Source: Bacillota bacterium (GTDB lineage: Bacteria > Bacillota > Dethiobacteria > DTU022). Taken from it: a stretch of 64,000 bases of DNA. This document shows, piece after piece, positions 1 through 64,000 of this stretch. A model generated the notes under the pieces. It did not search any database. It had not been told where the DNA came from and saw nothing but the letters and a program-made list of their open reading frames with translations. A program made the translations under genes and the position numbers. The stretch covers positions 6,609 to 70,608 of the forward strand of contig JAKPEE010000128.1 of NCBI GenBank assembly GCA_029552125.1, in the 5' to 3' direction. The number at the start of each line of letters is the position of its first letter. Within the stretch, counting starts at the first letter, position 1.

Positions 1-340
1 AAAAGATTGGCCAGAGAATAGCCCGAAGGGCCGCCGGAAAAGCAGCAGGCAAAACCCTCCGCAAAATATTCAAGTGAGTCTTCAGGGCGCACGAGATCTG
101 CTTAGCAATAAACCCTGTATGCCAGTTTGCCATCACCGGCACCCATACTTAATGCTTAGACAGGGAAGAAAAATCGAAAAGATAGCAGAGGTTACGGTAA
201 GATGTGATAGGAATTTTACACAAAATGTGGTTTTGAAGGATATTTTGTTTCTATAGCTAACTAAAGAAGTAGATATATTCTGAAATAACAGTCCTGGGCA
301 TCACGATTAAGGTAAAAATTCCGAAAGGTAAGCTAACAGT

Positions 341-3300
341 ATGACGGATCAGACAATCCCAAGTGTGGGCCAAATCCTGAAAGGAACTCTGTTTGATGAG
401 CCGATGCGCATCGAAACAGTTGAGCAGGGTGGTAATAATAACTGGGTGCTCGGTCTTGTCGGTATGCAATCGGAACGTTTCCGCCGGGTTACCCTTAGCC
501 AAGAGGACCTATCCGGCCTTACTGTTACTGATCCAAATTTTACATATACGGGCGACGGCCGGCTGTTGCGATTAGGTTTACAGGCATATTCCCTCGGCAT
601 AGCTTACGAATTTGATCCCTATTTCGGACTGTCTATCTCCCGGGTAGACCCTCTGCCGCATCAACTCGAAGCAGTTTATGATTACCTTTTAAAACTGGCC
701 CGGATCCGTTTTCTGCTGGCTGACGATGCCGGCGCGGGTAAAACTATTATGGCCGGCCTGCTTATCCGTGAATTGCAGCTGCGTGGGCTGGCCGAACGGA
801 TCCTGGTTGTCTGTCCTGCGAACCTCTCTTTTCAGTGGCAACGCGAGCTGAAGGAAAAGTTTGATGAGACGTTCATCGTTCTCAAAGGGGCCAATATCCG
901 CGACCAGTTTGGGGTTAACCAGTGGCTGGAGCAGAACAAGGTGATTACCTCCCTTGATCTGGCCAAGAGGGAAGAGATCTTGCCCGGTTTAAAACAGGTT
1001 CATTGGGATCTGGTTATAATCGACGAAGCCCACCGCATGTCCTGGACTCCACCATCGCGTAAAACTGCCCGCTATGCTTTGGGCGAAATCTTGCGCGACA
1101 ACTCCGATCATATCCTTATGCTTACTGCGACACCACACAAGGGTGATCCGGAAAACTTCACCCTTTTTCTGCAGCTTCTGGATCGGGACGCCTACGCAGA
1201 TGTCCGTTCTATTCATGAAGCGATGGAACGGCGCCGCGCACCTTTTTACCTGCGACGCACCAAGGAGGCCATGGTTTATTTTCCGGAACGCCAGGCTGAC
1301 GGAACCTGGGTGGCGAAGAAGATTTTCACAAAGCGAATACCCAATACGGTTAATTTTCAGATCGACGGCGCCGAATTTGAACTCTACCAGAAAATAACCC
1401 GCTTTGTGAAGCGGCAAAGCGCCAGGGCAGCTGCCCGGGGCGATGATCCGCGGGCCCGCGCTGTCGGCTTTCTCATGTCTCTTTACCAGCGCAGGCTGGC
1501 TTCCAGCACCTACGCCTTGCGTCAAAGCCTTGAAAAACGGGTCCGCAGGCTTGAAGAGGGGTTGAAACGCGCCCAAGAGCTGGTCATGACAGTTCCTCCT
1601 AACCTTCCTACAGCGGAGGAAATGGAAGAGATGGAGGACTACGAACGTGAGAAGCTGGAAGAGCTGCTTGAAGCAATTACTTTAACCTCCAATGCTGAAG
1701 AAATTCTTGAAGAGATTAACGAGCTCAAAGAGCTGGCTGCACAAGCCCAAGCTGTGGAAGAATCAGGCTCCGAGGCCAAGCTCTCCAAACTAAACGAACT
1801 GTTGCATAAGGAAGGTTTCTTTGACAACCCCAAGCAGCGCCTGCTCGTATTTACGGAGTTTAAAGATACGCTCGACTACCTTGTGGAAAAACTTAAAGGA
1901 TGGGGGTTCAGTGTCGGCTATATCCACGGCGGAATGAGCCCGGGGTCACGTGATGAGCCCGGCGCCCGCCTTTATGCCGAGCAGCAATTTCGCGAGGGCG
2001 CCATCCAGGTGCTGGTGGCCACCGAGGCGGCGGGGGAAGGAATCAACCTGCAGGTTTGCAACATTCTCTTTAACTACGACATCCCCTGGAACCCCAACCG
2101 CCTGGAGCAGCGAATGGGCCGGATCCACCGTTATGGACAGCTAAAAGACTGCTTAATCTTCAACTTCGTAGCTGCCAACACCATCGAAGGCCGCGTTTTG
2201 CGGCGTCTTCTGGAAAAGCTTCAGGAGATCAGAGATGCTTTAGATGATGATGCTGTTTTCAATGTTCTGGGTGAAGTGCTGCCTTCCTCTCATATGGAGC
2301 GTATTTTGCGCGACTATTATGCAGGCAAGCTAAGCGATGTGGATCTGGAAGAAAGGTTGCTGGAAAATGTTGATGAAAGCCGTTTCCGGGCAATCTGCCA
2401 AACCGCCCTGGAAGGGTTGGCTTCAAAAAAGCTTAACCTGGAGATGCTGGTCGAGCGGAGGGCCCGTGCCCGGGAGCGGCGCGTGGTTCCGGAAACAATT
2501 GCCCGCTTTTTTCGCGAGGCGGCAGCGTATATTCCCCTGGAACTGAAAATCGTAAAGGGAATGCCCCATACTTTTGAAGGTTTTCGGACACCGCCGGCTT
2601 TAAAGCGAATCGAACAGATACCCGGTTGGAAGTTGCCGCCGCTTGCTGCCCGTTATCCCCGCTGCTCCATGGAACGGGACACGGCGGAGAAACATAACCT
2701 GGAGTGGGTTACACCCGGCCATCCCTTGTTTGAGGCGGTGCGCAGGCATACCCTGGAGAGGGCCTTCAAAGACCTTGAAGTGGGAGCTGTTTTTTATTCA
2801 CTGAATCATGAAGAGCCATCTCGTATCGATTTTTACCGCGCCCGGGTGGTAGACGGCCTGGGCAAAGCCGTGCATGAACGCCTCATTGCCGTGGAGCAGA
2901 CCGGTTCGGGAAAGTTTTACCAGCGAGAACCCAATGTTTTAGGAAACTTTACTCCGGCAGATAGGCCCGGTGAACTTCCTGATCTGGCCAGGGCTCCTGA
3001 GCCATCAGCTTGGCTGCACGAAAAAGTGCTGCAGCCTTTTCTCGAAGAAACGCGAGCCGAGCGCGTTGCCGAGGTCGAGCGTGTCGCGGCACATGTAGAG
3101 CTTTCTCTTACCGAACTGATACAGAAAGCCGATGAAGAAATCGGCAAAGCATATGGGGATAAGGAAAGGGGAATTCCCGGTGCCGAGGGCCGGCTGGCCC
3201 TGGCGGAGAACCGTCATGCGGAACTTTTAAACCGGCGAGAGCGCCGCCGCACGGAGCTTGCACAGCAGCGCTCTCTTACCCTGCAAGGAGTGGAACGTAT

Positions 3301-3757
3301 TTCTTCCGTCCTTGTGCTGCCTCATCCCGAGCGCGAGGCGCCGGAGGTGCGCCGCATGCGGCCGGACCTGGAAACGGAAGCTACCGCCATGCGGGTGGTC
3401 ATGGAATACGAAAGAAGTATGGGACGACAGGTGTACGATGTTTCTGAGAAAAATCTCGGCTATGACATAACCAGCCTTGATCTGAATTCCGGCGAACTGC
3501 GGCTGATCGAGGTTAAGGGGCTGGCTGCCGCTTCGGGCACTATTTTACTTACACCCAACGAGCGTCGCGTGGCCGAGGATCGCCGCGATTGCTACTGGCT
3601 TTACGTGGTCACAAACTGTGCATCTCAGCCTACCTTGCAGGAACCAATCAAAGATCCGGCGCGCTTCCCCTGGCATGAAGTAACCAAGGTACAGCACTAC
3701 TGGCTGGAAGTGGATGCCATGACCAGGCCGATGCAGGTGAGGGAGAATGATTCATAG
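341..3757 (+). CDS. SNF2-family SF2 helicase fused to a C-terminal DUF3883-like PD-(D/E)xK nuclease domain; helicase component of an Hma/MADS-like operon
   Basis: 1138-aa ORF. Helicase motifs LLADDAGAGKT (I), VIIDEAHRM (II), LMLTATPHKG (III), VLVATEAAGEGINLQ (V), QRMGRIHRYGQ (VI). The C-terminal GYDITSLD...LIEVKG looks like a D..ExK nuclease core as in DUF3883. Confidence 0.85.
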   Translation: MTDQTIPSVGQILKGTLFDEPMRIETVEQGGNNNWVLGLVGMQSERFRRVTLSQEDLSGLTVTDPNFTYTGDGRLLRLGLQAYSLGIAYEFDPYFGLSISRVDPLPHQLEAVYDYLLKLARIRFLLADDAGAGKTIMAGLLIRELQLRGLAERILVVCPANLSFQWQRELKEKFDETFIVLKGANIRDQFGVNQWLEQNKVITSLDLAKREEILPGLKQVHWDLVIIDEAHRMSWTPPSRKTARYALGEILRDNSDHILMLTATPHKGDPENFTLFLQLLDRDAYADVRSIHEAMERRRAPFYLRRTKEAMVYFPERQADGTWVAKKIFTKRIPNTVNFQIDGAEFELYQKITRFVKRQSARAAARGDDPRARAVGFLMSLYQRRLASSTYALRQSLEKRVRRLEEGLKRAQELVMTVPPNLPTAEEMEEMEDYEREKLEELLEAITLTSNAEEILEEINELKELAAQAQAVEESGSEAKLSKLNELLHKEGFFDNPKQRLLVFTEFKDTLDYLVEKLKGWGFSVGYIHGGMSPGSRDEPGARLYAEQQFREGAIQVLVATEAAGEGINLQVCNILFNYDIPWNPNRLEQRMGRIHRYGQLKDCLIFNFVAANTIEGRVLRRLLEKLQEIRDALDDDAVFNVLGEVLPSSHMERILRDYYAGKLSDVDLEERLLENVDESRFRAICQTALEGLASKKLNLEMLVERRARARERRVVPETIARFFREAAAYIPLELKIVKGMPHTFEGFRTPPALKRIEQIPGWKLPPLAARYPRCSMERDTAEKHNLEWVTPGHPLFEAVRRHTLERAFKDLEVGAVFYSLNHEEPSRIDFYRARVVDGLGKAVHERLIAVEQTGSGKFYQREPNVLGNFTPADRPGELPDLARAPEPSAWLHEKVLQPFLEETRAERVAEVERVAAHVELSLTELIQKADEEIGKAYGDKERGIPGAEGRLALAENRHAELLNRRERRRTELAQQRSLTLQGVERISSVLVLPHPEREAPEVRRMRPDLETEATAMRVVMEYERSMGRQVYDVSEKNLGYDITSLDLNSGELRLIEVKGLAAASGTILLTPNERRVAEDRRDCYWLYVVTNCASQPTLQEPIKDPARFPWHEVTKVQHYWLEVDAMTRPMQVRENDS

Positions 3758-3787
3758 ATGAACTATTTGAAAGGTGGGCAAATTTGA

Positions 3788-5738
3788 ATGATAACTTGGG
3801 ACGAGGGTTTATTACCCGAACAAAGAAATGCCGCCATGCATATTGGCTCAAACGCATATCTTCTTGCCGGACCAGGAACGGGTAAAACCCTAACTTTGAC
3901 TAGACATATTTGTTACCTTATAGACGTAAAGGGTGTTCAACCAGAGTTAATATGTGTCTTAACATTTACACGTGCTGCAGCTCGAGAACTTTGCCAGCGA
4001 GTTAAAACCGTAGTAGGACATGAAAGAATGCCTAAGATTTTTACTTTACACTCTTTTGCTCTCAGGCAAATACTACGGAATTCTGGACGGCTCACGTTGG
4101 TTCCGCAACCTCTTAGAATCGCTGATGATTGGGAAGAGCGTAATATTATTTTGGAAGACCTGAAAACCTTACTTGGGTTAGGTAATATTAATGAAGCAAG
4201 AGATTTACTAAATAAGCTGTCAGCTGATTGGCAACACCTTACAGTTGAAAAAGGTGAATGGGAGCAACGCTTTGCTAACCCTGCTTTTCTTGGGGCGTGG
4301 AGAGAGCACCGTGAAATATATGGTTATGTTCTTCGTGCCGAACTTGTTTATCAATTAAAACTTGCTTTAGAGCAATACGACGATTTTGTCCTGGAGGGAC
4401 CACCACGGTATCTTCTTGTTGATGAGTATCAAGATCTTAACCGGTGTGATTTGGCAGTTGTGAAAGCGATTGCAGATACTGGTGCTGAAATCTTTGCCGC
4501 TGGTGATGACGATCAAAGTATTTATGGTTTCAGAATGGCTCATCCGGAAGGGATACGTCGGTTCTCTAGGGATTATGCTGATGCCTGTAAACTAGAGCTT
4601 GAAATATGTAAGCGTTGTGATCAAGAAATCCTTGAGCTCGGGTTGTTTGTTGCTTGTCAGGACTACGCTAGGTTGAGAAAGCCTCTTCGGGCGGAAGATG
4701 GTCGTCAAGGTGCAGAGATAGCTCTATTGCGTTTTCAGAACCAATTTCAGGAAGCACAAGGTATTGCACTGCTTTGCCGATATTTGATTTACACCCATAG
4801 AGTTAAACCCGAACAAATACTTATTCTTCTACGAGCGGACCGCAATGGTTGCTTTTCGTCAGTAATCCGACAACAATTGGAGCAACATGTAGTCCCGTGT
4901 AATGTTGCTACTGCAGATACAGATCCATTAAATGAGAGAACAATGCGTATAGTACTATCCTTTCTAAGGTTACTAGAAAATGCAAGTGACCATCTAGCTT
5001 GGAGGACGCTACTTAACCAACGTGATAATAGAATAGGCCCAGGAGCTATAAATTCTGTTTATCAATTCGCTAGAACACAAGGCTTAAGTTTTACGGAAGC
5101 ACTCATTAATATATCTAATGATCCCTCTCTTATAAGTGAACGGTATGGACGATTAATTAATGCCGAAGTTAAAGCCATCAAAGAAATATTACTCGAATTG
5201 CTTACGTTATTACCTTCCGAGGAAGAAGATACAAGTTTGATTGAATCTCTAAGCAGAATAATCAACCACCTTGTGAATTCACCGGATGAACGTAGAATAA
5301 TTCAGGATCACATTAATAAAATTATTGAAATGGCTGAACCAAATTCCATTGGGGATCTTTTACGTGCCATTCAGGTTTCGAAAGAAGACATTGAGCAAGA
5401 AATAGATGAGGGCAAAGTTAATATCTTGACTATGCATAAAGCTAAGGGGCTTACAGCGGAAGCTGTAATTATTGCAGCTGCAGAAGATGAAATACTTACC
5501 TGGTCGTGCTGTAGGTAACATGATTGGTGATGAACGGAGACTTTTATATGTTTCTTTAACAAGAGCAAAACATTATCTATTTATTACATACTGCAACAGT
5601 AGAACTGGACAGCAACGTCATACAGGGAGGACTTCCGGTAATACACGCCGATCTCTTACTCGTTTTTTACAAGGTGCACCAATAACTTCTCAACGTGGAA
5701 TGGAATATATACTAAATTTAAGTGAGAGACTGCCATGA
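3788..5738 (+). pseudogene. UvrD/Rep/PcrA-like SF1 helicase interrupted by a single +1 frameshift near 5493-5518
   Basis: The 576-aa ORF (3788..5518) carries GPGTGKT (Walker A), LLVDEYQDLN (II), AAGDDDQSIYGFR (III) and TMHKAKGLTAEAVII (V). Motif VI, ERRLLYVSLTRAKHYLFITY, continues in the next frame (ORF 5472..5738). The total length of 1951 nt is 3n+1. Hand-counted 60-nt samples give 33-43% GC against about 55-68% in the flanking genes. Confidence 0.8.
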
Positions 5739-8728
5739 TACCTAAAGAATGTAAGCGAATTGCTGAAGTTGATTTTCCCATTGCAGAGGTTTCTAAACAT
5801 TCAGTCCGGGAAAAATCTATACGCCATGGGCATCCTTCTACGCTGCACTTGTGGTGGGCGCGGCGGCCGCTGGCTGCGTGTCGGGCTATGCTTCTGGCGT
5901 TGCTTTTACCTGACCCCTGTGATTCCAATTGCCCGGAAGAATTTAAAATAAATGCGCGAAAGCTATTACCACAGTTGACCGGTAATATAGGTCCTGAGGA
6001 TATAGATTTAAGAAAGGCCATCTTAAAGTTTATCGGGAATTTTGCCGACTGGGACAATGCCGGGAACCCTTTATTTCTTGAAATAGGGCGGGGGTTGGTT
6101 AAAGCAGCCTATCCTGAAGAAAATCCGCTGGTAGCAGATCCTTTTGCCGGAGGGGGGTCGATCCCCCTGGAGGCGCTGAGGCTTGGCTGCGAAGCTTTTG
6201 CCGGCGACTTGAATCCCGTGGCCTGCCTTATTTTGAAAGTCATGCTTGAGGATATCCCCCGGCATGGACCGGAGCTGGCGGAAGAACTTCGCCGTGTTGG
6301 AGCAGAAATTAAGAAAAAAGTAGAGCAGGAACTGGCCGAGCTATATCCCCGGGATCCGGACGGAGCCACGCCTATTGCCTATCTTTGGGCGCGCACGGTT
6401 AAATGCGAATCGCCGCACTGCGGCGCGGAGATACCTTTAGTCAGGTCCTTTTGGCTTTGCAAGAAGAAAAACCGGAAAAGGGTGCTGCGGTATAAGATAA
6501 TCAAAGCCGTTGAAGGGCCGCCAACTGTCGAGTTTGAGATATTTGAACCGAAGTCTGATTCAGAAGTGGCCAAAGGAACCGTGTCCCGCGCCAGGGCAGC
6601 CTGCCTTTGCTGCGGCACTATTCTGCCCCCTGAGCGGGTGCGGGCGCAGTTAACTGAACAGCGCGGCGGGGCGGATGTCATATTTGACCAGGAGGGGCGT
6701 CGTATCGGTGGCGCACGCCTGCTGGCGGTGGTCACTTTGCGGCCCGGAGAGCAGGGCCGCTATTACCGGTTGCCTGCAGAGCGGGATTATGTTGCAGTGA
6801 AAAAAGCAAAAGATCGGCTGGCAAGGATATTGGAAAAATGGGAACACGGGGGTAAGCAGGGATTATGCCCGGTGCCGGATGAGCCTTTACCGCCAATTGG
6901 AACGCTGGGTTTTCGTGTTCAACGATACGGCATGCTTCAATGGGGTGACCTGTTTACAGCTAGGCAGAAGGCGGCATTATCAACTTTAGCGTTGTTTGCT
7001 AGAAAAGTACAATTGTCACAAAACGTGCCAGCTAATGAGGCAGCAGCATTAGTAGTGAATCGATGTGCAGACTATATGAGTTCAATTTGTGTATGGCATA
7101 TCCCAAAGCAACTCATTGCACATACGTTTGGGCGTCAGGCTCTCCCTATTACATGGGATTTTTGCGAATGCAATCCTTTTGGGGAGGGACCAGGAAATAT
7201 AAATGGTGCGGTTCAGTGGGTTTCAAAGGTTGTAACCTCTTGGCCTAACTTTGGTAGTAATATTCAGCAAAGCCCTAGTGCCATGGTTCAGCTAGCTGAT
7301 GCTACTAAACATCCACTTCCTGATGCTACTGCAGCCATATGGTTTACTGATCCACCATATTATGATGCCATTCCATATGCAGATCTTTCAGATTTTTTTC
7401 TTGTTTGGCTTAAGCGAGCACTGCCGGATCATCCATTGTTGCGTGATCCCTTTGACCCCCAAAATATACTCTCACCCAAGCGCCAGGAGGCAGTGCAGGA
7501 TGAGACAAAAAAGGACAACGGACAGATTAAAGACAAAGCATGGTTTGAGAATACGATGGCCAAAGCTTTTGCCGAAGGGCGTCGTGTCTTAAGCAATGAA
7601 GGAGTCGGCTCTGTTGTTTTTGCTCATAAAACTACAGAAGGCTGGGAGGCTTTGCTTACTGGGCTTATTTGGGGTGGTTGGACGATAACCGGATCATGGC
7701 CTATTGCTACAGAGATGGGTTCGCGTCTTAGAGCTCGCGATTCTGCTGCACTCGCTACCAGTGTCCATCTTGTCTGCCGACCCCGGCCCGATGACGCGCC
7801 TGTCGGTGACTGGGGTGAAGTGCTGCGCGAATTACCGCAGCGGGTGGGTAACTGGATGGAATACCTGCAAGAACAGGGTGTTCGCGGTGCGGACCTGGTT
7901 TTTGCCTGTATCGGGCCGGCATTGGAAATTTACAGCCGTTACTCCAGGGTTGAAACCGCCGCGGGGGATGAAGTTAAACTGGCCGCGTACCTGGAGAAGG
8001 TTTGGGAAGTGGTCGGTCGCATTGCTTTGGAGCAAGTGCTGGGTACTGCCGAGGCCCGGGCCCGCAACGGTGCTGCAGGCGCCCTGGAGGAAGATGCCAG
8101 GTTAACCGCCCTATTTCTTTGGACAATTCAGAGTACCAACGGCCAGCGGAATAATGAATCCGCTGATGATGAGGAGGAAAAAGACGACACCAGGGTTGCC
8201 TTTGCAAAAGGTTACAGCCTGGTCTTTGACGTGGTGCGCCGCTTCGCCCAACCGTTGGGGATTGATCTTCCCAGGTGGGAAAACCGGATCATCAAAACCG
8301 AAAAAGGTGTAGTCAGGCTACTGCCCGTCAAGGAGAGGGCCAGGCAACTTTTCGGTGAAGAGGGAACTGCATCTGCGGCGGAATGGATGGAGAGCGAACC
8401 GCAGACAGATATCCAGTTGGTGCTTTTCCCGGAACTTCAGCGGGAGCGCTCGCCTAAAATTCGGGGAAGAGGCCGCCGTAAAATTGCCGTGGACCCCTCG
8501 GCCCTGGAGAGCGTCAGCAGGGAAGAGGTGACTACCCTGGACCGGGTCCATGCCGCCATGCTGCTTCAGGCCGGCGGTCAAACCAACGCCTTGCGGGCGC
8601 TGGTCAAGTCTGAGGTGGAACGCGGCCCTGATTTTTTGCGCCTGGCCAACGCTCTTTCCGCCCTTTATCCCACGGGCAGCGAAGAGAAAAGGCTTCTCGA
8701 TGCCATGTTGCTGGCTGTGCCGCGATAG
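5735..8728 (+). CDS. DUF1156/COG1743-type DNA methyltransferase (DPPY, N6A/N4C class) with an internal Zn-ribbon
   Basis: 997-aa ORF. The N-terminus EVDFPIAEVS...HGHPSTLHLWWARRPLAACRA is typical of DUF1156. SAM motif DPFAGGGSIPLEA; catalytic FTDPPYYD; Cys pairs CESPHCG...CLCCG. The start overlaps the upstream stop as ATGA. Confidence 0.85.
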   Translation: MIPKECKRIAEVDFPIAEVSKHSVREKSIRHGHPSTLHLWWARRPLAACRAMLLALLLPDPCDSNCPEEFKINARKLLPQLTGNIGPEDIDLRKAILKFIGNFADWDNAGNPLFLEIGRGLVKAAYPEENPLVADPFAGGGSIPLEALRLGCEAFAGDLNPVACLILKVMLEDIPRHGPELAEELRRVGAEIKKKVEQELAELYPRDPDGATPIAYLWARTVKCESPHCGAEIPLVRSFWLCKKKNRKRVLRYKIIKAVEGPPTVEFEIFEPKSDSEVAKGTVSRARAACLCCGTILPPERVRAQLTEQRGGADVIFDQEGRRIGGARLLAVVTLRPGEQGRYYRLPAERDYVAVKKAKDRLARILEKWEHGGKQGLCPVPDEPLPPIGTLGFRVQRYGMLQWGDLFTARQKAALSTLALFARKVQLSQNVPANEAAALVVNRCADYMSSICVWHIPKQLIAHTFGRQALPITWDFCECNPFGEGPGNINGAVQWVSKVVTSWPNFGSNIQQSPSAMVQLADATKHPLPDATAAIWFTDPPYYDAIPYADLSDFFLVWLKRALPDHPLLRDPFDPQNILSPKRQEAVQDETKKDNGQIKDKAWFENTMAKAFAEGRRVLSNEGVGSVVFAHKTTEGWEALLTGLIWGGWTITGSWPIATEMGSRLRARDSAALATSVHLVCRPRPDDAPVGDWGEVLRELPQRVGNWMEYLQEQGVRGADLVFACIGPALEIYSRYSRVETAAGDEVKLAAYLEKVWEVVGRIALEQVLGTAEARARNGAAGALEEDARLTALFLWTIQSTNGQRNNESADDEEEKDDTRVAFAKGYSLVFDVVRRFAQPLGIDLPRWENRIIKTEKGVVRLLPVKERARQLFGEEGTASAAEWMESEPQTDIQLVLFPELQRERSPKIRGRGRRKIAVDPSALESVSREEVTTLDRVHAAMLLQAGGQTNALRALVKSEVERGPDFLRLANALSALYPTGSEEKRLLDAMLLAVPR

Positions 8729-8742
8729 GAGCGATTAATGAA

Positions 8743-9174
8743 ATGTTAACCCAGGCGGAAGCAAACGCCTTAATCGCCATGCGGAAGCGTTTTGTCGCCC
8801 CGCGCCCTATTTCCCTGCCGCCGGGAATTGACGAAACACATGAACTAATTGGTGAAGATAAGCGCGAGCATTTTCTGCTTGATCTTTGGCGCGGGACAAT
8901 GCGCCTTTCAAAGTATAAAATGCAGACCAGGGGGCGTATAATTGTCGTACTGGTACGCCTGGATATAAACGGAGCGCCACATACTAATCCGGATGGGCAA
9001 ATACTTGATGGCACTCATTTACACCTTTACCGGGAAGGCTTTGATGACAAATGGGCTTATCCAGTTGATCCGGAATTGTTTCATGATGTCGAGGATGCGG
9101 GAACTGCATTTAAGGATTTCTGTCGCTATTGTCATATAGAGGAGATCCCTCCATACCAGGAGGTGTTATTATGA
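8743..9174 (+). CDS. hypothetical 143-aa protein embedded in the defence operon
   Basis: Clean ORF 14 nt after the methyltransferase stop, and its stop overlaps the next start (ATGA). I cannot place any motif. The conserved-looking core is VVLVRLDINGAPHTNPDG...THLHLYREGFDDKWAYP. Confidence 0.6.
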   Translation: MLTQAEANALIAMRKRFVAPRPISLPPGIDETHELIGEDKREHFLLDLWRGTMRLSKYKMQTRGRIIVVLVRLDINGAPHTNPDGQILDGTHLHLYREGFDDKWAYPVDPELFHDVEDAGTAFKDFCRYCHIEEIPPYQEVLL

Positions 9175-9944
9175 ACCTACATGAATGCCGCCAACTGATT
9201 GATGCATATCTGGATTGGTTGCGCAAGGGACTCAGCGTAGAGCATCTTGGCCAATCCTGTGAATTGACGACTCCTTTTTTGGATAGACATAACGATCACT
9301 TGCAAATCTATGCCTCAACCGAAAATGGAAAGATTATTCTCAGCGATGACGGTTATATCCTTGCAGATCTACGCACAAGCGGGTTGGAAATGGTAACACC
9401 GAAACGTAAAGCCGTGTTGCAATCAATTTTAAACGGATTTGGGGTTAAGACAGACGGCAAACGTCTTTTTGTTGAAACTTCTTCGCGAAATCTTGCTCAA
9501 AAGATGCATTCGTTGATTCAGGCCATGATTTCCATTAACGATATGTTTGTATTAGCTCAACCGCGTGTTGCTTCCTTCTTTTGGGAAGATGTCCGCGCCT
9601 ACCTGGATCAGCATGATGTGCGCTATAGTCCCCGTGTTAAGATTTCAGGACGTTCCGGGTACGATCATGCGGTTGACTTTTTAATTCCTAAATCAAGAAC
9701 ACGCCCCGAACGTATAGTTCAAGCGATCAATGCCCCGGATAGAAATACAATCTCTTCATATCTTTTTATCCTGGAAGACACGTATGAAATAAGAGGTGAG
9801 GAATCAGAAGCTTATGCTTTTCTTAATGATCAGCACAGGACAATCGGCGGTGACGTAATAGAGGCGCTGGAGGTCTATAAGGTTATTCCCGTGTTGTGGT
9901 CGCAGCGGGAAAAAGAAAAGTATGTGGAAGCATTGGCCGGTTGA
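9171..9944 (+). CDS. DUF1828/DUF1829-like protein
   Basis: ATG at 9171 is preceded by CCAGGAGGTG and overlaps the upstream TGA. TPFLDRHNDHLQIYAS..GKIILSDDGYILADLRTSG resembles DUF1828. The C-terminal ISGRSGYDHAVDFLIPK resembles DUF1829. Family assignment is from memory. Confidence 0.55.
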   Translation: MNLHECRQLIDAYLDWLRKGLSVEHLGQSCELTTPFLDRHNDHLQIYASTENGKIILSDDGYILADLRTSGLEMVTPKRKAVLQSILNGFGVKTDGKRLFVETSSRNLAQKMHSLIQAMISINDMFVLAQPRVASFFWEDVRAYLDQHDVRYSPRVKISGRSGYDHAVDFLIPKSRTRPERIVQAINAPDRNTISSYLFILEDTYEIRGEESEAYAFLNDQHRTIGGDVIEALEVYKVIPVLWSQREKEKYVEALAG

Positions 9945-10012
9945 GGAATGGAATTTAAATATGTAATTCTGTGGATTAGCAAGTAGTGAAAAAAACCCGA
10001 GGTGATCCCTAC

Positions 10013-12784
10013 ATGGAACCATGGTACAAAATAGCCACACCGCGTAAAGAAGTACGGGAAGGGCGCTCTTTTAACCCGGATGAATTTGCCATCCACCTGG
10101 AGCAGGTTATCGCCGGAAGCGCCCCCGAGGACTACCGGGACCCGGGGCAGTTCTTTGCCCGCACTTTCTTTACCCGGGCTCTGCGCGATCATGCCGGGAT
10201 GGCGCTCCGGCGCCTGGCCGGTGAGACCTCGAATACAGCCCCGGTGATGACCTTGATTACCCAGTTTGGAGGAGGCAAGACCCATACCCTGACGACGTTA
10301 TATCACCTGGCCGCTGAAGGCGCTTCTGCCGCAGAATACCCGGGGGTGGCCGATTTAATCAGGGATGCCGGTTTAAACCAGGTGCCTGCAGCCCGGGTGG
10401 CGGCTTTTGTCGGCAATGCCTGGGATCCTCAAGAGGGCCGCGAAACACCCTGGATCGATCTTGCCCGGCAGCTGGCCGGGGAAAACGGGGTTAGGGAGTT
10501 GGGTCCGGCAGCTCATACTACGCCGCCGGGGACCGAAGCCCTGGGGCGGGTTTTTAAAGCCGCGGGAGGGCCAGTACTGATTCTTTTTGACGAGGTGTTA
10601 AATTTCCTGAACCGGCACCGGGGCATGGCCGAGCAGTTCCATTCTTTTATTCAAAACCTTACCGTAGCCATAACCGGCACCACCAATTGCGCCGCTATGA
10701 TCAGCCTGCCCCGCAGCCAGGTCGAGATGACCGAATGGGACATGCAGTGGCAGGAAAAGATCACCAAGGTGGTCAGGCGCGTGGCCAAGGACTTGATTGC
10801 CAATGATGAGACGGAAATCAGCGAGGTGGTGCGGCGCCGCCTTTTCGATGATCTTGGTAACGAGCGGGTTTGTAAAAAAGTTGCCGGGGTGTACGCCGAC
10901 TGGTGTTTTGAGCGCCGCGCACAGCTGCCTCCTGAGTGGACAGCTGTTGATAGCGCCGTTACCGAGGCCAGGGCCAGGGAACACCTGCGTAAGCGTTTCG
11001 AGTCCTGTTACCCCTTTCATCCGGCGTTGCTGTCGGTTTTTCAGCGCAAATGGCAAGCCCTCTCACAGTACCAGCAGACCAGGGGCACATTGGCCATGCT
11101 GGCACAGTGGATTTCCTGGGCTTACCGGACGGGATTTACCGAAGCCCGCCGCGAGCCCCTGATTACTCTCGGCTCTGCGCCCCTGGAGGTGCCGGAGTTT
11201 CGCAGCGTGGTGCTGGGCCAGTTGGGCGAATCCCGGTTGGTCGCTGCTATCGATTCAGATATAGCCGGTGAGCAATCTCATGCCCGGACCCTGGATGTAG
11301 ATACCAGCGGGCCGCTGCGTAATATTCATCGCCGGGTTGGCACGGCGATATTTTTCGAATCTTCGGGCGGGCAGGTTGACAGGGTGGCCCATCTGCCTGA
11401 GCTTCGTTTTGCACTCGGGGAACCGCAAGTAGACACGGCTTCTGTTGACAATGCTGCCTTTGCCCTGGAAAACAAATCGTACTTTATCCGCCGGGTCGGC
11501 ACGGACGGTTTCCGGATCGGCTACCAGCCGACCGTGAAGAAGGTGGTAAACGACCGGCGGGCCTCTCTGGATGAAGAAACAGAGATTATTCCGGCTATGC
11601 GCGCCCTGGTCAAGCAGGAATTCGAGCGGGGGTCGAATGTTCCACTGGTATGGTTCCCTACCGATAGCGCCGCAGTGCAGGATACACCCAGGTTAACCCT
11701 GGTTGTTGTTGATCCGGCGGTTGAATGGACCGGAAAAGGACAGATCCGCCAACAGATAGCGGAATGGACCAGGCGGCGCGGCAATTCGGATAGACTCTAC
11801 CCGGCGGCTTTGGTTTGGTGCTTGAAGAAGCCGGGACGTGAGCTGCGGGAAAAGGTAGAGCTGTGGCTGGCCTGGCGTAGGGTGCAAAAGGAGGTTGCCG
11901 AGGGCACTCTGGGTGGCGAATTCGACCGCGCTGACCTGTCGGATATTCGAGGGAATGTGGCCGAAGCGGAGACAGCCGCCAAAGATGAGGTCTGGGGCGG
12001 CTATCGGTACGCGGTTATCCTGGATAAAAATGAGCCTGATTGGCTCAAGGTCATAGACCTGGGAGCGGGACATGCCAGCAGCGGAGATACACTGAGCGGC
12101 CGGGTAATTACAGCATTGACAACTGGAGGTTTATTGAGCCAATCTGTAGGTGCAGGCTATATTGAACGGCATTGGTGGCCCCCTGCTCTGAAGGAATCCG
12201 GTGCCTGGCCCCTATCCAGCCTGCGGAAGAGCTTCCTTGACGGCTCGCTGACCCGGCTGCTTGACCCGGATGTTACTTTGCGGCAAAAAATTGTTGATTT
12301 TGTAGCACGAGGCGACTTCGGCCTGGCTTCCAACCCGAAAGCCGACGGCACCTATGAGCGGGTCTGGTTTGCTGAAAGAATCGAGCCTGAAGAAGTAAGT
12401 TTTGAACCGAAGGTATTTCTTTTACTGAAAGACAAAGCTAAAGCTTTAAAAGCGCCGCCCGAACCCGGTGTTGTGCCTTATCCTCCACACGGCGGCATAT
12501 CATTGCCGCCAGCGGATCCAGAACCTGTTCCTCAACCGGAGCCTCAGCCGGGGCCGGTTCCGGCCGGCAGCAAACGCACATTTCGGATTTCCGGGGAAAT
12601 CCCGCCTGAAATCTGGAACCGCCTGGGAACAAAGATAATCCCTAAACTCCGCAGCGGCAGCGATTTGCAGGTCAATGTATCATTTATCGTTACCGTTGAC
12701 GAACATCAGGCCCACAACCTCCAGGCTGAACTCAGGCAATTGCTGACAGATCTGAATCTGTCTGAAAAAATAAAAATTGATTGA
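10013..12784 (+). CDS. DUF499 (COG1483) AAA-type ATPase
   Basis: ATG at 10013 lies after GAGGTGA. The N-terminal MEPWYKIATPRKEVREG is typical of DUF499. P-loop-like ITQFGGGKTHTL; Walker B-like VLILFDEVLNF. Pro-rich linker, then a C-terminal domain. Confidence 0.8.
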   Translation: MEPWYKIATPRKEVREGRSFNPDEFAIHLEQVIAGSAPEDYRDPGQFFARTFFTRALRDHAGMALRRLAGETSNTAPVMTLITQFGGGKTHTLTTLYHLAAEGASAAEYPGVADLIRDAGLNQVPAARVAAFVGNAWDPQEGRETPWIDLARQLAGENGVRELGPAAHTTPPGTEALGRVFKAAGGPVLILFDEVLNFLNRHRGMAEQFHSFIQNLTVAITGTTNCAAMISLPRSQVEMTEWDMQWQEKITKVVRRVAKDLIANDETEISEVVRRRLFDDLGNERVCKKVAGVYADWCFERRAQLPPEWTAVDSAVTEARAREHLRKRFESCYPFHPALLSVFQRKWQALSQYQQTRGTLAMLAQWISWAYRTGFTEARREPLITLGSAPLEVPEFRSVVLGQLGESRLVAAIDSDIAGEQSHARTLDVDTSGPLRNIHRRVGTAIFFESSGGQVDRVAHLPELRFALGEPQVDTASVDNAAFALENKSYFIRRVGTDGFRIGYQPTVKKVVNDRRASLDEETEIIPAMRALVKQEFERGSNVPLVWFPTDSAAVQDTPRLTLVVVDPAVEWTGKGQIRQQIAEWTRRRGNSDRLYPAALVWCLKKPGRELREKVELWLAWRRVQKEVAEGTLGGEFDRADLSDIRGNVAEAETAAKDEVWGGYRYAVILDKNEPDWLKVIDLGAGHASSGDTLSGRVITALTTGGLLSQSVGAGYIERHWWPPALKESGAWPLSSLRKSFLDGSLTRLLDPDVTLRQKIVDFVARGDFGLASNPKADGTYERVWFAERIEPEEVSFEPKVFLLLKDKAKALKAPPEPGVVPYPPHGGISLPPADPEPVPQPEPQPGPVPAGSKRTFRISGEIPPEIWNRLGTKIIPKLRSGSDLQVNVSFIVTVDEHQAHNLQAELRQLLTDLNLSEKIKID

Positions 12785-13200
12785 AATAGTAGCGTGCGTA
12801 TCAATGCCGTGTTTTTCAGGGTATTTCGAGACGTGGGCGGGTAGGACATCTCCTTCGAGCGCTTTCACAACGAGCCTTGCCGGTGTCAGTCAACGGCAAG
12901 TAGAGCGGATTAACGGAGTAAATAGAAATATGATGCAAAGAGCTTGTTTTCCGATGAGTCAAAGTCACCGTCCTTCTGTCTCTCTGGTAGGAAATAGTTA
13001 TAAAATTATTGAAATATAAACTATCAAGGTATACTGATGCTGATGTTGGATTGGGGGCTCGATTTGGACTTCTTGTTCTGTGCGACGCTTGGGTGGACGA
13101 TGATGAAGGTTAACCGCCTCTCGTCAATTTCCCACACTATGTAAATATACGCAATATTGGGGATAGTTAACAAAAATCGAGAAAGGAAGAACGAGGTGCC

Positions 13201-15108
13201 ATGAAAAAGCCAACCCGCGAGCTGGTTGAAGCCTTTTTTTCCTGGTTCTGGAATAGTGAACACTCCACATATGAAGATCATTATGCACAAATGGTGACGC
13301 AGGAAAATCTGTCCCAGATGGAACGTGATGAGTTCATAAATTTCTTCTACCAGTTCGCCTACGACGGCGGAAAGGTGCAAACCGGTGGGTATCGGACAGC
13401 CTCGGACTTCCGCGCCACCATTGAGGAGAAGTATGACAAATTCCGGCTGTTTATTTTGGAACCGTTCACGGAATCGTTCGATGAATACCGGTGGCTTGAG
13501 CGCGCCCGCGAGTTTCCATACTTCGGTGTGGGCCTGGCGACAATCTTCCTAAACCGTGTTGACAAGAAGCGTTTTGCTATCGTCAACAATAAGGCGGTTG
13601 AGGCAGTTAAGCTCTTCGGCGTGTCAGTCCCAACGGGTATCGTGGCCCGCTATCAAGCCGTCCGCGACGCCTGGCGGCAGCTTATCGAGTGGTATCCCGA
13701 ATTTGAAACCTTTTTCCGCACGGATGCACTCAGCCAGTTCCTTATCGGCGAGGATTCCGGCAAGCCGTGGGCTGATAAACTCAGGAAGCATAATGGTGAG
13801 TTAACAGAGAAGCGGTATTGGATCTACGCGCCGGGGGAGCGGGCCAGGCACTGGGACGAATACAGCCGCAACGGCCTGATGGGTGTTGGATGGGACAATA
13901 TTCGGGAAGATCTCTCCTTATATCCAACAGAAGAAAAATTGAGGGAAATGTACAACGAGCGGTATGGCGACCAGGCCACAGATGTGGATTTCCGGCAGTT
14001 GTGCGATTTTGTGCATAAGATGCGGATAGGTGATGGCGTTTTCGTCAAGCGCGGGACCAAGGAACTTGTTGGATATGGTGAAGTGTCGTCGGCATATTTC
14101 TATGACCCGGAGCGGCCGGAATACCGTCATCTTCGCCGGGTGAAATGGAAGTATACCGGCAAATGGACGATTCCGGATGACTGGACTAGTTTGCCGGCAA
14201 AAACGCTAACGGAACTCCATGACAGTAATCGCGTACAGCGTTACCTGGCGCTACTCAGGGATTCGAACAAAATAATAAACCCGGAATACCCGCTGGCACA
14301 ATTCGCTGCAGATACCCATTTTGACATAGAGAATATCCAGCGTTGGGTGCGAGCAATTGAACGAAAGAAACAGGCGATCTTCTACGGGCCACCGGGAACG
14401 GGGAAGACGTTCGTTGCAGAGAAGATGGCCCGGCACTTGATTGGCGGCAGCGACGGCTTCAGCGAGATTGTCCAGTTTCATCCTTCCTATGCCTATGAAG
14501 ATTTCATACAAGGATTGCGGCCGCGTGCTGTATCCGGCGGGGGCTTGGAATATGCCATGGTCCCGGGGCGCTTCCGGGAATTCTGCAGACGGGCCCAAGA
14601 GTGCAGCGGCCGGTGCGTCTTGATTATAGACGAGATAAACCGGGCGAATCTCTCGCGCGTGTTTGGAGAGCTAATGTTCTTGCTCGAATATCGCGATCAG
14701 GCTATACCGTTGGCCGGTGGAGAGCGATTTCAGATACCGGCTAACGTCAGGATTATCGGGACTATGAATACAGCTGATCGCTCAATAGCCCTTGTAGATC
14801 ATGCGCTGCGCCGCCGCTTTGCCTTTCTGGGGCTGTATCCAAATTACGAGATACTGCGGCGCTTCCATGCCAATACAGGCTTCTCACCAGAGGGCCTTAT
14901 TGGTCTGCTCGAACGGCTGAATGCCGCCATCAATGACCGGCACTACTCGGTGGGCATCAGTTTTTTCTTATCTCCAAACATAAAGGAAGAGATTGAAGAC
15001 ATTTGGCAAATGGAAATTGAGCCGTACATCGAGGAGTTATTTTTCGATCAGCCGGACAAGGCGGCCAGTTTCGCATGGGAGAAAATCAAAGCAGAGATTT
15101 TGAGATGA
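13201..15108 (+). CDS. mcrB: McrB-like AAA+ GTPase (type IV restriction subunit) with an N-terminal extension of about 390 aa
   Basis: FYGPPGTGKTF (Walker A), LIIDEINRANLSRVFGELMFLLEYR (the McrB signature) and IIGTMNTADRS. The N-terminal 390 aa precede the motor. Confidence 0.85.
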   Translation: MKKPTRELVEAFFSWFWNSEHSTYEDHYAQMVTQENLSQMERDEFINFFYQFAYDGGKVQTGGYRTASDFRATIEEKYDKFRLFILEPFTESFDEYRWLERAREFPYFGVGLATIFLNRVDKKRFAIVNNKAVEAVKLFGVSVPTGIVARYQAVRDAWRQLIEWYPEFETFFRTDALSQFLIGEDSGKPWADKLRKHNGELTEKRYWIYAPGERARHWDEYSRNGLMGVGWDNIREDLSLYPTEEKLREMYNERYGDQATDVDFRQLCDFVHKMRIGDGVFVKRGTKELVGYGEVSSAYFYDPERPEYRHLRRVKWKYTGKWTIPDDWTSLPAKTLTELHDSNRVQRYLALLRDSNKIINPEYPLAQFAADTHFDIENIQRWVRAIERKKQAIFYGPPGTGKTFVAEKMARHLIGGSDGFSEIVQFHPSYAYEDFIQGLRPRAVSGGGLEYAMVPGRFREFCRRAQECSGRCVLIIDEINRANLSRVFGELMFLLEYRDQAIPLAGGERFQIPANVRIIGTMNTADRSIALVDHALRRRFAFLGLYPNYEILRRFHANTGFSPEGLIGLLERLNAAINDRHYSVGISFFLSPNIKEEIEDIWQMEIEPYIEELFFDQPDKAASFAWEKIKAEILR

Positions 15109-16328
15109 CTGCAGGAAAGCTTCGCATTGTTGAACTTACCGAATACCAAACCCGTTCCTTACGCGAAGATGAACTGGCGGAGGAGATCGGCAGGGCCATC
15201 CACACTTTTTATGGCAAGCAAATTGCCGTCCAACCGCCGTCCTTTCTCACCGACAGGTGCTGGCAACTGACGTCACAAGGATGGGTCGGCTATATCCCCC
15301 TTACGGATGCCTTTCACCTTTCGCTGGTTCCCAAGGTTCCCGTTGCAAACCTGTTCCGTATGCTGGAGTACGCTTATCGTCTTGATTTTACAATACTTGA
15401 AGGATTGATGGACTCGGAGTCGATAACAGAACTGTACGAGCGGCTGGCGCTTGTACTGGCAAAGCGTGTGCTGGATCGGATTCGCCGGGGAGCATACCGC
15501 TCTTATGTGCCGCAAAATGACTATCTTCCCTATATCCGTGGCAGGATCGACGTCATGGATCATGTGAGAAATCTTCAGCGAGTTGCACTGCCGTGCAATT
15601 TCGAAGAGCACACAGCAGACCTGGAAGAGAACCAGATTCTGCTCTGGACTCTTACAAGAATCCTGGAAAGCGGAATATGCACTGAGCGGAGCCTGCCGCA
15701 TATTCGACAAGCACGCCGTGCATTGCTCGGGCTTACGACACTTCAACCTTTCTCCGCGCGGGCATGCAGCAATCGGCTCTACAACCGTCTGAACCAGGAC
15801 TACGAACCGTTGCATGCGCTGTGCAGGTTTTTTCTTGAGCACATCGGACCGACACATCGGCTAGGGAACCACCGCATGCTCCCAATTTTAATCGATATGG
15901 ATAGGCTGTTTGAGCTGTTCGTTGTTGAATGGCTAAGGAAGCACGTTCCCGCTCGATACTCTGTCCTGGGTCAGGAGAACGTGCAATTTCACATGGGGCA
16001 TATCGTCTCCATCAGCATCGACATTACTGTAGAAGATTTGGAAACCGGGCAGACGGTGTTTGTTCTGGATACGAAGTACAAGGCAGCCGCAAGTCCGGCG
16101 GCGGCCGACTTAGAGCAGGTCGTTGCGTATGCAGAGGCAAAGGGCTGCACGAGGGCTGCCCTAATCTACCCCACTGAGCTTGCATGCCCCATCTCCGGTT
16201 TCTGGGGTAGGGACATCAGTGTGCGTTCTCTGGCCTTCCGTCTTGACGGGGACATTGAGGAGTCCGGCCACCGTCTCCTGGAGGAGCTCCGATTGTGGGC
16301 GGAGTCCGGGGCGCCCGGCTCCCGGTGA
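15105..16328 (+). CDS. mcrC: McrC-like nuclease subunit
   Basis: ATG at 15105 overlaps the mcrB TGA (ATGA). GWVGYIPL...LSLVPK is a typical McrC N-terminus. The C-terminal VLDTKYK...DLEQVVAYA is a PD-(D/E)xK-like core. Confidence 0.8.
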   Translation: MTAGKLRIVELTEYQTRSLREDELAEEIGRAIHTFYGKQIAVQPPSFLTDRCWQLTSQGWVGYIPLTDAFHLSLVPKVPVANLFRMLEYAYRLDFTILEGLMDSESITELYERLALVLAKRVLDRIRRGAYRSYVPQNDYLPYIRGRIDVMDHVRNLQRVALPCNFEEHTADLEENQILLWTLTRILESGICTERSLPHIRQARRALLGLTTLQPFSARACSNRLYNRLNQDYEPLHALCRFFLEHIGPTHRLGNHRMLPILIDMDRLFELFVVEWLRKHVPARYSVLGQENVQFHMGHIVSISIDITVEDLETGQTVFVLDTKYKAAASPAAADLEQVVAYAEAKGCTRAALIYPTELACPISGFWGRDISVRSLAFRLDGDIEESGHRLLEELRLWAESGAPGSR

Positions 16329-16766
16329 TCTGCTATTGCTCGCACTGGGGCTGGAGCAAGCCCATCATGACTTTGTAGAGTATGGAGTTATGGCTTTAGC
16401 GACTTTTTTTATTGGTCTAACGATTAACGCTAAATCCAGGTCGGATAAGTGGCTAAAAGGACTGTTAATGGTTCATGGAGTCTTTTTTATAAGCTGTTTT
16501 CTTAGCCGATGCTTGGGGTGTTTAATTCGAAGTGAAGGGCGTTGATTGGATAGGAGTTTTGATTTTAGAAGTGTGGTGTTTCTACTTCTTGCCAATATGC
16601 ATATTGCATACTTCATTTTGCAAGTAAGAGCAATCAGTGAAAACCAGTGGTAGGCAAACCTATATGTTGACAATAAATATTTATGGATGTAACATGAAAT
16701 TACAGTAACTGCCAACTAACGTTGTGTTCCTATTCGTGTTACTATATGGAGAGGAGGGATGGAGCA

Positions 16767-17051
16767 GTGCGAAAGATAACTAAAGTTCGAGTATTACAAG
16801 ATTATAGATTAGAGTTGGAATTTGACGATGGCATATGCGGAACCGTCGATCTTTCTGACCTTGTAGGAAAAGGAGTTTTTTCCCTGTGGCAAGACTACTG
16901 CGCCTTTGAACAGGTCCGTATCGGTTCATCTGGTCAACTTGTCTGGAGCGATAAAGTAGATCTCTGTCCTGATGCCCTTTACCTCAAGGTAACAGGTAAA
17001 AAGCCGGAGGATGTTTTCCCCGCGCTGCGCCATGAGACTACACGTGCCTGA
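16767..17051 (+). CDS. DUF2442 family protein
   Basis: GTG at 16767 lies 8 nt after GAGAGGAGGG. ITKVRVLQDYRLELEFDDG...DLCPDALY matches my memory of DUF2442. Confidence 0.65.
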   Translation: MRKITKVRVLQDYRLELEFDDGICGTVDLSDLVGKGVFSLWQDYCAFEQVRIGSSGQLVWSDKVDLCPDALYLKVTGKKPEDVFPALRHETTRA

Positions 17052-17304
17052 GATTAGTCGTTTTTTCGGTATTGTCATTAAGATGTTTTTCGAAGATCAC
17101 AATCCGCCGCACTTTCATGCGGAGTACGGTGCTGACTCTGCACTGATTGATATCCGCACTCTTTCCGTTTTTGCTGGCCGTCTACCGCCCCGTGCGCTGG
17201 GCCTTGTAATTGAATGGGCCACACTTAATCAGGAAGCCCTCTTCGCTAACTGGGAAAGGGCCTCTACACAGCAGGAACTACAGGAAATCGCACCCCTGGA
17301 ATAG
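17044..17304 (+). CDS. DUF4160 family protein
   Basis: A GTG start overlaps the DUF2442 stop. (M)PEISRFFGIVIKMFFEDHNPPHFHAEYG is the hallmark N-terminus of DUF4160. Confidence 0.7.
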   Translation: MPEISRFFGIVIKMFFEDHNPPHFHAEYGADSALIDIRTLSVFAGRLPPRALGLVIEWATLNQEALFANWERASTQQELQEIAPLE

Positions 17305-17487
17305 TTATACAGGCATCTTTACAATTACCATGTCAGTAAACGGCAATAGGGCGGATTACCGGGATGAAGACTCATCCAGTGAGACAAAACAGCCTTGACA
17401 TCTTCTGGCTGCCGGAAGAGGGCTGCTGGGAGCGGTTTTCGAACAAAGACAAGGAGAGATTAATGCTATGCTTCGGGGGCAAAACAA

Positions 17488-17784
17488 TTGAAATCGCTGG
17501 ATGAACGGTTAACCGAAGTCAGGGAAAAGATGAGATACAAGCAAAAGCTGGAGAAAGACCTGCAACAGATAAAAGTGTCCCTGGCGGCAGAGCGGGAAAA
17601 ATACGCCAACCTGAATAAACAGTTGCTTAAAGAAGGCCGCGATGTTAAAAAGCTTGAGGGCCTGAGCCTTACCGGGCTGTTTTTGACCATTCTCGGCAGT
17701 AAAAAGGCGCAACTGGAAAAAGAGCGCCAGGAGTACCTGGCCGCCAGGCTCAGGTTTGACGAGTGCCCCATGATTGGAGGATAA
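17488..17784 (+). CDS. coiled-coil protein fragment (probably truncated)
   Basis: 98-aa ORF with a TTG start. It has heptad-like K/E-rich sequence and ends abruptly (..RLRFDECPMIGG) just before a strong hairpin. Confidence 0.3.
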   Translation: MKSLDERLTEVREKMRYKQKLEKDLQQIKVSLAAEREKYANLNKQLLKEGRDVKKLEGLSLTGLFLTILGSKKAQLEKERQEYLAARLRFDECPMIGG

Positions 17785-17790
17785 AAATGG

Positions 17791-17825
17791 GGGACAGACC
17801 GGCGTAAATAACGTCGGTCTGTCCC
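17791..17825 (-). terminator. strong hairpin terminator between convergent genes
   Basis: GGGACAGACCGGCGT-AAATA-ACGTCGGTCTGTCCC forms a stem of about 16 bp. On the minus strand it is followed by a U-run (+ strand AAAAAT at 17785-17790). Confidence 0.7.
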
Positions 17826-17861
17826 TGGTTATACGTCTCTTTGCTTAACTGCGGTTAAGCG

Positions 17862-19016
17862 CTAACGGCGTTTCCGGCGCAGGATGGCATATCCCGCCGC
17901 CAATGCAGCCGCCCCGGCTAAGCCGAACAAGGGGAGGGCTCCGGCGGTTTTTGGCAGCTTCTTTTTGGGGGTAGGGGCTTCATCCCCTTCTCCGGGTTCT
18001 TCCCCGGGTTCTTCTTCCCCTTCGCCGGGTTCTTCCCCGGGTTCTTCTTCACTATCCTCAGCAACTATAAACGTGGCCTCGAGCGGGCTGCTCCATGAAG
18101 TGCCATCAGAGACGGCAGCCACTACGGTATACGTTCCCGGCGTGCTGATGTTGAAGCCGGCGCCGTCGTAGAGATACCTGTCTGCGGTTGTGGACGGGTC
18201 TGTTCCGGTTTCACCGGGAGTGACGGTATACCAGCACTGATGGGGGCTGCCAGGCATCCCCGTCGTGTCGATCGTAATTAAGGTCGATGTGTCGATATTA
18301 CCGCCGTTGGGGGTGAACCAGTTGGGCGGGTAGTAGACCGTAACGAAGTAGGTTTTGTTGGGAGTTCCACCGGGAGCTGATACTACAACATTGACCGTGG
18401 TGGCGCCATGCTGCAGGCCGGATAACGAGCAAAAGCCGCGTGCAAGGCCGTAAAGGGGGTCGCCTAAAGTACCGGGATTCCCGTTGAATGTGACAGTTGC
18501 ATTGGAATCGGCCAGAAAATAGCCGAAGTTAATGCTGCCGGTGATACGAGATGCGGTTGTATAGGCGGTTGTGTCGTAATGAAAGGGTGGGCTCCACATC
18601 CCTCCCCCGGTATTCCACAGGCTTACCAGCTCTTCGCTACCAAGGTAGGTGAACAGGTCGGCATCGCTCTCGGCGCTGCTACCCTCCGCCGTAGTTACGG
18701 TCACGTGTACCGTGCCGCTTCCCGCGGGCGCGGTAGCCGTGATCTTTGTGTCGGAATCAACAGTGAATTCGGTGGTGGCGACGCTCCCGAACTTGACTTC
18801 AGTCGCGCCGGTGAAGCCGCTGCCGTTAATCGTCACCACGGCTCCTTCGGCTCCCCATGGGTTACCCCGATAATTTACGGCGCTGCTCACCGTCGGCGCG
18901 GCCGCATAGGCCGTCAGCGGCGCAACGCTCATCACCAGCAGAACCATGATGATGAATATACACGGGAACAGTAAATAATGAGTTTTCCTGGCGGCATTTT
19001 GTGTTACAAAACGCAT
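17862..19016 (-). CDS. secreted cell-surface protein with an IPT/TIG-like domain, an acidic PGE repeat linker and an LPxTG-like anchor
   Basis: Signal peptide ..VAPLTAYAAAP. The IPT-like segment is GAVVTINGSGFTGATEVKFGSVATTEFTVDSDTKITATAPAGSGTVHVTV. Linker (EEPGE/GEG)n. C-terminal LPKTAG, then a hydrophobic stretch, then RRKRR. Confidence 0.75.
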   Translation of the reverse strand: MRFVTQNAARKTHYLLFPCIFIIMVLLVMSVAPLTAYAAAPTVSSAVNYRGNPWGAEGAVVTINGSGFTGATEVKFGSVATTEFTVDSDTKITATAPAGSGTVHVTVTTAEGSSAESDADLFTYLGSEELVSLWNTGGGMWSPPFHYDTTAYTTASRITGSINFGYFLADSNATVTFNGNPGTLGDPLYGLARGFCSLSGLQHGATTVNVVVSAPGGTPNKTYFVTVYYPPNWFTPNGGNIDTSTLITIDTTGMPGSPHQCWYTVTPGETGTDPSTTADRYLYDGAGFNISTPGTYTVVAAVSDGTSWSSPLEATFIVAEDSEEEPGEEPGEGEEEPGEEPGEGDEAPTPKKKLPKTAGALPLFGLAGAAALAAGYAILRRKRR

Positions 19017-19073
19017 TAAACATCAACTCCCTGTTTTAAATTTGAGTGATTGCCTTTCCTACAGCAGCAGTAA

Positions 19074-19241
19074 TCAAAAAATATTGCCTTTGCTGCTTCC
19101 GCCGGCAAGCCGGCGGGTGGAGCCGGCCTGGACCTGGCTATCTCCAAAGAAAACATTGAACACCATAACGGCCGGATATGGGTTGAAAGTGAGCTAAACA
19201 AAGGGAGCATTTTTGCTGTTTCGCTGCCCATCTCCGGATGA
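19074..19241 (+). pseudogene. C-terminal remnant of a histidine kinase (HATPase_c tail)
   Basis: The frame reads ..GGAGLDLAISKENIEHHNGRIWVESELNKGSIFAVSLPISG*, which matches the G2-box/C-terminus of sensor kinases. A stop lies immediately upstream (19071-19073) and there is no upstream kinase body. Confidence 0.6.
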
Positions 19242-19259
19242 CGCCTTAAAAAAAAGCAT

Positions 19260-19358
19260 CCCGACCGATAAAGGTAACCCTTCCGAAAGGAAGGCTACAC
19301 AAAGCCATGGGTCTAAAGTTCGGGTACGAACCATGACCGCCAGGCCGCCGAAGTCGGG
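19260..19358 (+). promoter_or_regulatory. GEMM-I-like (c-di-GMP-I class) cyclic-dinucleotide riboswitch aptamer, copy 1 (orphan)
   Basis: P1 is CCCGAC...GUCGGG. Hairpin CCUUCC-GAAA-GGAAGG, linker ACACAAAGCC, second hairpin AUGGGUCUAAAG..CCAUG. It is nearly identical to copy 2 and resembles the V. cholerae Vc2 aptamer as I recall it (..GAAA..ACGCAAAGCC..CCUAAAC..). Confidence 0.55.
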
Positions 19359-19485
19359 ATTCTTGTATTTGTAGCGGGTTATATTCTCGATTCCGGCCTA
19401 AAAAGTAATTGTGTTCCTTCTGGCTGGTTCAAAAACATCCTTATTCTGGCCGTCCGGTGCTATGTCAAAGGCCTATTCGTTTTTT

Positions 19486-19731
19486 TCACATCCGGGCGTA
19501 CTTTTTTAATTTGAACACTTGCAGCACAACCATTACGACCGCCAGCAAAATAAGGGCAACGCCAAGCCATTTATTCGCGGTAACCATAAGAATAATGCCA
19601 ACAAAGACGAAGACCACGGCCGCAACAATTGTTTTGACCAGCCCTATACCGCTTGTGACCACGCCGGCGGTTTTTAAACCTTTAGCCAATTTTTCAGAGT
19701 CAAATTGATCGGGAACCATATTTTGGGTCAT
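19486..19731 (-). CDS. small two-TM membrane protein (81 aa)
   Basis: ATG (rc of 19729-19731) lies 9 nt after GGGGAGGA. There are two hydrophobic helices (VKTIVAAVVFVFVGIILMV, LGVALILLAVVMVVL). Confidence 0.55.
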   Translation of the reverse strand: MTQNMVPDQFDSEKLAKGLKTAGVVTSGIGLVKTIVAAVVFVFVGIILMVTANKWLGVALILLAVVMVVLQVFKLKKYARM

Positions 19732-20120
19732 AATTGGGCATCCTCCCCACTTAATGAATAAGTTTATAACCACTGCTAGGGGCAAAAAACGTTTTTCGTG
19801 CCGGTTACTCCCTTGTCAATATTATAGTGACAAACATAATCATGTCACAGCTCATACAAATTCCGGTGGAGAAACCTTTAAATGGGCATACCCCCTAAAA
19901 CTATTCTATTAAATTTAAAAATATTCCTGCTTAAAAGTAGGATAAATTTACTGGAAGCGGTGCACGGCAGTTGTCCCTGAAGCCACCCGGGGCTGATTGC
20001 AGCATATTAATAAATTCTTTGATTTTTCTCTATGCTTATGTTATTTTTGTCTTGCTCAAGCATATTCCTGGCCGCCGGTGCCGGGCTTGGAAGCCGACAA
20101 GACGACCATAGTGGTCGTCT

Positions 20121-21077
20121 TTGCAACCCGGGGAGAGTTTTACTCTGATGGCTACTGCGACAAACGAGAAGGGTCAGGCAGACGATTCGCTGGAAATAGC
20201 GGCTCCGGCATTGGAAAACGAAGAACCCGAACCGGAACCCGGTACCGAGCCCGAACCGGAAGCTCCTGCATCGGCCTCCAACAACGCCCCGGTCATTACC
20301 GCGATCAATTTTAGCTCTGAAGGAATAATTACCGGATGGACTTATACAGTTACTGCTGAGTGCAGCGACCCGGACGGTGATACCCTCACTTTTGAATGGT
20401 CAGCCAGCGGTGGGTCAATTTCAGATGCTACTGTTAACCCCATGACCTGGCAAGCCCCCAAGGTAAAAGGCGAATACAGCATTACTGTAACGGTGCGGGA
20501 CGGTCGTGGCGGGGTTGCCACCAGGAGCCAGGAGGTAAGCGCCAATCCTATTACCTTCGACCCTGTCCAAATTTATCAACTAAAGTCGATCACTATTCAA
20601 CCGGCAAGCACGGGACAGGTTGATTCAGAGGGACATATGGCCATCCCAAGTAATGCCGGAGATACAGACGCCAAAAGGGGTCTGCAGGGTTTTATCACCT
20701 TTGATTTAAGCAGCATACCGGATTCGGCTACAATAAGATCAGCACGGTTGGAAGTGGTTTCTTATGATACTCTGGGCGATCCCTTTGGCAGCCTCGGCCC
20801 CTTACGGGTCTATGTTCATAACTACGGCACACTCGACGCTGCCGACTATACGCCGCCTCCGGTCAATGGTGCGATTGTTCGCTTTAGCAACGAGGCGGAA
20901 TTAAACAACCCGGCTGTGCAAGAATTAAACTCAATAGGTATAACCGGCATTCAGGATGCCCTTTCCAGCGACAAGTTTCAGATCCGGCTTCAGTTTAATA
21001 ACAAGGAAACTGATAACGACAGTGTGACAGATGTACTGAGAGGTCAGTATAGATTATTTATTAGCTACGCGTATTAG
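20121..21077 (+). CDS. PKD/Ig-like plus DNRLRE-like secreted-protein body with no intact signal peptide (5' end probably degraded)
   Basis: The PKD-like segment is APVITAINF..TAECSDPDGDTLTFEWSASGG..YSITVTVRDGRGG. The C-terminal ..GFITFDLSSIPDSATIRSARLEV.. resembles DNRLRE. Plausible upstream pieces lie in two other frames (see the findings entry). Confidence 0.55.
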   Translation: MQPGESFTLMATATNEKGQADDSLEIAAPALENEEPEPEPGTEPEPEAPASASNNAPVITAINFSSEGIITGWTYTVTAECSDPDGDTLTFEWSASGGSISDATVNPMTWQAPKVKGEYSITVTVRDGRGGVATRSQEVSANPITFDPVQIYQLKSITIQPASTGQVDSEGHMAIPSNAGDTDAKRGLQGFITFDLSSIPDSATIRSARLEVVSYDTLGDPFGSLGPLRVYVHNYGTLDAADYTPPPVNGAIVRFSNEAELNNPAVQELNSIGITGIQDALSSDKFQIRLQFNNKETDNDSVTDVLRGQYRLFISYAY

Positions 21078-21173
21078 ATTAGTTATCTTATTTGGGGGCA
21101 ATGAACGCAGACTCCAACCGGACTCTTAGACCTGCGGGAGCCAAATCACCAGGTCAATAAATGCACATTACTC

Positions 21174-21204
21174 AACCTGCCGGGAGTGATCCTGCCGGCA
21201 GGTT
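21174..21204. terminator. 10-bp perfect hairpin between convergent genes
   Basis: AACCTGCCGG-(11 nt)-CCGGCAGGTT. There is no clear U-run on either side. Confidence 0.35.
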
Positions 21205-21396
21205 TGCTACTATTTACTGCCGTTAACAGCCCGAAACCTTAGAATTCTGCCCTGGAATGGCACAGCGGCTAGCTCTCCAGGATCTGCCCGGCGCCGTTGC
21301 CGGGCAGATCCTGGGCCAGGTATACATAACCGTAGGGTAGCCGGTATTGCACTAACTCTCATCCTTTCCCCGGCGCTGCCGCAGCCCATTAGTTCC

Positions 21397-23241
21397 TTAG
21401 ACCGGAATGGGGGCGATCACCTGTGAAGAGACAAACATCCAGGTCACCAGCAGGGCTGACACCAGGGAGCCAAGGTAGATCTTGCCCGTTAGCTGGTAGA
21501 ACCAGGTCATAATCGGGATGATCAGCACCAGTTTCATGATGATGTGCACCAGGTTGAGCGTAAACGTAGTCATTACCCCGCCGGGTCCGACAAAAGGAAT
21601 TACGCCAGTGATGAATATGGGCAGGTACTGGGCCAGCACCAGCAGCACCAGCGGGGCGATTATGACAAAGATATTGCTTCCTGACCAGGCGAGAAAGGTG
21701 CGCCAAAAAGTGCGCCGCACCGGCCTGGCCAGCCGCCCGTGCAGGAAAGTGCCCAGGAGCAGGAAGCCGGCCAGCAAAAAGGGGAAATAAAGCAAAAACA
21801 GCAGGGCCCGGTAAGGCGTGAGATCGCTGGCAAAGGGGAAGATAAAGCGGAAATCAACGATAAAAATACTCTCAAGCAGGTGTTCCAGGCCGTAAGCAAA
21901 TCCGAACAGGATCAGCCCCAACAGCAGCGTTTTCCCCAGGTTGGCCCCGTTCAGGCCGAATCCTTCAGCCCGGTCGGAGAGCCCCAGTTGCTGCAGGGTC
22001 AAGCCCGAGCGGGCCGCCTCCTTTTTATACCACCGCCGGAAGAAAAGAAAGCCGATAATGTTTACCCATAAAAACCACCACACGATTCCGTTAACCATCA
22101 TGAGGGGAAAAGCCCCGTCAATGGGCACCAGGTAAACGTGAACGGCAAACAATATTAAAATCAGGGGCAGGTAAAAAAGGGAGAGAACCCCGTTGAGCAG
22201 CCCCGCCTTAAGGTTGTTTTTTCTGTCCGCCGGCAGGCGGCCGGAAGCGGGACCCTGCAGGGAGGCAAAGAAGGGCGTTTGCAGGAGCAGCAGCCCCAGG
22301 GGCAGAAGCGAGGCCAGGCCGGAGACCATCGCCGCCAGGGTGGCCCATTCTTTAAGCGGCCAGATCTGTCTGGCCGGGTCGATCCAGCTCTCTTCCAGCG
22401 GGTTCAAAGCGCTTTTCATCCAGAGCAGGGCTTCGGCTATGGAGCCCCGGTGGTGCGATTCCTGCACGTGGGTTATGGCGGGCATGTATACCCGCCGGGC
22501 CGAACCGTCGGAAAAGTCACCGTAGGTTACGCCGAACTGCGGATCCCCGGCAGCGATAACCTGCCTGGTTTGGGGGCTGCTCATCCACTGGCTGCTGAAA
22601 TCGCGCGTTCCGGTCATCCGGTAGCGGTATTCATCATACTTGCCAAAAATCATGAGCATGTTGCGGGGATTGTTTGTCGTTGCCTCGGGGGTGTAGGCAA
22701 AACCGGAGATGACCACGGCATTGATCCCCGGATCCTCCAGGGCAGCGGTATAAACCATCTCCGCGCCGAGGCTGTGGCCCATGACGCCGATGGAGCCTTC
22801 ATCCACAAAGGGGAGAGAGCGCAGGTAATCGATAGACGATTTCGCTCCGTAGGTATGGTCAAAATCGGGATCATCCTGGTTTCCAGGAACGCCGGAGTTG
22901 CCCCGCCCGATGGCATCAATGCTAAGGACGACGAAGCCTCGCCGCGCCAGCTCAATACAGTAAGCGTCGGAAGTCTCGCGGTTGTTCTGGTAGCCGTGCA
23001 CATAAACAATACCCGGCACCGGGCTTTCCGCCAGCGCCTCAAGGGGCCGGAATAGCTTCGCCCGGACCGGGATTCCGTTATAGTTATTATAGATAACGTT
23101 GCGCACTTCAACGTTGCCGAAATCTTGCTGCACCAGGGAAGCCAGGACCGTTGCCGCCACCAGCAGAAGCAGGCAGAGCAGAAAAGCCGCCGCTGCCTTC
23201 TTCCGGGCGGGCCGTTCAAACAGTACATTTGCGGGCAACAT
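21397..23241 (-). CDS. membrane-anchored alpha/beta-hydrolase fused to a polytopic membrane domain
   Basis: 614 aa. N-terminal TM helix. The hydrolase part carries HGYQNNRE and the nucleophile elbow GHSLGA. The C-terminal half has about 8 hydrophobic helices. Confidence 0.7.
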   Translation of the reverse strand: MLPANVLFERPARKKAAAAFLLCLLLLVAATVLASLVQQDFGNVEVRNVIYNNYNGIPVRAKLFRPLEALAESPVPGIVYVHGYQNNRETSDAYCIELARRGFVVLSIDAIGRGNSGVPGNQDDPDFDHTYGAKSSIDYLRSLPFVDEGSIGVMGHSLGAEMVYTAALEDPGINAVVISGFAYTPEATTNNPRNMLMIFGKYDEYRYRMTGTRDFSSQWMSSPQTRQVIAAGDPQFGVTYGDFSDGSARRVYMPAITHVQESHHRGSIAEALLWMKSALNPLEESWIDPARQIWPLKEWATLAAMVSGLASLLPLGLLLLQTPFFASLQGPASGRLPADRKNNLKAGLLNGVLSLFYLPLILILFAVHVYLVPIDGAFPLMMVNGIVWWFLWVNIIGFLFFRRWYKKEAARSGLTLQQLGLSDRAEGFGLNGANLGKTLLLGLILFGFAYGLEHLLESIFIVDFRFIFPFASDLTPYRALLFLLYFPFLLAGFLLLGTFLHGRLARPVRRTFWRTFLAWSGSNIFVIIAPLVLLVLAQYLPIFITGVIPFVGPGGVMTTFTLNLVHIIMKLVLIIPIMTWFYQLTGKIYLGSLVSALLVTWMFVSSQVIAPIPV

Positions 23242-23493
23242 CTTTCACTCCTCTGCTGGTTAATGCCAAATAATTCTGCAATTTGAACTATATTCCTGCA
23301 GTATTTGCCTATCTGGTTGTGCAGGGGGCAACAATTCATAATACCGGTAATCGTGAGAAGAGACACCAATATGCCATCCTGTCCAAACAGTATAAAATCA
23401 CCCCCTGGGTGATTGCCTTTCCGGTGGGAAAGAATTATTATTCTTTAAAAACATTTAAAAAAGCACTATGGCTTTTTTAGGCCTGGCTTAAGG

Positions 23494-24309
23494 ATGATTA
23501 AAATGAGGAGGTACTTTTTTGTCCTGGTACTGGCATTGGCCGTGGCGTTGATCGTGACTGCCTGCGGCGGGAGCAAAGAAAACGGCGGCGCCGAACCCGG
23601 CGAGTTGGAAGAGGAAACAGGTGATTCCGGCGATGTCGCTGATGAGCCGGTGATTATTGAGGGTGAATGGTATTTCATTGAAGGTGAGTTTCACCAGTTT
23701 AATGACCTTAGCTTTATCACCTACTTTAAAGAATATGAAGCCACCTATACTTACGGTGAAGAGGTTTACTATCATACCAAGTACCTTGGGGATGACAAAG
23801 TTGGAGGCACAAAGACCAGGCATTTTGCCTTTAAAGTAGAGAGCCCAAGTATGGAACGGCCATCCGAAGCGGAGTTGTGGTTCACAGAAACAGGCGAGCT
23901 TGTGCAAGTGGGTGGCCGGGATGAGAAAGGTAAGTTTGTTACCGAAACCGACCCCGATGCCCTGGAGTATTTATATAGTAGCAGTTTTTTTGATCATTAC
24001 TGTGACCCCTTCGTGAAAGGACCCGAGGAGGTTGAACTTGCGTTTGGAGCTATTTTTACCGATCCCGAAGAGCTCGAAAGGGCCAAAACTGAAAGAGGCT
24101 ATGTGATTAATGGAGTCAGTTCCCAAAAAAGAGATCTCGGCGCAGGAAAAGTTACGGTTGTCCACTATGATTTTACCACTCCAAGTGTGAGTCAATGCAT
24201 TTACGAGATAGGGAAAATTGGGGATAAATATTTGATCGTCTATTACGTTGAAAAATACGGCGGCGGCGACGTAGAGCTGAAAGTGACAAAGGCTGTTCCC
24301 TTTAAATAA
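23494..24309 (+). CDS. lipoprotein, paralog A
   Basis: Lipobox ..ALIVTAC|GGSKENGG followed by an acidic linker. It is collinear with ORF 25643..26470 (shared GEWYF..GEFH.F.DLSFI.YFKE, KYLGDD, ELW.TETGELVQ, GAGKVTV.HYD, IGDKY). Confidence 0.75.
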   Translation: MIKMRRYFFVLVLALAVALIVTACGGSKENGGAEPGELEEETGDSGDVADEPVIIEGEWYFIEGEFHQFNDLSFITYFKEYEATYTYGEEVYYHTKYLGDDKVGGTKTRHFAFKVESPSMERPSEAELWFTETGELVQVGGRDEKGKFVTETDPDALEYLYSSSFFDHYCDPFVKGPEEVELAFGAIFTDPEELERAKTERGYVINGVSSQKRDLGAGKVTVVHYDFTTPSVSQCIYEIGKIGDKYLIVYYVEKYGGGDVELKVTKAVPFK

Positions 24310-24379
24310 CTGCAGCCGGCCGCCGGCAGACCGGCATCAAATGGAGGTATTGAACTACTTCATAGCCTCTTTATCAATA

Positions 24380-24417
24380 GTGAGCCAGGGAGATACGATC
24401 CCGGCTCACTTTTTTTA
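24380..24417 (+). terminator. rho-independent terminator of lipoprotein A
   Basis: GTGAGCC(A)GGG-loop-CCCGGCTCAC followed by TTTTTTT. Confidence 0.75.
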
Positions 24418-24519
24418 AACCTGTGCATTTCCCCTGTGCTCGATGAATTAAAAGAACAATACCTACAGTGCCTTGACACGATCGGCAGAGTAAAAAAAGT
24501 GGATTCATGACAAAAGTAA

Positions 24520-24528
24520 TGTTACAAT
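24520..24528 (+). promoter_or_regulatory. extended -10 promoter candidate (TGtTACAAT) for the riboswitch transcript
   Basis: TGTTACAAT lies about 16 nt upstream of the aptamer P1. I identified no good -35. Confidence 0.4.
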
Positions 24529-24543
24529 AAAAAAAAATAGTAT

Positions 24544-24644
24544 CCTGACCGATTAAAGGTAACCCTTCCGAAAGGAAGGTGCGCACAAAGCCATGGGTCT
24601 AAAGTTCGGGTACGAACCATGACCGCCAGGCCGCCGAAGTCGGG
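24544..24644 (+). promoter_or_regulatory. GEMM-I-like (c-di-GMP-I class) riboswitch aptamer, copy 2
   Basis: Same architecture as copy 1 (P1 CCUGAC...GUCGGG with one G-U pair, GAAA hairpin, GCGCACAAAGCC, UCUAAAG). It sits about 95 nt upstream of the ATG at 24738 on the same strand. Confidence 0.6.
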
Positions 24645-24737
24645 ATTGTTTATTTTGTACCGGGATATATTCTCGTTTCCCACTTCCGTCCCGGCTATCA
24701 TGGATTGCGTATTAATACTAATGATGGAGGAAGTGGT

Positions 24738-25244
24738 ATGAGTAAAAAAGTAGTTGTGTTCCTGCTGGTGTTTCTCCTGGTTGGGTGCGGCGCGGTATTG
24801 GCCAACGGAGGTATGACGATCCTTACCGGTGACGAAAACGGCGATGAAACCGGCGATGAAACCGAAAACGAGACCGGAGACGAGACCGGAGACGAAACCG
24901 GGGATGAGAGCGAAGACGAAACCGGAGAAGAGACCGGTGATGAGACAGGCGATGAAACCGGTGACGAAACCGGGGAAGACGGCGAAGAAGGCGACGGCGG
25001 CCCCCCGCCCTGGACTCCTGATCACGCCAGGGAACACTGGGAGTGGTCACAGTCCGGTGACGAAGGCCCGCCTCCCTGGGCCCCGGCCCATGCCCGGGAG
25101 CACTGGGAATGGTCGCAGTCCGGGCAGGAAGGTCCTCCGCCCTGGGCCGCTGCCAAGGGCAAGGGGAAGGGAAATGACAAAAATCTGGACAAGAATAACG
25201 GCGGCGATCCAGGGGATGAAGATGTAGAAGGGGAGGACGACTGA
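24738..25244 (+). CDS. acidic tandem-repeat lipoprotein
   Basis: ATG lies after GGAGGAAGTGG. Lipobox FLLVGC. There are about 13 x (G-D/E-E-T) tetrapeptide repeats. Two full 22-aa units follow, GPPPW(T/A)P(D/A)HAREHWEWSQSG(DE/QE), plus a truncated third (GPPPWAAAKG). The C-terminal tail is K/D/E-rich. Confidence 0.7.
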   Translation: MSKKVVVFLLVFLLVGCGAVLANGGMTILTGDENGDETGDETENETGDETGDETGDESEDETGEETGDETGDETGDETGEDGEEGDGGPPPWTPDHAREHWEWSQSGDEGPPPWAPAHAREHWEWSQSGQEGPPPWAAAKGKGKGNDKNLDKNNGGDPGDEDVEGEDD

Positions 25245-25309
25245 CCTTTTGCCCTAAATCTTCCAAGTTCTCAACTGCCCGATGATCCACAGTGAATGTC
25301 CGGGAACAG

Positions 25310-25343
25310 AACAGCGCAGCTTAAACGGCAGCGCTGTTTTTTT
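25310..25343 (+). terminator. rho-independent terminator
   Basis: AACAGCGC-(13 nt)-GCGCTGTT followed by TTTTT. Confidence 0.7.
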
Positions 25344-25642
25344 ATCCGAGTCAAGGGGAAAAGGCTGGGTGTTTAGGCCGCCCTCTTACAAGGGATAGGC
25401 ACGGCAAACATAAAAAGGTTGAGCGGCAAAACTTTGGAGCTGCCATGATTTGATGAAATTTCAGTATCATCGGCGGACATTAAAAGTTTGCCGGAGAAAC
25501 GGTATAAAATCACCCCTGGGGTGATTGCCATTCCGGTGGGAAAGAATTATTATCCATTTAAAATAAAAATAAAAACATTTAAAAAAACAAGGGCTTTTTA
25601 GGCCTGGTTGAAGGAGGATTAAAATGTTGAAGGAGGATTAAA

Positions 25643-26470
25643 ATGAGGAGGTACTACTTTTTTGTTCTGATCCTGGCATTGGCCGTGGCGTTGACCGTAA
25701 CTGCCTGCGGCGGGGACAAAGAAAACGGCGGCGCCGAACCCGGCGGGTTGGAAGGGGAAACAGGTGATTCCGGCAAAGAGCCGGTGATTACCAAGGGAGA
25801 ATGGTATTTCGTTGACGGTGAGTTTCATAAATTTACTGATCTAAGCTTTATCGCTTACTTTAAAGAATTCGAAATAACCCTTTATGATGAGTTTTTTTCA
25901 GAAACCTGTTACCTTCATTCCAAGTACCTTGGGGATGATACAGTTCTTGGCACAAAGACCGGGCATTTTGCCATAACAGCGTCGAAAGAGGAAGATGGAC
26001 AGAAGACGTTAGAAGGGTATGTGGAGCTGTGGTACACAGAAACAGGTGAGCTTGTGCAAATGGGGATGCCGGGAAGGGAAGAGTTGGTCATCGAAAACAG
26101 CCCCGATATGATAAATGAAAGGGCGCAGGATATTATCGACGAATTCAATCTAGCTCAATTCTTGATGTATCACGGTCTGTTTGAAGAGGAGCATGAAAAA
26201 GGGTATGCAGCTCTTTTTAACGACCCCGAGTTTTACGCCAGTAAAGTCGCTGATAGTGCGTATGTGATCAATGAAATCAGTTCCCAAAAAAAAGATTTCG
26301 GCGCAGGAAAAGTTACCGTTATCCACTATGATTACGCCTTTTCGGATTCGTCGTATAGTTTTATCAACGATATAGCGAAAATTGGGGATAAATATATGTT
26401 CGTCTATATCCATGATAAAATGGAAGACGTAATCGAGTTTACTGTGACGCGGGCTGTTCCCTTAAAATAA
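25643..26470 (+). CDS. lipoprotein, paralog B
   Basis: Lipobox ALTVTAC|GGDKENGG. Collinear with paralog A. Confidence 0.75.
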   Translation: MRRYYFFVLILALAVALTVTACGGDKENGGAEPGGLEGETGDSGKEPVITKGEWYFVDGEFHKFTDLSFIAYFKEFEITLYDEFFSETCYLHSKYLGDDTVLGTKTGHFAITASKEEDGQKTLEGYVELWYTETGELVQMGMPGREELVIENSPDMINERAQDIIDEFNLAQFLMYHGLFEEEHEKGYAALFNDPEFYASKVADSAYVINEISSQKKDFGAGKVTVIHYDYAFSDSSYSFINDIAKIGDKYMFVYIHDKMEDVIEFTVTRAVPLK

Positions 26471-26541
26471 CCGCAGCCGGTCCGCCGGCAGGCCGGCATC
26501 AATTGGAGGTATTGAACTACTATATATCCTCTTTATCAATA

Positions 26542-26579
26542 GTGAGCCAGGGAGACGGTGACCCTGGCTCACTTTTTTT
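26542..26579 (+). terminator. rho-independent terminator of lipoprotein B
   Basis: GTGAGCCAGGG-AGACGGTGA-CCCTGGCTCAC followed by TTTTTTT. Relative to cassette A, the right arm carries a change that pairs the bulged A. Confidence 0.8.
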
Positions 26580-26668
26580 GAACCTGTCACATTGCAGTAT
26601 TTCTGCTATCACATAGGGGCATACAAGTTCATATACTAGGGTATATCAGCTTGACGGAGGCGTTTTTG

Positions 26669-27331
26669 ATGAATGCCCATCAATATTGCCGTATCAAAAG
26701 AAAAATAAAAAAATGTATCGAAGAAAAGGCAAGAAATATCCGCAGCCTGAGCTGCGACCGGGATCGGGTTGGCGTCTGCGGCTTAAGCGTTGACGAGAGT
26801 ACGCTTTCCCCGGTAAAAACAGATATGCATCGTGTTGTGGCCACGCTTCCCAGCGCCAGCACCCATTCGCAGATAGGGAAGCTCTTTGGAGCCGTTTTAA
26901 ATATATTCACCAATTCGGGCATAAACTTTCAGCTACTTTTTAATAATCCTTCAACGCAAACCATGTATCTTGATAAAATCATCTTCGGTTCCATCGTTTT
27001 TCCCAGGGAAATTCCCCAAAACTATTTGGAGAGCGTGCTAATTAGAATAAGAAAGAACGCTACTATTGTTGATAGCGGGGAACCTGGAGTGGTAGTAAAT
27101 CTCAATACTGCTTTTCCCGATGCTTCTTCTGTTGTACTCACCCAAAACCCGACCGTTACGGGTGGCTTTACCATTTTTAACGTCAGAACGCTGGGCTATG
27201 CATCAATCGATTTTGACGGGCGCATTGTGGTTGCCCCCCAGACCAATCTAGTTGTGGAACATTTATTCGATGACTTCCCGCTGGATCACAGTGTCAATTT
27301 CCGGTCAACCATAATCTGGTATGAGTTGTAA
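26669..27331 (+). CDS. hypothetical protein (220 aa from ATG 26669)
   Basis: Long ORF with lower GC than its surroundings. The basic Cys-containing N-terminus is followed by a region that looks beta-rich. I recognise no family. Confidence 0.45.
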   Translation: MNAHQYCRIKRKIKKCIEEKARNIRSLSCDRDRVGVCGLSVDESTLSPVKTDMHRVVATLPSASTHSQIGKLFGAVLNIFTNSGINFQLLFNNPSTQTMYLDKIIFGSIVFPREIPQNYLESVLIRIRKNATIVDSGEPGVVVNLNTAFPDASSVVLTQNPTVTGGFTIFNVRTLGYASIDFDGRIVVAPQTNLVVEHLFDDFPLDHSVNFRSTIIWYEL

Positions 27332-27468
27332 TCAGAACAGCAAGCAGTTTTGGCCTTTACCGTGTCTAGTCCATGGAAGTAATATAGAAAGGGCCTTTTT
27401 TTGTCTCCAAAAGCTTTGACCCAGACCGCGCCTATTCAATAATTTAGTAGACTGAAAATCTTCCAGGG

Positions 27469-27477
27469 TGTTATAAT
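27469..27477 (+). promoter_or_regulatory. extended -10 promoter candidate (TGtTATAAT)
   Basis: TGTTATAAT lies about 67 nt upstream of the DUF433 start. Confidence 0.45.
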
Positions 27478-27543
27478 ATAGAAAAAAAATGGGCATGGGT
27501 GGATAGTGAACTTGTGGATCACTATCCAAAAAGGGTGATTTTT

Positions 27544-27795
27544 ATGGATAAAAATAATCAACTGCTCCTTGAGCGGATTACTATTAACCCCGATGTGATG
27601 GTGGGCAAGCCTACAATCAGGGGGCTAAGAATCACTGTTGGGCAAATACTAAAAGCTCTGTCGGGGGGTCTTACTCAGAACGATCTTCTTGAAGATTACC
27701 CGGAACTAGAACCGGAAGATATTCAGGCTGCATTGCTATACGCCGCTGAACGGGTCGGAGAGGAACGCGTTTTTAAGATTGACACAGGGGTCTGA
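27544..27795 (+). CDS. DUF433 family protein (antitoxin-like partner of DUF5615)
   Basis: ITINPDVMVGKPTIRGLRITVGQILKAL..G.....LLEDYPELEPEDIQAAL is the DUF433 pattern. Confidence 0.75.
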   Translation: MDKNNQLLLERITINPDVMVGKPTIRGLRITVGQILKALSGGLTQNDLLEDYPELEPEDIQAALLYAAERVGEERVFKIDTGV

Positions 27796-27797
27796 TT

Positions 27798-28159
27798 ATG
27801 AGCGAAAGCCAGCTAAAATTTCTTGTCGATGTCGGAGTTGGTATTAAGTAGAATCCTGGCTTATTGAACAAGGATATGATACCAAAAGTATTAGAAACAT
27901 TGATCCCAGAATGCCAGACCAAAAGATCTTAAAAATAGCAGTACACGAAAATCGCATGGTGCTTACCATGGATAAAGACTTTGGAGATCTTGTTTACAAC
28001 TCCGGCTTACCGCATGCCGGAGTTTTACTATTACGCGTTGAGGACTATAGCGCTAAAGAAAAATTGGCCCTGGTAGAAAAAATTCTAAGGAAGTACCGGG
28101 ACCATATTCATGGCAAGTTCTGTGTGTATAAAGATAACAAACTAAGGATCAGACCTTAA
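27798..28159 (+). pseudogene. DUF5615 (PIN-like/Mut7-C-like) toxin-like gene disrupted by a frameshift and an in-frame TAG at 27849
   Basis: MSESQLKFLVDVGVGIK* then continues in another frame as VESWLIEQGYDTKSIRNIDPRMPDQKILKIAVHENRMVLTMDKDFGDLV.. (ORF 27911..28159). The length of 362 nt is 3n+2. Confidence 0.7.
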
Positions 28160-28250
28160 GGCCCTGACTTATGAAAGTTTATGCTTACGTGCTGCTCTCT
28201 GTGCTGCTGTGTTAATATTTAATAAATAAACAAAGCATTGCCGGGAGGAA

Positions 28251-29879
28251 GTGCTCAAGATGAGGACGTTGCTGAAAAATGGCCGGGTGATTGACGGAAG
28301 CGGCCGGCCTGCATTTGAAGGATCGGTGATTATTGAAGGAAAGAAGATTGCCCGGGTAATCGAGGGGCCCTGTCCCTCGGATTTTGATGGAGAAGTGGTT
28401 GATTGCACCGGCCTGACCATCGCGCCGGGCTTCATTGATGCCCACTCGCACAATGACTGGTTTGCCGCGCGGCAGGATCCGATCCCTTATTTTAAGCCCT
28501 TTGCCGAGCAGGGGATTACTACGCAGGTCGTGGGCAACTGCGGCTTTTCACCGTTTGGATACGAGGCGGGGACGCCTCACCTGGCGCTTATCGGCGGCGG
28601 GCTTTTCCAGGCCGGGGAGGCCGGGAGTGATTTTGGCTCTTTTGCCGGCTGGCGGGAGGCGGCGGAGAAGAAGACCCCCCTTAACCTGGCGCCGCTCCAG
28701 GGGCATGGCACGATCAGGACGGGGATCTGTGGCTACGAGAACCGCCCCTTGACCAGAGATGAGCTGGCCCGGCGCGATAGTGTCCTGGAGCAATCGCTGG
28801 AGCAGGGTGCCTTTGGAGCTTCCTTCGGGTTGATGTATGAACCGGATCGCTACGCCACGGCAGAGGAGCTGGAAAGTGCCGCGCGCATTGTGGCGAAATA
28901 CAATGGCATTTTAACCGTGCATGCCCGCGCCCTTTCGGCCGCCTCCACCTCGTACAGCCCCCCGTTTGGCGGCCGGCCCCACAATCTCCGGGCCCTGGAT
29001 GAGATGATGGCCCTGGCCAGGCGCACCGGGGTTAAGTTGCAATATTCGCATCTTATCTTTGTCGGGGAATCCTCGTGGAAAACAGTCGATGAGAGCCTCG
29101 AGCTGATTGACCGGTTCCGCGCGGAGGGGTACGATTTTGCCTATGATCTTTATTCCATGACCTTCGGGGTTTCGGTAATTACGGTGGTCTTGCCAAGCTG
29201 GTATCTCTCCATGCCCCCGGCGAAGCGCTCCAGCCCGTGGGCCAGGCTGCGCCTGGCTGCGGAGGTAAGCCTGACCAAAAAGATCCTCGGTTTCGGCTTT
29301 GAGGATATTATGATTGCCTGGATTGGCGAAGGTTACGAGGCGTTGTGCGGCAAGCGCGTCTCCGAGATTGCCAGGGAGTGGAAGATGTCAGAACTTGATA
29401 CCTATATTAAACTGGTTGAGCTTAGCCAGGCCCGGGGCAGGGTCAATATGTACAAGTATTATCATGAGGACATCGTCACCAGGCTAATCCGCCACAAGCC
29501 TTCCCTTTTCATGACCGATGCCTGGATTGAGGAAAAAGGGGTCCAGAATGCCTCTGCCTACGGAGCCTACCCGAAGTTCCTGGCCCTTTCACGAGAGGGC
29601 CGCGGCCTTCCACTCGAGGAAACTGTTAACAAGATGACAGGGGCGGTAGCCGACAGGTTTTCACTTAAAGGCAGGGGCTACCTGAGGGAAGGCTGCGCTG
29701 CGGATATCACTGTCTTCAATGCCGCCACGGTGGCCCATAATGGCGACGAACCGGTTCGCCCCAGGGGCATAGAGTATGTCTACATCAACGGTAAGAAGGT
29801 TGTCAGCGGAGGCCTCGCCGATGAATCCACCATGGAGGGCAGCGGCACTGTCCTGCAGAGGGATTCATCTTCGGTATAG
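28251..29879 (+). CDS. N-acyl-D-amino-acid deacylase (D-aminoacylase) family amidohydrolase
   Basis: LLKNGRVIDGSG...APGFIDAHSHND is the metal-binding amidohydrolase N-terminus. At 542 aa, the length and C-terminal beta region fit D-aminoacylases. Confidence 0.7.
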   Translation: MLKMRTLLKNGRVIDGSGRPAFEGSVIIEGKKIARVIEGPCPSDFDGEVVDCTGLTIAPGFIDAHSHNDWFAARQDPIPYFKPFAEQGITTQVVGNCGFSPFGYEAGTPHLALIGGGLFQAGEAGSDFGSFAGWREAAEKKTPLNLAPLQGHGTIRTGICGYENRPLTRDELARRDSVLEQSLEQGAFGASFGLMYEPDRYATAEELESAARIVAKYNGILTVHARALSAASTSYSPPFGGRPHNLRALDEMMALARRTGVKLQYSHLIFVGESSWKTVDESLELIDRFRAEGYDFAYDLYSMTFGVSVITVVLPSWYLSMPPAKRSSPWARLRLAAEVSLTKKILGFGFEDIMIAWIGEGYEALCGKRVSEIAREWKMSELDTYIKLVELSQARGRVNMYKYYHEDIVTRLIRHKPSLFMTDAWIEEKGVQNASAYGAYPKFLALSREGRGLPLEETVNKMTGAVADRFSLKGRGYLREGCAADITVFNAATVAHNGDEPVRPRGIEYVYINGKKVVSGGLADESTMEGSGTVLQRDSSSV

Positions 29880-30067
29880 AGAATCGAGGTTTTCCTGTTG
29901 GCAGGTGTTCTTCTCCCGCTGTTTAAGTCAACATCGCCAGGTTGAAGAAGCGATCAGTACTTTTTACCTTAACAGAACATAAAGATTCAGTGCGGTAATC
30001 ATAGCAAGCCTATATCGTCCTTGCGGTGCAGCCGTCTCATTGACCGGCCGGCGCCGCGGATCCGTAA

Positions 30068-30107
30068 ATTCCCTCTCCCCTGGTGGGAAAGGGCCAGGGA
30101 GAGGGGG
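30068..30107 (-). repeat. REP-like C-rich/G-rich hairpin repeat (inverted orientation)
   Basis: ATTCCCTCTCCCCTGGTGGGAAAGGGCCAGGGAGAGGGGG. Same family as 41088, 51826, 56854, 57028 and 63861. Confidence 0.7.
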
Positions 30108-30230
30108 AAAAATCGTAGCTTTAGAGGTAGACATACCGGGTCCGGGGCATTGCCTGGCTAGCCAATCTATGCTACTATGTGTAGAGATTGCTAAAAGTGG
30201 CCAACCAGAAAAGAAAGGAGTAGAGGTGAA

Positions 30231-30854
30231 GTGAGTAGAGAAAAACTGTTTCACCTGGTCGGTCTGCTTTTAATCGTGTTGTTGCTTTTGGTGGCGGTCG
30301 GATGTGGGGCCCCGGAAGAGGAAGCGGGGGAAGAACAGTCCGGGGATGAACCCGCGGGTGAAGAAGAAGCCGGTGAAACTGAAAACGGGGAAACGGCTGC
30401 TGAAGGGTACTTTTATCCGCGCATCTTTGAGGGGACGCTGCGCCTTTCCACGGGCGAAGTGATCACCGGGATTAATCCTTCTGAATCGGTTCCGGGCTTT
30501 ACCCATGAATTAACCCCGGATTATACTTACAATGGGGAATTAAAGTGGATCGTCACCGAAAACGACCCCTTGGCCGTAGAATGGGCCGAGCTGACCTTTG
30601 AAGTGGAAGATCACTACCTCGAGGAAACAGATGAAGATTTCATGATCGAGTTTAATATCCGCATCGAAGACTTCTTCGACAACAACCCGGCCTCGGGCCC
30701 CGGTATCAATTCGTATGAACTCGATATCGTGGAAAATGTGCGCGGCTTTGAGATCGCCATCTCCCGGATCACGCTGGGCAAGCAGCAGGAAAGCACGGAG
30801 GGCAAGTTAATCGACTTTGTCGCCCTGGAAGTGCAAATGCGCAACACCAGGTAA
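30231..30854 (+). CDS. lipoprotein with an acidic linker
   Basis: Signal and lipobox LLLLVAVGC|GAPEEEAGEEQSGDE. Confidence 0.65.
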   Translation: MSREKLFHLVGLLLIVLLLLVAVGCGAPEEEAGEEQSGDEPAGEEEAGETENGETAAEGYFYPRIFEGTLRLSTGEVITGINPSESVPGFTHELTPDYTYNGELKWIVTENDPLAVEWAELTFEVEDHYLEETDEDFMIEFNIRIEDFFDNNPASGPGINSYELDIVENVRGFEIAISRITLGKQQESTEGKLIDFVALEVQMRNTR

Positions 30855-30896
30855 GGGAACGATCGGGCGTAGGATCGATTGACGAGAATGCTGTTC

Positions 30897-30916
30897 AGGG
30901 GGCAGTACTGCCCCTT
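30897..30916 (+). terminator. possible terminator hairpin
   Basis: AGGGGGCAGTACTGCCCCTT. The U-tract is weak. Confidence 0.35.
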
Positions 30917-31128
30917 ATTAACTATTAACCAACTTTCTTATACCCGCGGGTAATTGCCGCCGCATACAGTTTTCAGGAGGCTTTGCTTCGCGGGATTTTA
31001 TTTTGGACAGGATGCCTCACATGGCGATACCGGCGATAAAGATCGCCGGCATTTAAAGCAAAAGCGCATTGCACGCTTTAAAGAGCCGGGGAAAAGCTGA
31101 TAAAATTATTCAGAATAGTGATTATTTA

Positions 31129-31137
31129 TGTTATAAT
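31129..31137 (+). promoter_or_regulatory. extended -10 promoter candidate (TGtTATAAT)
   Basis: It lies about 60 nt upstream of the GTG at 31196, which has an AAAGGAGG RBS. Confidence 0.5.
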
Positions 31138-31195
31138 AGGACAAACTCCCGGGACAATTCTGCCTCTATGAAATTTCAAAGGAGGTTGTTCTACA

Positions 31196-32071
31196 GTGGA
31201 TGTAAACCAGATCAAGCGCATTCTGGTCGTCGGCGCAGGGAACATGGGGCACCAGATTTCCCTGGCCTGTGCCCTGGCGGGCTTTAAAACCAACTGCTGC
31301 GACAGCAGCAAGACCCAGCTTAAGAAGGCGGAAGCTTTTGTCCAGAGCTATCTGCCCGGACGGGTGGCTAAGGGCAAACTGACGGAAGAGGCGGCCAAAG
31401 CCGCGGCAAAAAACCTTCGCTTTTACAGCAACCTGGAGGAAGCCGCCGCGGAGGCGGATTTTGTGATCGAGGCGGTTACGGAAAAGCTCGACTTGAAAAG
31501 AGAGGTTTTTAAGCAGTTGGACCGGCTCTGCCCGAAGCATGCCATCCTGGCTACCAACAGCTCGTTTTTCGTCAGCTCCCTTTTGGCCAGAGTGACCGAA
31601 CGGCCCGGGCAGGTCTGCAACATGCACTTTTTCAATCCCGCTTTAGTGATGAAATGCGTGGAGGTGGTGCAGGGGCCCCATACCTCCGCGGAAACCGCGG
31701 CGGCGGCCATGGCCCTGGCCAAAAAGCTGGGCAAGGTGCCGGTGCTGCTGCATAAAGAAATTTACGGCTTTCTGGTTAACCGCATCCTCGCCCGTATTAC
31801 CGAAGAAGCCCTGTTTTTACTGGACACCGGCGTCGCCTCTGCAGAGGATATCGACAGCGCCGTGGTCAATGCCCTGGGCCACCCCATGGGACCTTTCCGG
31901 CTGATGGACTTAACCGGTATAGACTTAAGTTATCATATCAGCATGGAGCGCTACCGGAGAACGGGAGACCCCAAAGACAAACCTTCGCCCACTGTAGTGG
32001 AGAAATATGTTAAAGGGGAGTGGGGGCGCAAGACCGGGCGCGGTTTTTATCGTTACGACGACGACAAGTAA
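31196..32071 (+). CDS. hbd: 3-hydroxyacyl-CoA / 3-hydroxybutyryl-CoA dehydrogenase
   Basis: Rossmann motif ILVVGAGNMGHQIS. 291 aa. The C-terminal ..GRKTGRGFY.Y is typical of 3HCDH. Confidence 0.75.
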   Translation: MDVNQIKRILVVGAGNMGHQISLACALAGFKTNCCDSSKTQLKKAEAFVQSYLPGRVAKGKLTEEAAKAAAKNLRFYSNLEEAAAEADFVIEAVTEKLDLKREVFKQLDRLCPKHAILATNSSFFVSSLLARVTERPGQVCNMHFFNPALVMKCVEVVQGPHTSAETAAAAMALAKKLGKVPVLLHKEIYGFLVNRILARITEEALFLLDTGVASAEDIDSAVVNALGHPMGPFRLMDLTGIDLSYHISMERYRRTGDPKDKPSPTVVEKYVKGEWGRKTGRGFYRYDDDK

Positions 32072-32129
32072 TGAACAGGCTACCCCCGGCATAGTATTGA
32101 TACCAGCATGATCCTTGAGGGGGTATATT

Positions 32130-34820
32130 GTGTTCGCGGAATGGACTACCTTAAGCGGGGAAGAGGTTTGCCGCCGCCTGGACCTGGACCCCACGCGCGG
32201 CTTGCCGGAAGGGGAGGTCCAGCGCCGCCGGCAACGCTGGGGTGAAAATATCCTGGCCGGGGCTCCCCGCCTTTCTATACTGGCCCTGTTATTAAACCAG
32301 TTTAAAGATTTTATGGTCCTTGTTCTTTTAGGAGCGACGCTGTTATCCGCCCTGCTGGGCGAATACAGCGACGCTCTTACTATTATTATCATTGTCTTGA
32401 TTAACGCCGGCCTCGGGCTGATCCAGGAATACCGGGCCGAGCGTTCCCTGGCCGCCCTCAAAAAGCTGGCCGCCCCCCGGGCCAGGGTGCTCAGATCAGG
32501 AGAAATCAGGCTTATCCCGGCGCGGGAAGTGGTGCCCGGTGATCTGGTTTTCCTGGAAGCGGGCGACCGCGTCAGTGTTGATTTGCGCCTGCTGGCCACG
32601 CAGTCGCTGGCGATCAACGAGGCCGCCCTCACCGGGGAAGCTGAAGCGGTGCTCAAGCGCTCCGCGCCGCTGCCCGCGGCTGCGGGAACGCCCGGAGACG
32701 CTTATAATATGGCCTTCAGCGGCACCGAAGTGCTTACCGGACGCGGGCAGGGCGTGGCCGTGGCCACGGGCATGAATACGGAGATCGGTCAAATCGCCCA
32801 TCTCATGGAAAGTGCCGAGCAGACCGCCACGCCGCTGCAGCAGCGCCTGGAACGGCTGGGCAAGATCCTGGTGGTTGCCTGCCTCGGGATTTGCGTGGGT
32901 GTAAGTCTTCTGGGCGTGGCGCGGGGTGAGCCCCTCTACGCCATGTTTATGTCCGGGATCAGCCTGGCCGTGGCGGCCATTCCCGAAGGGCTGCCGGCCA
33001 TCGTCACCGTAGCCCTGGCCCTGGGGGTGCAGCGCATGATCCGCCGCCGCGCCATCGTCCGCCGCCTGCCGGCGGTGGAAACCCTGGGGTCGGCATCGGT
33101 AATCTGCTCCGACAAAACAGGAACACTTACGGAGAACCGCATGAGTGTAAGCCGGCTTTATTGCGGCGGCAGCCTCTATAAAGTGGAAAAAGGCAAATTC
33201 CTGCGCCAGGAAGAGCGGGGCTGGGCCGGGGCCGGCCGGGCCGGCGCGGCAGATTTAAAGTTCGCTCTTTCCATTGCCGCCCGCTGTAATAACGCCTACC
33301 TGGAAAAGGGAAAGCCCAAAGGCGATCCTACCGAAGTGGCCCTGCTGGAGGCGGCCCGCCTGGCCGGAATTAAGGAAGCCGGCCAGGATCCGCGCCGCAA
33401 GCGGGAATTTCCCTTTACATCGGAGCGTAAAATGATGAGCGTGATCTGGAAAGAAGAGAACGGCCGCGACCGGTTGCTGTTAAAAGGGGCGCCGGAGCTG
33501 GTGCTGGAGCGATGCCGTTACATCGCGGGCGGAGGGCGGGTGCAGAATTTAGACCAGGCCCGGCGGAGGGAGCTGCTGGAGCAGGTGGAGCGCCTGGCTT
33601 CACTGGGGCTGCGCGCCCTGGCCGTGGCTTACCGCGATCTGCCGGCCGGTCCCGCCCCGGAAGAGCCGCAGCAGGCGGAGAGGGAACTGGTCTGGGCGGG
33701 CCTGCTGGGCCTTGAAGATCCGCCCCGCCCGGAGGTGCTTCCGGCCATCCGCCTCTGCCGCCGCGCCGGTATACGCGTCATTATGATCACCGGCGACCAT
33801 CGCGCCACTGCCGAAGCGATAGCCCGCCGCCTGGAAATACTCAGGCCGGGCGGAAAGATTATCACGGGTCAAGAGATGAATAATATGGACGACCGTGAAC
33901 TGCTGCGGCAGATTGGGCAGGTGCAGGTTTTCGCCCGCGTCAGCCCGGCCCATAAGCTGCGCATCGTGCGGGCGTTGAAATCGCAGCGTGAAGTGGTGGC
34001 CATGACCGGGGACGGGGTTAACGACGCCCCGGCCATCAAGGAGGCGGATATCGGTATCGCCATGGGGCGGACGGGGACGGATGTGACCCGGGAAACGGCG
34101 GATTTAATCTTAAGTGACGACAATTTTAGCACTATTGTCGCCGCCGTGGAAGAAGGCCGCAATATCTACGACAACATCCGCAAATTCATCCGCTTTCTTC
34201 TGGGCTGCAACACCGGTGAAGTTCTGACCATGGCCCTGGCCATTTTGGTAGGGCTGCCGCTGCCGCTGCGGCCAATCCAGATTTTATGGATCAACCTGAT
34301 TACCGACGGCCTGCCCGCCCTGGCCCTGGGGGTGGATGCTCCGGAAGAAATGCTGATGCACCAGCCGCCCCGCGGCCGCCATGAGGGAATTTTTAGCGGC
34401 GGGTTGTGGCTCAAACTCATTGTCAGGGGAGTGCTCATCGCCGCGATGACGGTAGGCGTTTTCACCCTGGTGCTGTCAGGAGGCGACCTGGTCAAAGCCC
34501 AAACCGTGGCTTTTGCCACGTTGATTACCGCCCAGTTGTTTTACGTTTTCGACTGCCGCAGCAGCGGCAAACCTTTTCAAAAAAGCTCCCGCCCTCCCAA
34601 CTGGTACCTCGTAGGGGCAGTCCTCTCTTCCACCGCCTTGATGCTTGCCGTGATTTACCAGCCATTCTTAAGCGGATTTTTTTATACTGTTCCGCTGGCC
34701 CTGGCCGACTGGGCGCTGATTGGAGCTGCGGGAATCATGCCTACCCTCCTGGATGGCGCTTTATTCTTCTTTAGCAGCGGCCTGCCCCGGTTTGCGAACC
34801 AAAAGGCGAAATTACGCTAG
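32130..34820 (+). CDS. yloB: P-type (IIA, Ca2+-type) cation-transporting ATPase, YloB-like
   Basis: ICSDKTGTLTENRM, MITGDHRATA and MTGDGVNDAPAIKEADIGIAMG. It sits immediately upstream of yicC, as in the B. subtilis ylo cluster. GTG at 32130 lies after GAGGGGG. Confidence 0.85.
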   Translation: MFAEWTTLSGEEVCRRLDLDPTRGLPEGEVQRRRQRWGENILAGAPRLSILALLLNQFKDFMVLVLLGATLLSALLGEYSDALTIIIIVLINAGLGLIQEYRAERSLAALKKLAAPRARVLRSGEIRLIPAREVVPGDLVFLEAGDRVSVDLRLLATQSLAINEAALTGEAEAVLKRSAPLPAAAGTPGDAYNMAFSGTEVLTGRGQGVAVATGMNTEIGQIAHLMESAEQTATPLQQRLERLGKILVVACLGICVGVSLLGVARGEPLYAMFMSGISLAVAAIPEGLPAIVTVALALGVQRMIRRRAIVRRLPAVETLGSASVICSDKTGTLTENRMSVSRLYCGGSLYKVEKGKFLRQEERGWAGAGRAGAADLKFALSIAARCNNAYLEKGKPKGDPTEVALLEAARLAGIKEAGQDPRRKREFPFTSERKMMSVIWKEENGRDRLLLKGAPELVLERCRYIAGGGRVQNLDQARRRELLEQVERLASLGLRALAVAYRDLPAGPAPEEPQQAERELVWAGLLGLEDPPRPEVLPAIRLCRRAGIRVIMITGDHRATAEAIARRLEILRPGGKIITGQEMNNMDDRELLRQIGQVQVFARVSPAHKLRIVRALKSQREVVAMTGDGVNDAPAIKEADIGIAMGRTGTDVTRETADLILSDDNFSTIVAAVEEGRNIYDNIRKFIRFLLGCNTGEVLTMALAILVGLPLPLRPIQILWINLITDGLPALALGVDAPEEMLMHQPPRGRHEGIFSGGLWLKLIVRGVLIAAMTVGVFTLVLSGGDLVKAQTVAFATLITAQLFYVFDCRSSGKPFQKSSRPPNWYLVGAVLSSTALMLAVIYQPFLSGFFYTVPLALADWALIGAAGIMPTLLDGALFFFSSGLPRFANQKAKLR

Positions 34821-34900
34821 TTTGCCTTGAGATCAGCTTCATTTGATGTTAAGATTAAGAAGAACTTCTGGATATTTTTACGCCTGAAAGGAATCATAAA

Positions 34901-35776
34901 TTGACTAACAGTATGACCGGTTACGGCCGGGGCAGCGGTTCGAAGAACGGATATGGCTTTCTTGTGGAGATGCGCTCGGTGAATCATCGCTACACCGACC
35001 TGGTGCTGCGCCTGCCGCGGGAGCTGTACGCCCTGGAAGATCGCATTCGCCGGCGGATTCTGGACCAGGTCAAGAGGGGCCGTGTGGAAGTAAGCATTAT
35101 CCTGGAAGAGACCCCGGCGGGAACCCAGGCCGTTGAGGTGAACCAGGATCTGGCCGAAGCCTATCTCGAGGCGCTGCGCCAGCTTTCCCGCCGGCTTGAC
35201 TTGCCCATGGAGGTGGGGCTGGATACCCTGGTGGGGCTGCCGGATGTGCTGAGCCTGCGAGGCATGGTTTTACCCGTTGATCTGGTCTGGCCGGCCCTGG
35301 AGGAGGCGCTGGACGAGGCGCTGTCCCTGCTCCTGCAGCAGCGTTCAGCCGAGGGAGCCAACCTGGCCGCAGATTTACTGGAGCGCTGCCGGCTGGTCCG
35401 GGAGATGATTCACACCGCCGCTGCCCGCGCCCCTGAAGCCCAGGAGGAGTGCCGCAGGAGGATGCAGCGCAAATTTGCCGAATACATGGCCGGGCAGTTT
35501 GAAGAGAACCGGGTTTTGATGGAATGCGCCCTGCTGGTGGAGCGGATGGGTATTGACGAAGAGCTGGTGCGGCTGCAAAGCCACCTGGACGCTTTTGAGA
35601 AAACCCTGGGGACGCCGGGACCGGTAGGCCGCAAACTGGACTTTGTGGCCCAGGAAATGTTCAGAGAGGTGAACACTATCGGGTCCAAAGCGGGTGATTA
35701 CGGCCTGGCCGCCCTGGTGGTGGATTTAAAGGCTGAACTGGAAAAAATACGGGAACAAATACAAAACATCGAGTGA
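34901..35776 (+). CDS. yicC: YicC/YloC family stress-induced endoribonuclease-like protein
   Basis: N-terminal SMTGYGRG and C-terminal [14 protein letters not shown]. Confidence 0.85.
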
Positions 35777-35789
35777 AGGAGGTTGCCAT

Positions 35790-36059
35790 ATGTCCATCAA
35801 ACTGATAAATATCGGGTTTGGAAATATTGTCTCGGCCGGGCGGATTATCGCCATTGTCAGCCCTGAATCTGCTCCCATTAAGAGGGTGATTAGCGAAGCC
35901 CGGGACCGGGGTACCCTCATTGATGCTACATACGGGCGGCGAACCCGGGCGGTTATCGTCGCCGACAGCGGCCACATTATTCTATCAGCGGTCCAGCCGG
36001 AAACAGTAAAACACCGCCTGCAGGCCCGGGAAACCGTTGCCGCCGAAGATGCGGAATGA
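35790..36059 (+). CDS. remA: RemA (DUF370) biofilm/extracellular-matrix regulator
   Basis: [32 protein letters not shown]... Confidence 0.85.
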
Positions 36060-36082
36060 ACGTTTTTCCGGGAGGCCGCTAG

Positions 36083-36688
36083 ATGAAAAAGGGATTGTTA
36101 ATCGTATTATCCGGCCCGTCAGGGGTGGGTAAAGGTACCGTTTGCCGCTCTTTGCAGGCCCGCATGCCCGGGCTGTGCTTTTCCGTATCGGCAACAACGC
36201 GGCCGCCCCGCCCCGGGGAAATCGAGGGCCGAGATTACTATTTTTTAAGCGATGATCATTTTCAACGGTTGCTGGCGGAAGGTGCATTCCTGGAATGGGC
36301 CCTGGTGCACGGCCGCCACTATGGCACTTTGAAAGATAAGGTTTCAAAAGTGCTGGCCTCCGGTAACGACCTGCTGCTGGAAATTGACATCCAGGGAGCG
36401 GAGCAGGTCCGCCGGCAGATGCCGGAAGCGGTGACCATCTTCATGGCTCCACCGTCCATGGCGGCGCTGGAGCAAAGAATCATCGGGCGCGGCACCGAGG
36501 ATGCCGTAAAAATCCGGCAGCGCCTGGAAGCAGCCCGCCGTGAAATGGAAGCATACCGCAACTATGAATACCTGGTAGTGAACGATGAGGTGGAAGCGAC
36601 CGCAGCCTTGCTGGCATCGATTATTCAATCTGAAAAATGCCGGGTAAGCCGGGGCGCCCGCCCGCCTGTACAGGAGGTGAGCGAATAA
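36083..36688 (+). CDS. gmk: guanylate kinase
   Basis: LSGPSGVGKGT, SATTRPPRPGE..G.DYYF. Confidence 0.9.
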   Translation: MKKGLLIVLSGPSGVGKGTVCRSLQARMPGLCFSVSATTRPPRPGEIEGRDYYFLSDDHFQRLLAEGAFLEWALVHGRHYGTLKDKVSKVLASGNDLLLEIDIQGAEQVRRQMPEAVTIFMAPPSMAALEQRIIGRGTEDAVKIRQRLEAARREMEAYRNYEYLVVNDEVEATAALLASIIQSEKCRVSRGARPPVQEVSE

Positions 36689-36894
36689 TGATTTATCCTT
36701 CCATTGACGACCTTTTGGATAAGGTAGACAGCAAATATACCCTGGTAATTGCCGCGGCCAAGCGGGGGCGCCAGATCCGCGATGGCAGCAAACCGGCGGT
36801 TGAATGCCCTTCGCGTAAAGAGGTGACCATTGCTTTGCACGAAATCGCCGCCGGTAAGATTGAATACGAGCGCACGTGCAACGGCCTCAAGTAG
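36688..36894 (+). CDS. rpoZ: RNA polymerase omega subunit
   Basis: MIYPSIDDLLDKVDSKYTLVIAAAKRGRQI. The ATG shares one nucleotide with the gmk TAA. Confidence 0.85.
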   Translation: MIYPSIDDLLDKVDSKYTLVIAAAKRGRQIRDGSKPAVECPSRKEVTIALHEIAAGKIEYERTCNGLK

Positions 36895-36905
36895 GAGGTT
36901 TTACC

Positions 36906-38090
36906 GTGCAGAGGGTACTTTTGGGGATTACCGGGGGTATCGCCGCTTATAAAGCGGCGGAACTGGCCCGGCTGTTCATCCGTGCCGGTTACCCGGTCCA
37001 GGTGGTCATGACCGCCGCAGCGACAAAGTTTATTACCCCTTTAACCTTTGAGACCATTACCGGAAATAAAGTGGCCCTCGATCTTTTCGGCGGCCCCATT
37101 GAGGGGCGGGTGCGCCATATTTCGCTGGCCGATGGGGCCGAAATAATGGTAGTGGCACCCGCTTCGGCCAATACACTGGCCAAAATGGCCCACGGCATCG
37201 CCGACAATTTGCTGACCACCCTCTTCCTGGCGGTCCGGTGCCCGGTGGTGCTGGTGCCGTCCATGAACGAGGCCATGTACGCCCACCCGGCAGTCCAGAA
37301 AAATATACAAATGTTGCGTGATATGGGTTGCCACATTATGGAGCCGGAGGCGGGAGAGTTGGCCTGCGGGGTGGTCGGTAAGGGGCGCCTGCCGGATCCG
37401 TCCGATATTTTCTGCTTTGTCCGGGCCGTGCTGTCTCCCAAGGATTTTCGCGGGGTGCGGGCCCTGGTTACGGCCGGGCCGACACGGGAACACTTTGATC
37501 CGGTGCGCTTCATCAGCAACCCTTCCTCCGGGCGGATGGGGTATGCCATGGCCCGGGCTCTGTCCGAGCGGGGCGCCGCGGTGACCCTGGTTAGCGGCCC
37601 CTGCAGCCTGAACTGCCCGGCGGGCGTGGAGCGCATCGAGGTCTGCACGGCTGAAGAAATGTACCATGCAGTTTTAGCTCGTTTCGCAGAGTGCCACCTG
37701 GTGATTAAAGCTGCGGCTGTGTCAGATTTCCGCCCGGCCACGGTGGCGCCGCAAAAAGTTAAGAAAGACGCCGGGGCGGAAACAGTGCGCCTGGAAAACA
37801 CCCCCGATATTTTAAAAGAGCTGGGGCGGCGCAAGCAAAACCAGGTCCTGGTGGGCTTTGCCGCGGAAACGGAGCAGGCGGAAGCCCATGGGCGGGAAAA
37901 ACTGGAGAAGAAAAATTTGGATTTAATCGTGGTCAACGATCTTACTGCGGCCGGGGCGGGGTTTGCCTCGTTAACCAACCGGGTTTCGCTGATTAACCGT
38001 TCCGGCGCGGTGGAGCATCTGCCGCTGATGGAGAAAGAAACCCTGGCCCATCATATTCTGGATCGCATTGTGGCCTTGCTGCCGCGCTAG
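36906..38090 (+). CDS. coaBC: bifunctional phosphopantothenoylcysteine decarboxylase / phosphopantothenate-cysteine ligase
   Basis: GTG lies 8 nt after AGGAGG. VLLGITGGIAAYK, PASANTLAKMAHGIADNLL, ITAGPTREHFDPVRFISNPSSG. Confidence 0.9.
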   Translation: MQRVLLGITGGIAAYKAAELARLFIRAGYPVQVVMTAAATKFITPLTFETITGNKVALDLFGGPIEGRVRHISLADGAEIMVVAPASANTLAKMAHGIADNLLTTLFLAVRCPVVLVPSMNEAMYAHPAVQKNIQMLRDMGCHIMEPEAGELACGVVGKGRLPDPSDIFCFVRAVLSPKDFRGVRALVTAGPTREHFDPVRFISNPSSGRMGYAMARALSERGAAVTLVSGPCSLNCPAGVERIEVCTAEEMYHAVLARFAECHLVIKAAAVSDFRPATVAPQKVKKDAGAETVRLENTPDILKELGRRKQNQVLVGFAAETEQAEAHGREKLEKKNLDLIVVNDLTAAGAGFASLTNRVSLINRSGAVEHLPLMEKETLAHHILDRIVALLPR

Positions 38091-38716
38091 AGCGGCAGAT
38101 CCCATAATAGCCCCACCAGTCTTGGTGTAACCAGTATTTCTACCAGCGCTGCAATCATGAGAAGAATGGTGACCAGGGGCAGCACGGTTAAAGTTTCTTT
38201 CCAGATATAAATAAAGCTTTCCAGGCGGGTTTTCCCCGGCAGGGGCGAGGCTACACAATGATACCCGAATTTTAAGCCCAGGGCGCCGCAGAGGAAAAAG
38301 GCGAACAGCTCAAAGATGCCGTGCGGCGCTATCCCCAAAAGAAGCAGGGGCAGAAGCGGAAGCCCTGCGTCTGCGGCCTGGGAGGCGGCGGTGCCGAGCA
38401 TGGCGCCGTTAAATATCAGAGTCAGCATGGGCATAATTCCGGCCACAGCACCCAGAAGCAGCATTTGGGCCACGGCTAAAAAGTTATTCATAAACAAAAG
38501 CATTATACCGGTGGCCGGACTTTGTTCCAGGATAGTGGAAAACAGCTCCTGCAACTGCTCCATCTGGGTGCTGGTAAGCTGATCGAGCGGCTCAATGGGC
38601 GTTCCGGTTACGGCGTAGAAAAAGATACCGCTGAGGAGAAAAATGATTATGGCCATATACAGCCAGCTACGATTTTGCCTGATCACCTGTCCGGCCGGTT
38701 TAAACAGCGTAAACAT
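38087..38716 (-). CDS. SpoIIM/DUF95-like integral membrane protein
   Basis: 209 aa with multiple TM helices. GIAPHGIFELFAF resembles the PHGIFE(I/L)PA signature of the SpoIIM family. Confidence 0.55.
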   Translation of the reverse strand: MFTLFKPAGQVIRQNRSWLYMAIIIFLLSGIFFYAVTGTPIEPLDQLTSTQMEQLQELFSTILEQSPATGIMLLFMNNFLAVAQMLLLGAVAGIMPMLTLIFNGAMLGTAASQAADAGLPLLPLLLLGIAPHGIFELFAFFLCGALGLKFGYHCVASPLPGKTRLESFIYIWKETLTVLPLVTILLMIAALVEILVTPRLVGLLWDLPL

Positions 38717-38802
38717 GGCCTCCGCCTTTCAGATTGTTTCCGGCAGGGTCAGCCTGCCGGGATTAATCCAATCTTACCAGAAGATAATACTACGGTAAAG
38801 AT

Positions 38803-41007
38803 ATGCGCCAGTACGCCGAAATACTGATCGATTTAGTCAGTGATGCCGTGGACAGGCCTTTTCATTACCGCATTCTACCGCACCTGCAGGGAAAAGTGCA
38901 GCCGGGATGCATGGTGGCGGTTCCTTTCGGGAACAAGCGCTACCGCGGTTTTGTCCTGCGGCTGTTAAAGGCTCCCGAGGTAGCCGCGGTGAAAGATATC
39001 GCCGCCCTGGAGACAGCGGAACCCCTTCTCAACCACGAGCAACTGGCCCTGATTGCCTGGCTCTCGCACCGCTATTTCTGCCGTAAAATTGAAGCGCTGC
39101 ATGCCCTGGTTCCTGCTTTGCTGCGGCAGGGGCGCCGCCCGGCCCGGCTGCAGGTTTTTGCCCTGGCCCCCTGCATTGAGCCGGAAGATTTTAACCGGGC
39201 GCCGGCCCAGAGGCGGGCGGTGGAGATACTGAAAACCAGGGGGCCGCTGCCGCGCAGTGAACTGGCCCGCCTGGGTGTAAAAAGCCATGTCTTTCGCGTT
39301 TTAGAAGAAAAAGGCATTATCCGTGCTGTGGATGAGGTGGCGCTGGCGAAGCGGGAATCTGTCGCTGCTGTCACCCCCACGGAGCCGCTGCCGCTAAAGG
39401 AGAGCCAGCAGCACTGCTATGATCGGTTGATTGCCGCCCTGGACAGCCGGCGCTGCAGCAAGCTGCTCCTGCACGGCATCACCGGCAGCGGCAAGACAGA
39501 AATATACCTGCAGGGGATCGCCCACTGCCTGGCCCAGGGCCGAAGCGCCCTGGTCATGGTGCCGGAGATTGCCCTGACTCCCCAGATGATCGAGCTGTTC
39601 CAGGGGCGCTTTCCCGGGCGGACGGCGGTGCTGCACAGCCGGCTCACTCCCTCTGAAAAGAGCAGGCAATGGCTGCGCATCTGCTCCGGCGAAGCCGATG
39701 TAGTGCTGGGAGTACGCTCCGCCGGCTTTGCCCCCCTGAAGAAGCCGGGTTTGATCGTGCTGGACGAGGAGCATGACCACAGTTACAAGCAGGAAGACGC
39801 GCCGCGCTATCACGCCCGGGAGGTGGCCTGGTGGAGGGCACGCTACCACGGCGCGGTCCTGGTTCTGGGCAGCGCTACCCCTTCCCTGGAGAGCTATTAC
39901 GAGGTAGAGCAGGGAAAGGCCGGGCTGTTGCGGATGGAAACCAGGGTTACCCCCTACCAGCGCCCGGCGGTGCAGGTTGTTGACATGCGGCAGGAGTTGA
40001 AACAGGGGCACCGCCGTATTTTTAGCCGGCCTTTGCTGGAAGAGTTGAACCGCGTCCTGGAGCGGGACGAGCAGGCCCTTCTTTTTTTAAACCGGCGCGG
40101 CTTCGCCAGCTTTGTCCTTTGCCGCGAGTGTGGCTTCGTGGTCCGCTGCCCCTCCTGTGCTGTTTCGCTAACCCTGCACCTGGACCAGGATCACATGGTC
40201 TGCCACTACTGCTCCCACGAATCTCCGGTTCCGCAAACCTGCCCCTCTTGCGGCGGCATTCGCATCCGTTATTTTGGTGCGGGCACGCAGCGGGTAGAAA
40301 ACGAGGTTAAAGAGCTTTATCCCGGCGTGGCCTTAATCCGCATGGACAGCGATACCACCTCTACGCGCGGCGCTCACCAGCGCCTCTACCGGCAATTCCG
40401 CGAAGGAAAGGCGAAAATTTTAATCGGGACACAGATGATTGCCAAGGGCTTTGACTTCCCCAAAGTAACCCTGGTTGGCGTGATTACCGCCGATACAACC
40501 TTAAACCTGCCCGACTTCCGCGCGGCGGAGCGCACTTTTCAGCTCCTGACCCAGGTGGCCGGCCGTGCCGGCCGCGGCTCGCGGCCGGGCAAAGTAATTA
40601 TCCAGACCTATCACCCCGACCATTACAGCATCAAAACTGCGGCGGAGCAGGATTACGAAGCCTTTTACCGCCTTGAGCTGGAGAATCGCCGCCAGTTGGG
40701 CTATCCGCCCTTCAACGACCTGATCCGCTTCCTTTTCACCGGTACCGAGGAGTCCGCTGTCTGGGAAGCGGCCGCCTCCTTTACCCGGTTGCTGGAGCCT
40801 CTGCGCGGCCAGGTGGAGCTGCTTGGGCCGGCGCCGGCGCCGCTGCAGCGGTTAAAAACTTACTACCGTGTTCAAACTATTCTTAAAGGTAAGAAACTTG
40901 GCGCCTTGGCCCCGCGGCTGCGGAACGAAGCAAGGGCTTTCCGGATGACGAAAACGGAAACGCCGGTGCGCCTGGCGGTGGATTTCAATCCGCAGGTGGT
41001 GCTATAA
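38803..41007 (+). CDS. priA: primosomal protein N' (replication restart helicase)
   Basis: LLHGITGSGKTEIY, VLDEEHD, and the Zn-finger CRECG..RCPSC...CHYC...CPSCG. Confidence 0.9.
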   Translation: MRQYAEILIDLVSDAVDRPFHYRILPHLQGKVQPGCMVAVPFGNKRYRGFVLRLLKAPEVAAVKDIAALETAEPLLNHEQLALIAWLSHRYFCRKIEALHALVPALLRQGRRPARLQVFALAPCIEPEDFNRAPAQRRAVEILKTRGPLPRSELARLGVKSHVFRVLEEKGIIRAVDEVALAKRESVAAVTPTEPLPLKESQQHCYDRLIAALDSRRCSKLLLHGITGSGKTEIYLQGIAHCLAQGRSALVMVPEIALTPQMIELFQGRFPGRTAVLHSRLTPSEKSRQWLRICSGEADVVLGVRSAGFAPLKKPGLIVLDEEHDHSYKQEDAPRYHAREVAWWRARYHGAVLVLGSATPSLESYYEVEQGKAGLLRMETRVTPYQRPAVQVVDMRQELKQGHRRIFSRPLLEELNRVLERDEQALLFLNRRGFASFVLCRECGFVVRCPSCAVSLTLHLDQDHMVCHYCSHESPVPQTCPSCGGIRIRYFGAGTQRVENEVKELYPGVALIRMDSDTTSTRGAHQRLYRQFREGKAKILIGTQMIAKGFDFPKVTLVGVITADTTLNLPDFRAAERTFQLLTQVAGRAGRGSRPGKVIIQTYHPDHYSIKTAAEQDYEAFYRLELENRRQLGYPPFNDLIRFLFTGTEESAVWEAAASFTRLLEPLRGQVELLGPAPAPLQRLKTYYRVQTILKGKKLGALAPRLRNEARAFRMTKTETPVRLAVDFNPQVVL

Positions 41008-41013
41008 TGAAAC

Positions 41014-41065
41014 GGAGGTCGGAAGTCGGAAGTCAGAGGTCAGAAGCCAGAATTCAGGAGTCAGG
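41014..41065 (+). repeat. low-complexity GTCAGAAG-type repeat module
   Basis: GGAGGTCGGAAGTCGGAAGTCAGAGGTCAGAAGCCAGAATTCAGGAGTCAGG. A 19-nt core (GTCAGAAGCCAGAATTCAG) recurs in inverted orientation at 63927..63954. Confidence 0.6.
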
Positions 41066-41087
41066 TGCGGGGAAGCAGGCTTTGGTG

Positions 41088-41127
41088 CCCCCTCTCCCTA
41101 ACCCTCTCCCACCAGGGGAGAGGGAAT
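41088..41127 (+). repeat. REP-like C-rich/G-rich hairpin repeat
   Basis: CCCCCTCTCCCTAACCCTCTCCCACCAGGGGAGAGGGAAT, identical over 40 nt to 57028..57067. Confidence 0.8.
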
Positions 41128-41165
41128 GGCCGGGTTCCGGCGTTGGTTAGTAAATAAAGGTATTT

Positions 41166-41174
41166 TGTTATAAT
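41166..41174 (+). promoter_or_regulatory. extended -10 promoter candidate (TGtTATAAT) for def-fmt
   Basis: It lies about 105 nt upstream of the def ATG. Confidence 0.45.
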
Positions 41175-41280
41175 TTTTTCTCCTGTATCTTGCCTCCCTC
41201 CATAATTAAGGGAGTAGCTTAAATATAAAGTAAAGATGCAATAGCCTGTTAGACTGTCAGAAGTGGGAGGAAAAGCACAC

Positions 41281-41772
41281 ATGGCCTTGCGGCGGATTGT
41301 CACATTAAATAACAGTATTTTAAGAGAAAAGGCGCAGCCGGTGGCGAAAATTAACAGTGCCATTGTCAGGCTGCTGGATGATATGGTGGAGACCATGATC
41401 GAGGCGAAGGGCGTCGGGCTGGCCGCGCCGCAAATCGGCCTGTCAAAACAGTTAATTGTGGTGGATGCCGGGGATAATCACTATTTACAACTGGTAAACC
41501 CGTGCATTGTTGAAAGAACTGGAAGCTGCCTGGACGTGGAAGGGTGCCTGAGCATTCCCGGAATATACGGTGAAGTAGACCGTGCGGCCAAAGTGGTGGT
41601 AACAGCCCTGGATAAAGACGGAAAGGAAGTCCGTTTAGCGGCGGAAGGTTTTCTGGCCCGGATCTTGCAGCATGAAATTGACCATCTTAAAGGGATCTTG
41701 TTTATTGACCGGGCTGCGCGCCTGCTCGATCCCGAGGATCTACAAAATCAAGACCGGGAGGAGAAAAAATGA
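41281..41772 (+). CDS. def: peptide deformylase
   Basis: GVGLAAPQIG, EGCLSIPG, QHEIDHL. Confidence 0.9.
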   Translation: MALRRIVTLNNSILREKAQPVAKINSAIVRLLDDMVETMIEAKGVGLAAPQIGLSKQLIVVDAGDNHYLQLVNPCIVERTGSCLDVEGCLSIPGIYGEVDRAAKVVVTALDKDGKEVRLAAEGFLARILQHEIDHLKGILFIDRAARLLDPEDLQNQDREEKK

Positions 41773-42725
41773 AGCTAATCTTTATGGGGACCCCGGATTT
41801 TGCTCTGCCTTCCCTGGAGATGCTCCGGCAGAGCCGGCATTGCCTGGAAGCCGTGGTTACCCAGCCTGATCGCCCCCGGGGGAGGGGAAAAAAGGTTCTT
41901 TCCCCGCCGGTCAAAGAGTGGGCTCTCCGGCATGGCCTCCAGGTTCTTCAGCCCGGGTCCATTAAAGATGAAGCTTTTATTAACAGGATTAAAAAGATAG
42001 AGCCTGATCTCATTGTCACCGCCGCTTATGGCTGCCTTTTGCCCCCGGTGCTGCTGCAACTGCCGCCGCTGGGTTGTATCAATTTGCATGCATCGCTGCT
42101 GCCGGCGTACCGGGGCGCGGCGCCGATCCACCGCGCCATCATGGACGGGGCCACGGAAACCGGTGTCAGCATCATCATGATGGCCCCGGAGATGGATGCC
42201 GGTGATATTATCCTGCAGCAGAGCGAGCCGGTTTATGAAGGGGATACAGCGGGAAGCCTCCATGACCGGTTGGCGCAAAAAGGAGCTGCTCTGCTGCTAA
42301 AGGCCATCGAAAGGCTGGCTGACGGCAGCGCCGTGCTTACTCCCCAGGATCACGCGGCGGCCACTTATGCTCCGCCCCTGCGGCCGGAAGAGGAATTAAT
42401 CGATTGGAGCCGCAGCGCCGCGGAGCTTCATAACCAGATCCGGGGGATGAACCCGTGGCCTGGCGCATACACTACCTTCGACGGGAAGCGGCTTAAGCTC
42501 TGGCGCTCCAGGCCTGCCGGCATCAAAACAGGCGCCCCTTCTATTCCGGGGGCAGTACTGGAGATTGACCGGGAAAGCATGATCATTGCCACGGGAGCCG
42601 GTGCCCTGGCCGTGCAGGAGGTGCAGCCCCAGGGCAAGCGCCCCATGGCGGCGGCTGATTTCTGCCGCGGCTACCGCCTCGTCCCGGGAGCGGTGCTGGG
42701 GCAGGAGGCCGGTGAAAGAAGCTAG
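41769..42725 (+). CDS. fmt: methionyl-tRNA formyltransferase
   Basis: ATGA overlap with def. MKLIFMGTPDFA, NLHASLLPAYRGAAPI. Confidence 0.9.
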   Translation: MKLIFMGTPDFALPSLEMLRQSRHCLEAVVTQPDRPRGRGKKVLSPPVKEWALRHGLQVLQPGSIKDEAFINRIKKIEPDLIVTAAYGCLLPPVLLQLPPLGCINLHASLLPAYRGAAPIHRAIMDGATETGVSIIMMAPEMDAGDIILQQSEPVYEGDTAGSLHDRLAQKGAALLLKAIERLADGSAVLTPQDHAAATYAPPLRPEEELIDWSRSAAELHNQIRGMNPWPGAYTTFDGKRLKLWRSRPAGIKTGAPSIPGAVLEIDRESMIIATGAGALAVQEVQPQGKRPMAAADFCRGYRLVPGAVLGQEAGERS

Positions 42726-42754
42726 GAACTCCCACTTGATCGGAAGGGGTGCAG

Positions 42755-44176
42755 ATGCGGCAGCATAACCGGGTTAGGAAGCACACAACTCCCGCGGCAG
42801 GGCTAGGACGGGGGGGAACAGGCAGGCAAGAACCTCTTGCCGCCCGCGAGGCCGCCTTGCAGGCGCTGATGCGGGTGGAGCGGGATGGAGCTTACCTGAA
42901 CCTGGCGCTGCCCCCGCTGCTGTCAGGACTTTCACCCCAGGAGCGGGGGCTGGCTTCGCGGATCGCTACCGGCACTGTCCAGCATCTCAATACCATTGAC
43001 TGGGCCCTGAATTTATATTTAACAAGCCCCTTGCACAAGCTGACCCCCGCCATGCGCAACCTGCTTCGCCTCAGCGCTTACCAGTTATTATACCTGGACC
43101 GGGTGCCGGCTCATGCCGTGGTGGACGAAGCGGTGCGCCTGGCCCGGCGCTACGGGCATCGCGGTGTGGCCGGCCTGGCCAACGCGGTGCTCCGCCGCCT
43201 GTCCGCGCAGAAAGAAGATCTTCCCTGGCCGGATCCGTCCGCCAGCGCCGCGGAGTACCTGTCCCTGCGCTACAGCCACCCTTACTGGATGGTAAAACGC
43301 TGGATCGAGCGCTACGGGGTCACTGAGACGGAAAGTCTTTGCCGGGCCAACAACGAGGCAGTCCTTGTCTCCCTGCGTCCCAATACCCTGCGCACCACGG
43401 CGGGCCAACTGCATGAAAGGCTAAGCGCAGAAGGGGTGGAAGCCACTTTCAGCCCCCGTGTCCCGGGAATGCTTCTGGTGAACCCCCACAGATCCCTTGC
43501 CGAACTGGACAGCTTCAAGGAAGGGCTGTTCACCATTCAGGGTGAAAGCTCTGCCCTGGTGGCGCCCTTTTTAGATCCCGGGCCGGGGCAAATGGTCCTG
43601 GATCTGTGCAGCGCACCGGGGGGGAAAACGACGCACCTGGCCGAGCTGATGCTTGACAGCGGGGTGATTCATGCTGCCGACATTCATGCCCACCGGCTGC
43701 AACTGGTGCAAAGGGCGGCCCGGCGGCTCGGCTTATCTTCAATCCGCACCCTGGCCATTGACGGCCGGAAAATTGGCGAAGCCGGCCTGCCGCTTCAGCA
43801 GTGTATCCTGGTCGACGCTCCCTGCACAGGCCTGGGCGTCATTCGCCGCCTGCCGGAGCTGAAATGGCGCCGGCGTGAAGAAGAGCTGCCCCAGATGCAA
43901 AAACTCCAGCAGGAGCTGCTGGAAGCAGCGGCGGCTATGCTGGCTCCCGGGGGAAAACTGCTTTACAGTGTTTGCACTAATGAGCCGGAGGAGACGGCGG
44001 TTGTGGCCCGATCTTTTTCGGCACGGCACCCGGAACTGAAACTGCAGGCCGGGCCGGACCGGCTGCCCGGCACTCTGTCCACTGCTTTCGGCGAAGATGG
44101 GACGATAAACTTGCTGCCACACCGCCATGGCCTGGACGGCTTTTTTATCGCCCTCTGGCTCCGGCGATCCGGCTGA
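42755..44176 (+). CDS. rsmB: 16S rRNA (cytosine967-C5)-methyltransferase
   Basis: NusB-like N-terminus, DLCSAPGGKTTHL, DAPCTGLGVIRR, YSVCT. The alternative GTG at 42749 is too close to the SD. Confidence 0.85.
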   Translation: MRQHNRVRKHTTPAAGLGRGGTGRQEPLAAREAALQALMRVERDGAYLNLALPPLLSGLSPQERGLASRIATGTVQHLNTIDWALNLYLTSPLHKLTPAMRNLLRLSAYQLLYLDRVPAHAVVDEAVRLARRYGHRGVAGLANAVLRRLSAQKEDLPWPDPSASAAEYLSLRYSHPYWMVKRWIERYGVTETESLCRANNEAVLVSLRPNTLRTTAGQLHERLSAEGVEATFSPRVPGMLLVNPHRSLAELDSFKEGLFTIQGESSALVAPFLDPGPGQMVLDLCSAPGGKTTHLAELMLDSGVIHAADIHAHRLQLVQRAARRLGLSSIRTLAIDGRKIGEAGLPLQQCILVDAPCTGLGVIRRLPELKWRRREEELPQMQKLQQELLEAAAAMLAPGGKLLYSVCTNEPEETAVVARSFSARHPELKLQAGPDRLPGTLSTAFGEDGTINLLPHRHGLDGFFIALWLRRSG

Positions 44177-44287
44177 CATGGCGTTTTAAAAATGAGATTT
44201 CAGACGAAATTTGCTGTTCCGTTGTTGTTTTTCACTATTTTTGCTATACTTAAATTTGATCCAATAGCATACCCAGGGGGTGTTGTA

Positions 44288-45034
44288 TTGCAAGTTGTCG
44301 GCCTATCCAATCCAGGGCGAGAGCGTTCCCGCAATGAAGACAGCTATCTGGTGCGCAGTGAAGGCACTTTTTCTTTGCTGGCCGTGGCCGACGGCATGGG
44401 GGGGCATGTGGCCGGAGATGTAGCCAGCGCGCTTGCGGTAGCCACGCTGGAGCGCTGCTGGGATGACATGAACCGGGAAGAACTGAGCCGGCAGCAGATG
44501 ACTGCTGTGGTCAGGAATATGATTAACGAAGCCAACCAATCTATTTTAGCCAAATCTGCCGGCGATGCCGGCATGCAGGGCATGGGCACTACTTTAACCG
44601 TAGCGCTGCTCCACGGCCGCAACCTGGCGCTCGGCCATGTGGGAGACAGCAGGGCTTATTTGATTGAAGGAAACGAAATCAAGCTGCTGACAGAAGATCA
44701 TTCCCTGGTGGAGCAGTTAATCCAGCAGGGGAGTGTCACTCCCGAAGAGGCACAAATGCATCCGCAGCGCCATATCCTTACCCGGGCGCTGGGAACAAGC
44801 TCTGCCGAAATTGATTTAATGGAGCTGACCGTGCCTGAAAATTCGTCTTTGCTCCTATGCACCGACGGACTAACCACCCTGGTTCAAGATGACGAAATTT
44901 TAGATATTATCCTTACCTCGCAGTCCGACCCCCGTTCGGCTGCCGCAGCTCTGATTAACCTGGCCAACGAAAGGGGCGGCTTCGACAATATTACCGTGGT
45001 CTTGGCTACCGGTATCGGGAGGCATACGGGTTAA
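44288..45034 (+). CDS. prpC: PP2C-family Ser/Thr phosphatase
   Basis: A TTG at 44288 lies after AGGGGG. GLSNPGRERSRNEDS, VADGMGGH, LCTDGL. The upstream part of the ORF-track frame looks non-coding. Confidence 0.85.
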   Translation: MQVVGLSNPGRERSRNEDSYLVRSEGTFSLLAVADGMGGHVAGDVASALAVATLERCWDDMNREELSRQQMTAVVRNMINEANQSILAKSAGDAGMQGMGTTLTVALLHGRNLALGHVGDSRAYLIEGNEIKLLTEDHSLVEQLIQQGSVTPEEAQMHPQRHILTRALGTSSAEIDLMELTVPENSSLLLCTDGLTTLVQDDEILDIILTSQSDPRSAAAALINLANERGGFDNITVVLATGIGRHTG

Positions 45035-46650
45035 TGGTCGGTAAAGTTCTGGCGGGAAGATATGAGTTGCTGGAAAAAATAGGTGAAGGAGGCATGGCCC
45101 GGGTATACCGGGGCCGGGACAATCTGCTGCGCCGCACGGTAGCGGTAAAAATATTAAAAGATCAGATGACTGGCGATGCCGATTTTATCAGGCGTTTTCG
45201 CCGTGAAGCACAGGCGGCGGCAGGGCTTTCCCACCCCCATATTGTTAATGTTTACGATGTCGGCGAAGAAAATGATATCTATTATATTGTCATGGAATAT
45301 GTGGACGGAAAAAATTTGAAACAATATATCCGGGAAAAAGGCCGCCTGACCGCCTCTGAAGCGGTAGCCATAGTCCGGCAAATTGCGGAAGCCCTGGTGC
45401 AGGCCCATGACGCCGGCGTCATTCATCGCGATATCAAGCCGCAAAACATCCTTTTTTCCAGGTATGGAGAGGTAAAGGTGGCCGACTTTGGCATCGCCAT
45501 CGCCGCCGACGGCTCCACTCTGACCTGCAGCGATGACGTAATCGGCTCGGTGCACTACTTCTCCCCCGAGCAGGCCAGGGGCAACCTGGCCGGCAAGCAA
45601 TCGGACCTTTATTCCCTGGGGATAATCCTTTATGAAATGGTGACGGGGCGGGTGCCGTTCTCCGGTGAAAGCCCCGTTTCCGTGGCCATGAAACATGTCC
45701 AGGAGCCGATTGAGCCGCCGCGGCGCCTGGTCGACAGCATACCCGAACCGCTGGAGCGCATTATCCTTAAAGCAGTCCAAAAAGAGCCGAATAAACGCTA
45801 CCAGGATGCCAGAAGCTTTCTCGAAGATTTAAAATTGTTCCAGGAAAAAGGCTCCTGCCTGGCCAGGCCCGAAATAGCCGCTGCTGACGATGAGGAAACC
45901 ATCGTGATGAAGCCGGTCAGTGCGGCCCCGGTTAAATTAAGGGAAAAAAGCTGGTTTATGCCCCTGCTGATCGTTCTTTTACTCGGCGTCACTTTGCTGG
46001 TCGGTTTTATCGCCGCCCGTGACCTGCTTTTCCCCTCCGAGGTGGTGGTTCCGGATGTACGGGGGCTGCCCCAGAATGACGCGGTGGCGGTGCTGCAAGA
46101 GCAAGGCCTGCGTCCCAATCCCACCGTCACTTATGTGTATGACGATACCGTTCCCGTGGGGCATGTGGTGCGCACTGATCCCTATCAGGAGCGCACCGTC
46201 CGCAAAAACCGGACCATAGAGTTGCTTGTCAGCAAGGGGCCGGAATATATCCTGGCGCCGGATCTTTACCTGAAAACGGAGAATGAAGCCCGGATCCTGC
46301 TGCAAGAGATGAAGCTGGTTCCGGACGTAATCCGTGAAAACCACGACGAAGTTCCTGAAGGAAAAATATTCCGCCAGGTGCCCAGCGCCGGCACCCGCCT
46401 GGCCCCGGGCGAACAGGTCATAATCTACGTCAGCCAGGGTAGCAATCCTTTTCCGATTAACAATCTGATCGGGTTGAGCCGCGAAAAAGCGGAAGAATAT
46501 TTACAACAGGTAGGGCTAAAGTCTCGCCTGGCCTATAAAATATCCGATGAGCCTGCGGGCACCGTAGTAGCCCAGTACCCCGAACCGGGCCAGGGAGTAA
46601 AGCGGGGCCAGACCGTAGACCTGGTTGTCAGCAAGGGCTCTAGTGATTAA
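45034..46650 (+). CDS. prkC: Ser/Thr protein kinase with a TM segment and PASTA repeats
   Basis: GEGGMARVY, HRDIKPQNIL, DFGIA, a TM helix at about residue 320, then three PASTA-like repeats. Confidence 0.9.
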   Translation: MVGKVLAGRYELLEKIGEGGMARVYRGRDNLLRRTVAVKILKDQMTGDADFIRRFRREAQAAAGLSHPHIVNVYDVGEENDIYYIVMEYVDGKNLKQYIREKGRLTASEAVAIVRQIAEALVQAHDAGVIHRDIKPQNILFSRYGEVKVADFGIAIAADGSTLTCSDDVIGSVHYFSPEQARGNLAGKQSDLYSLGIILYEMVTGRVPFSGESPVSVAMKHVQEPIEPPRRLVDSIPEPLERIILKAVQKEPNKRYQDARSFLEDLKLFQEKGSCLARPEIAAADDEETIVMKPVSAAPVKLREKSWFMPLLIVLLLGVTLLVGFIAARDLLFPSEVVVPDVRGLPQNDAVAVLQEQGLRPNPTVTYVYDDTVPVGHVVRTDPYQERTVRKNRTIELLVSKGPEYILAPDLYLKTENEARILLQEMKLVPDVIRENHDEVPEGKIFRQVPSAGTRLAPGEQVIIYVSQGSNPFPINNLIGLSREKAEEYLQQVGLKSRLAYKISDEPAGTVVAQYPEPGQGVKRGQTVDLVVSKGSSD

Positions 46651-46780
46651 GTATAACAGAGAGCGGAGCCGGCTAACGCGCCGGGTGTGCTGGAACAGGC
46701 CGATGATGGCCTGGCCGGCCATAGCCGTTCCGTCCAGGTTTCTTATAGATTTTCGGTTTTGAGAGGAGGCTTTTGTTTTT

Positions 46781-47671
46781 CTGGAAGGGATTATTATTAA
46801 GGCCACCGGGGGGTTTTTCCTGGTCCGCGATGCGCAAGGGCAGGAGTATCTTTGCCGGGCGCGGGGAAAGCTGAAACGGCAGCAAATTGATCTGATCGTG
46901 GGTGACCGGGTGCTTTTCAGCAGCACGGGTGCCGTTTCCGAAGCAGGGGGACCCCGGGAAGGGATCGTGGAGGAGCAGTTGCCCCGCCGCAACTGTCTTT
47001 ATCGCCCCAGGGTGGCCAATGTTGACCTGCTGGTTTTGGTCATGGCGCTGAAAGAACCCGCCCCGGACTGGCAGTTGGCCAGCCGTCTTTTTGTTCTGGC
47101 CGAGCGGCAGGAAATGAAGGCGCTGCTGTGCCTGAACAAGACGGATCTACTTTCTGCGGACGAGCTGGCGGAGGTTACCGGTGTGCTTGAACCTTTCCCC
47201 TATCCATATATCCTGACCAGCGCCCTTTTGGGCCGGGGCGTCGATACATTGAAAGTACGGCTCCAGGGGGCGGTAGCGGTCTTCGCCGGACCGTCCGGTT
47301 CGGGTAAGTCGTCGTTGTTGAACGCTGTTCAGCCGGGCCTCTCACTGAAAACAAATGCGGTCAGCGAAAAAGTCAAACGGGGCCGCCACACCACCCGCAC
47401 GGTCGAACTGTTGCCCCTGGAGGGAAACGGCGCGGTCGTGGATACCCCCGGCTTTTCCCGGCTTGACTTTTATGACCTGGAGCCGGAGCATCTGCCCGCA
47501 TATTTCCCGGAAATAAAACTCCGGGCCGCTCAATGCGCTTTTAACAATTGCTGCCACATCAATGAACCGGGATGCGCCGTCAGAGAAGCAGCCGGCTCTG
47601 CGCAGATCAATGGGCTGCGCTACGAACATTATAAGCTCTTTTTCCAGGAGCTGCTTGACAGGAGAAAATGA
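46781..47671 (+). CDS. rsgA: ribosome small-subunit-dependent GTPase A
   Basis: LEGIIIKATGGFFLV (OB N-terminus), LNKTDL, GPSGSGKSSLLN, and Zn knuckle CAFNNCCHINEPGC. The N-terminal region has no ATG/GTG/TTG, so I placed the start at a CTG 11 nt after GAGAGGAGG. The start is uncertain. Confidence 0.75.
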   Translation: MEGIIIKATGGFFLVRDAQGQEYLCRARGKLKRQQIDLIVGDRVLFSSTGAVSEAGGPREGIVEEQLPRRNCLYRPRVANVDLLVLVMALKEPAPDWQLASRLFVLAERQEMKALLCLNKTDLLSADELAEVTGVLEPFPYPYILTSALLGRGVDTLKVRLQGAVAVFAGPSGSGKSSLLNAVQPGLSLKTNAVSEKVKRGRHTTRTVELLPLEGNGAVVDTPGFSRLDFYDLEPEHLPAYFPEIKLRAAQCAFNNCCHINEPGCAVREAAGSAQINGLRYEHYKLFFQELLDRRK

Positions 47672-47677
47672 TCCAAG

Positions 47678-48355
47678 ATGCCGGAAAAAATTAAAGTTGC
47701 CCCGTCGTTGTTGTCCGCCGATTTCGGTATGCTGCGGGAAACAGTACGGCTGCTGGAAGCAAACGGCGCCGACTGGATCCACCTTGATGTCATGGATGGG
47801 CATTTTGTGCCAAACATTACCATGGGGCCGCTGGTGGCGCAATGGCTGAGGCCCCACACCGGCCTGATCCTGGACGCCCATTTAATGGTCAGCAATCCCG
47901 AAGACCATCTTGAAGCCTTTGTCAGGGCCGGCGTCGACTCCATAACCGTCCATGCCGAGGCGACGGCGCACCTGGATAGGGTTTTGCGGAAAATAATCGG
48001 CCTGGGAATCAAGGCGGGGGTGGCGCTAAATCCGGCCACACCCCCGGAAGTGCTGGAATATGTATGGCCCCTTCTGGACCTGGTCCTGGTGATGAGTGTG
48101 AACCCCGGGGCTGGAGGCCAGGCGTTTATCCCGGCCGTGCTGCCGAAGATCGCTTTTTTAGCGCAGCGTATCCGGGAGGTCAGGCCGGGTGCGGCTTTGC
48201 AGGTGGACGGCGGTATTAATATGGAAACGGCGCCGGCTGTCATTGAGGCGGGAGCCAATGTTTTAGTGGCCGGCTCCGCCGTGTTTAAAGATCAAGACGG
48301 CCTCAAACTAATCCAGGCTTTTAAAACGCTGGCCGGTGAAACAAAGGCTGTTTAA
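47678..48355 (+). CDS. rpe: ribulose-phosphate 3-epimerase
   Basis: VAPSLLSADF, HLDVMDGHFVPN, VMSVNPG, QVDGGI. Confidence 0.9.
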   Translation: MPEKIKVAPSLLSADFGMLRETVRLLEANGADWIHLDVMDGHFVPNITMGPLVAQWLRPHTGLILDAHLMVSNPEDHLEAFVRAGVDSITVHAEATAHLDRVLRKIIGLGIKAGVALNPATPPEVLEYVWPLLDLVLVMSVNPGAGGQAFIPAVLPKIAFLAQRIREVRPGAALQVDGGINMETAPAVIEAGANVLVAGSAVFKDQDGLKLIQAFKTLAGETKAV

Positions 48356-48368
48356 ATTAACAAAGCTA

Positions 48369-48377
48369 TGCTATAAT
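48369..48377 (+). promoter_or_regulatory. extended -10 promoter candidate (TGcTATAAT) for the rib leader
   Basis: It lies about 25 nt upstream of the FMN aptamer. Confidence 0.55.
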
Positions 48378-48401
48378 TATGCTATAACAAAAATGAATTA
48401 A

Positions 48402-48555
48402 CCGTTTTCTTCGGGGTCTGGTGAGAAGGAACATTCCTTCAATTCCGAACCGGCGGTGATACCCGGCCTGGAGCCGGGATAAGCCCGCGAGCCGCAAGGC
48501 TGACCCGGTGCGATTCCGGGGCCGACAGTATAGTCTGGATGGGAGAAGAAACGGC
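48402..48555 (+). promoter_or_regulatory. FMN riboswitch (RFN element)
   Basis: P1 is CGUUUUCUUC...GGGAGAAGAAACG. Conserved blocks GGGGUCUGGUGA, CCGAACCGGCGGU, AGCCCGCGAGC, GGUGCGAUUCCGGGGCCGACAGUAUAGUCUGGAUGGGAGAAG. It is directly upstream of ribD. Confidence 0.9.
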
Positions 48556-48582
48556 GGCTTAAGTCGTATTTTTTAATCCCCG

Positions 48583-48612
48583 ACCCTGAAGTTTTCGGTT
48601 CAGGGTTTTTCT
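48583..48612 (+). terminator. riboswitch expression-platform terminator
   Basis: ACCCTGAA-GTTTTCGG-TTCAGGGT followed by TTTTCTT. Confidence 0.75.
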
Positions 48613-48647
48613 TATGCGTTTTGCGAGGCGGGGTGATTTCTTTGGAC

Positions 48648-49745
48648 ATGGATGAAAAATATATGTGGATGGCCCTGGATTTGGCCCGCCAGGGCCAGGG
48701 CCGAACCAGCCCCAACCCCATGGTCGGTGCAGTGCTGGTTAAAGACGGCGTGGTGGTAGGATCGGGCTACCACCAGGCAGCAGGCATGCCCCATGCCGAA
48801 GTTGTCGCCCTGCGCAAAGCCGGTGAAAAGGCAAGAGGGGCCGTGCTCTATGTTAACCTGGAGCCCTGCTCGCACCACGGCCGCACCCCTCCCTGTACCG
48901 ATGCCCTGATCAAAGCGGGGGTCAGGGAAGTGGTGGCCGCCATGACCGATCCCAACCCTTTGGTGGCCGGAACCGGCTTCCAAAAGCTCCAATCGGCCGG
49001 GATAAAGGTTAGACAAGGCGTTCTCGAAGAGAAGGCGCGCCGGCTTAACGAGGTCTTTATCAAGTACATTACCACCGGGCGGCCCTTTGTGGCGGTGAAG
49101 GCGGCCATGAGCCTGGACGGCAAGATTGCCACCCGCACCGGCGAGTCCAAATGGATAACCGGCGAAAAGTCGAGGCAGTATGTGCACCGGCTGCGTGACC
49201 GTGTTGATGCCATTGCCGTCGGTATAGATACGGTTTTAAGCGACGATCCCCGCCTGACCACCCGGCTGGAAGGAGAAAAAGGCAAAGATCCTTTGCGGGT
49301 GGTAGTAGACAGCACCGCCCGCCTGCCCCTGGATGCCCGGGTGATCAATCCCGGCTCCCGGAGCAAACTTCTCCTGGCTACCACCGCCGCCGCTCCCCCG
49401 GATAAGTGCCGCGCCCTGCAGGACAAGGGGGTGGAAGTGCTGGTCTTGCCTTCCCGGGAAGGCAGGGTGAGCCTGGAAGAGCTGATGCGCCAACTGGGGG
49501 AAAGAAAGGTCACTTCGCTCCTGGTGGAAGGTGGCGGCACGCTGAACTATAGTCTGCTGGAAGCGGGGCTGGTAGACAAACTGTATCTTTTTATCGCCCC
49601 GCTGATTATTGGCGGGAAGAACAGCCCCACCCCCTTTGCCGGCGAAGGGGCCGCTTCTTTAAACAACGCCTGGCGGCTGGAGCGCGTGGAGATAAAACAA
49701 TTTGACCAGGATTTGCTGGTGATCGGCTATCCCCGGAAACGGTAG
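48648..49745 (+). CDS. ribD: riboflavin biosynthesis deaminase/reductase
   Basis: MPHAEVVAL..LEPCSHHGRTPPC (deaminase Zn site), with a C-terminal reductase domain. Confidence 0.9.
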   Translation: MDEKYMWMALDLARQGQGRTSPNPMVGAVLVKDGVVVGSGYHQAAGMPHAEVVALRKAGEKARGAVLYVNLEPCSHHGRTPPCTDALIKAGVREVVAAMTDPNPLVAGTGFQKLQSAGIKVRQGVLEEKARRLNEVFIKYITTGRPFVAVKAAMSLDGKIATRTGESKWITGEKSRQYVHRLRDRVDAIAVGIDTVLSDDPRLTTRLEGEKGKDPLRVVVDSTARLPLDARVINPGSRSKLLLATTAAAPPDKCRALQDKGVEVLVLPSREGRVSLEELMRQLGERKVTSLLVEGGGTLNYSLLEAGLVDKLYLFIAPLIIGGKNSPTPFAGEGAASLNNAWRLERVEIKQFDQDLLVIGYPRKR

Positions 49746-49769
49746 AGGATATGAGGTGATGACGTCGCC

Positions 49770-50432
49770 ATGTTTACCGGAATTGTTGAAGAGATGGGAC
49801 GATTAAAAGCACGGGAAGGCTCCGCGCAGGGCGCCACCCTGGTAATCGCCGCCCGGAAGGTCCTGGAAGATTTAAAAATCGGAGACAGCATCGCCGTGAA
49901 CGGGGTCTGTCTTACCGTCACCTCTTTTGATCGCAGCAGCTTTACGGCACAGGTGATGCCGGAGACGCTGCGCAAAACCAACCTGGAGCTACTGGCACCC
50001 GGCCAGCCGGTCAACCTGGAGCGGGCCCTGGCCCTGGGCGACCGCCTGGGCGGCCACCTGGTCAGCGGACATGTGGACGGAACGGGAACCCTCTCCTGGC
50101 GGCGCCCCGAAGGCAACGCGGTAATCATCTTTATTCAAACCCCGGCGGAGCTGCTGCGCTATATTATCCCCAAGGGCTCCGTGGCCGTGGACGGAGTCAG
50201 CCTAACAGTGGCTTTTGTTGACGGCAAAGGTTTCAGTGTTTCGCTGATTCCCCATACCGCTGCCCTAACCACCCTGGGCCAAAAACAGCCCGGCGAGATG
50301 GTGAACATCGAGACCGATCTGATCGGCAAGTACGTGGAAAAGCTGCTGCAGCCCTACCGGTCCGGCGAAGGGCCGGTGGGAGAGAAAATAACCATGGCCA
50401 TGCTGCGTGAAAACGGTTTTTTGGATAGCTAA
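49770..50432 (+). CDS. ribE: riboflavin synthase
   Basis: MFTGIVEE.G, with duplicated lumazine-binding repeats (SIAVNGVCLTV / SVAVDGVSLTV). Confidence 0.9.
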   Translation: MFTGIVEEMGRLKAREGSAQGATLVIAARKVLEDLKIGDSIAVNGVCLTVTSFDRSSFTAQVMPETLRKTNLELLAPGQPVNLERALALGDRLGGHLVSGHVDGTGTLSWRRPEGNAVIIFIQTPAELLRYIIPKGSVAVDGVSLTVAFVDGKGFSVSLIPHTAALTTLGQKQPGEMVNIETDLIGKYVEKLLQPYRSGEGPVGEKITMAMLRENGFLDS

Positions 50433-50510
50433 GCCCATGGCCCTGGGACAGGCTTCACTGAAGAAACAACCCATTAGGGCTGTTGTTTCATCATACAGGA
50501 GGTAATGACC

Positions 50511-51713
50511 GTGGATAAATTTAACACCATCGATGAAGCCCTGGAAGAGCTAAAAGCGGGACGCATGATTGTCGTGGTCGACGATGAAGACCGCGAAAAT
50601 GAAGGGGATCTGGTCATGGCCGCCTCAAAGGCTACGCCGGAGGCCATTAATTTCATGATCTGCCAGGGGCGGGGGCTGGTTTGCGTGCCCTTGACCGCTG
50701 CGCGGCTGCGGGAGCTGGATCTGCCCCAGATGGTCAGCCGCAACACCGACAGCCATGAAACCGCCTTTACTGTTTCCGTTGACGCTTATGATGTCAGCAC
50801 GGGCATTTCCGCCCAGGAGCGGGCCCGGACTATCAGGGCGCTGGTCGACCCGGCCACCAGGCCCTCGGACCTGCGCCGCCCCGGGCACATTTTCCCCTTG
50901 CAGGCCAAGGAGGGCGGTGTGCTGCGCCGGGCCGGCCATACAGAGGCGGCAGTGGACCTGGTGCGGATGGCGGGCCTGGAGCCGGCGGGCGTCATCTGCG
51001 AGATTATCAATGAAGACGGCACCATGGCCAGGGTGCCGCAGTTGATGGAATTCTGCAAGCAGCACCAGTTGAAGATAATTACCATCGCCGACCTGATCCA
51101 GTACCGCATGAAAAAAGAAAAGCTGGTCTGGCGCTCGGCTACGGCCAGTTTGCCTACCGTGCACGGTAATTTCACTTTGATCGCCTATGAAAACAGCGTT
51201 GACGGGCAGACCCACTTGGCCCTGGTCAAAGGGGAGATCGACTCAGGGCAGCCGGTCTTGGTCCGGGTTCATTCGGAATGCCTGACCGGAGATGTTCTCG
51301 GCTCTCTGCGCTGCGACTGCGGCAACCAGCTGCACCAGGCCCTTAAACAGATCAATGAGCACGGAAGCGGGGTGCTGGTATACATGCGCCAGGAAGGCCG
51401 GGGCATCGGCCTGTTAAACAAGCTGCGGGCGTACGAACTGCAGGATCAGGGGAAAGATACCGTTGAGGCCAATGAAGCCCTCGGATTTGCGGCCGACCTC
51501 CGTGACTATGGCCTGGGGGCGCAGATCCTGGTCGATTTAGGAGTACGGCAAATCCGCCTTTTGACCAACAACCCGCGAAAAATTAAAGGGCTGGAGGGTT
51601 ACGGGCTGAATATTGTGGAGCGGGTCCCCATAGAGATCCCGCCCTGCGATTATAATAGCAACTACCTGGCCACTAAAAAATGTAAACTCGGCCACTACCT
51701 GGAGTTGCCATAG
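50511..51713 (+). CDS. ribBA: bifunctional DHBP synthase / GTP cyclohydrolase II
   Basis: [11 protein letters not shown] and [23 protein letters not shown] at 50511 is 8 nt after AGGAGG, whereas ATG at 50505 is only 2 nt after it. Confidence 0.9.
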
Positions 51714-51825
51714 ACCGGATACAGGAGAAATAATAGATGACACAGCAGAGACAGAAGACAGGATGCCGGAAGAAAGCAGTTTTAGGGTAAATGGTTCAAA
51801 TTCTTTTTTACCGTGAGACGTAAAA

Positions 51826-51865
51826 CTCCTTCTCCCCTGGTGGGAGAGGGTTGGGGAGAGGGGGG
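51826..51865 (-). repeat. REP-like repeat inside the ribBA-ribH spacer
   Basis: CTCCTTCTCCCCTGGTGGGAGAGGGTTGGGGAGAGGGGGG. Confidence 0.7.
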
Positions 51866-51951
51866 CAGGGTGCCCGATCTCCCAAAATAATAACATTTAA
51901 AGCACTGATACACCAGGAACAGCCTTAGTGTAGCGCAAAGGAGGAATAAAG

Positions 51952-52431
51952 ATGAAAACTTACGAAGGACAACTGGTGGCCCGGGATTATCGCTTTGCCA
52001 TTGTGATCAGCCGTTTTAATGAATTTATTTCACACCGGCTGCTGGGAGGGGCGCTGGATGCCCTCAAGCGGCACGACGCCATGGAAGAGAACATTGAAGT
52101 GATCTGGGTGCCCGGGTCTTTTGAAGTGCCTTTAATGGCCCAAAAAGCGGCGAAAAGCGGCCGTTTTAACGCGGTGATCTGCCTGGGGGCGGTCATCCGT
52201 GGCGGCACGCCCCATTTTGAATACGTGGCCGCCGAGGTATCCAAAGGGATTGCCAAGGTAAGCCTGGATACCGGGGTCCCTGTAATTTTTGGCATCATTA
52301 CCGCCGATACCCTGGAACAGGCCATTGAGAGGGCCGGGACAAAAGGCGGCAACAAGGGTTGGGATGCCGCCATCAGTGCCATCGAGATGGCCGATCTTAT
52401 TCAGCGGGTGAATGCAGACGGCTCTCTTTAA
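51952..52431 (+). CDS. ribH: 6,7-dimethyl-8-ribityllumazine synthase
   Basis: [29 protein letters not shown]. Confidence 0.9.
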
Positions 52432-52684
52432 GCGAAGCAGAGCCTACGGCATATCCCAGCCCCCAGGTAAACAGTATCTGCCGGGTCAGCGCCTCCTGCA
52501 GGGATGGCTGCGCGGAAATGGCCATTTTCTGCCCCAGGCGGAACAGGGCCTGCTCTTCCAGCAGATCCCATAACTCGGTTTCGAAGGTTTCGATTAACTC
52601 GTTGAACAGAGCTTCCTGAGCCAACAGGAAGCTCTTTCCTTTTTCAAAATGCTCGTCCAGGTATTTCTGCGTGCCGGGATGCAA
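52397..52684 (-). CDS. hypothetical helical protein (95 aa)
   Basis: A TTG start lies 8 nt after AAGGAGG. The protein is acidic and looks helical. Its 3' end overlaps the ribH 3' end by 35 nt. Confidence 0.45.
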
Positions 52685-52863
52685 ATGGAAATCCTCCTTA
52701 AACCACTCTTAAACCACGGTGATCCTTTACCCGCTTTCCCATGAGGGTGTGATCAAATGTCCGTATCGAACCGTGAGACTGGCAGACGGCGAAATTTATG
52801 GCAATTTTATTGTTTCCCTTTTCGGGAAAAATAAAACCACTAATCTCAGCGGAGGTGAAACCC

Positions 52864-53040
52864 TTGTCTATTCCCTGCAAAGCACGGTGTATGAACCAGC
52901 GTAACAATCAGTGCATGCTGGATGATGAAAGGATCCGTGAAAGCCGGGTTGAATTTGGCGAGGATTGGGATCCGGCCAACCAGTGCGTGGGCTACCTGCC
53001 CCGTAAAGAGAAAGAATCGGCCAAAAGGCGCAAGCGGTAA
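52864..53040 (+). CDS. small Cys-containing basic-tailed protein (58 aa)
   Basis: A TTG lies 8 nt after GGAGG. The sequence is MSIPCKARCMNQRNNQCMLDD...ANQCVGY..KRRKR. A terminator follows at 53080. Confidence 0.4.
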   Translation: MSIPCKARCMNQRNNQCMLDDERIRESRVEFGEDWDPANQCVGYLPRKEKESAKRRKR

Positions 53041-53079
53041 GTTTGATTTTGTTATCCGTGAACGGGTGTAGCAAGTTAG

Positions 53080-53125
53080 CTCCTCAACCTAAATGCTTTA
53101 CTAGGCTGAGGAGTTATTATTTTTC
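53080..53125 (+). terminator. rho-independent terminator
   Basis: CTCCTCAACC-(14 nt)-GGCTGAGGAG followed by TTATTATTTTT. Confidence 0.65.
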
Positions 53126-53243
53126 GCCCCGTTCCTTTGTGCGGCCCGGGGTTTGCCCGGCCGCGCCCGGTCAATAATACTGGTAATAACTGTGATGCTA
53201 TGCTATGATATTGGATAGTATCCAGGTGAAGGAGAAAAAACCA

Positions 53244-55922
53244 GTGGAAACAGAGGCGCGCAAAAAATTATTGATCATTGACGGAAACAGCCTCATTTAC
53301 CGCGCTTTTTATGCCCTGCCGCCTTTGCAGAGCAGCCGCGGCGAGCATACCAATGCCACCTACGGTTTTACCAATATGCTGTTTAAATTGCTGGAGGATG
53401 AGAAGCCGCACTACCTGGTTGTGGCCATGGATCATCCGGCCCCCTCTTTTCGCCACGGGCTTTATGCAGAATACAAGGGCCACCGCGAAAAAACCCCCGA
53501 CGAGCTGCGCGAACAGGTGCAGCGCATCAGGGATATTCTCGAAGCGATGCGTGTAGCCGTCCTGGAAGTGGAGGGGTACGAGGCCGATGATATCATTGGC
53601 ACCCTGAGCGCCTTCGCCGGCAAGTCGCTCCTGGAAACCACGGTGGTTACCGGGGATGCGGATCTGCTGCAACTGGTGGGCGATGAAGGAGTCACGGTCA
53701 TGCTGACCCGCACGGGGATTACCCAGATGGACCGCTACGATCGGGGTAAACTGGCCGAGCGCTACGGCCTGGAACCGTGGCAAATGATCGATTACAAGGC
53801 CTTGAAAGGGGATCCCTCGGACAATATCCCCGGTGTCCCCGGCATCGGGGATAAGACAGCCCGCCGCCTGCTGCAGGAGTACGGCACCCTGGAGCGCCTT
53901 TATGAAAACCTGGACAAACTGGGCGGCAAGCTGCGGCAAAACCTGGAGCAGTATCGCGATCAGCTTTTTACCGGCCGCAGGCTGGTTTCCCTCTGCCGCG
54001 ATGTGCCCCTGACCTTTGCCTTGGAGCAGTATATCTTTGAGCCTGATTACCGCCGCCTGGCGGAGCTCTTTGCCGAGCTTGAATTTAAAAGCTTATCCGC
54101 CAGGGTGAGGGAGCTAATGCCTGAAGCTCCTTCCCGGGAGGCTGACATCTGCCTTAAGGGCGAGCCGGTTGCTTCCACCGCCGGCCTAGCCCGGCTGCTG
54201 GAGGAGCTTCAACCGGATAGCCTCCTGGTAGTGCTGGTGGAGCCGCCCGCCGGGCGCCCTTACTGGCGGGAGCCGCTGGCGGCTATCGCCCTGGCGCCGG
54301 GCGGTGAAAAAGGTTATTATTTAAACCTGGAAAAATTTGAACCCGGTGAAGAGGCCGCCTGGAAGGCCCTGGCCCGGGCCTGGGAGCGGGGGGTGACTGT
54401 CTGCTGCCACGACAGCAAGTATCTGGCCAACTACCTGCACGAGCGCGGGCTAAGGGAACCGTCCCGCGTCTTCGATATTCAACTGGCTGCTTATTTGCTG
54501 GATCCGGCCCGCAGCAGTTATGATTTGCCTTATTTATTTCAGCAGTACCTCAATCGCAAAGTGGCGGAAGAGGAAAAGGGCGGCCGTAAAGGGCCCCGGG
54601 ACCCGGAACAGGAAGGCTTGCGGCTGGCTTCCTGGGCCTGCAACATTATTGAATTAAAAGAAAGGCTGGAACAGAGCCTGGCGGAGCAATCACTGGATAA
54701 GCTCTACTACGACCTTGAACTGCCCCTGGCCGGGGTCCTGGCACGCATGGAGCGCCGGGGCATGGCCGTGGATTTGACGTTTTTACAAGACTATGCCGCG
54801 GAGATCCACAGCCGCCTCGAAACCCTGGAAGAGGAAATTTATCGTCTCGCCGGGGAGCGGTTTAACCTTAATTCTCCGCAGCAGCTTTCGGCCATTCTTT
54901 TTGAAAAGCTTAAGCTTCCGGTAGTGCGGAAAACCAAGACCGGCCTCTCTACTGACGCTAAAGTGCTGGAAGAGCTGGCACCGCGCCACGAAATCGTGGC
55001 GAAGATCCTCTACTACCGGCAACTGATTAAGCTGGAAGGAACTTACCTGTCCGGGCTGGCCCCGCTGGTGGATCCGGTCAAGAAAAAAATATTTACCACG
55101 CTGAATCAAACGGTCACCGCCACGGGTCGGCTGAGCAGCAGCGAGCCTAACCTGCAGAATATCCCCATTCGGATGGAAGAGGGGCGCCGGATCCGCCGTG
55201 CCTTTATCCCTTCACAAAAAGGGTATCTCTTTTTAACCGCCGATTACTCCCAGATTGAGCTGCGCGTCCTGGCCCATTTGTCCCAGGACCCCATCCTGGT
55301 GGAAGCGTTCCGCCAGGACGAGGATATCCACCGGCGCACCGCCGCCGAGGTTTTTGGCGTCCCCCCGGAAGAGGTTACTGAGGCCATGCGCAAGAAAGCC
55401 AAGGCGGTGAACTTCGGCATTATCTATGGCATCAGCGACTACGGCCTGGCCCAAAACCTGGGGGTTTCCCGCCAGGAGGCTCGCCGGTATATTGACAGCT
55501 ATTTCGAACGCTACCAGGGCGTAAAACAGTACGGGCGACAGGTTATCGAGCAGGCCCGCGAGTGCGGCTTTGTCACCACCCTGCTGTCGCGGCGCCGCTA
55601 CCTGCCGGAGCTGCGCTTGGCCCATTACGGGCAGCGCAGTTTTGCCGAGCGGATTGCCCGCAACACGCCGATCCAGGGATCGGCGGCAGATATCATCAAG
55701 CTGGCCATGCTGCGCATTGACGAGGTTATCCGCCAGGGCGGATTTAAGGCGGCCATGCTGCTGCAGATTCACGACGAGCTGCTCTTTGAACTACCAGAAG
55801 AAGAACTGCCCTTCTTTGCCCCCGTGCTCCGGCGGGAAATGGAGCAGGCCGTCAGCCTCAATGTACCCCTCAAGGTGGACCTGGAATGGGGCCGCAACTG
55901 GGATGAACTGCAGCCCCTTTAG
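53244..55922 (+). CDS. polA: DNA polymerase I
   Basis: 5' nuclease LLIIDGNSLIYRAFYA. Polymerase motifs DYSQIELRVLAH, KAVNFGIIYG, QIHDELLFE. GTG at 53244 is 9 nt after AAGGAG; ATG at 53205 is the alternative. Confidence 0.9.
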   Translation: METEARKKLLIIDGNSLIYRAFYALPPLQSSRGEHTNATYGFTNMLFKLLEDEKPHYLVVAMDHPAPSFRHGLYAEYKGHREKTPDELREQVQRIRDILEAMRVAVLEVEGYEADDIIGTLSAFAGKSLLETTVVTGDADLLQLVGDEGVTVMLTRTGITQMDRYDRGKLAERYGLEPWQMIDYKALKGDPSDNIPGVPGIGDKTARRLLQEYGTLERLYENLDKLGGKLRQNLEQYRDQLFTGRRLVSLCRDVPLTFALEQYIFEPDYRRLAELFAELEFKSLSARVRELMPEAPSREADICLKGEPVASTAGLARLLEELQPDSLLVVLVEPPAGRPYWREPLAAIALAPGGEKGYYLNLEKFEPGEEAAWKALARAWERGVTVCCHDSKYLANYLHERGLREPSRVFDIQLAAYLLDPARSSYDLPYLFQQYLNRKVAEEEKGGRKGPRDPEQEGLRLASWACNIIELKERLEQSLAEQSLDKLYYDLELPLAGVLARMERRGMAVDLTFLQDYAAEIHSRLETLEEEIYRLAGERFNLNSPQQLSAILFEKLKLPVVRKTKTGLSTDAKVLEELAPRHEIVAKILYYRQLIKLEGTYLSGLAPLVDPVKKKIFTTLNQTVTATGRLSSSEPNLQNIPIRMEEGRRIRRAFIPSQKGYLFLTADYSQIELRVLAHLSQDPILVEAFRQDEDIHRRTAAEVFGVPPEEVTEAMRKKAKAVNFGIIYGISDYGLAQNLGVSRQEARRYIDSYFERYQGVKQYGRQVIEQARECGFVTTLLSRRRYLPELRLAHYGQRSFAERIARNTPIQGSAADIIKLAMLRIDEVIRQGGFKAAMLLQIHDELLFELPEEELPFFAPVLRREMEQAVSLNVPLKVDLEWGRNWDELQPL

Positions 55923-55951
55923 CAGGCGCAGCGCGTTTAAGGAGATAAATT

Positions 55952-56794
55952 ATGCCTGAACTGCCGGAAGTGGAAACAATCAGGCGGGGCCTGGAGCCGC
56001 TGATCGTAAACAAGGTTTTCACCCGCCCCGTCTTGCTTTTCCCCGGTTCAATCCGCTACCCGGAGCCGGACCGGTTTTGTGAACAGTTGGAAGGCCGCCG
56101 CATTATTGCTTTAAAAAGGCATGGTAAATACCTGCTACTTGAGCTAAATTGCGGCCTTTTAGCCGTGCACCTGCGCATGACCGGACGCCTGGTGTACCTG
56201 GAGAAAGGCGGGCCGCCGTCCGGGCACCTGAGGGTGGTGCTGCCTTTCCAGGACGGCTCTCTTTTGTATTTTAGCGATATGCGCAAGTTTGGCGGCCTCT
56301 GGCTGCTGGATAATAAAGAAGATCTCTCTCCGGCGGGAATGCACCGCCTCGGGCCTGATATCTATGAGCAGGTCACGGAGGAGGAATTTCTGGAGCTATT
56401 GCAAAAAAGGCCGCGGTCGCGGCTAAAGCCCCTTTTGCTGGATCAGTTCTTCGTGGCCGGGCTGGGCAATATCTACGTGGATGAAAGTCTCCACCGCTGC
56501 CGCCTCCATCCCTGCCGGGAAGCGGGATCCCTTTCGCGGGAAGAGGGCAAGGCCCTGTTCCGGGCCATCCGGGAAGTTCTGGAGGAAGGCATTCGCTGCG
56601 GGGGGACCACTTCCCGCGACTACCGGGACGCCCGGGGAGAGAAGGGCACCTTCCAGGAGCAACTGGCTGTTTACGGCCGCAAGGGGAGCCCCTGCCGCTG
56701 CGGGACGGCCATTGAGCGCATCGTGGTGGCGGGAAGGGGAACCTATTACTGCCCGCGGTGCCAGGCGGAGAAGAGGGGAGACGGTAGGCAGTAG
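55952..56794 (+). CDS. mutM: formamidopyrimidine-DNA glycosylase
   Basis: MPELPEVE, and a C-terminal Zn finger CRCG...CPRCQ. Confidence 0.9.
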   Translation: MPELPEVETIRRGLEPLIVNKVFTRPVLLFPGSIRYPEPDRFCEQLEGRRIIALKRHGKYLLLELNCGLLAVHLRMTGRLVYLEKGGPPSGHLRVVLPFQDGSLLYFSDMRKFGGLWLLDNKEDLSPAGMHRLGPDIYEQVTEEEFLELLQKRPRSRLKPLLLDQFFVAGLGNIYVDESLHRCRLHPCREAGSLSREEGKALFRAIREVLEEGIRCGGTTSRDYRDARGEKGTFQEQLAVYGRKGSPCRCGTAIERIVVAGRGTYYCPRCQAEKRGDGRQ

Positions 56795-56853
56795 TTAGAA
56801 TCGCAGGGGTACGGATCTGCTCGACAGAGAGAAATGCCGGCCGGGCTTAGATA

Positions 56854-56891
56854 CTCCCTCCCCCCTGGAGGGGGAGGGCCGGGTGAGGGGG
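56854..56891 (-). repeat. REP-like repeat (divergent copy)
   Basis: CTCCCTCCCCCCTGGAGGGGGAGGGCCGGGTGAGGGGG. Confidence 0.6.
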
Positions 56892-57027
56892 CGTAAGGGC
56901 CATTATCCCTGCGCCATAAGCGGCAACTATATTGGGGGCAAGATTTTTTTCTTCGCCTCGTGCCATGAATGCAATCCGGCCCGGCAGTATGTTTTTGCAT
57001 ATTCGGGGGCAGGGAGGGGCTGCTTTT

Positions 57028-57067
57028 CCCCCTCTCCCTAACCCTCTCCCACCAGGGGAGAGGGAAT
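57028..57067 (+). repeat. REP-like repeat
   Basis: Identical 40-mer to 41088..41127. Similarity continues into ..(T)GCCGGGTT. Confidence 0.8.
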
Positions 57068-57251
57068 TGCCGGGTTGGCAGATGGGATATTTTCTCTCCC
57101 CCATGGTCGGGCTGAGATAATTAAAACCGGCTTTAAAGCTCCCTCCTTGAGCATAGTGCCGGGCGCCGGGAGTAATTGGCCTGTAGAATCACAGGATCAG
57201 CTCTGCCTCCATATGATAAAAGGGCAAGATAGTACATAGGAGGCAGATCGA

Positions 57252-57884
57252 TTGCTCTTCGGTGTGGTGTGGCTGCTGGCCGTGGCCGTAAGTATTGACG
57301 GCTTCAGTGCCGGTTTATCCTGCGGCCTGCGCAAACTGGTTATCCCTTTGCCCTCCCTGCTGGTGATCTGCTGCTCTTCGGCGACGGCGGTGGGAATATC
57401 GATGCTGCTGGGCAGCGGCGTGGCGCAACTGCTGCCGGTGCAGCATGGGGCCGCCTTTGGGAGCGGCTTATTGATCTTAATCGGACTTTATGTTACCCTG
57501 CAAAATATAATTGAACCACGGCGGGAATCCTCACCGCCGGAGCAGGAGCGGAAGCACGGTATACTGCGGTCTATAGCAGCCCTGCTGCGCCGCCCTGAAG
57601 ACGCCGACCTGGATCGCTCGGGAACCCTCAGTATCAAAGAAGCGCTGCTTTTGGGCGCCGCCCTGGCCGCGGACGCTTTTGGGGCCGGGTTTGGCGCAGC
57701 GATGATTGGAGCACCGCTGCTGTTTACCGTTTTGGCCGTGGGACTGGTTAAGCTGATCCTGGTACCCCTGGGAGTGCTGGCCGGGAGGCTGCTGGCTAAC
57801 GGCTTTGCCCTGAAACATCCCGGGCTGCTGGGCGGCATCCTCCTGGTAGTGATCGGAGCCCTGTCATTTTTACTGGAGAGGTAA
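57252..57884 (+). CDS. ytaF: sporulation membrane protein YtaF (MntP-like)
   Basis: A TTG lies 8 nt after AGGAGG. AVAVSIDGFSAG, with a repeat ..ALAADAFGAG. It sits between mutM and coaE as in B. subtilis. Confidence 0.75.
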   Translation: MLFGVVWLLAVAVSIDGFSAGLSCGLRKLVIPLPSLLVICCSSATAVGISMLLGSGVAQLLPVQHGAAFGSGLLILIGLYVTLQNIIEPRRESSPPEQERKHGILRSIAALLRRPEDADLDRSGTLSIKEALLLGAALAADAFGAGFGAAMIGAPLLFTVLAVGLVKLILVPLGVLAGRLLANGFALKHPGLLGGILLVVIGALSFLLER

Positions 57885-57888
57885 GCAT

Positions 57889-58497
57889 ATGCTGGTTATC
57901 GGCTTGACCGGAGGAATCGCTACGGGCAAAAGCACCGTGGCGGCCCTCATGGCGGAAAAGGGAGCGGTTATCCTCGATGCGGATCGCATTGCCAGGGAAG
58001 TGGTGGAGCCGGGCAAGCCGGCCTGGCATGAGATCGTGGCCTGGCAGGGGCCAGGCATTTTACGCGGGGACGGCTCCATCAATCGCGAGCGGCTGGGCCG
58101 CATTGTTTTTAACAATGCGGCGGAGCGGCAAAAATTAAACCGCATCATTCACCCCAGGGTGGCGCAGGAAATGGCGGCACGCACCGCCCAAATCCGGCAA
58201 TCCGGCAGCGAGGCGGTGCTGGTTTATGACGTGCCCCTGCTTATTGAGGCGGGCCTGCACCGCTCCGTTGACCTGGTAGTGCTGGTTTACGCCAGGCCGG
58301 AAGTACAGCTTCAACGCCTGCAACAGCGGGACAACCTTTCCCGTGAAGAAGCGCTGGCGCGCATACAGGCCCAGATGCCCCTGGAAGAGAAGAAAAAGCA
58401 CGCACACTTCATCATTGATAACAGCGGCTCCCCGGAGGATACCGCGATCCAGGTGGACCGGCTCTGGCCTAAAATTATTCTTCAAGGCGCTGAATAA
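57889..58497 (+). CDS. coaE: dephospho-CoA kinase
   Basis: IGLTGGIATGKST, LDADRIA, VPLL.E. Confidence 0.9.
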   Translation: MLVIGLTGGIATGKSTVAALMAEKGAVILDADRIAREVVEPGKPAWHEIVAWQGPGILRGDGSINRERLGRIVFNNAAERQKLNRIIHPRVAQEMAARTAQIRQSGSEAVLVYDVPLLIEAGLHRSVDLVVLVYARPEVQLQRLQQRDNLSREEALARIQAQMPLEEKKKHAHFIIDNSGSPEDTAIQVDRLWPKIILQGAE

Positions 58498-58529
58498 AAA
58501 CTGTAGCCGGAACATAAATCTTAAAGCGC

Positions 58530-59144
58530 ATGAAAAGATGGAAAGGCACGAAGAATTTGTTTAAACGATTATTTTACATGATCCTTTTCCTGATCGCTTT
58601 TCTTACAGTTTGTTATCTGCTGGACAGCCCTCACCTGGCCAGGCTGTTTTACCCCTTCCATTACCGGGAGCAAATTCACTCTTCCGCGGCGGCCCATAAC
58701 CTCGATCCCCTGCTTGTGGCAGCGGTTATTTATATAGAAAGCGGGTTCAGGCCCCACGCCGAATCCAGCCGGGGCGCCCGCGGCCTGATGCAGGTGATGC
58801 CCACCACCGCCGAGTGGGTGGCAGAGCGCAGCGGCATGGCCTATGCCCCGGAAATGCTGCTTGATCCGGCCTATAATATTGAGATTGGCTGCTGGTACCT
58901 GGCCGATTTGCTAAAGCTTTTTGACGGGAACATTGTTGTAGCCCTGGCCGCATACAACGGCGGCCGTGCCGCGGTGGGCCGCTGGCTGGAGCAGGGCATC
59001 TGGGACGGCAGCGAATCCCGGCTGGAGCAAATACCATTTAGTGAAACCCGCCATTTTGTGCGGCGGGTCCTGGAGACCTATGCCAAGTACCAGGAAATTT
59101 ACCATAACGAGGAGGCAAATTATGCATACTGTAACACTCATTAG
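58530..59144 (+). CDS. membrane-anchored lytic transglycosylase (SLT domain)
   Basis: N-terminal TM helix. [20 protein letters not shown]..., AYNGG. Confidence 0.8.
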
Positions 59145-60126
59145 AGGAGACGGGGTCGGCCCGGAAATCAGTGAAGCCACCCTCACTGTCCTGGAGGCGA
59201 CAGGAGTAAAAATTGCCTGGGAAGAGGCGATTGCCGGCCAGGAGGCCCTGGATAAATACGGCACGCCGCTGCCCGAGGCAACAGTGGAATCAATTAGAAA
59301 AAACAAGGTCGGCCTGAAAGGGCCGCTGACAACCCCCGTAGGCTCGGGCTTTCGCAGCGTCAACGTGGCCCTGCGCAAGGCGCTGGATCTATATGTCAAT
59401 TTGCGCCCGGCCAGGAGCTGGCCCGGTATAAATTCGCCGTTTAAAGAGATTGATCTGGTGGTGGTGCGGGAAAACACCGAAGATCTCTATGCCGGCGTGG
59501 AGCACATGGTCGGAAACGATGCGGCGGAAAGTATTAAGATTATAACCCGGCAGGCCTCAGAGCGGGTGGTTCGCTTCGCCTTTGAATATGCGCTGAAACA
59601 TGGCCGTAAAAAAGTGACCGCCGTCCATAAGGCCAATATTTTAAAACTAAGCGACGGCCTTTTCCTGGAAACAGCACGCCAGGTGGCGGAAGGCTATCCG
59701 GCGGTGGAATTTGAGGATCGCATCGTTGACAATATGGCCATGCAGTTGGTGCAAAAACCACACCTTTATGATGTGCTGGTCATGCCCAATCTTTACGGGG
59801 ATATCCTTTCCGATCTCTGTGCGGGGCTGGTCGGCGGCCTGGGCATGGCCCCGGGCGCCAATATCGGGGATAATGCCGCGGTGTTCGAACCGGTGCATGG
59901 CAGCGCCCCCAAGTATAGAGGCGCCAACAAGGTTAACCCGGCAGCGATGATCCTCTCGGCTGTGTTGATGTTAAGGCACCTGGGCGAGATGGAGGCTGCC
60001 GCGCGGATAGAAGCAGCGCTGAAAGCTGTGCTTGAAGAAGGCCGCGCTGTTACTTATGACCTGGGCGGCAGTGCCGGCACGCAGGAGATGGCCGGGGCCA
60101 TCGCCGCACGAATTAAAGCCGGATAA
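59122..60126 (+). CDS. isocitrate/isopropylmalate dehydrogenase family enzyme, NAD-IDH-like (334 aa)
   Basis: ATG lies after [57 protein letters not shown]. Its 5' end overlaps the SLT gene by 23 nt. Confidence 0.75.
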
Positions 60127-60135
60127 TCCATGTTC

Positions 60136-60173
60136 TAAAAAGCCTCCCGCGTTCGCGCGCTACGCGGGAGGCT
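60136..60173 (-). terminator. hairpin terminator, U-run on the minus strand (may also stop the + strand gene)
   Basis: AGCCTCCCGCG-(11 nt)-CGCGGGAGGCT, preceded on the + strand by AAAAA. Confidence 0.65.
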
Positions 60174-60253
60174 CCCCGACCCTTATGTGCCGGTGGCAGG
60201 CAGCGGTTCAAATCATGGTAGTGTATCCTTCAGGCTCAAAAGTCTGCTATTTT

Positions 60254-60445
60254 CTAAAGCAGCGGGGCGTCGTCATTAAAGGTAAATGTTGATTTGCGAT
60301 CCTTCAGGGGCTCGAACTCGTTCGACTTTCTGTTCCCTGGAAGCTCCACTCCCAGTTCACGGGCAATTTCTTCGCGGTATTTTTCCAGTTTCATTTTGTC
60401 GATATTCTTTTTTTGCTTCCGCCCCTTGTTAAATTTCTTGGCCAC
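60254..60445 (-). CDS. small basic protein (63 aa) with distant similarity to helix 1 of alpha/beta-type SASPs
   Basis: A GTG start lies 6 nt after AAGGAGGG, and the gene has its own terminator. NIDKMKLEKYREEIARELGVELPG is compared with the SASP IDQMKLEIASEFGVNLG recalled from memory. Confidence 0.5.
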   Translation of the reverse strand: MAKKFNKGRKQKKNIDKMKLEKYREEIARELGVELPGNRKSNEFEPLKDRKSTFTFNDDAPLL

Positions 60446-60574
60446 ATTTCACCCTCCTTTCCTCGTGCTTTCAAGATTATTTTTTCCCGGTAACGGCCTC
60501 TTATCCCCCGCCCCTGCATAATTTTCCGCCAAAATCTGCAAACTATAGGCAAAATCATAACGGAGTGATAAACC

Positions 60575-60712
60575 ATGAATGACCGGGATGAAAGCAGGTT
60601 GCTGAGCCTGGGGCATGCCGCGATAAAGTATGGGGCCTGGCTGGTCGGCCTGATCGTGGTTTTATATTTCCTCTCCCGGCATCTGTTCCCGTTTATTCAA
60701 TCGCTGTTTTAA
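60575..60712 (+). CDS. possible 45-aa single-TM peptide
   Basis: ATG lies after ACGGAGTGA. MNDRDESRLL..AWLVGLIVVLYFL. It is below the ORF-track cutoff. Confidence 0.3.
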   Translation: MNDRDESRLLSLGHAAIKYGAWLVGLIVVLYFLSRHLFPFIQSLF

Positions 60713-60815
60713 GCAAGGCTGCAGCGAGGTTATTTTGTTTTAAAATTTAGTTTTCAAATAAAAGGCAGCGCCGGGGAAGGCTCTGCCGGATTAAATGGAA
60801 AGGAGGGGTCCTTTA

Positions 60816-60995
60816 GTGATGACCACGTTTCATGTCATCCATATCGTGGTGGGATTATGGCTGGCCCTGGTGAATATGACCAATGTTTTGAGCGACACAA
60901 CACTGGCTTGGAATAATTTTATTCTGGGGCTGGTTGTGGCTGTGTACAACCTTTACTATCTCTTCGCCCGCAAGAATGTGGATGTCCAGTCTTGA
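60816..60995 (+). CDS. small two-TM membrane protein
   Basis: GTG/ATG at 60816/60819 lies after AGGAGGGG. There are two hydrophobic helices. A terminator follows. Confidence 0.5.
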   Translation: MMTTFHVIHIVVGLWLALVNMTNVLSDTTLAWNNFILGLVVAVYNLYYLFARKNVDVQS

Positions 60996-61020
60996 AGCGG
61001 TTTTGCCGGAAATGGTGCCA

Positions 61021-61050
61021 TCAGAGGGCCCTCGCCAGGGGGCCCTCTGA
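61021..61050 (+). terminator. hairpin terminator candidate
   Basis: TCAGAGGGCC-(10 nt)-GGCCCTCTGA. Confidence 0.5.
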
Positions 61051-61138
61051 TTGTCTGTAGAGGGTAATTTTTATCCGGACAAGGATTAACCGGCCGGGCT
61101 GTAGAATACTTCCAAAAGTGCGCTCCGGAGGTGTTTTT

Positions 61139-61975
61139 ATGCGCGTGGCCGCTCTCTCCCTGGCCGGAATTGACACGGGCAGCCTGGCGCGATACCGGCA
61201 GGATTTATCCGCCCTGTTAAAACAGGCGCAGGCCGCCCTGGCGGTTCTGCCGGCCCATACCGCCCTGAAGCTTTATTACGGATCGACCGGCCCGGGCGAT
61301 TCTGACTTTGCCCGCGCTTTTCTGAAGTTTATGGAAAAGGCGCAGGCATGGAATGATACTTATTTAAACCTTCATGCGGATCTGGCCAAAAGCTTGCAGA
61401 TTACCCTGGCCGCGGGAACCACGGTGGAAGAATGCGGCGGGCTTTTTTATCAGACCGCATATTGTTTCGGCCCCGAAGGCGATCTTTGCGCTGCCCAGCG
61501 CCAGACGCATCTTTCCCGGGAAGAGCGCCTTTTGGGGCTCAGCCGGGGGGAAGATCTGGCTCTCTTTGACTGCGGTCCACTCAAGGCCGGCATTGCCGCC
61601 GGCACCGATGCTTACCATCCCGAAGTTGGCCGGATTTTCGCCCTGCAGGGGGCGGACCTGGTGATCCACGCCGGGGCGCTGCCGGGAGCAGCAAACTGCC
61701 GGCGCCAGGCGGCGGGAATGTGGGCCCAGGTGCAGCAGAATCATTTTTGGGCGGTGGAGGCGCAGCTTTACGGAAATCTTTGCGGCCGCTTTTTTGGCGG
61801 CGAATGCTGTATTATCGGCCCCTGCGAGGTTACCGGCGATCTGAGCGGCTTCCTCTGCCGTGCCGTCCCCTCTGCACCGGCCGCCACGGCGGAGCTTGAC
61901 GAGTCAGCCCGGCAGCGGCTCCGGCAAATTTACCCCCTCCTGGATTTGCTCCATCCGGAAGCATACGAAGCCTGA
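61139..61975 (+). CDS. carbon-nitrogen hydrolase (nitrilase-superfamily) paralog lacking the Glu-Lys-Cys triad
   Basis: It is collinear with the CN-hydrolase fold, but the expected motifs read LPAH (not FPE), RQTHL (not RK.HL) and GIAAGTDAYHPE (not G..IC.D..FPE). Confidence 0.55.
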   Translation: MRVAALSLAGIDTGSLARYRQDLSALLKQAQAALAVLPAHTALKLYYGSTGPGDSDFARAFLKFMEKAQAWNDTYLNLHADLAKSLQITLAAGTTVEECGGLFYQTAYCFGPEGDLCAAQRQTHLSREERLLGLSRGEDLALFDCGPLKAGIAAGTDAYHPEVGRIFALQGADLVIHAGALPGAANCRRQAAGMWAQVQQNHFWAVEAQLYGNLCGRFFGGECCIIGPCEVTGDLSGFLCRAVPSAPAATAELDESARQRLRQIYPLLDLLHPEAYEA

Positions 61976-62002
61976 CCCTGGCGCGAGAAAGGAGGCATGC
62001 CC

Positions 62003-63106
62003 ATGGCTTTGGACGGTTGGAAAGAGAGGCTATTTCGGCGCTATCTATTTTGGGCTTGCCGGCCCGCACGGGTGCGCAGGATCTTGCCGCGGCCGGGAGC
62101 GGTGCCCGCCGCCAGGCATTTTCCCAAAAACCGCGTCAGGGCTGCAGCCTTGCAACTGGAGTTGAAACTTTTTCGCCACCCCATGGATTACGTGGAGGAG
62201 ATGCACCGCCGGGTTAAAGAAGCTGCGGCGGAGGGAGCGCAGCTCGTTGCCTTTCCGGAAATGAACAACTTGCAGCTTTTGGGGATGCTGCCGGGCATTG
62301 AGCAGGCCGGTGCGGCGGCGGCTGCCGCGGAGCCGGCAGCGGCGGGCGGCGAAGCCAGGGGTGGCGGCGGCATTACCCTGGCTGATGTCATTTTTTACGC
62401 CGGTCCGGCGATGGAACCGCTGCTAAAAGCCACCTTTTCTACCCTGGCTGCGGCGTACGGCCTCTACATAATGGCCGGCAGCTTCCTTCTGCCTGACGGA
62501 GAAAAGATGGTCAACCGGGCCATGCTGTTCGGCCCCGGCGGTGAGTTGATCGGCACCCAGGACAAGGTGCACTGGACCCTGCTGGAAAAAGAATGGGGGG
62601 TTTCCCGCGGCAGGCGCTTTAATATTTTTGATACCGCGGCAGGCAGGCTGGCCATGCCGGTATGCATGGACGCCACTTATTTTGAAACTTTCCGCCTCCT
62701 GGAGCGCAGGGGAGCGGAAGTGGTGATCATCCCCATTGCCAACCCCGAGCCCTACAACTACTGGCTGGCCCTCAGGGGGATCTGGCCCAGGGTCCAGGAA
62801 AGCCCGGTATACGGGATCAAAAGCGCGCTGGTAGGCCGGCTGCTGGGGTTTGAATTAACCGGCCGGGCCGGAATTTTCGCCCCCCTGGAGCTGACTTCCG
62901 ACGGCAGCGGCGTGCTGGCGGAGGTGGAATCTTTCGATGCGGAGGGGATGGCCGTGGCCGACCTGGATCTGGAGGCTTTGCGAGAGTTGCGCGCAAACCA
63001 TCCCTGGCGCGACAGCAATGAAACCCTATATCGCCGCTATTTCCCCGGGATTTATAAAGCCGTGGGGGCTGCGGCGCGCGGCTCCGGCAGCCGCTCCCGG
63101 GCCTGA
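62003..63106 (+). CDS. carbon-nitrogen hydrolase family enzyme (triad intact)
   Basis: LVAFPEMN (Glu), QDKVHW (Lys), AMPVCMDATYFE (Cys). It has an Ala/Gly-rich insertion, GAAAAAAEPAAAGGEARGGGG. Confidence 0.7.
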   Translation: MALDGWKERLFRRYLFWACRPARVRRILPRPGAVPAARHFPKNRVRAAALQLELKLFRHPMDYVEEMHRRVKEAAAEGAQLVAFPEMNNLQLLGMLPGIEQAGAAAAAAEPAAAGGEARGGGGITLADVIFYAGPAMEPLLKATFSTLAAAYGLYIMAGSFLLPDGEKMVNRAMLFGPGGELIGTQDKVHWTLLEKEWGVSRGRRFNIFDTAAGRLAMPVCMDATYFETFRLLERRGAEVVIIPIANPEPYNYWLALRGIWPRVQESPVYGIKSALVGRLLGFELTGRAGIFAPLELTSDGSGVLAEVESFDAEGMAVADLDLEALRELRANHPWRDSNETLYRRYFPGIYKAVGAAARGSGSRSRA

Positions 63107-63230
63107 TTTTAGTCAATCCATTTTTTCGGGCAAGCCCCTTTCTGCTGGCGGAAAACTTGAGCGGGAGAAGGGACACTGGCCGGGTAAATCAATAAAACTA
63201 CTAAAAATCATATGGTAAAGGTGATGCTCC

Positions 63231-63707
63231 ATGTCTTTTACTGCAGCGCCGGAGGTAGAACGGGTCCGCCGCTATGTGCAAAACTTTGATCCGGCCCTTG
63301 AGCCGCGGGAGTACCCGGAGAGCACGGAAACCGCAGTTGACGCCGCCCGCGTCCTGGGGGTGGAGTTGGGACAGATCGCCAAGTCGATCCTGTTTAAATG
63401 CGGTGAACGATACGGGCTTTTTATCCTGGCCGGGGATATGCGCATGGATCAAAAGAAAGTCAAAGAGCTTCTGGGCGGGGGGAAAACGAAGGTGGCCAGC
63501 CCTGAAGAGGTGGAACAGGTTACCGGCTTTAAAGTGGGAGGGGTCTGCCCCTTTGCCCTGAAAACGGAGATACCCGTTTTCCTGGACCGCTCCATGCAGC
63601 GCTTCGCGAAAATTTATACCGCCGCCGGATCTTCCCGCGCCGTGCTGCCGCTGACCTTCGTCCAGCTGGAGGCCATTACCGGCGGCCGCGTCATTGACGT
63701 AAATTGA
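63231..63707 (+). CDS. YbaK/EbsC-type aminoacyl-tRNA editing (deacylase) domain protein
   Basis: GQIAKSILFK......LAGD.R.D.KK...LLG. 158 aa. Confidence 0.7.
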   Translation: MSFTAAPEVERVRRYVQNFDPALEPREYPESTETAVDAARVLGVELGQIAKSILFKCGERYGLFILAGDMRMDQKKVKELLGGGKTKVASPEEVEQVTGFKVGGVCPFALKTEIPVFLDRSMQRFAKIYTAAGSSRAVLPLTFVQLEAITGGRVIDVN

Positions 63708-63860
63708 GGCGGCCGCTGCAGGGATCTTGGAATACAGTAGACAGTAGACAGGATAAAGGAGTATAGGGAACAGAAGTCAGTTTAGTTGGTTATAGTTAGT
63801 ATTCAGTATTAAGCAGTTAGTAGTAGTCCTTTCTCCTGTATTCTGTTTTCTGCCTCACTT

Positions 63861-63903
63861 CCCCCCCCACCCCGACCCTCCCCCACCAGGGGGGAGGGAG
63901 TAT
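63861..63903 (+). repeat. REP-like repeat (divergent copy)
   Basis: CCCCCCCCACCCCGACCCTCCCCCACCAGGGGGGAGGGAGTAT. Confidence 0.6.
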
Positions 63904-63926
63904 TGAGACCCCGGCTTTTATCTTTT

Positions 63927-63954
63927 CTTCTGAATTCTGGCTTCTGACTTCTGG
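63927..63954 (-). repeat. GTCAGAAG-type module, inverted relative to 41014..41065
   Basis: Its reverse complement reads CCAGAAGTCAGAAGCCAGAATTCAGAAG. Confidence 0.6.
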
Positions 63955-64000
63955 ATTACCATTGACCGTCTAAAGCTACTATCTAGTTCTCCTGTCTCCT

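Follow-up and report, generated by a model that had tools for sequence, protein, structure and literature searches.

Does the run of closely packed genes at positions 341-12784 of the window (the whole stretch of 64,000 nt analysed here) represent a new variant of an anti-phage system, or a known system that carries additional genes? The locus is chromosomal and belongs to an uncultured Bacillota bacterium, an organism seen in anaerobic-digester metagenomes. A first-pass annotation, made from the sequence alone, had recognized the Hma helicase-methylase-ATPase trio together with extra genes, and had taken the extra genes as the mark of a novel system variant. The first part of this reading is borne out by PADLOC, Pfam and NCBIfam profiles and by the linkage of the trio in every relative examined; the second is not. 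The locus is an ordinary example of the known anti-phage cluster Hma (Payne et al. 2021, PADLOC), alternatively named Type-1 DUF499-centred BREX-related (BR) system (PMC12839542), with unrelated passenger defence genes. Very probably it is a complete system that holds two independent passenger cassettes in its two known insertion slots, one between hmaA and hmaB (A-B slot) and one between hmaB and hmaC (B-C slot). The extra genes make no new variant, since embedding is usual in Hma, two of them form the already catalogued PDC-M24, and the third, a helicase gene, is a pseudogene here. The features of the locus are as follows.

341..3757, + strand: hmaA, SNF2-family translocase fused to a C-terminal NOV_C/DUF3883 PD-(D/E)xK nuclease domain
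3788..5518, + strand: embedded cargo 1, N-terminal part; UvrD/PcrA-like SF1 helicase (GajB-like), motifs I-V, premature TAA at 5516-5518
5490..5492, + strand: frameshift site, an AAA run versus AA in the intact allele, splitting motif VI from the rest
5520..5738, + strand: remnant of the C-terminal part of embedded cargo 1, in the +1 frame (MIGDERRLLYVSLTRAK...); contains motif VI, ends in an ATGA overlap with hmaB
5735..8728, + strand: hmaB, DUF1156-type N6-adenine (DPPY) DNA methyltransferase
8743..9174, + strand: embedded cargo 2a, PDC-M24A; DUF6978 protein of 143 aa
9171..9944, + strand: embedded cargo 2b, PDC-M24B; DUF1828+DUF1829 protein of 257 aa, its start overlapping the upstream stop (ATGA)
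10013..12784, + strand: hmaC, DUF499 AAA+/STAND-like ATPase; alternative GTG start at 9986

On the + strand, the gene order reads hmaA, one gene, hmaB, two genes, hmaC. ORF calls reproduce the tight same-strand packing described earlier at each of the junctions 3757/3788, 5735-5738, 8728/8743, 9171-9174 and 9944/10013. The count of seven genes has to be lowered to six, because five junctions and six products had been listed. All three core ORFs are intact (1138, 997 and 923 aa), with intact catalytic motifs in HmaA, HmaB and HmaC, and both PDC-M24 genes are likewise full length with their motifs intact. PADLOC defines Hma by location on one strand, a single copy of each core gene, at most three embedded genes between neighbours and no core pseudogene, and this is the arrangement found at 341-12784.

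HmaA matches its PADLOC profile (PDLC00659) with E 2.2e-178 over aa 15-1091 of 1138 and contains the Pfam domains SNF2-rel_dom, Helicase_C and NOV_C (formerly DUF3883; E 1.2e-22, aa 1013-1099). Its helicase motifs comprise motif I (DDAGAGKT, aa 128-135), DEAH (aa 228-231) and motif VI (aa 590-600), and the nuclease motif is D1042...E1057-V-K1059. The extra C-terminal PD-(D/E)xK REase domain that marks the helicase of Type-1 BR systems is present and looks active by these residues. Cross-matches to DrmD (E 5e-122) and BrxHI/HII (E 1e-108) were obtained, the HmaA profile scoring far higher (PADLOC).

HmaB is matched by PDLC00661 (E 9e-115) and PDLC00660 (E 1.6e-113), by Pfam DUF1156 (E 1.7e-23, aa 14-68) and, under the cutoff, by NCBIfam DUF1156_antiphage (E 6e-64). 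Motif I (DPFAGGGS, aa 135-142) is separated from DPPY (aa 539-542) by an insert of about 400 aa, the FxGxG motif is present, and two Zn-ribbon-like Cys clusters lie at aa 224-230 and 290-294. As in Type-1 BR systems, the protein begins with a helical DUF1156 domain, and its MTase core encloses a target-recognition domain (TRD). Matches elsewhere are to PglX and mad2 (E 5e-4), both weak, and to MTase_II (E 1e-40), ranked far below HmaB (PADLOC).

HmaC corresponds to PDLC00662 (E 6.1e-92, aa 1-768), to Pfam DUF499 (E 5e-13) and, again under the cutoff, to NCBIfam DUF499_antiphage (E 9e-31). A Walker A motif (GGGKT, aa 86-90) and a Walker B motif (LFDEV, aa 191-195) are present; the profile match covers neither the Pro-rich linker nor the small C-terminal domain. 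There is no N-terminal HEPN domain in HmaC, although roughly one in two Type-1 BR systems has one (PMC12839542); its absence, the host, an uncultured Bacillota MAG, and the cargo distinguish the locus from the described systems.

With E-values of about 1e-92 to 1e-178, chance matches to the core profiles are ruled out. The profile searches, which matched HmaA, HmaB and HmaC throughout, agree with the products as first described: an SNF2 helicase fused to a DUF3883-like PD-(D/E)xK domain, a DUF1156 Zn-ribbon DPPY methyltransferase and a DUF499 ATPase. The comparison of homologous loci likewise reveals a conserved linkage of helicase, methylase and ATPase, with the order of the trio retained in L005, L006, L014, L018, L019, L027, L030 and L032. 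A placement of methylase and ATPase in the classical type I/II/III R-M families had been named as evidence against Hma; both fall outside these families, as NCBIfam returned only DUF1156_antiphage and DUF499_antiphage and no R-M family.

The A-B slot contains the remains of a UvrD-like helicase. Assignment of this gene to the UvrD-like SF1 helicases stands (Pfam UvrD-helicase E 4e-47 plus UvrD_C in the N-terminal part), its description as one ORF does not, as the frame from 3788 stops at 5516-5518. The C-terminal remnant, in an open frame of 5472/5520-5738, matches Pfam UvrD_C positions 325-349 (E 1e-6). The lesion is a 1-nt insertion of an extra A, the window reading GATGAA-A-TAC where the intact allele has GATGAATAC. 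Among the other alleles, L001 shares GATGAAATAC with the window and L002 has GATGAATTAC, while five contigs (L022-L026) have GATGAATAC and encode an intact protein. This protein, P0241 (649 aa, from other samples), has the full SF1 UvrD architecture; the window fragment is 100% identical to its first ~570 aa, and the remnant matches its aa 578-649. A programmed +1 frameshift is rejected, for the site lacks a slippery or prfB-like context, the gene is known in an intact form, and the base inserted in a second allele is another one.

Because the frameshift cuts off motif VI, the GajB-like helicase is most likely inactive in this genome. A C-ATG (ATG at 5520) comes directly after the TAA at 5516-5518, and the split protein could in principle still function as two chains. 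The best PADLOC matches of the helicase are GajB profiles (E 8.6e-46). GajB is a UvrD-like helicase that senses DNA ends. In contrast to Gabija, the helicase here is solitary and frameshifted; PADLOC detected no GajA (the OLD-family ATPase-TOPRIM partner) anywhere in 1-17 kb, and a Gabija assignment fails. A scan of metagenome contigs with P0241 gave one locus, on the same contig as L030. A related helicase is solitary within Hma in L032 and adjoins a type II R-M system in L033.

The two genes in the B-C slot constitute PDC-M24, a phage defence candidate of PADLOC-DB v2 (bioRxiv 10.1101/2024.01.29.577857). The 143-aa protein, which had been called unassignable, is DUF6978 (Pfam PF22398, E 1.8e-41), i.e., PDC-M24A (PADLOC E 3.5e-48). 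It has 558 homologues and an invariant cluster, H80-x-N82-P83...H92-x-H94...E98; this His/Asn/Asp/His-x-His/Glu constellation has the appearance of a metal site or an active site. A confident AF2 model (pLDDT 84, pTM 0.83) is mostly beta and has no match among solved structures in the PDB; a cupin-like reading of the HxH...E motif receives no support from Foldseek. The second protein was correctly recognized as DUF1828/1829-like: PDC-M24B (PADLOC E 2.2e-97) carries both Pfam domains, DUF1828 (E 9e-28) and DUF1829 (E 3e-26). Its AF2 model has a pLDDT of 63, and the best, weak, Foldseek fold matches are VC1899, Card1, Cdn1 and Kpn2I (E 5e-3 to 3e-2). A PD-(D/E)xK nuclease assignment for DUF1829 finds no support, given this poor pLDDT, Foldseek matches that all lie above E 1e-3 and a candidate Lys174 that is not invariant; no nuclease motif is invariant in the protein, and a profile search against the PDB was empty.

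The two genes are adjacent, as the PDC-M24 definition describes, and overlap by 4 bp (9171-9174), which makes them a translationally coupled pair. In every checked locus the neighbour of the DUF1828/1829 gene is DUF6978, as an intact gene or a remnant. All close pairs (proteobacterial, metagenomic and Hma-embedded) retain the 4-bp overlap, and pairs of Staphylococcus and Latilactobacillus phages are adjacent with short gaps. Pairs without Hma occur on chromosomes, on plasmids and in prophages; they were found in L012, L016, the IncP-1 plasmid pRSB223, the Acetobacter plasmid pAOF1 and S. aureus phage 37; in the latter and in Staphylococcus/Latilactobacillus prophages, the pair sits between repressor and integrase. 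The copies on which PADLOC defined the candidate were embedded in BREX, DISARM or type I R-M, not Hma; the hmaB-hmaC slot, the plasmids and the prophage lysogeny modules set the present copies apart from these. One further pair, beside CRISPR-Cas in L011, was not accepted as a stand-alone copy, as the piece carries an hmaB 3' end and an hmaC 5' end; the records of L011 and L030 (GCA_900198705.1) are short contigs strung together with 100-N spacers. The PDC-M24 pair is a mobile two-gene module and most likely forms a second layer of anti-phage defence or exclusion that acts independently. It could even be a self-sufficient system of immunity or exclusion that works by a new mechanism, at odds clearly below even.

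Exchange of genes between relatives bears on the status of the extra genes. The A-B slot is occupied by UvrD in the window, L030 and L032, by SIR2+HerA in L019, L027 and L028, where the core of close relatives is 85-97% identical to the window, and elsewhere by Fic (L014, L018), SIR2 (L004, L005), DUF3800 (L006) or YhcG/PDC-S02 (L007). In the B-C slot, L005 has DUF3800 and L006 an unknown gene, whereas the DUF6978 pair is present there in at least six distinct Hma loci with 62-97% core identity to the window, which gives a functional tie of the pair to Hma some probability beside pure hitch-hiking. Swap boundaries coincide with core gene ends: homology of 98% between the window and L027 breaks off after window position 3748, and its restart falls precisely on the hmaB ATG (5735). 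The composition differs as well, with a GC3 of 0.32 (GC 0.41) in the helicase and 0.45/0.42 in the pair, against 0.51-0.61 in the Hma core and 0.57 in the rest of the window. A scan of genome contigs with HmaB, which covered species representatives other than the source genome, gave four loci only, which show the cargo diversity. Judged by the SIR2+HerA swaps, the foreign GC3 and the pairs found without Hma, helicase and pair are demonstrably exchangeable, compositionally foreign cargo. This is also the published norm, with embedded cargo in 62.7% of 1,485 Hma systems (bioRxiv 10.1101/2024.01.29.577857) or 66.5% (PMC11232893). The experimentally tested hmaABC of Halomonas meridiana SCSIO 43005 (PMC11232893) shares the three families and their order with the window and has both slots filled. 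Its A-B slot contains Septu and its B-C slot an AAA_21 pair, whereas the window carries the frameshifted GajB-like UvrD and PDC-M24.

Among the other explanations, the one that survives best regards only the helicase slot as freely exchangeable and the DUF6978 pair as a lineage-specific accessory of an Hma sub-clade, e.g., a back-up sensor and effector that would respond to inhibition of the primary system. Its position exactly between hmaB and hmaC is shared by the window, L030, L019, L027/L028, L014/L015, L018, L020 and the L011 fragment, loci whose A-B cargo varies among UvrD, SIR2+HerA and Fic; auxiliary effectors in BR loci have been proposed as back-ups (PMC12839542), and the weak best fold matches of M24B are sensor-plus-nuclease proteins. 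However, solitary copies of the pair adjoin unrelated genes or reside on plasmids and in the lysogeny modules of prophages, and DUF3800 fills the B-C slot of L005, whose core is at a similar distance to the cores of L014 and L018. The apparent co-divergence of pair and core, considered as a sign of integration, is uninformative because most family members are ~63-70% identical to the window whatever their context. The derivation of PDC-M24 from BREX, DISARM and type I R-M copies and the poor M24B model without an invariant nuclease motif also speak against such an accessory, which we regard as unlikely.

Appreciably less credible is a decaying, non-functional locus in which the frameshift would be one sign of defence-island loss. 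Lesions are seen: the helicase is frameshifted here, two independent 1-nt insertions hit it at the same site and codon in the population, a 2-bp deletion frameshifts DUF6978 in L030 and L031, and core genes are broken in L027 (HmaB in fragments) and L019 (HmaA split). However, they strike different genes in different genomes, some may be MAG assembly errors, and in the window neither the core ORFs nor the two PDC-M24 genes are shortened or have lost a motif. As a weaker corollary of the reading of the pair as a stand-alone system, indels in different cargo genes within a near-identical population, with the core intact, would record selection against the cost of the cargo.

Lower still ranks an integrated six- or seven-gene novel variant with helicase, DUF6978 and DUF1828/1829 as obligate parts beside the Hma trio. 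The single strand and the tiny gaps or ATGA overlaps suggest one transcript, and L030 has the identical six-gene order. Nevertheless, SIR2+HerA replaces the helicase in relatives whose core is 85-97% identical, and others have Fic, SIR2, DUF3800 or YhcG, both cassettes are foreign in GC3, the pair occurs without Hma, and the core is still intact where the helicase (here) or DUF6978 (L030, L031) is frameshifted. Together with embedding as the published norm for Hma, the cargo swaps have already largely refuted this highly improbable reading.

That the locus is MADS, type 3 BREX or class 1 DISARM instead of Hma has next to no probability, for the matches of HmaA to DrmD and BrxHI/HII, the weak ones of HmaB to PglX and mad2 and the relation of DUF499 to BrxC are in each case far exceeded by the Hma profile scores, and no PglZ, BrxA, BrxB, BrxF or BrxL, no DrmA, DrmB (DUF1998) or DrmC (PLD) and no MAD6-8 were found in 1-17 kb. 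Type 3 BREX (BrxC, PglXI, BrxHII, PglZ, BrxA, BrxF) resembles the locus in that its ATPase is homologous, its methylase contains a nested TRD and its helicase is of the SNF2 type, methylation self-marking being presumed in both. It differs in PglZ, BrxA and BrxF, whose profiles matched nothing in the locus or its flanks, and in the helicase, which in the window carries a PD-(D/E)xK domain that looks active and may serve as effector. Neither PglZ, as in BREX and Type-3 BR, nor the HKD/PLD helicase of Type-2 BR is present among the ORFs of 1-16.3 kb. With regard to class 1 DISARM, the locus has no DUF1998 or PLD protein, and the SNF2 helicase cross-matches DrmD and DrmA below HmaA. MADS (mad1-8 of Pseudomonas aeruginosa SMC4386) is likewise a multigene defence operon with a methyltransferase, but its detection requires MAD6, MAD7 and MAD8 (bioRxiv 10.1101/2023.03.30.534895), equivalents of which are missing from 1-17 kb. 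The earlier statement that the trio is the core of MADS finds no backing here: the one link is the marginal mad2 match (E 5e-4) on the methylase fold, and HmaC matches HmaC/DUF499 profiles only.

How would this Hma system with its passengers act? That the mechanism is essentially unknown, as previously written, is partly outdated: HmaA by itself protects against T4, helicase motifs and nickase domain both being required (PMC11232893), and the family has been re-analysed as Type-1 BREX-related, with an R-M-like model proposed (PMC12839542). From the Halomonas HmaA experiments and the comparative family analyses we infer a working model. HmaB would mark the DNA of the host by methylating adenine at N6 within a motif that its inserted target-recognition region recognizes. 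HmaC would be an ORC/STAND-like ATPase containing winged-helix modules, and may assemble on or scan DNA and license the effector. The SNF2 motor of HmaA would translocate along invader DNA, which its C-terminal PD-(D/E)xK domain would nick or degrade. Cargo genes would be co-transcribed with the operon and act on their own, and the GajB-like UvrD helicase would have formed a third defence layer. The roles given to HmaB and HmaC stay tentative, because in Halomonas growth of T4 on a host that expresses HmaB did not improve its escape over that of wild type, and HmaA was active without HmaB or HmaC (PMC11232893).

Downstream of hmaC, two further genes bear on the earlier statement that there is no stand-alone restriction endonuclease. 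It holds inside 341-12784, and not beyond, as an McrB/McrC pair follows 417 bp downstream.

13201-15108, + strand: McrB-like AAA_5 GTPase; Pfam AAA_5 E 3e-21, NCBIfam McrB E 1e-46
15075-16328, + strand: McrC; Pfam McrBC PF10117 E 3e-40, NCBIfam McrC E 4e-31

The NCBIfam scores of McrB and McrC are both under the equivalog cutoffs. McrBC (13201-16328) is a type IV restriction pair, separate from and outside Hma, with which it makes up a small defence island. No tRNA, integrase or transposase was found at the island ends within the window, and a scan for promoters and terminators gave sites no more frequent than in shuffled sequence.

The locus mainly confirms the published view that Hma (Type-1 BR) systems are modular scaffolds which swap defence cargo in two intergenic slots. 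Its relatives provide a natural comparison set: nearly identical cores combine PDC-M24 in one slot with either UvrD or SIR2+HerA in the other, the boundaries of the swaps are exact, and knock-out alleles exist in nature. The set could guide work on the independence of the cargo, on the roles of HmaB and HmaC and on PDC-M24 as a real defence system.

On the plus strand, 341-12784 reads as a series of long ORFs, whose ends fall at the five junctions proposed in the first-pass annotation (3757/3788, ATGA 5735-5738, 8728/8743, ATGA 9171-9174, 9944/10013). These junctions define six genes rather than the seven counted there. One of the six, the UvrD-like gene, spans more than one ORF: the frame from 3788 closes at TAA 5516-5518, and the part ending in the ATGA overlap with hmaB (5472/5520-5738) lies in a different frame. 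The minus-strand ORFs inside this stretch are short, run antisense to long genes with profile support, and are regarded as spurious. McrB and McrC genes begin 417 bp past the operon.

341-3757, + strand: hmaA; PADLOC HmaA (E 2.2e-178); Pfam SNF2-rel_dom, Helicase_C and NOV_C (formerly DUF3883; E 1.2e-22)
3788-5738, + strand: UvrD/PcrA-like SF1 helicase, cargo in the A-B slot (between hmaA and hmaB); best PADLOC matches are GajB profiles (E 8.6e-46)
5735-8728, + strand: hmaB; PADLOC HmaB (E 9e-115); Pfam DUF1156 (E 1.7e-23)
8743-9174, + strand: DUF6978 protein; Pfam DUF6978 (E 1.8e-41); PADLOC PDC-M24A (E 3.5e-48)
9171-9944, + strand: DUF1828+DUF1829 protein; PADLOC PDC-M24B (E 2.2e-97)
10013-12784, + strand: hmaC; PADLOC HmaC (E 6.1e-92); Pfam DUF499
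13201-15108, + strand: McrB-like AAA_5 protein; family profile matches
15075-16328, + strand: McrC; family profile matches

The first-pass annotation had recognised an Hma trio, linked it to MADS and considered it a possibly novel variant. The recognition was right: the three PADLOC profiles match and the motifs are intact, namely DDAGAGKT, DEAH, motif VI and the nuclease residues D1042/E1057-V-K1059 in HmaA, DPFAGGGS (aa 135) and DPPY (aa 539) in HmaB, and GGGKT and LFDEV in HmaC. An insert of ~400 aa with Cys clusters separates the two HmaB motifs. HmaC has no N-terminal HEPN domain; its Pro-rich linker and small C-terminal domain fall beyond the profile match, and this region seems compatible with the C-terminal module that has been reported as hypervariable in this family (PMC12839542). 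As the earlier reading expected, methylase and ATPase stay outside classical R-M families in NCBIfam, whose only matches to HmaB and HmaC are its anti-phage models for DUF1156 and DUF499. Judged by sequence, the locus agrees with Hma, alias Type-1 BREX-related (BR), on every feature that could be tested, whereas it fails on a defining component of MADS, BREX type 3, DISARM, Gabija and classical R-M alike. Thus, it is best read as a further member of a known system; neither the MADS link nor the claim of novelty holds.

By exact-sequence look-ups, the window belongs to an 80.5-kb contig from a TPA MAG labelled Bacillota bacterium (PriA HOL16931.1). Genes near-identical to those of the window are present in anaerobic-digester metagenomes and a Dethiobacteria MAG. 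Comparison with database loci reveals a conserved trio with exchangeable cargo.

Cargo of the A-B slot and of the B-C slot (between hmaB and hmaC) in compared database loci
L004: A-B, SIR2-like; B-C, contig ends inside hmaB
L005: A-B, SIR2-like; B-C, DUF3800
L006: A-B, DUF3800; B-C, unknown gene
L007: A-B, YhcG/PDC-S02; B-C, contig ends inside hmaB
L014, L018: A-B, Fic; B-C, DUF6978 pair
L019, L027, L028: A-B, SIR2+HerA; B-C, DUF6978 pair
L030: A-B, UvrD; B-C, DUF6978 pair
L032: A-B, UvrD; B-C, none

Each shared gene is 85-97% identical to the window in L019, L027, L028 and L030; identity is 62-72% in L014 and L018. At the DNA level, L027 follows the window at 98% through hmaA to 3748 (L027 3273), 9 nt short of the hmaA stop, while homology restarts exactly at the hmaB ATG (5735; L027 6977) at only 87%. 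From these boundaries and the unequal identities, the A-B cassette has been swapped cleanly between core genes, and the core operon itself is a recombinant mosaic. GC3 is 0.32 in the helicase, 0.45/0.42 in the pair of DUF6978 and DUF1828/1829 genes, 0.51-0.61 in the core genes and 0.57 in the remaining window. Synteny, swap and GC3 results fit the published picture of Hma embedding: Payne et al. (bioRxiv 10.1101/2024.01.29.577857) found embedded genes, nearly always co-oriented, in 62.7% of 1,485 Hma systems, and Liu et al. (PMC11232893) reported insertions in 66.5% and named the region a defence-gene hotspot.

Core genes are broken in two relatives: hmaB lies in fragments in the Dethiobacteria MAG (L027 6977-9986), and hmaA is split into ORFs of 745 and 383 aa in L019 (1-3300), which reflects true decay or else faulty MAG assembly. 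Gene neighbourhoods across N runs in L011 and L030 (GCA_900198705.1, FZPS01 records) are artefacts, as these nominally multi-megabase contigs consist of short ones joined by 100-N spacers about every 2-10 kb.

The frameshift in the helicase gene is genuine, and its site is polymorphic. The N-terminal ORF is 100% identical to its closest database protein, the intact 649-aa P0241, which reads ...AAAEDEYLPGRAVGNMIGDERRLLYVSLTRAK.... Public assemblies hold three DNA alleles (intact, +A, +T), all at the codon of site 5490-5492: the intact allele GATGAATAC in five contigs from several samples (L022-L026), the +A allele GATGAAATAC in the window and the independent Illumina contig L001, and GATGAATTAC in L002. 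The one extra A in the window leaves a 576-aa product that has lost motif VI. No slippery context was found at the frameshift, and we therefore treat the gene, on its sequence, as a recent pseudogene, most likely dead in this genome. In principle, ribosomes could reinitiate at ATG 5520, just past the TAA, and make a C-terminal fragment of 72 aa. The two different 1-nt insertions hit the same spot amid otherwise identical DNA, and several metagenome contigs end at or near it. A homologue 65% identical to the embedded helicase lies outside Hma (L033 9001-13164, L034 2608-6771), adjoining a type II R-M system (N6_N4_Mtase + MvaI/BcnI) and followed by conserved proteins of 98 and ~630 aa with no Pfam match; these genes may represent a separate candidate system centred on the helicase.

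The 8743-9174 product, previously called unassignable, is a DUF6978 protein by the profiles listed. PADLOC lists PDC-M24 as a candidate, which it defined from cassettes lying inside BREX, DISARM or type I R-M systems. In all checked loci the DUF1828/1829 gene directly follows the DUF6978 gene, intact or remnant; the 4-bp overlap is kept in the window, its Hma-embedded relatives, L012, L016, pRSB223 and pAOF1, and short gaps separate the two genes in Staphylococcus and Latilactobacillus phages. Outside Hma, solo pairs occur beside clpB (L012), amid metabolic genes (L016), on IncP-1 plasmid pRSB223 (43% and 48% identity), on Acetobacter orientalis plasmid pAOF1 (AP018516.1; L009), in a Latilactobacillus prophage and in S. 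aureus phage 37, whose repressor and integrase genes flank the pair; ORF031 of this phage is the DUF6978 homologue (hhalign probability 98.4%). A S. epidermidis plasmid carries a 78-aa DUF6978 remnant with a DUF1828 gene. The deposited pAOF1 annotation lacks the 148-aa DUF6978 ORF (L009 7558-8004), which overlaps by 4 bp the DUF1828/1829 gene annotated there as 'prophage protein'. A solo pair beside CRISPR-Cas in L011 was rejected as an artefact of N-spacer concatenation. Both proteins match PHROG families of unknown function.

The DUF6978 structure model is confident and mostly beta (pLDDT 84, pTM 0.83); it has no match among PDB structures (best E 0.29) and one to an uncharacterised viral protein (TM 0.52). 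Residues H80, N82, P83, H92, H94 and E98 are invariant (H-x-N-P-D-G ... H-x-H ... E), a core also kept in ORF031 and the 78-aa remnant. For DUF1828/1829 the model is of low quality (pLDDT 63), and its weak top matches (VC1899, Card1, Cdn1, Kpn2I; E 5e-3 to 3e-2) hint at, without establishing, a sensor-plus-nuclease layout. In L030 (9790-9800) and the independent L031 (2695-2705; window 8960-8970) a 2-bp deletion truncates DUF6978 to 80 aa, and the DUF1828/1829 gene is intact. Cell survival with DUF1828/1829 thus does not depend on DUF6978, making a simple toxin (M24B)/antitoxin (M24A) pairing less likely.

Downstream, an N-terminal segment (aa ~207-318) of the McrB-like protein matches PADLOC PDC-S02 profiles, related to DUF1016_N/YhcG, instead of a known McrB DNA-reader domain; this segment may serve as an atypical module for target recognition. 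The first half of the window (1-32000) has a lower, more variable GC (0.41-0.55) than the second (32000-64000; 0.54-0.63); no integrase, transposase or tRNA marking an island boundary was found in the window, and several ORFs at 23.5-31 kb lack family matches.

Comparative analysis relates the trio to type 3 BREX and regards it as an R-M-like module (PMC12839542). Halomonas HmaA by itself guards E. coli from T4, requiring its SNF2 motifs and Mn/Mg-dependent nickase domain (PMC11232893). In such a scheme, HmaB would methylate self DNA, HmaC would scan DNA and license the effector, and HmaA would translocate on and nick invader DNA. Its weak point is that the sole published test of HmaB-dependent protection was negative (PMC11232893). 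The cargo probably acts independently of Hma. What stays of interest at this locus is the PDC-M24 candidate module and the natural allelic series around it.

Follow-up and report, generated by a model that had tools for sequence, protein, structure and literature searches.

In published work, embedding of genes within Hma systems predicts a role in defence; 62.7% of these systems contain such genes, and of 9 Hma-embedded cassettes that were assayed, 7 protect against phage (Payne, Hughes, Fineran, and Jackson 2024, bioRxiv 10.1101/2024.01.29.577857). The cassettes HEC-01 to HEC-09 are foreign, co-oriented units between hma genes and belong to ABC ATPase, TOPRIM, NERD, PIN, GmrSD-like, and RNase types. 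PDC-M24 was listed as a "guilt-by-embedding" candidate in the supplement of the same study, where the cassette is CAS_00098 (FAM_00129>>FAM_00065), and a literature search returned no paper that names PDC-M24 or treats the function of DUF6978. The validated, translation-targeting toxin TumE of the TumE-TumA superfamily (DUF6516, PF20126) was described as lacking a PDB match and as having two helices and a seven-stranded antiparallel sheet (Durairaj et al. 2023, PMC10584680). In DS-6, or HipAD, a two-gene defence that has been validated, the DUF1829 protein DS-6B is non-toxic, is proposed to be an antitoxin-like partner, and is predicted to bind both the toxin and DNA (DefensePredictor, PMC13092281).

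The locus examined here lies in a Bacillota bacterium assembly, in a 64,000-nt stretch of one contig that was analysed as a whole and is referred to as the window. Table 1 lists the two genes of interest, designated A and B, with their flanks. Gene A matched PADLOC model PDC-M24A (PDLC04538) over residues 1-139 at 3.5e-48 and Pfam DUF6978 at 1.8e-41. Gene B, which the initial annotation had correctly taken to be DUF1828/1829-like, matched PDC-M24B (PDLC04539) over residues 3-252 at 2.2e-97, and Pfam DUF1828 and DUF1829 at 8.7e-28 and 3.2e-26. As the PDC-M24 definition asks, A immediately precedes B and both are encoded on one strand. The pair is one copy of this catalogued candidate, with nothing of substance setting it apart, and the discovery is a modest one because the candidate was already in the catalogue. 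The tight coupling of the two genes and the embedding in a methylase-based defence locus are common to PDC-M24 and to the pair in the window.

Table 1 Gene pair, translation signals, and flanking genes (window coordinates)
Feature	Position	Strand	Length	Basis
HmaB, DUF1156 adenine methyltransferase, upstream edge of cargo slot	5735..8728	+		PADLOC, Pfam
AGGAG ribosome-binding site of A, overlapping the HmaB stop	8727..8731	+		Sequence read
Gene A (DUF6978, PDC-M24A)	8743..9174	+	143 aa	Pfam, PADLOC, AF2
AGGAGG ribosome-binding site of B, within the 3' end of A	9158..9163	+		Sequence read
ATGA overlap of A stop and B start, translational coupling	9171..9174	+		Sequence read
Gene B (DUF1828+DUF1829, PDC-M24B)	9171..9944	+	257 aa	Pfam, PADLOC, AF2
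HmaC, DUF499 ATPase, downstream edge of cargo slot	10013..12784	+		PADLOC; start kept in L085, L086

The position between a methyltransferase and a DUF499 ATPase that had been noted from the sequence was borne out by PADLOC, in which the flanking genes are HmaB (9e-115, with DUF1156) and HmaC (4.1e-92, with DUF499). The ATGA overlap was read directly, with the TGA stop of A lying over the ATG of B. The frame of B is open over 9129-9944, the ATG in the overlap gives the 257-aa product, and its ribosome-binding site stands 7 nt before it. The TAG stop of HmaB occupies 8726-8728 and the start of A follows 14 nt downstream, a gap too short for a promoter; a promoter scan returned no more sites than in shuffled sequence. 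The start of HmaC is most likely ATG 10013, over the GTG at 9986 in the list of open reading frames; the ATG is preceded by GAGGTGA and agrees with the HmaC starts in two other loci (L085 and L086).

Hand-sampled GC values of 0.50 at 8881-8940 and 0.40 at 9301-9360 were exact on recalculation, and the lower GC of the pair that they had suggested holds for whole genes (A 0.479 and B 0.442 versus HmaB 0.53 and HmaC 0.572) and for third codon positions (0.45 and 0.42 versus 0.51 and 0.61). In 70 of 78 species loci the GC of the pair falls below that of the surrounding 5-kb flanks, with a mean gap of 6 points, so the dip belongs to the gene family and is no mark of recent insertion at this locus.

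The initial annotation had left open whether the pair is a sensor or effector sub-module of the surrounding system or a nested, independent two-gene defence or TA-like unit, and the distribution of the pair supports the latter. In all 80 species loci, which span >15 phyla, B comes immediately after A, and the tblastn matches to the two proteins abut or share one base in most of them. About 16 of the 80 copies are Hma-associated (13 intact embeddings and 3 with remnants only), and about 64 have zero Hma genes within 10 kb, which answered the question of co-occurrence outside Hma-like loci. General presence in Hma loci, as expected of a core component, was not found. The HmaB-HmaC junction is empty in one close relative (G102), with 73% identity in HmaB and HmaC, holds a deletion scar with only the last ~50 codons of B in another (G294), and carries a different open reading frame as cargo in a further one (G135). 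In distant Hma loci (about 30% identity), HmaB stands directly before HmaC, and one locus (L044) has an intact pair flanked by remnants of HmaB and HmaC. In the tree of B, embedded copies are interspersed with free ones, and the closest free-standing copy (L002) has a B that is 86% identical.

Given this distribution, it is highly improbable that this Hma subtype uses the pair as an accessory subunit, such as a missing nuclease or sensor that works only with HmaA, HmaB, and HmaC. Such a role would suit the use of the same HmaB-HmaC junction in all 13 Hma loci across many phyla, the similar divergence of the pair and of the hma genes, and the co-orientation with an operon from which the pair, having no promoter of its own here, would be transcribed. 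Against it stand the loci that have no Hma genes nearby, the empty or scarred junctions of close relatives, the direct HmaB-HmaC order in distant loci, the 86% identity of a free-standing B to the embedded one, and phage copies that are wholly without Hma. The pair is autonomous and horizontally mobile and is no Hma subunit. The Hma operon in the window holds two cargo units, a UvrD-like gene and the A-B pair, and sister Hma loci carry Ppl-like, HerA+RmuC, or HEPN cargo. The pair resembles HEC-01 to HEC-09 in being a foreign, co-oriented cassette between hma genes, but none of those contains DUF6978 or DUF1828/1829.

Away from Hma, the two genes remain together. In a search centred on B, A was upstream in 8 of 10 evaluable loci, and one intact B without A was found. 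Pairing persists in phage copies at 25-30% identity, including those of Javan357 and Javan249, where the open reading frames of A are present though unannotated. In temperate Firmicutes phages, the pair sits in the lysogeny module between the repressor and the integrase. Two copies come immediately after a type I specificity-subunit gene, and a decayed B lies behind HsdS (L142). The DUF6978 family comprises 1,185 clusters at 50% identity; its longer members have no second Pfam domain, bar one apparent read-through from A into B. The free-standing copies have unrelated neighbours, mostly housekeeping genes, and most are not in defence islands, an observation that counts against a role in defence. 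A simple exact-arm search for a palindromic operator, of the kind by which classical type II toxin-antitoxin operons regulate themselves, found no shared inverted repeat upstream of 63 free-standing copies.

The same data bear on a further explanation, in which A and B make up a selfish addiction (toxin-antitoxin) cassette that plays no part against phage, persists because hosts that lose it die, and hitch-hikes in Hma loci and prophages. The housekeeping neighbourhoods would fit, as would the patchy occurrence (among 401 genomes sampled from the phylum, 12 carry DUF1829), the low GC of the pair everywhere, and the frequency of decayed copies. This explanation is nevertheless improbable, given the recurrence of the pair in cargo slots of defence operons (HmaB-HmaC and the type I positions named above) and in a prophage slot typical of exclusion and abortive-infection genes, and given that most of the Hma-embedded cassettes tested were active against phage. 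Many toxin-antitoxin modules double as defences, so the addiction and defence readings overlap.

The AF2 model of A (pLDDT 93.7) has two helices, at residues 4-12 and 119-129, with seven antiparallel strands between them, and Foldseek gave no match to this fold among solved structures in the PDB. Among 107 diverse relatives of A, K15, L70, R72, H80, N82, P83, H92, and H94 are invariant, and the polar core, which is invariant across the family, has the order R72-x-D74 / A78-P79-H80 / H92-x-H94. The His/Asp-rich core pointed out in the initial annotation (NGAPHTNPDG..THLHLYREGFDDKW) proved to be the best-conserved part of the protein, and its suggestion of a small enzyme is consistent with the conservation pattern.

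Several other families were considered for A. A HIT-like enzyme was rejected: NPDGQILDGTHLHLY resembles the HIT motif PDAGQIVFHLHLHLL, yet hhalign against 18 HIT proteins aligned 14 columns, only around the motif (probability 1.7%, P 0.03), and the HIT fold was absent among the Foldseek hits of A. A cupin-like metal motif (G-x5-H-x-H-x3-E) was set aside for its wrong motif order, and no cupin was among the Foldseek hits. Ntox24 gave sub-threshold matches in 8 of 107 DUF6978 members (best E 0.0031), and a survey of 401 genomes yielded no member of that family. PDB sequence searches with profiles of A, B, diverse A sequences, and TumE returned nothing meaningful.

The sequence link of A to TumE is marginal. 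A local hhalign comparison aligned 80 columns at P 0.0024, a score reached by 0 of 150 column shuffles. In two further runs P was 0.016 and 0.06, and the probabilities were 1-3%; the register of R-x-D / APH / H-x-H was identical in all three. The Pfam TumE model had zero matches in 107 DUF6978 members at E <= 5, and a custom TumE HMM against 111 members gave E >= 0.11, nothing significant. Both proteins are small (about 116 aa for TumE, 143 aa for A), both are bicistronic with an unrelated partner, and the published description of TumE and the predicted model of A seem to agree on two helices on a seven-stranded antiparallel sheet without a PDB match. The motif order is also common to the two, RWDNAPHH...FPHHKH in TumE and RLDINGAPHTNPDG...THLHLY in A. 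They differ in the NPDG loop, which A has and TumE lacks, and in gene order, A being upstream of its partner and TumE mostly downstream; the partner of TumE is a small DNA-binding antitoxin, whereas that of A is a 257-aa two-domain protein. Isoelectric points were uninformative here, A and B both being mildly acidic, since those of TumE homologues span 5.1 to 10.3.

For B, the AF2 model (pLDDT 80.5) predicts a chaperone-like N-domain joined to a restriction-endonuclease-like C-domain with a non-canonical catalytic motif. The C-domain (about residues 136-245) has the alpha-beta-beta-beta-alpha-beta core of the PD-(D/E)xK fold in Foldseek, with hits to Card1, VC1899, and NucS at probability 1.0, XisH at 0.98, and also BamHI, MspJI, and R2 endonuclease; the N-domain is like InvB, SicP, and SpcU. 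The best structural matches across both domains are to Card1/Can2 (6xl1_A and 1xmx; probability 1.0, 223 aligned columns), which, like B, combine a sensor at the N-terminus with a nuclease fold at the C-terminus. The TM score is only 0.38 and the identity 7-12%, the N-domain of Card1 is a CARF Rossmann fold where that of B is instead like type III secretion chaperones, and B has no linked source of cyclic oligoadenylate. DS-6 can be likened to the pair by domain name, both having two genes of which one encodes DUF1829, but its toxin is a HipA-like kinase and the other domain of DS-6B is DUF3037, in place of DUF1828 in B.

Which of the two proteins would be toxic was judged from broken copies and conservation. 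In 7 loci A is broken while B is intact, and the reverse holds in 2, even though A is the shorter gene (binomial P 0.013), although many of the broken copies are from long-read MAGs, in which frameshifts may be assembly errors. Because A is disrupted more often than B, a toxic A that B neutralises, or for which B acts as sensor, is tentatively favoured. Also counted in favour of A as effector are its invariant polar core, its resemblance to TumE, the intact B that stands alone, and the antitoxin-like part proposed for the DUF1829 protein of DS-6. Observations that run against A as effector are its upstream place, which is the usual antitoxin position, the higher mean column identity of B (82% vs 63% for A), given that antitoxins tend to evolve faster than toxins, and the confident nuclease fold of B with its clade-conserved acidic residues, which would suit an effector.

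The main rival reverses the roles, with B as a sensor-coupled PD-(D/E)xK nuclease that would cut DNA on infection and A as a small regulator, co-sensor, or inhibitor. This arrangement draws on the gene order and conservation just given, on the placement of the C-domain of B among restriction-type nucleases, on the conservation of E139, D169, and E180 within the B clade of the window and of R181 in 73 of 73 B sequences, and on the combination of an N-terminal ligand- or partner-binding domain with a C-terminal nuclease, which mirrors Card1-type effectors. It is nonetheless rather unlikely. The canonical (D/E)xK lysine (i+2) is absent in B, D169 is Asn in three loci (L076, L080, and L151), and E180 is Thr in Lj965, so that R181 is the only invariant among the putative catalytic residues; the other family-wide invariants are mostly Gly, aromatic, or in the N-domain. 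In addition, the 7 loci with a broken A, and 1 locus that lacks A, all keep an intact B, which is therefore no toxin that needs A for tolerance. The invariant His/Arg/Asn/Asp cluster of A, finally, looks catalytic rather than regulatory.

The best explanation overall, to which a probability of about 0.42 is given, is that the pair is a copy of PDC-M24 in the hmaB-hmaC cargo slot, presumably transcribed with the hma operon and acting by a toxin-plus-partner mechanism. The data show that the pair belongs to PDC-M24, that its two genes are obligately paired, that it is independent of Hma, and that it occurs in prophage lysogeny modules, and they give the predicted folds and the conserved residues; from these we infer the defence function, the toxic half, and the trigger alike. 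The pair would form a module of the abortive-infection type in which A is a small, enzyme-like effector resembling TumE, with its site in R72-x-D74 / A78-P79-H80 / H92-x-H94. The ATGA coupling would allow B to be made in a fixed ratio with A, and B would keep A inactive. Infection might be sensed by two parts of B, the chaperone-like N-domain and the C-domain, whose endonuclease fold probably binds DNA. The A-B complex would then be broken, A would be freed, and the cell would be stopped.

A more specific form of the toxin-plus-partner reading, which is rather doubtful, would make PDC-M24 a new branch of the TumE superfamily, in which a DUF6978 toxin is held by a two-domain partner whose restriction-endonuclease fold has been turned into a sensor of DNA or infection and whose N-domain serves as a secretion-chaperone-like clamp. 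If this is true, toxin-antitoxin-type abortive infection with an unprecedented antitoxin architecture would extend over >15 phyla and prophages.

The locus offers a clean natural case of "guilt by embedding", with two foreign cargo units in one Hma operon and the same slot empty, scarred, or otherwise filled in close Hma relatives. Beyond the catalogue entry, the comparative data provide testable handles in the form of a defined site in A (R72, D74, H80, N82, D84, H92, and H94), a possible link to TumE, and a partner with a non-canonical nuclease fold, and the pseudogene asymmetry predicts which half of PDC-M24 is toxic. Confirmation would assign a function to DUF6978, DUF1828, and DUF1829, all of them widespread domains.

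Gene A, whose product matches Pfam DUF6978 (1.8e-41) and the PADLOC model PDC-M24A (3.5e-48), and gene B, whose product carries DUF1828 and DUF1829 and matches PDC-M24B (2.2e-97), lie between HmaB and HmaC of the Hma defence operon; each also matches PHROG families without an assigned function. It is close to certain that the pair is an autonomous PDC-M24 cassette in a cargo slot of Hma. The stop of A overlaps the start of B in the sequence ATGA (9171-9174), AGGAGG is found 7 nt 5' of the B start, and A starts 14 nt past the stop of HmaB. A and B have GC contents of 0.479 and 0.442, below those of HmaB (0.53) and HmaC (0.572). The two 60-nt GC samples of the initial annotation (50% and 40%) were recomputed as exactly 0.50 and 0.40, and its other factual statements (the ORFs, the ATGA overlap, the lower GC, the methylase and ATPase flanks, and DUF1828/1829) were all borne out. 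This low GC is no guide to when the pair was inserted: in 70 of 78 loci, the pair lies below the GC of its flanks. HmaC probably starts at ATG 10013, as in relatives, after GAGGTGA; this start is likelier than the GTG at 9986 given by the ORF tool. The UvrD-like gene, with very low GC (0.41; GC3 of 0.29) and without a GajA partner, is a second cargo gene of the same operon. As a McrBC pair directly follows the operon on its 3' side, the region forms a small defence island.

Features of the Hma operon and its surroundings in the window
Feature	Position	Strand	Description
HmaA	341-3757		
UvrD-like SF1 helicase gene	3788-5518, between HmaA and HmaB		PADLOC GajB-like, 8.6e-46
HmaB	Upstream flank of pair		PADLOC 9e-115; DUF1156
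A	8743-9174	+	143-aa ORF, from ORF list and sequence
B	9171-9944	+	257 aa from ATG 9171, within the ORF frame 9129-9944
HmaC	Downstream flank of pair		PADLOC 4.1e-92; DUF499
McrBC pair	13201-16328		Type IV restriction

PDC-M24 corresponds to cassette CAS_00098, which Payne et al. (2024, bioRxiv 10.1101/2024.01.29.577857) list in their supplement as "assign as candidate"; their preprint reports embedded genes in 62.7% of Hma systems and phage protection by seven of the nine Hma-embedded cassettes assayed. In a literature search, the name PDC-M24 was not found in any paper, nor was a functional discussion of DUF6978. A new link of DUF1829 to defence is reported through DS-6B of the HipAD system, which is presumed to bind DNA and to partner a HipA-like kinase in the manner of an antitoxin (PMC13092281).

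Relatives of A were scanned using one genome per species, yielding 166, from which 80 loci were kept. B directly follows A in all 80, across more than 15 phyla. The condition on which the initial annotation would have dropped its module idea, homologues never being neighbours elsewhere, clearly does not refute it. Of 401 genomes sampled from the window's phylum, 12 contain DUF1829. When the search was centred on B, A was found upstream in 8 of 10 evaluable loci, the window excluded; in one of the others an intact B sits behind an unrelated small ORF without A, and in the other a frameshifted B sits directly behind a type I specificity gene. Even where identity falls to 25-30%, the pairing is kept, as seen in the temperate phages of Lactobacillus, Staphylococcus, Streptococcus, and Latilactobacillus. 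Unannotated A-like ORFs were located 5' of the DUF1828 gene in Javan357 (L116, 2044-2508) and Javan249 (L115, 2001-2474), the latter having lost the H-x-H motif. Both are streptococcal (satellite) prophages whose GenBank records lack the A-like ORF.

The initial annotation had also offered the pair as a sub-module of Hma. Only 13 of the 80 loci sit between HmaB and HmaC, with Hma remnants at 3 more, and an accessory role in Hma is very improbable. Close Hma relatives within the window's own phylum were compared at this junction. It is empty (~110 bp) in G102, whose HmaB and HmaC are 73% identical; in G294 (~80% identical) all that is left there is the final ~50 codons of B (L085, 1290-1465), which is a deletion scar of the pair; and in G135 it holds an unrelated 332-aa ORF (L087, 2758-3756, minus strand) with no match in Pfam or PADLOC, whose FVIEAKRLD stretch could be a PD-(D/E)xK motif. 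In more distant Hma loci, HmaC comes immediately after HmaB. Taken with the free copies, the empty, scarred, and alternatively filled junctions show that the HmaB-HmaC junction is a cargo slot with the pair as one possible occupant. At L044 (9788-11302), an intact pair has persisted beyond the Hma system that hosted it, between two short remnants, one from the C-terminus of HmaB (residues 931-997, 78% identical) and one from the N-terminus of HmaC (residues 9-36). In a maximum-likelihood B tree, embedded copies are intermixed with free ones, so that no fewer than 3-4 changes of context are needed; L002, a free-standing copy from Bacillota, clusters with the embedded L001 inside the window's four-member clade.

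Different cargo is found between HmaA and HmaB in sister Hma loci (L006, 2731-6736; L022, 2365-6994), comprising a Ppl-like PHP-ATPase with a Schlafen/AlbA protein, and HerA with RmuC and a 363-aa protein without an assigned function. In a Bryobacteraceae Hma locus (L019, 8735-9829), a 117-aa ORF and the gene of a 178-aa HEPN protein come after the pair and before HmaC; the two look like a toxin-antitoxin pair of the MNT/HEPN type added to the same slot. The remaining non-Hma loci have varied neighbours and no recurrent partner gene; those scanned included 6 ClpB-type genes (Acidobacteriaceae), many housekeeping genes, and a few toxin-antitoxin or restriction-modification genes. In Acidobacteriaceae/Terriglobales (L013, L016, L020, L024, L057, and L059), the pair lies ~140-190 bp 3' of the ClpB-type chaperone gene at a conserved chromosomal site, often with a DUF2442-type small gene 3' of it.

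The AlphaFold2 model of protein A, built with 121 homologues (pLDDT 93.7), has one helix at each terminus and, between them, seven antiparallel strands, among them a long hairpin (64-81/87-97). Foldseek gave no match in the PDB (best E 0.09) and only one uncharacterised protein in the viral library. A profile search of the whole library returned 1,185 representative clusters, nearly all stand-alone proteins of ~145 aa, with no informative domain fusions. K15, L70, R72, H80, N82, P83, H92, and H94 are invariant in 107 diverse members, R63, D84, Y96, and E98 are nearly so, and the conserved core is kept in phage copies; this residue pattern suggests an active site and not just a surface for binding. 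The idea that the H-x-H strand is HIT-like was put to a test and discarded. The toxin TumE (PF20126), a validated inhibitor of translation, has been described as two helices on a seven-stranded antiparallel sheet without a PDB match (Durairaj et al. 2023, PMC10584680). When the diverse A alignment was compared with 21 TumE proteins encoded in genomes of the same phylum as the window, local hhalign covered 80 columns (P 0.0024), placing R72-x-D74 on R-W-D, A78-P79-H80 on A-P-H, and H92-x-H94 on H-H-K-H. The score of 23.0 was reached by 0 of 150 column-shuffled controls (mean 11.6, sd 2.4, maximum 21.2), and a second hhalign implementation gave the identical register with weaker P values (0.016 and 0.06). 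HMM-level searches found no A-TumE link, and the Foldseek silence does not count against one since no TumE structure is in the PDB. The link is a supported lead and not an established homology.

The model of protein B has two domains (pLDDT 80.5). By Foldseek, the C-terminal half matches restriction-type PD-(D/E)xK nucleases, with a probability of 1.0 for Card1, VC1899, and NucS and of 0.98 for XisH, and with BamHI, MspJI, and R2 endonuclease also in this group; the N-terminal half resembles, at lower probability, the type III secretion chaperones InvB, SicP, and SpcU. The main rival reading, with B as nuclease effector and A as regulator, draws on this fold and is rather unlikely. E139 (first helix), D169 (second strand), and E180 with R181 (third strand) are conserved in the window's clade, and no Lys is present at the canonical PD-(D/E)xK position. 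D169 is Asn in three members and E180 is Thr in the prophage Lj965; R181 alone of the four is unchanged in the whole set of 73 B sequences, in which most of the remaining invariant positions are structural or belong to the N-domain. Catalytic competence is therefore uncertain.

With contig-end truncations set aside, A is disrupted beside an intact B at 7 loci, each at a different position, B beside an intact A at 2, and both at 3. A makes up 36% of the combined length, giving a binomial P of 0.013 for the 7 to 2 skew, in which some frameshifts may be errors as several genomes are long-read MAGs. A appears to be the more readily lost gene, which would be expected were A the toxic component, and the intact B at these loci, along with the one intact B without A, indicates that B alone is evidently tolerated. 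Phage 37 and the prophage Lj965 both carry the pair between a CI-type repressor and the integrase, co-oriented with these genes; in Lj965, an ImmA-like protease is also on the repressor side, and the pair is two genes upstream of an annotated superinfection-exclusion gene. The pair is likewise beside the integrase in the Latilactobacillus and Javan phages. The repressor-integrase interval is where exclusion and abortive-infection genes expressed by lysogens are classically found. A purely selfish addiction module is a distinctly improbable account of the pair. The leading reading, at a probability of roughly 0.4, is a toxin-plus-partner abortive-infection module, in which A would be a TumE-like effector and B, coupled to it via the ATGA overlap, would act as its stoichiometric neutraliser and as infection sensor.

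The pair was already in the catalogue and its Hma embedding published. New here are the comparison of the slot in close relatives (empty, scarred, or with alternative cargo), the B-centred and phage co-occurrence checks, and a residue-level description with a quantified TumE test and the pseudogene asymmetry.

Follow-up and report, generated by a model that had tools for sequence, protein, structure and literature searches.

A predicted class-I c-di-GMP riboswitch, probably a translational OFF switch, precedes the gene of an acidic repeat protein in an uncultured Bacillota bacterium

Combining covariance-model searches, RNA folding, duplex energies and comparison of related leaders, we analysed a 64,000-nucleotide stretch of DNA (hereafter the window) from a Bacillota bacterium whose source habitat is probably anaerobic digesters, and we propose that the gene at 24738-25244 is preceded by a functional class-I c-di-GMP riboswitch. 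This riboswitch would probably operate as a Vc2-like translational OFF switch, which shuts off the gene at high c-di-GMP. Judged from its sequence, the element at 24542-24646 is a true c-di-GMP-I aptamer of canonical type and, as such, an ordinary new entry in a well-known RNA family; the members of this textbook riboswitch class number in the thousands, so that another example is routine. Ligand binding, the direction of the switch and its action on translation, as opposed to transcription or RNA stability, are predicted from sequence and folding models.

The aptamer was identified by Infernal cmscan (Rfam 15) as a match to the c-di-GMP-I model RF01051 at 24548-24638 of the + strand, with 61.8 bits where the gathering score is 35, an E of 1.1e-9 that puts chance out of consideration, and an alignment over the full length of the model (1-87). 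This clearly positive result bears out the earlier note, made from the sequence alone, which had proposed a GEMM-I-like riboswitch upstream of an acidic repeat protein gene: the aptamer lies in the 5' UTR of this gene, with no terminator between the two. The elements that the note listed (-10 element, P1, GAAA-capped hairpin, linker and second hairpin) are all found where it had placed them, and P1 (CCUGAC/GUCGGG) is longer than noted, with 8 bp (Table 1). The UCUAAAG...CAUGA segments are aligned by cmscan with the conserved CUAAg...uAuGa columns of the model, which predicts a tetraloop-receptor motif in P3. The cmscan alignment is irregular in two places: a 2-nt insertion lies beside the closing pairs of P1a, and P1b has a mismatched A-C at its base. 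The three-helix junction (P1, P1a/P2 and P1b/P3) is complete, and its helices show pairing-preserving base changes that come from few sequences. In P1, the A24548-U24640 pair is replaced by G-C in the L009 and L017 leaders, and U24546-G24642 by C-G in copy 1 of the window (the duplicate described below); in P1a, U24560-A24585 is replaced by C-G in L009.

Table 1. Coordinates of the features of the leader, its gene and the duplicated copy in the window
Feature	Position	Strand	Sequence or partner	Remarks
Upstream flanking terminator	24381-24416			Read from sequence
Extended -10	24520-24528	+	TGtTACAAT	From sequence; inferred transcription start ~24535-24537
P1 5' strand	24542-24549	+	AUCCUGAC	Pairs with 24639-24646
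P1a hairpin	24564-24579	+	CCUUCC-GAAA-GGAAGG	GAAA tetraloop at 24570-73
Linker	24581-24592	+	GCGCACAAAGCC	Read from sequence
P1b	24589-24632	+		Contains receptor-like UCUAAAG at 24598-24604
Anti-sequestor 5' arm	24625-24645	+	GCCAGGCCGCCGAAGUCGGGA	Aptamer 3' half including the P1 3' strand; RNAduplex against 24678-24695
P1 3' strand	24639-24646	+	GUCGGGAU	With the preceding GAAG, also the anti-sequestor 5' arm
U-rich tract	24646-24658	+	UUGUUUAUUUUGU	Directly 3' of P1; possible RNA polymerase pause site
Anti-SD region	24678-24695	+	UCCCACUUCCGUCCCGGC	CCACUUCC (24680-87) and UCC (24689-91) pair with the SD
Near-invariant block	24701-24719	+	UGGAU(U/G)GCGUAUUAAUACU	Apical part of the sequestor hairpin
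Shine-Dalgarno (SD) region	24726-24736	+	GGAGGAAGUGG	Sequestor 3' arm; duplex energies
CDS, 168 aa	24738-25244	+		Putative secreted acidic repeat protein, pI 4.05
Intrinsic terminator of the monocistronic unit	25323-25346	+		7-bp stem, then TTTTTTT (terminator scan)
Relic paralogous copy	19257-19433	+		Intact aptamer 19263-19352 (67 bits)

The aptamer and the gene are on the same strand, downstream of the extended -10 element and within a unit flanked by terminators on both sides. The -10 element pointed out by the earlier note is indeed present, and both orthologous leaders possess a TATAAT-like -10 at the same distance from the aptamer (TGtTATAAT in L016, TATAAT in L009/L017). Its -35 is poor, which explains why this promoter is missing from the list of a consensus scan. 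We retained as the start codon the ATG at 24738, which is preceded by GGAGG (24726-30), and set aside the first in-frame TTG (24705). The spacing of about 95 nt between the aptamer and the ATG is refined to 91 nt from the last base of P1, or 99 nt from the end of the Rfam model.

The region between the aptamer and the start codon (24645-24737) holds no terminator-like site in the terminator scan, in keeping with the earlier remark that no U-tract terminator is obvious there, and we therefore rejected a classical terminator/antiterminator model. To find variants of the leader we searched 115 genomes of the order at the DNA level and scanned metagenome and genome collections for exact-pattern matches to the conserved platform block, and recovered no leader version beyond the same three; the other matches to the block pattern are coincidental and lie inside unrelated sequence. 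Our covariation data come from these three distinct, related versions only (that of the window, L016 and L009), from all collections searched. As the MAFFT alignment misplaces a 7-nt indel and thereby shifts the 5' region of L009, the helices were evaluated in each sequence separately instead of by column-wise counting of pairs, and two of the "compensatory" pairs in L009 hinge on the placement of this indel.

Two mutually exclusive helices, a sequestor and an anti-sequestor, are conserved in all three known leader versions. The sequestor (24680-24691 with 24726-24736) has energies of -18.0, -18.8 and -18.8 kcal/mol in the three leaders (shuffle fractions of 0.008, 0.001 and 0.0035), and its pairing is preserved through changes from U-A to C-G and from A-U to G-U. 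The anti-sequestor duplex, computed with RNAduplex, amounts to -20.5 kcal/mol in the window, -23.6 in L016 and -20.8 in L009 (shuffle fractions of 0.016, 0.026 and 0.040), and this helix is part of the unconstrained minimum free energy (MFE) fold of each of the three leaders. The alternation is most easily seen at U24640, which has either A24548 (in P1) or A24682 (in the anti-sequestor) as its partner: the U24640-A24682 pair is U-G in L016 and C-G in L009, where the C pairs with a G in both helices. The block at 24701-24719 differs among the three versions at a single U/G position between variable flanks, and a similar block occurs in L018. Pairing of this block with the 5' half of the aptamer, as seen in the MFE fold of the window, was rejected, since L009 does not appear to maintain it.

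When the aptamer was enforced in the folding, the mean unpaired probability of the SD was 0.02, 0.11 and 0.01 in the three leaders, as compared with 0.49, 0.62 and 0.40 when the anti-sequestor was enforced. The leader therefore holds, by computation, both an anti-SD:SD helix that coexists with the folded aptamer and an alternative partner for the anti-SD. The ligand-free fold is more stable than the aptamer fold by 3.8-8.6 kcal/mol, a gap that is within reach of the c-di-GMP binding energy. Simple folding of divergent leaders of homologous genes did not clearly separate the bound state from the free state in L018, L020 and L051; L054 was also among the divergent leaders folded for the direction of the switch.

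Because P1 and both helices stay paired through the base changes among the three leaders and because constrained folding masks the SD when the aptamer is folded, we propose that the switch is probably translational and OFF. This lends support to the suggestion of the earlier note that control may be translational, through a conserved SD-sequestering helix that alternates with the helix between the aptamer 3' half and the anti-SD. Transcription of the leader would be driven by the extended -10 promoter (24520-24528). In the absence of ligand, the 3' half of the aptamer including the P1 3' strand (24625-24645) would pair with the anti-SD region (24678-24695), leaving the SD free and the mRNA translated. 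Upon binding of c-di-GMP, P1 and P1b would be locked and the anti-SD released, and the latter (CCACUUCC-G-UCC, 24680-24691) would pair with GGA-GGAAGUGG (24726-24736), thereby masking the ribosome-binding site. Such a compact, terminator-free platform, with the alternation of U24640, could serve as a clear-cut model of how c-di-GMP switches control translation in Gram-positive-type bacteria.

The proposed logic resembles that of Vc2, located upstream of tfoY in Vibrio cholerae, which is reported to be an OFF switch that represses translation by masking a ribosome-binding site far away from the aptamer (PMC9262584, which cites Inuzuka 2018; bioRxiv 10.1101/617340). The two RNAs have in common the Rfam family, the G20/A47/C92 pocket, the GAAA tetraloop with its receptor and the gating by P1, whereas they differ by the phylum, the downstream gene and the unrelated sequence of the platform. 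Furthermore, unlike in Vc2, the anti-SD of the window would alternate with the aptamer's own 3' half, and the role in sRNA stability proposed for Vc2 has no counterpart in our data. Cd1, in front of the flagellar operon of Clostridioides difficile, is a Bacillota GEMM-I aptamer with OFF logic (PMC9262584), as predicted here, but it uses a separate intrinsic terminator, whereas none separates the aptamer from the start codon in the window.

Control could be exerted on transcription instead, with translational control as a secondary or additional layer, if the ligand-stabilised P1 and the U-tract at 24646-24658 formed an intrinsic terminator or strong pause (an "aptamer-embedded terminator"), or if masking of the SD exposed the leader to Rho. 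We regard this as rather unlikely, even though the OFF direction agrees with our main model and at least six U in the eight positions directly 3' of P1 occur in 10 of the 13 related GEMM-I leaders (background of 0.068), despite their otherwise different platforms. First, such a stem would have a three-way junction of 90 nt inside it, a non-canonical geometry for a terminator, and the scan finds none. Second, the U-tract is weakest in L009 (5/8 U). Third, the L001 and L002 leaders possess the same U-tract together with a separate canonical terminator further downstream, an arrangement more in line with a pause site than with a terminator. The broader proposal that, in this Bacillota order, the ligand-locked P1 and the conserved U-tract add an intrinsic terminator or an obligatory pause to the masking of the SD is improbable in our judgement; if true, the aptamer itself would be the terminator hairpin and provide direct transcriptional OFF control without a separate platform terminator. 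The conserved U-tract after P1 is an unexplained feature of interest in this clade.

An opposite, ON logic, in which the binding of c-di-GMP raises the expression of the protein, is unlikely. Surface and matrix proteins are commonly induced by c-di-GMP, an example being the collagen adhesion protein controlled by Bc2 in Bacillus thuringiensis (PMC4933901), and the unconstrained ensemble of the window also has its SD largely paired (unpaired probability of 0.05), which makes the thermodynamic contrast weak for the window sequence. The partner of the SD in that ensemble is the freed 5' end of the leader, a long-range pairing of the window's MFE fold that we treated as due to chance, as it is absent from L016 and L009. 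Against an ON switch, the anti-SD has no competing partner once the aptamer is folded, the SD of each of the three leaders being then paired to 89 % or more, and its sole conserved competitor is the aptamer's own 3' half, which would be unavailable when the ligand is bound. As described in the same source (PMC4933901), Bc2 is, like the aptamer of the window, a GEMM-I element in the 5' UTR of a monocistronic gene for a surface or secreted protein in Bacillota; it differs by its unrelated protein and its terminator-based platform, while the direction predicted for the window is OFF.

Concerning the ligand, the earlier note had left open the choice between c-di-GMP and cGAMP. It is known that G20, A47 and C92 of Vc2 have defined contact roles, and that GEMM-Ib riboswitches, which respond to 3'3'-cGAMP, are marked by an A at the position of G20 (PMC6140456). 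The positions equivalent to Vc2 G20, A47 and C92 in the cmscan alignment, using a correspondence between model columns and Vc2 numbering that we inferred ourselves, are the canonical G24558, A24587 and C24634. From this G/A/C pocket, which lacks the GEMM-Ib A20, the aptamer is predicted to sense c-di-GMP and not cGAMP. It is very improbable that the same aptamer would sense another cyclic dinucleotide, be it the 3'3'-cGAMP of GEMM-Ib or a variant ligand. The literature presents position 20 as a factor in selectivity and not as a hard filter (PMC9262584), and two relatives in the order (L026 and L027) have the c-di-GMP-I-GGC variant model as their best match. However, GEMM-Ib riboswitches (e.g. 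Gs1761 of Geobacter), which share their fold and Rfam clan with the aptamer of the window, have an A (PMC6140456) where the window has G24558. In addition, cmscan of the window reported RF01051 alone, without any left-out clan overlap and without any match to the c-di-GMP-I-GGC, c-di-GMP-I-UAU or c-di-GMP-II models, and the genome encodes GGDEF cyclases. That GGDEF and HD-GYP-type domains are both encoded in the genome also speaks for the main reading.

A second aptamer of the window, at 19263-19352, is a relic duplicate without promoter or gene. Of the platform, the relic copy has kept the initial portion, and of the CDS about 25 nt at the 5' end; a 59-column alignment gap accounts for the loss of the promoter, the SD, the ATG and the greater part of the anti-SD. 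The copy adjoins a truncated HATPase_c remnant with its end at 19241. We rejected as a gene the 99-aa open reading frame that follows it on the + strand (19409-19708), which has no SD and a frame different from that of the remnant CDS. It is hardly credible that the leader at 24542-24646 is likewise a decaying or non-functional copy without a regulatory role, as the orphaned duplicate in the same window and its own score, the lowest among the six complete copies of the genome, might suggest, since it has retained the promoter, aptamer, platform, SD and an intact open reading frame, in an arrangement that a second species of the genus and a different genus share, with helix-preserving base changes.

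The encoded protein comprises a signal peptide with the lipobox LLVGC, a (GDET)n acidic linker, for which a 12-nt tandem repeat (x12.4) codes, the unit GPPPW-xP-HAREHWEWSQSG repeated 2.5 times, and an acidic tail. Residues 17 or 23 to 168 would make up the mature protein. It found no match in a profile search of Pfam, NCBIfam and PDB. Its AlphaFold2 (AF2) model (overall pLDDT of 60.7) consists of two short helices only, one per Trp-rich "HAREHWEWSQSG-EGPPPW" repeat (pLDDT 86-89), and a disordered linker. The earlier designation as a lipoprotein stands in part: the lipobox is present, but its cysteine (Cys17) is not conserved in the orthologue of the same genus (VGGG in G046, as compared with LVGC in the window protein and LAGC in the orthologue from G028) and is replaced by Gly or Ser in most relatives, where LAG(G/S)G is followed by an A-x-A site of the signal-peptidase-I type. 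The protein is predicted to be secreted and is possibly lipid-anchored.

This family of proteins occurs in uncultured anaerobic Bacillota, and its link with the riboswitch is conserved across several genera. Among the proteins with the GPPPW motif from this uncultured Bacillota order that have readable upstream DNA, seven out of eight are preceded by a GEMM-I aptamer at 58-99 nt, whereas the distant homologues are without a GEMM-I aptamer. Our analysis would assign c-di-GMP as the regulatory input of an entirely uncharacterised protein family, whose small secreted members combine an acidic linker with Trp-rich GPPPW/HAREHWEWSQSG helices. In view of the conserved riboswitch-gene link, these proteins are candidate surface or matrix factors of the motile-sessile switch.

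Reading of positions 24300-25500 recovered all the GEMM-I elements that the earlier note had picked out by eye (see table), and the covariance-model check that it had called for returned a match well over the gathering score. Using cmscan on the whole window with Rfam 15, RF01051 (c-di-GMP-I) aligned to 24548-24638 (+) over the full model (positions 1-87), scoring 61.8 bits (gathering score, 35; E = 1.1e-9), which is far above chance level; no c-di-GMP-II or variant-model match occurred in the window in this search. The element is almost certainly a genuine, canonical c-di-GMP-I riboswitch, belonging to an RNA family that is already known.

Features of the riboswitch unit and its protein. Positions are those of the window; SD, Shine-Dalgarno; P1, aptamer helix; sequestor, anti-SD:SD helix; anti-sequestor, helix between the aptamer 3' half and the anti-SD.
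Feature	Sequence or content	Position	Strand	Remark
Upstream gene's terminator		~24381-24416		sequence reading
Extended -10	TGtTACAAT	24520-24528	+	sequence reading
P1, 8 bp	AUCCUGAC with GUCGGGAU	24542-49 with 24639-46	+	extends CCUGAC...GUCGGG
GAAA-capped hairpin	CCUUCC-GAAA-GGAAGG	24564-79	+	sequence reading
Linker	GCGCACAAAGCC	24581-92	+	sequence reading
Second hairpin	UCUAAAG	24598-24604	+	sequence reading
Anti-sequestor, 5' arm	GCC-A-GG-C-CG-CC-GAAGU-C-GGGA	24625-45	+	aptamer 3' half including P1 3' strand
U-rich tract	UUGUUUAUUUUGU	24646-58	+	directly 3' of P1 3' strand
Anti-sequestor, 3' arm	UCCC-ACUUC-CG-U-CC-C-GGC	24678-95	+	
Sequestor	CCACUUCC-G-UCC with GGA-GGAAGUGG	24680-91 with 24726-36	+	
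Start codon	ATG	24738	+	GGAGG 24726-30 ahead
ORF	168 codons	ends 25244	+	
Terminator 3' of gene		25323-46		terminator scan
Signal peptide	MSKKVVVFLLVFLLVGC	N-terminal		first segment of the protein
Acidic linker	~12 GDET-type units			encoded by a 12-nt tandem repeat
Repeats	2.5 copies of GPPPW-xP-HAREHWEWSQSG	after linker		
C-terminal part	K/G-rich spacer, then acidic tail			

A47 is the intercalating adenine of the ligand pocket. In the cmscan alignment its equivalent is A24587, the first A past the P1a closing pairs; the equivalent of Vc2 G20 is G24558, which immediately precedes the pair that opens P1a (model position 11; our own mapping), and that of C92 is C24634, the conserved C past P1b (model position 83). 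[quoted passage not shown] Since the pocket is the canonical G/A/C, c-di-GMP is the predicted ligand. The window's own genome, a MAG of 2.56 Mb, encodes GGDEF domains (three clear matches and one weak) and one HD-GYP-type domain (HD_5), which is the sole phosphodiesterase-type domain found and lies on contig C117 in one 602-aa frame together with a GGDEF domain; the assembly, 87 % complete, yielded no EAL domain. In two relatives (L026:1500-1588 and L027:177-268), the c-di-GMP-I-GGC variant model beats RF01051 in clan competition.

Everything searched yielded no more than three distinct versions of the leader, namely those of the window, of L016 (= L046; same genus, 93 % identical to the window leader) and of L017 (= L009 = L035 = L044; another genus, 81 % identical). 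Both a sequestor and an anti-sequestor, mutually exclusive, were found in all three, the comparison covering these three related sequences. First, the sequestor duplexes have energies of −18.0, −18.8 and −18.8 kcal/mol, equalled by fractions of 0.008, 0.001 and 0.0035 of the shuffles, and the anti-sequestor duplexes −20.5, −23.6 and −20.8 kcal/mol (shuffle fractions 0.016, 0.026 and 0.040). Second, the sequestor pairing is preserved through base changes: A-U becomes G-U in L016 and L009, UCC(G):(C)GGA becomes CCCG:CGGG in L009, and, following a 7-nt deletion in L009, UCGCUUCC is paired with GGAAGUGA, the anti-SD partners in this leader hinging on the placement of the indel. Third, U24640 pairs with A24548 in P1 or with A24682 in the anti-sequestor; its equivalent in L009 is a C with G as partner in both helices, and in L016 the anti-sequestor partner is a G, forming a U-G pair. 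That a single nucleotide should go on pairing in either of two helices is to be expected of a switch. The block UGGAU(U/G)GCGUAUUAAUACU (24701-24719), apical in the sequestor hairpin, is near-invariant in the three leader versions and recognisable in the L018 leader; within it are a GGA motif and a palindrome rich in A and U, and it might serve to bind a protein or to enhance translation.

With the Rfam aptamer structure and P1 enforced in folding, to imitate the bound state, the SD core was unpaired with a mean probability of 0.02, 0.11 and 0.01 in the three leaders; with the anti-sequestor enforced the values were 0.49, 0.62 and 0.40. The anti-sequestor belongs to the unconstrained MFE in all three, which beats the aptamer-enforced fold by 6.5, 8.6 and 3.8 kcal/mol, and picomolar-to-nanomolar c-di-GMP binding could outweigh a gap of this size. 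Without constraints, the ensemble of the window's leader still has the SD largely paired (unpaired 0.05), its partner being the freed 5' end; L016 and L009 do not conserve this pairing. In four more divergent leaders, simple folding showed no clear contrast. We propose that c-di-GMP binding would lock P1 and P1b, thereby freeing the anti-SD, which would mask the SD and turn translation OFF. The folding models thus incline us, with some reserve, towards a plausible Vc2-like translational OFF switch. Vc2 is described as an off-switch (bioRxiv 10.1101/617340) that represses translation via a masked RBS distant from the aptamer (PMC9262584), and the proposed platform would resemble it in masking the SD. 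The absence of an obvious terminator between the aptamer and the start codon, remarked on in the earlier note, was borne out by a terminator scan.

Of 13 related GEMM-I leaders, 10 have a U-rich tract directly 3' of P1 (background, 0.068), those named besides the window being L001, L002, L018, L020, L051, L054, L055 and L056. This tract may be a polymerase pause that widens the ligand-binding window, a reading in keeping with L001 and L002, in which a separate canonical terminator is present as well. That P1 and the U-tract themselves act as a terminator embedded in the aptamer is less likely than a pause, and we consider it improbable. L001 and L002 each have an obvious intrinsic terminator, and the 5' junction strand GACCGACAA takes part in an antiterminator; this suggests that they, too, follow OFF logic.

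The regulated protein (168 aa, pI 4.05) had no match in Pfam, NCBIfam or PDB-profile searches. AlphaFold2, run on an 11-sequence alignment, left the linker disordered and returned one confident helix per HAREHWEWSQS unit (pLDDT 86-89). Its designation as a lipoprotein has no more than partial support: this protein and the G028 orthologue (LAGC) have the lipobox Cys, but the residue is Gly in the same-genus orthologue and the Cys is missing from the wider family, which retains an A-x-A signal-peptidase-I site. The orthologous gene at L009:3001-3515 is frameshifted within the acidic repeat in a low-coverage ENA assembly; L017, which comes from a GTDB genome and has an identical leader, has it intact (174 aa), and the breaks in L009 probably arose when the repeat was assembled.

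In seven genomes of the window's order (G000, the window's own, and G046, G028, G033, G044, G049 and G030), a GEMM-I aptamer lies 58-99 nt upstream of a GPPPW-motif protein. One genome of the order, G003, has such a protein without the upstream aptamer; G075 (locus truncated at a contig end) and G084 (locus near a contig end) were left out of the count. Metagenomes contain homologues with the same repeat, and the upstream aptamer is missing from five more distant ones on metagenome contigs. In further genera, the aptamers most closely related to this one sit upstream of another class of small acidic secreted proteins, whose translations show an almost unchanged signal peptide as well as 'SEVAKAVHEALSGD...FGxxVSExAR' repeats; these loci (L019/L054, L022, L023, L026 and L029, other genera of the order) encode Gly/Asn-rich tails. 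The window's genome has seven RF01051 matches, one truncated by a contig end, and four others (L001-L004; contigs C58, C139 and C154) precede genes whose translated ORFs read as Flp-pilin, TadE-like or pilus-like/pilus-assembly-like. This lineage thus appears to have a conserved GEMM-I regulon made up of small secreted acidic modular proteins, besides the Tad/Flp pilus genes. The riboswitch is attached to a secreted protein family that is uncharacterised, and the family's link to GEMM-I is shared by several genera of this uncultured order of Bacillota.

The riboswitch-gene unit is insulated. A second, intact-looking GEMM-I aptamer (19263-19352, 67 bits, cmscan) is part of a duplicate (19257-19433) with 90 % identity across ~150 nt. 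Besides the aptamer, this duplicate retains the start of the platform and ~25 nt from the 5' end of the CDS; the SD, the ATG and most of the anti-SD are lost in an alignment gap of 59 columns, and the homology starts downstream of the promoter, leaving it without one. It adjoins a truncated HATPase_c (histidine kinase) remnant at 19089-19241, no + strand gene follows it, and it points antisense towards a 99-aa membrane-protein ORF (19486-19785, −). We take this copy for a recent relic left by a rearrangement. The riboswitch unit lies between two paralogous lipoprotein genes (23494-24309, 271 aa; 25643-26470, 275 aa) that have a VTAC lipobox and belong to no Pfam family, and surface-protein genes are abundant nearby, such as those for an LPXTG/TIG protein (17862-19016) and a PKD-domain protein (20121-21077). 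The window also carries an FMN riboswitch (RF00050) at 48403-48554 (+), with 94.6 bits (E 1.6e-20).
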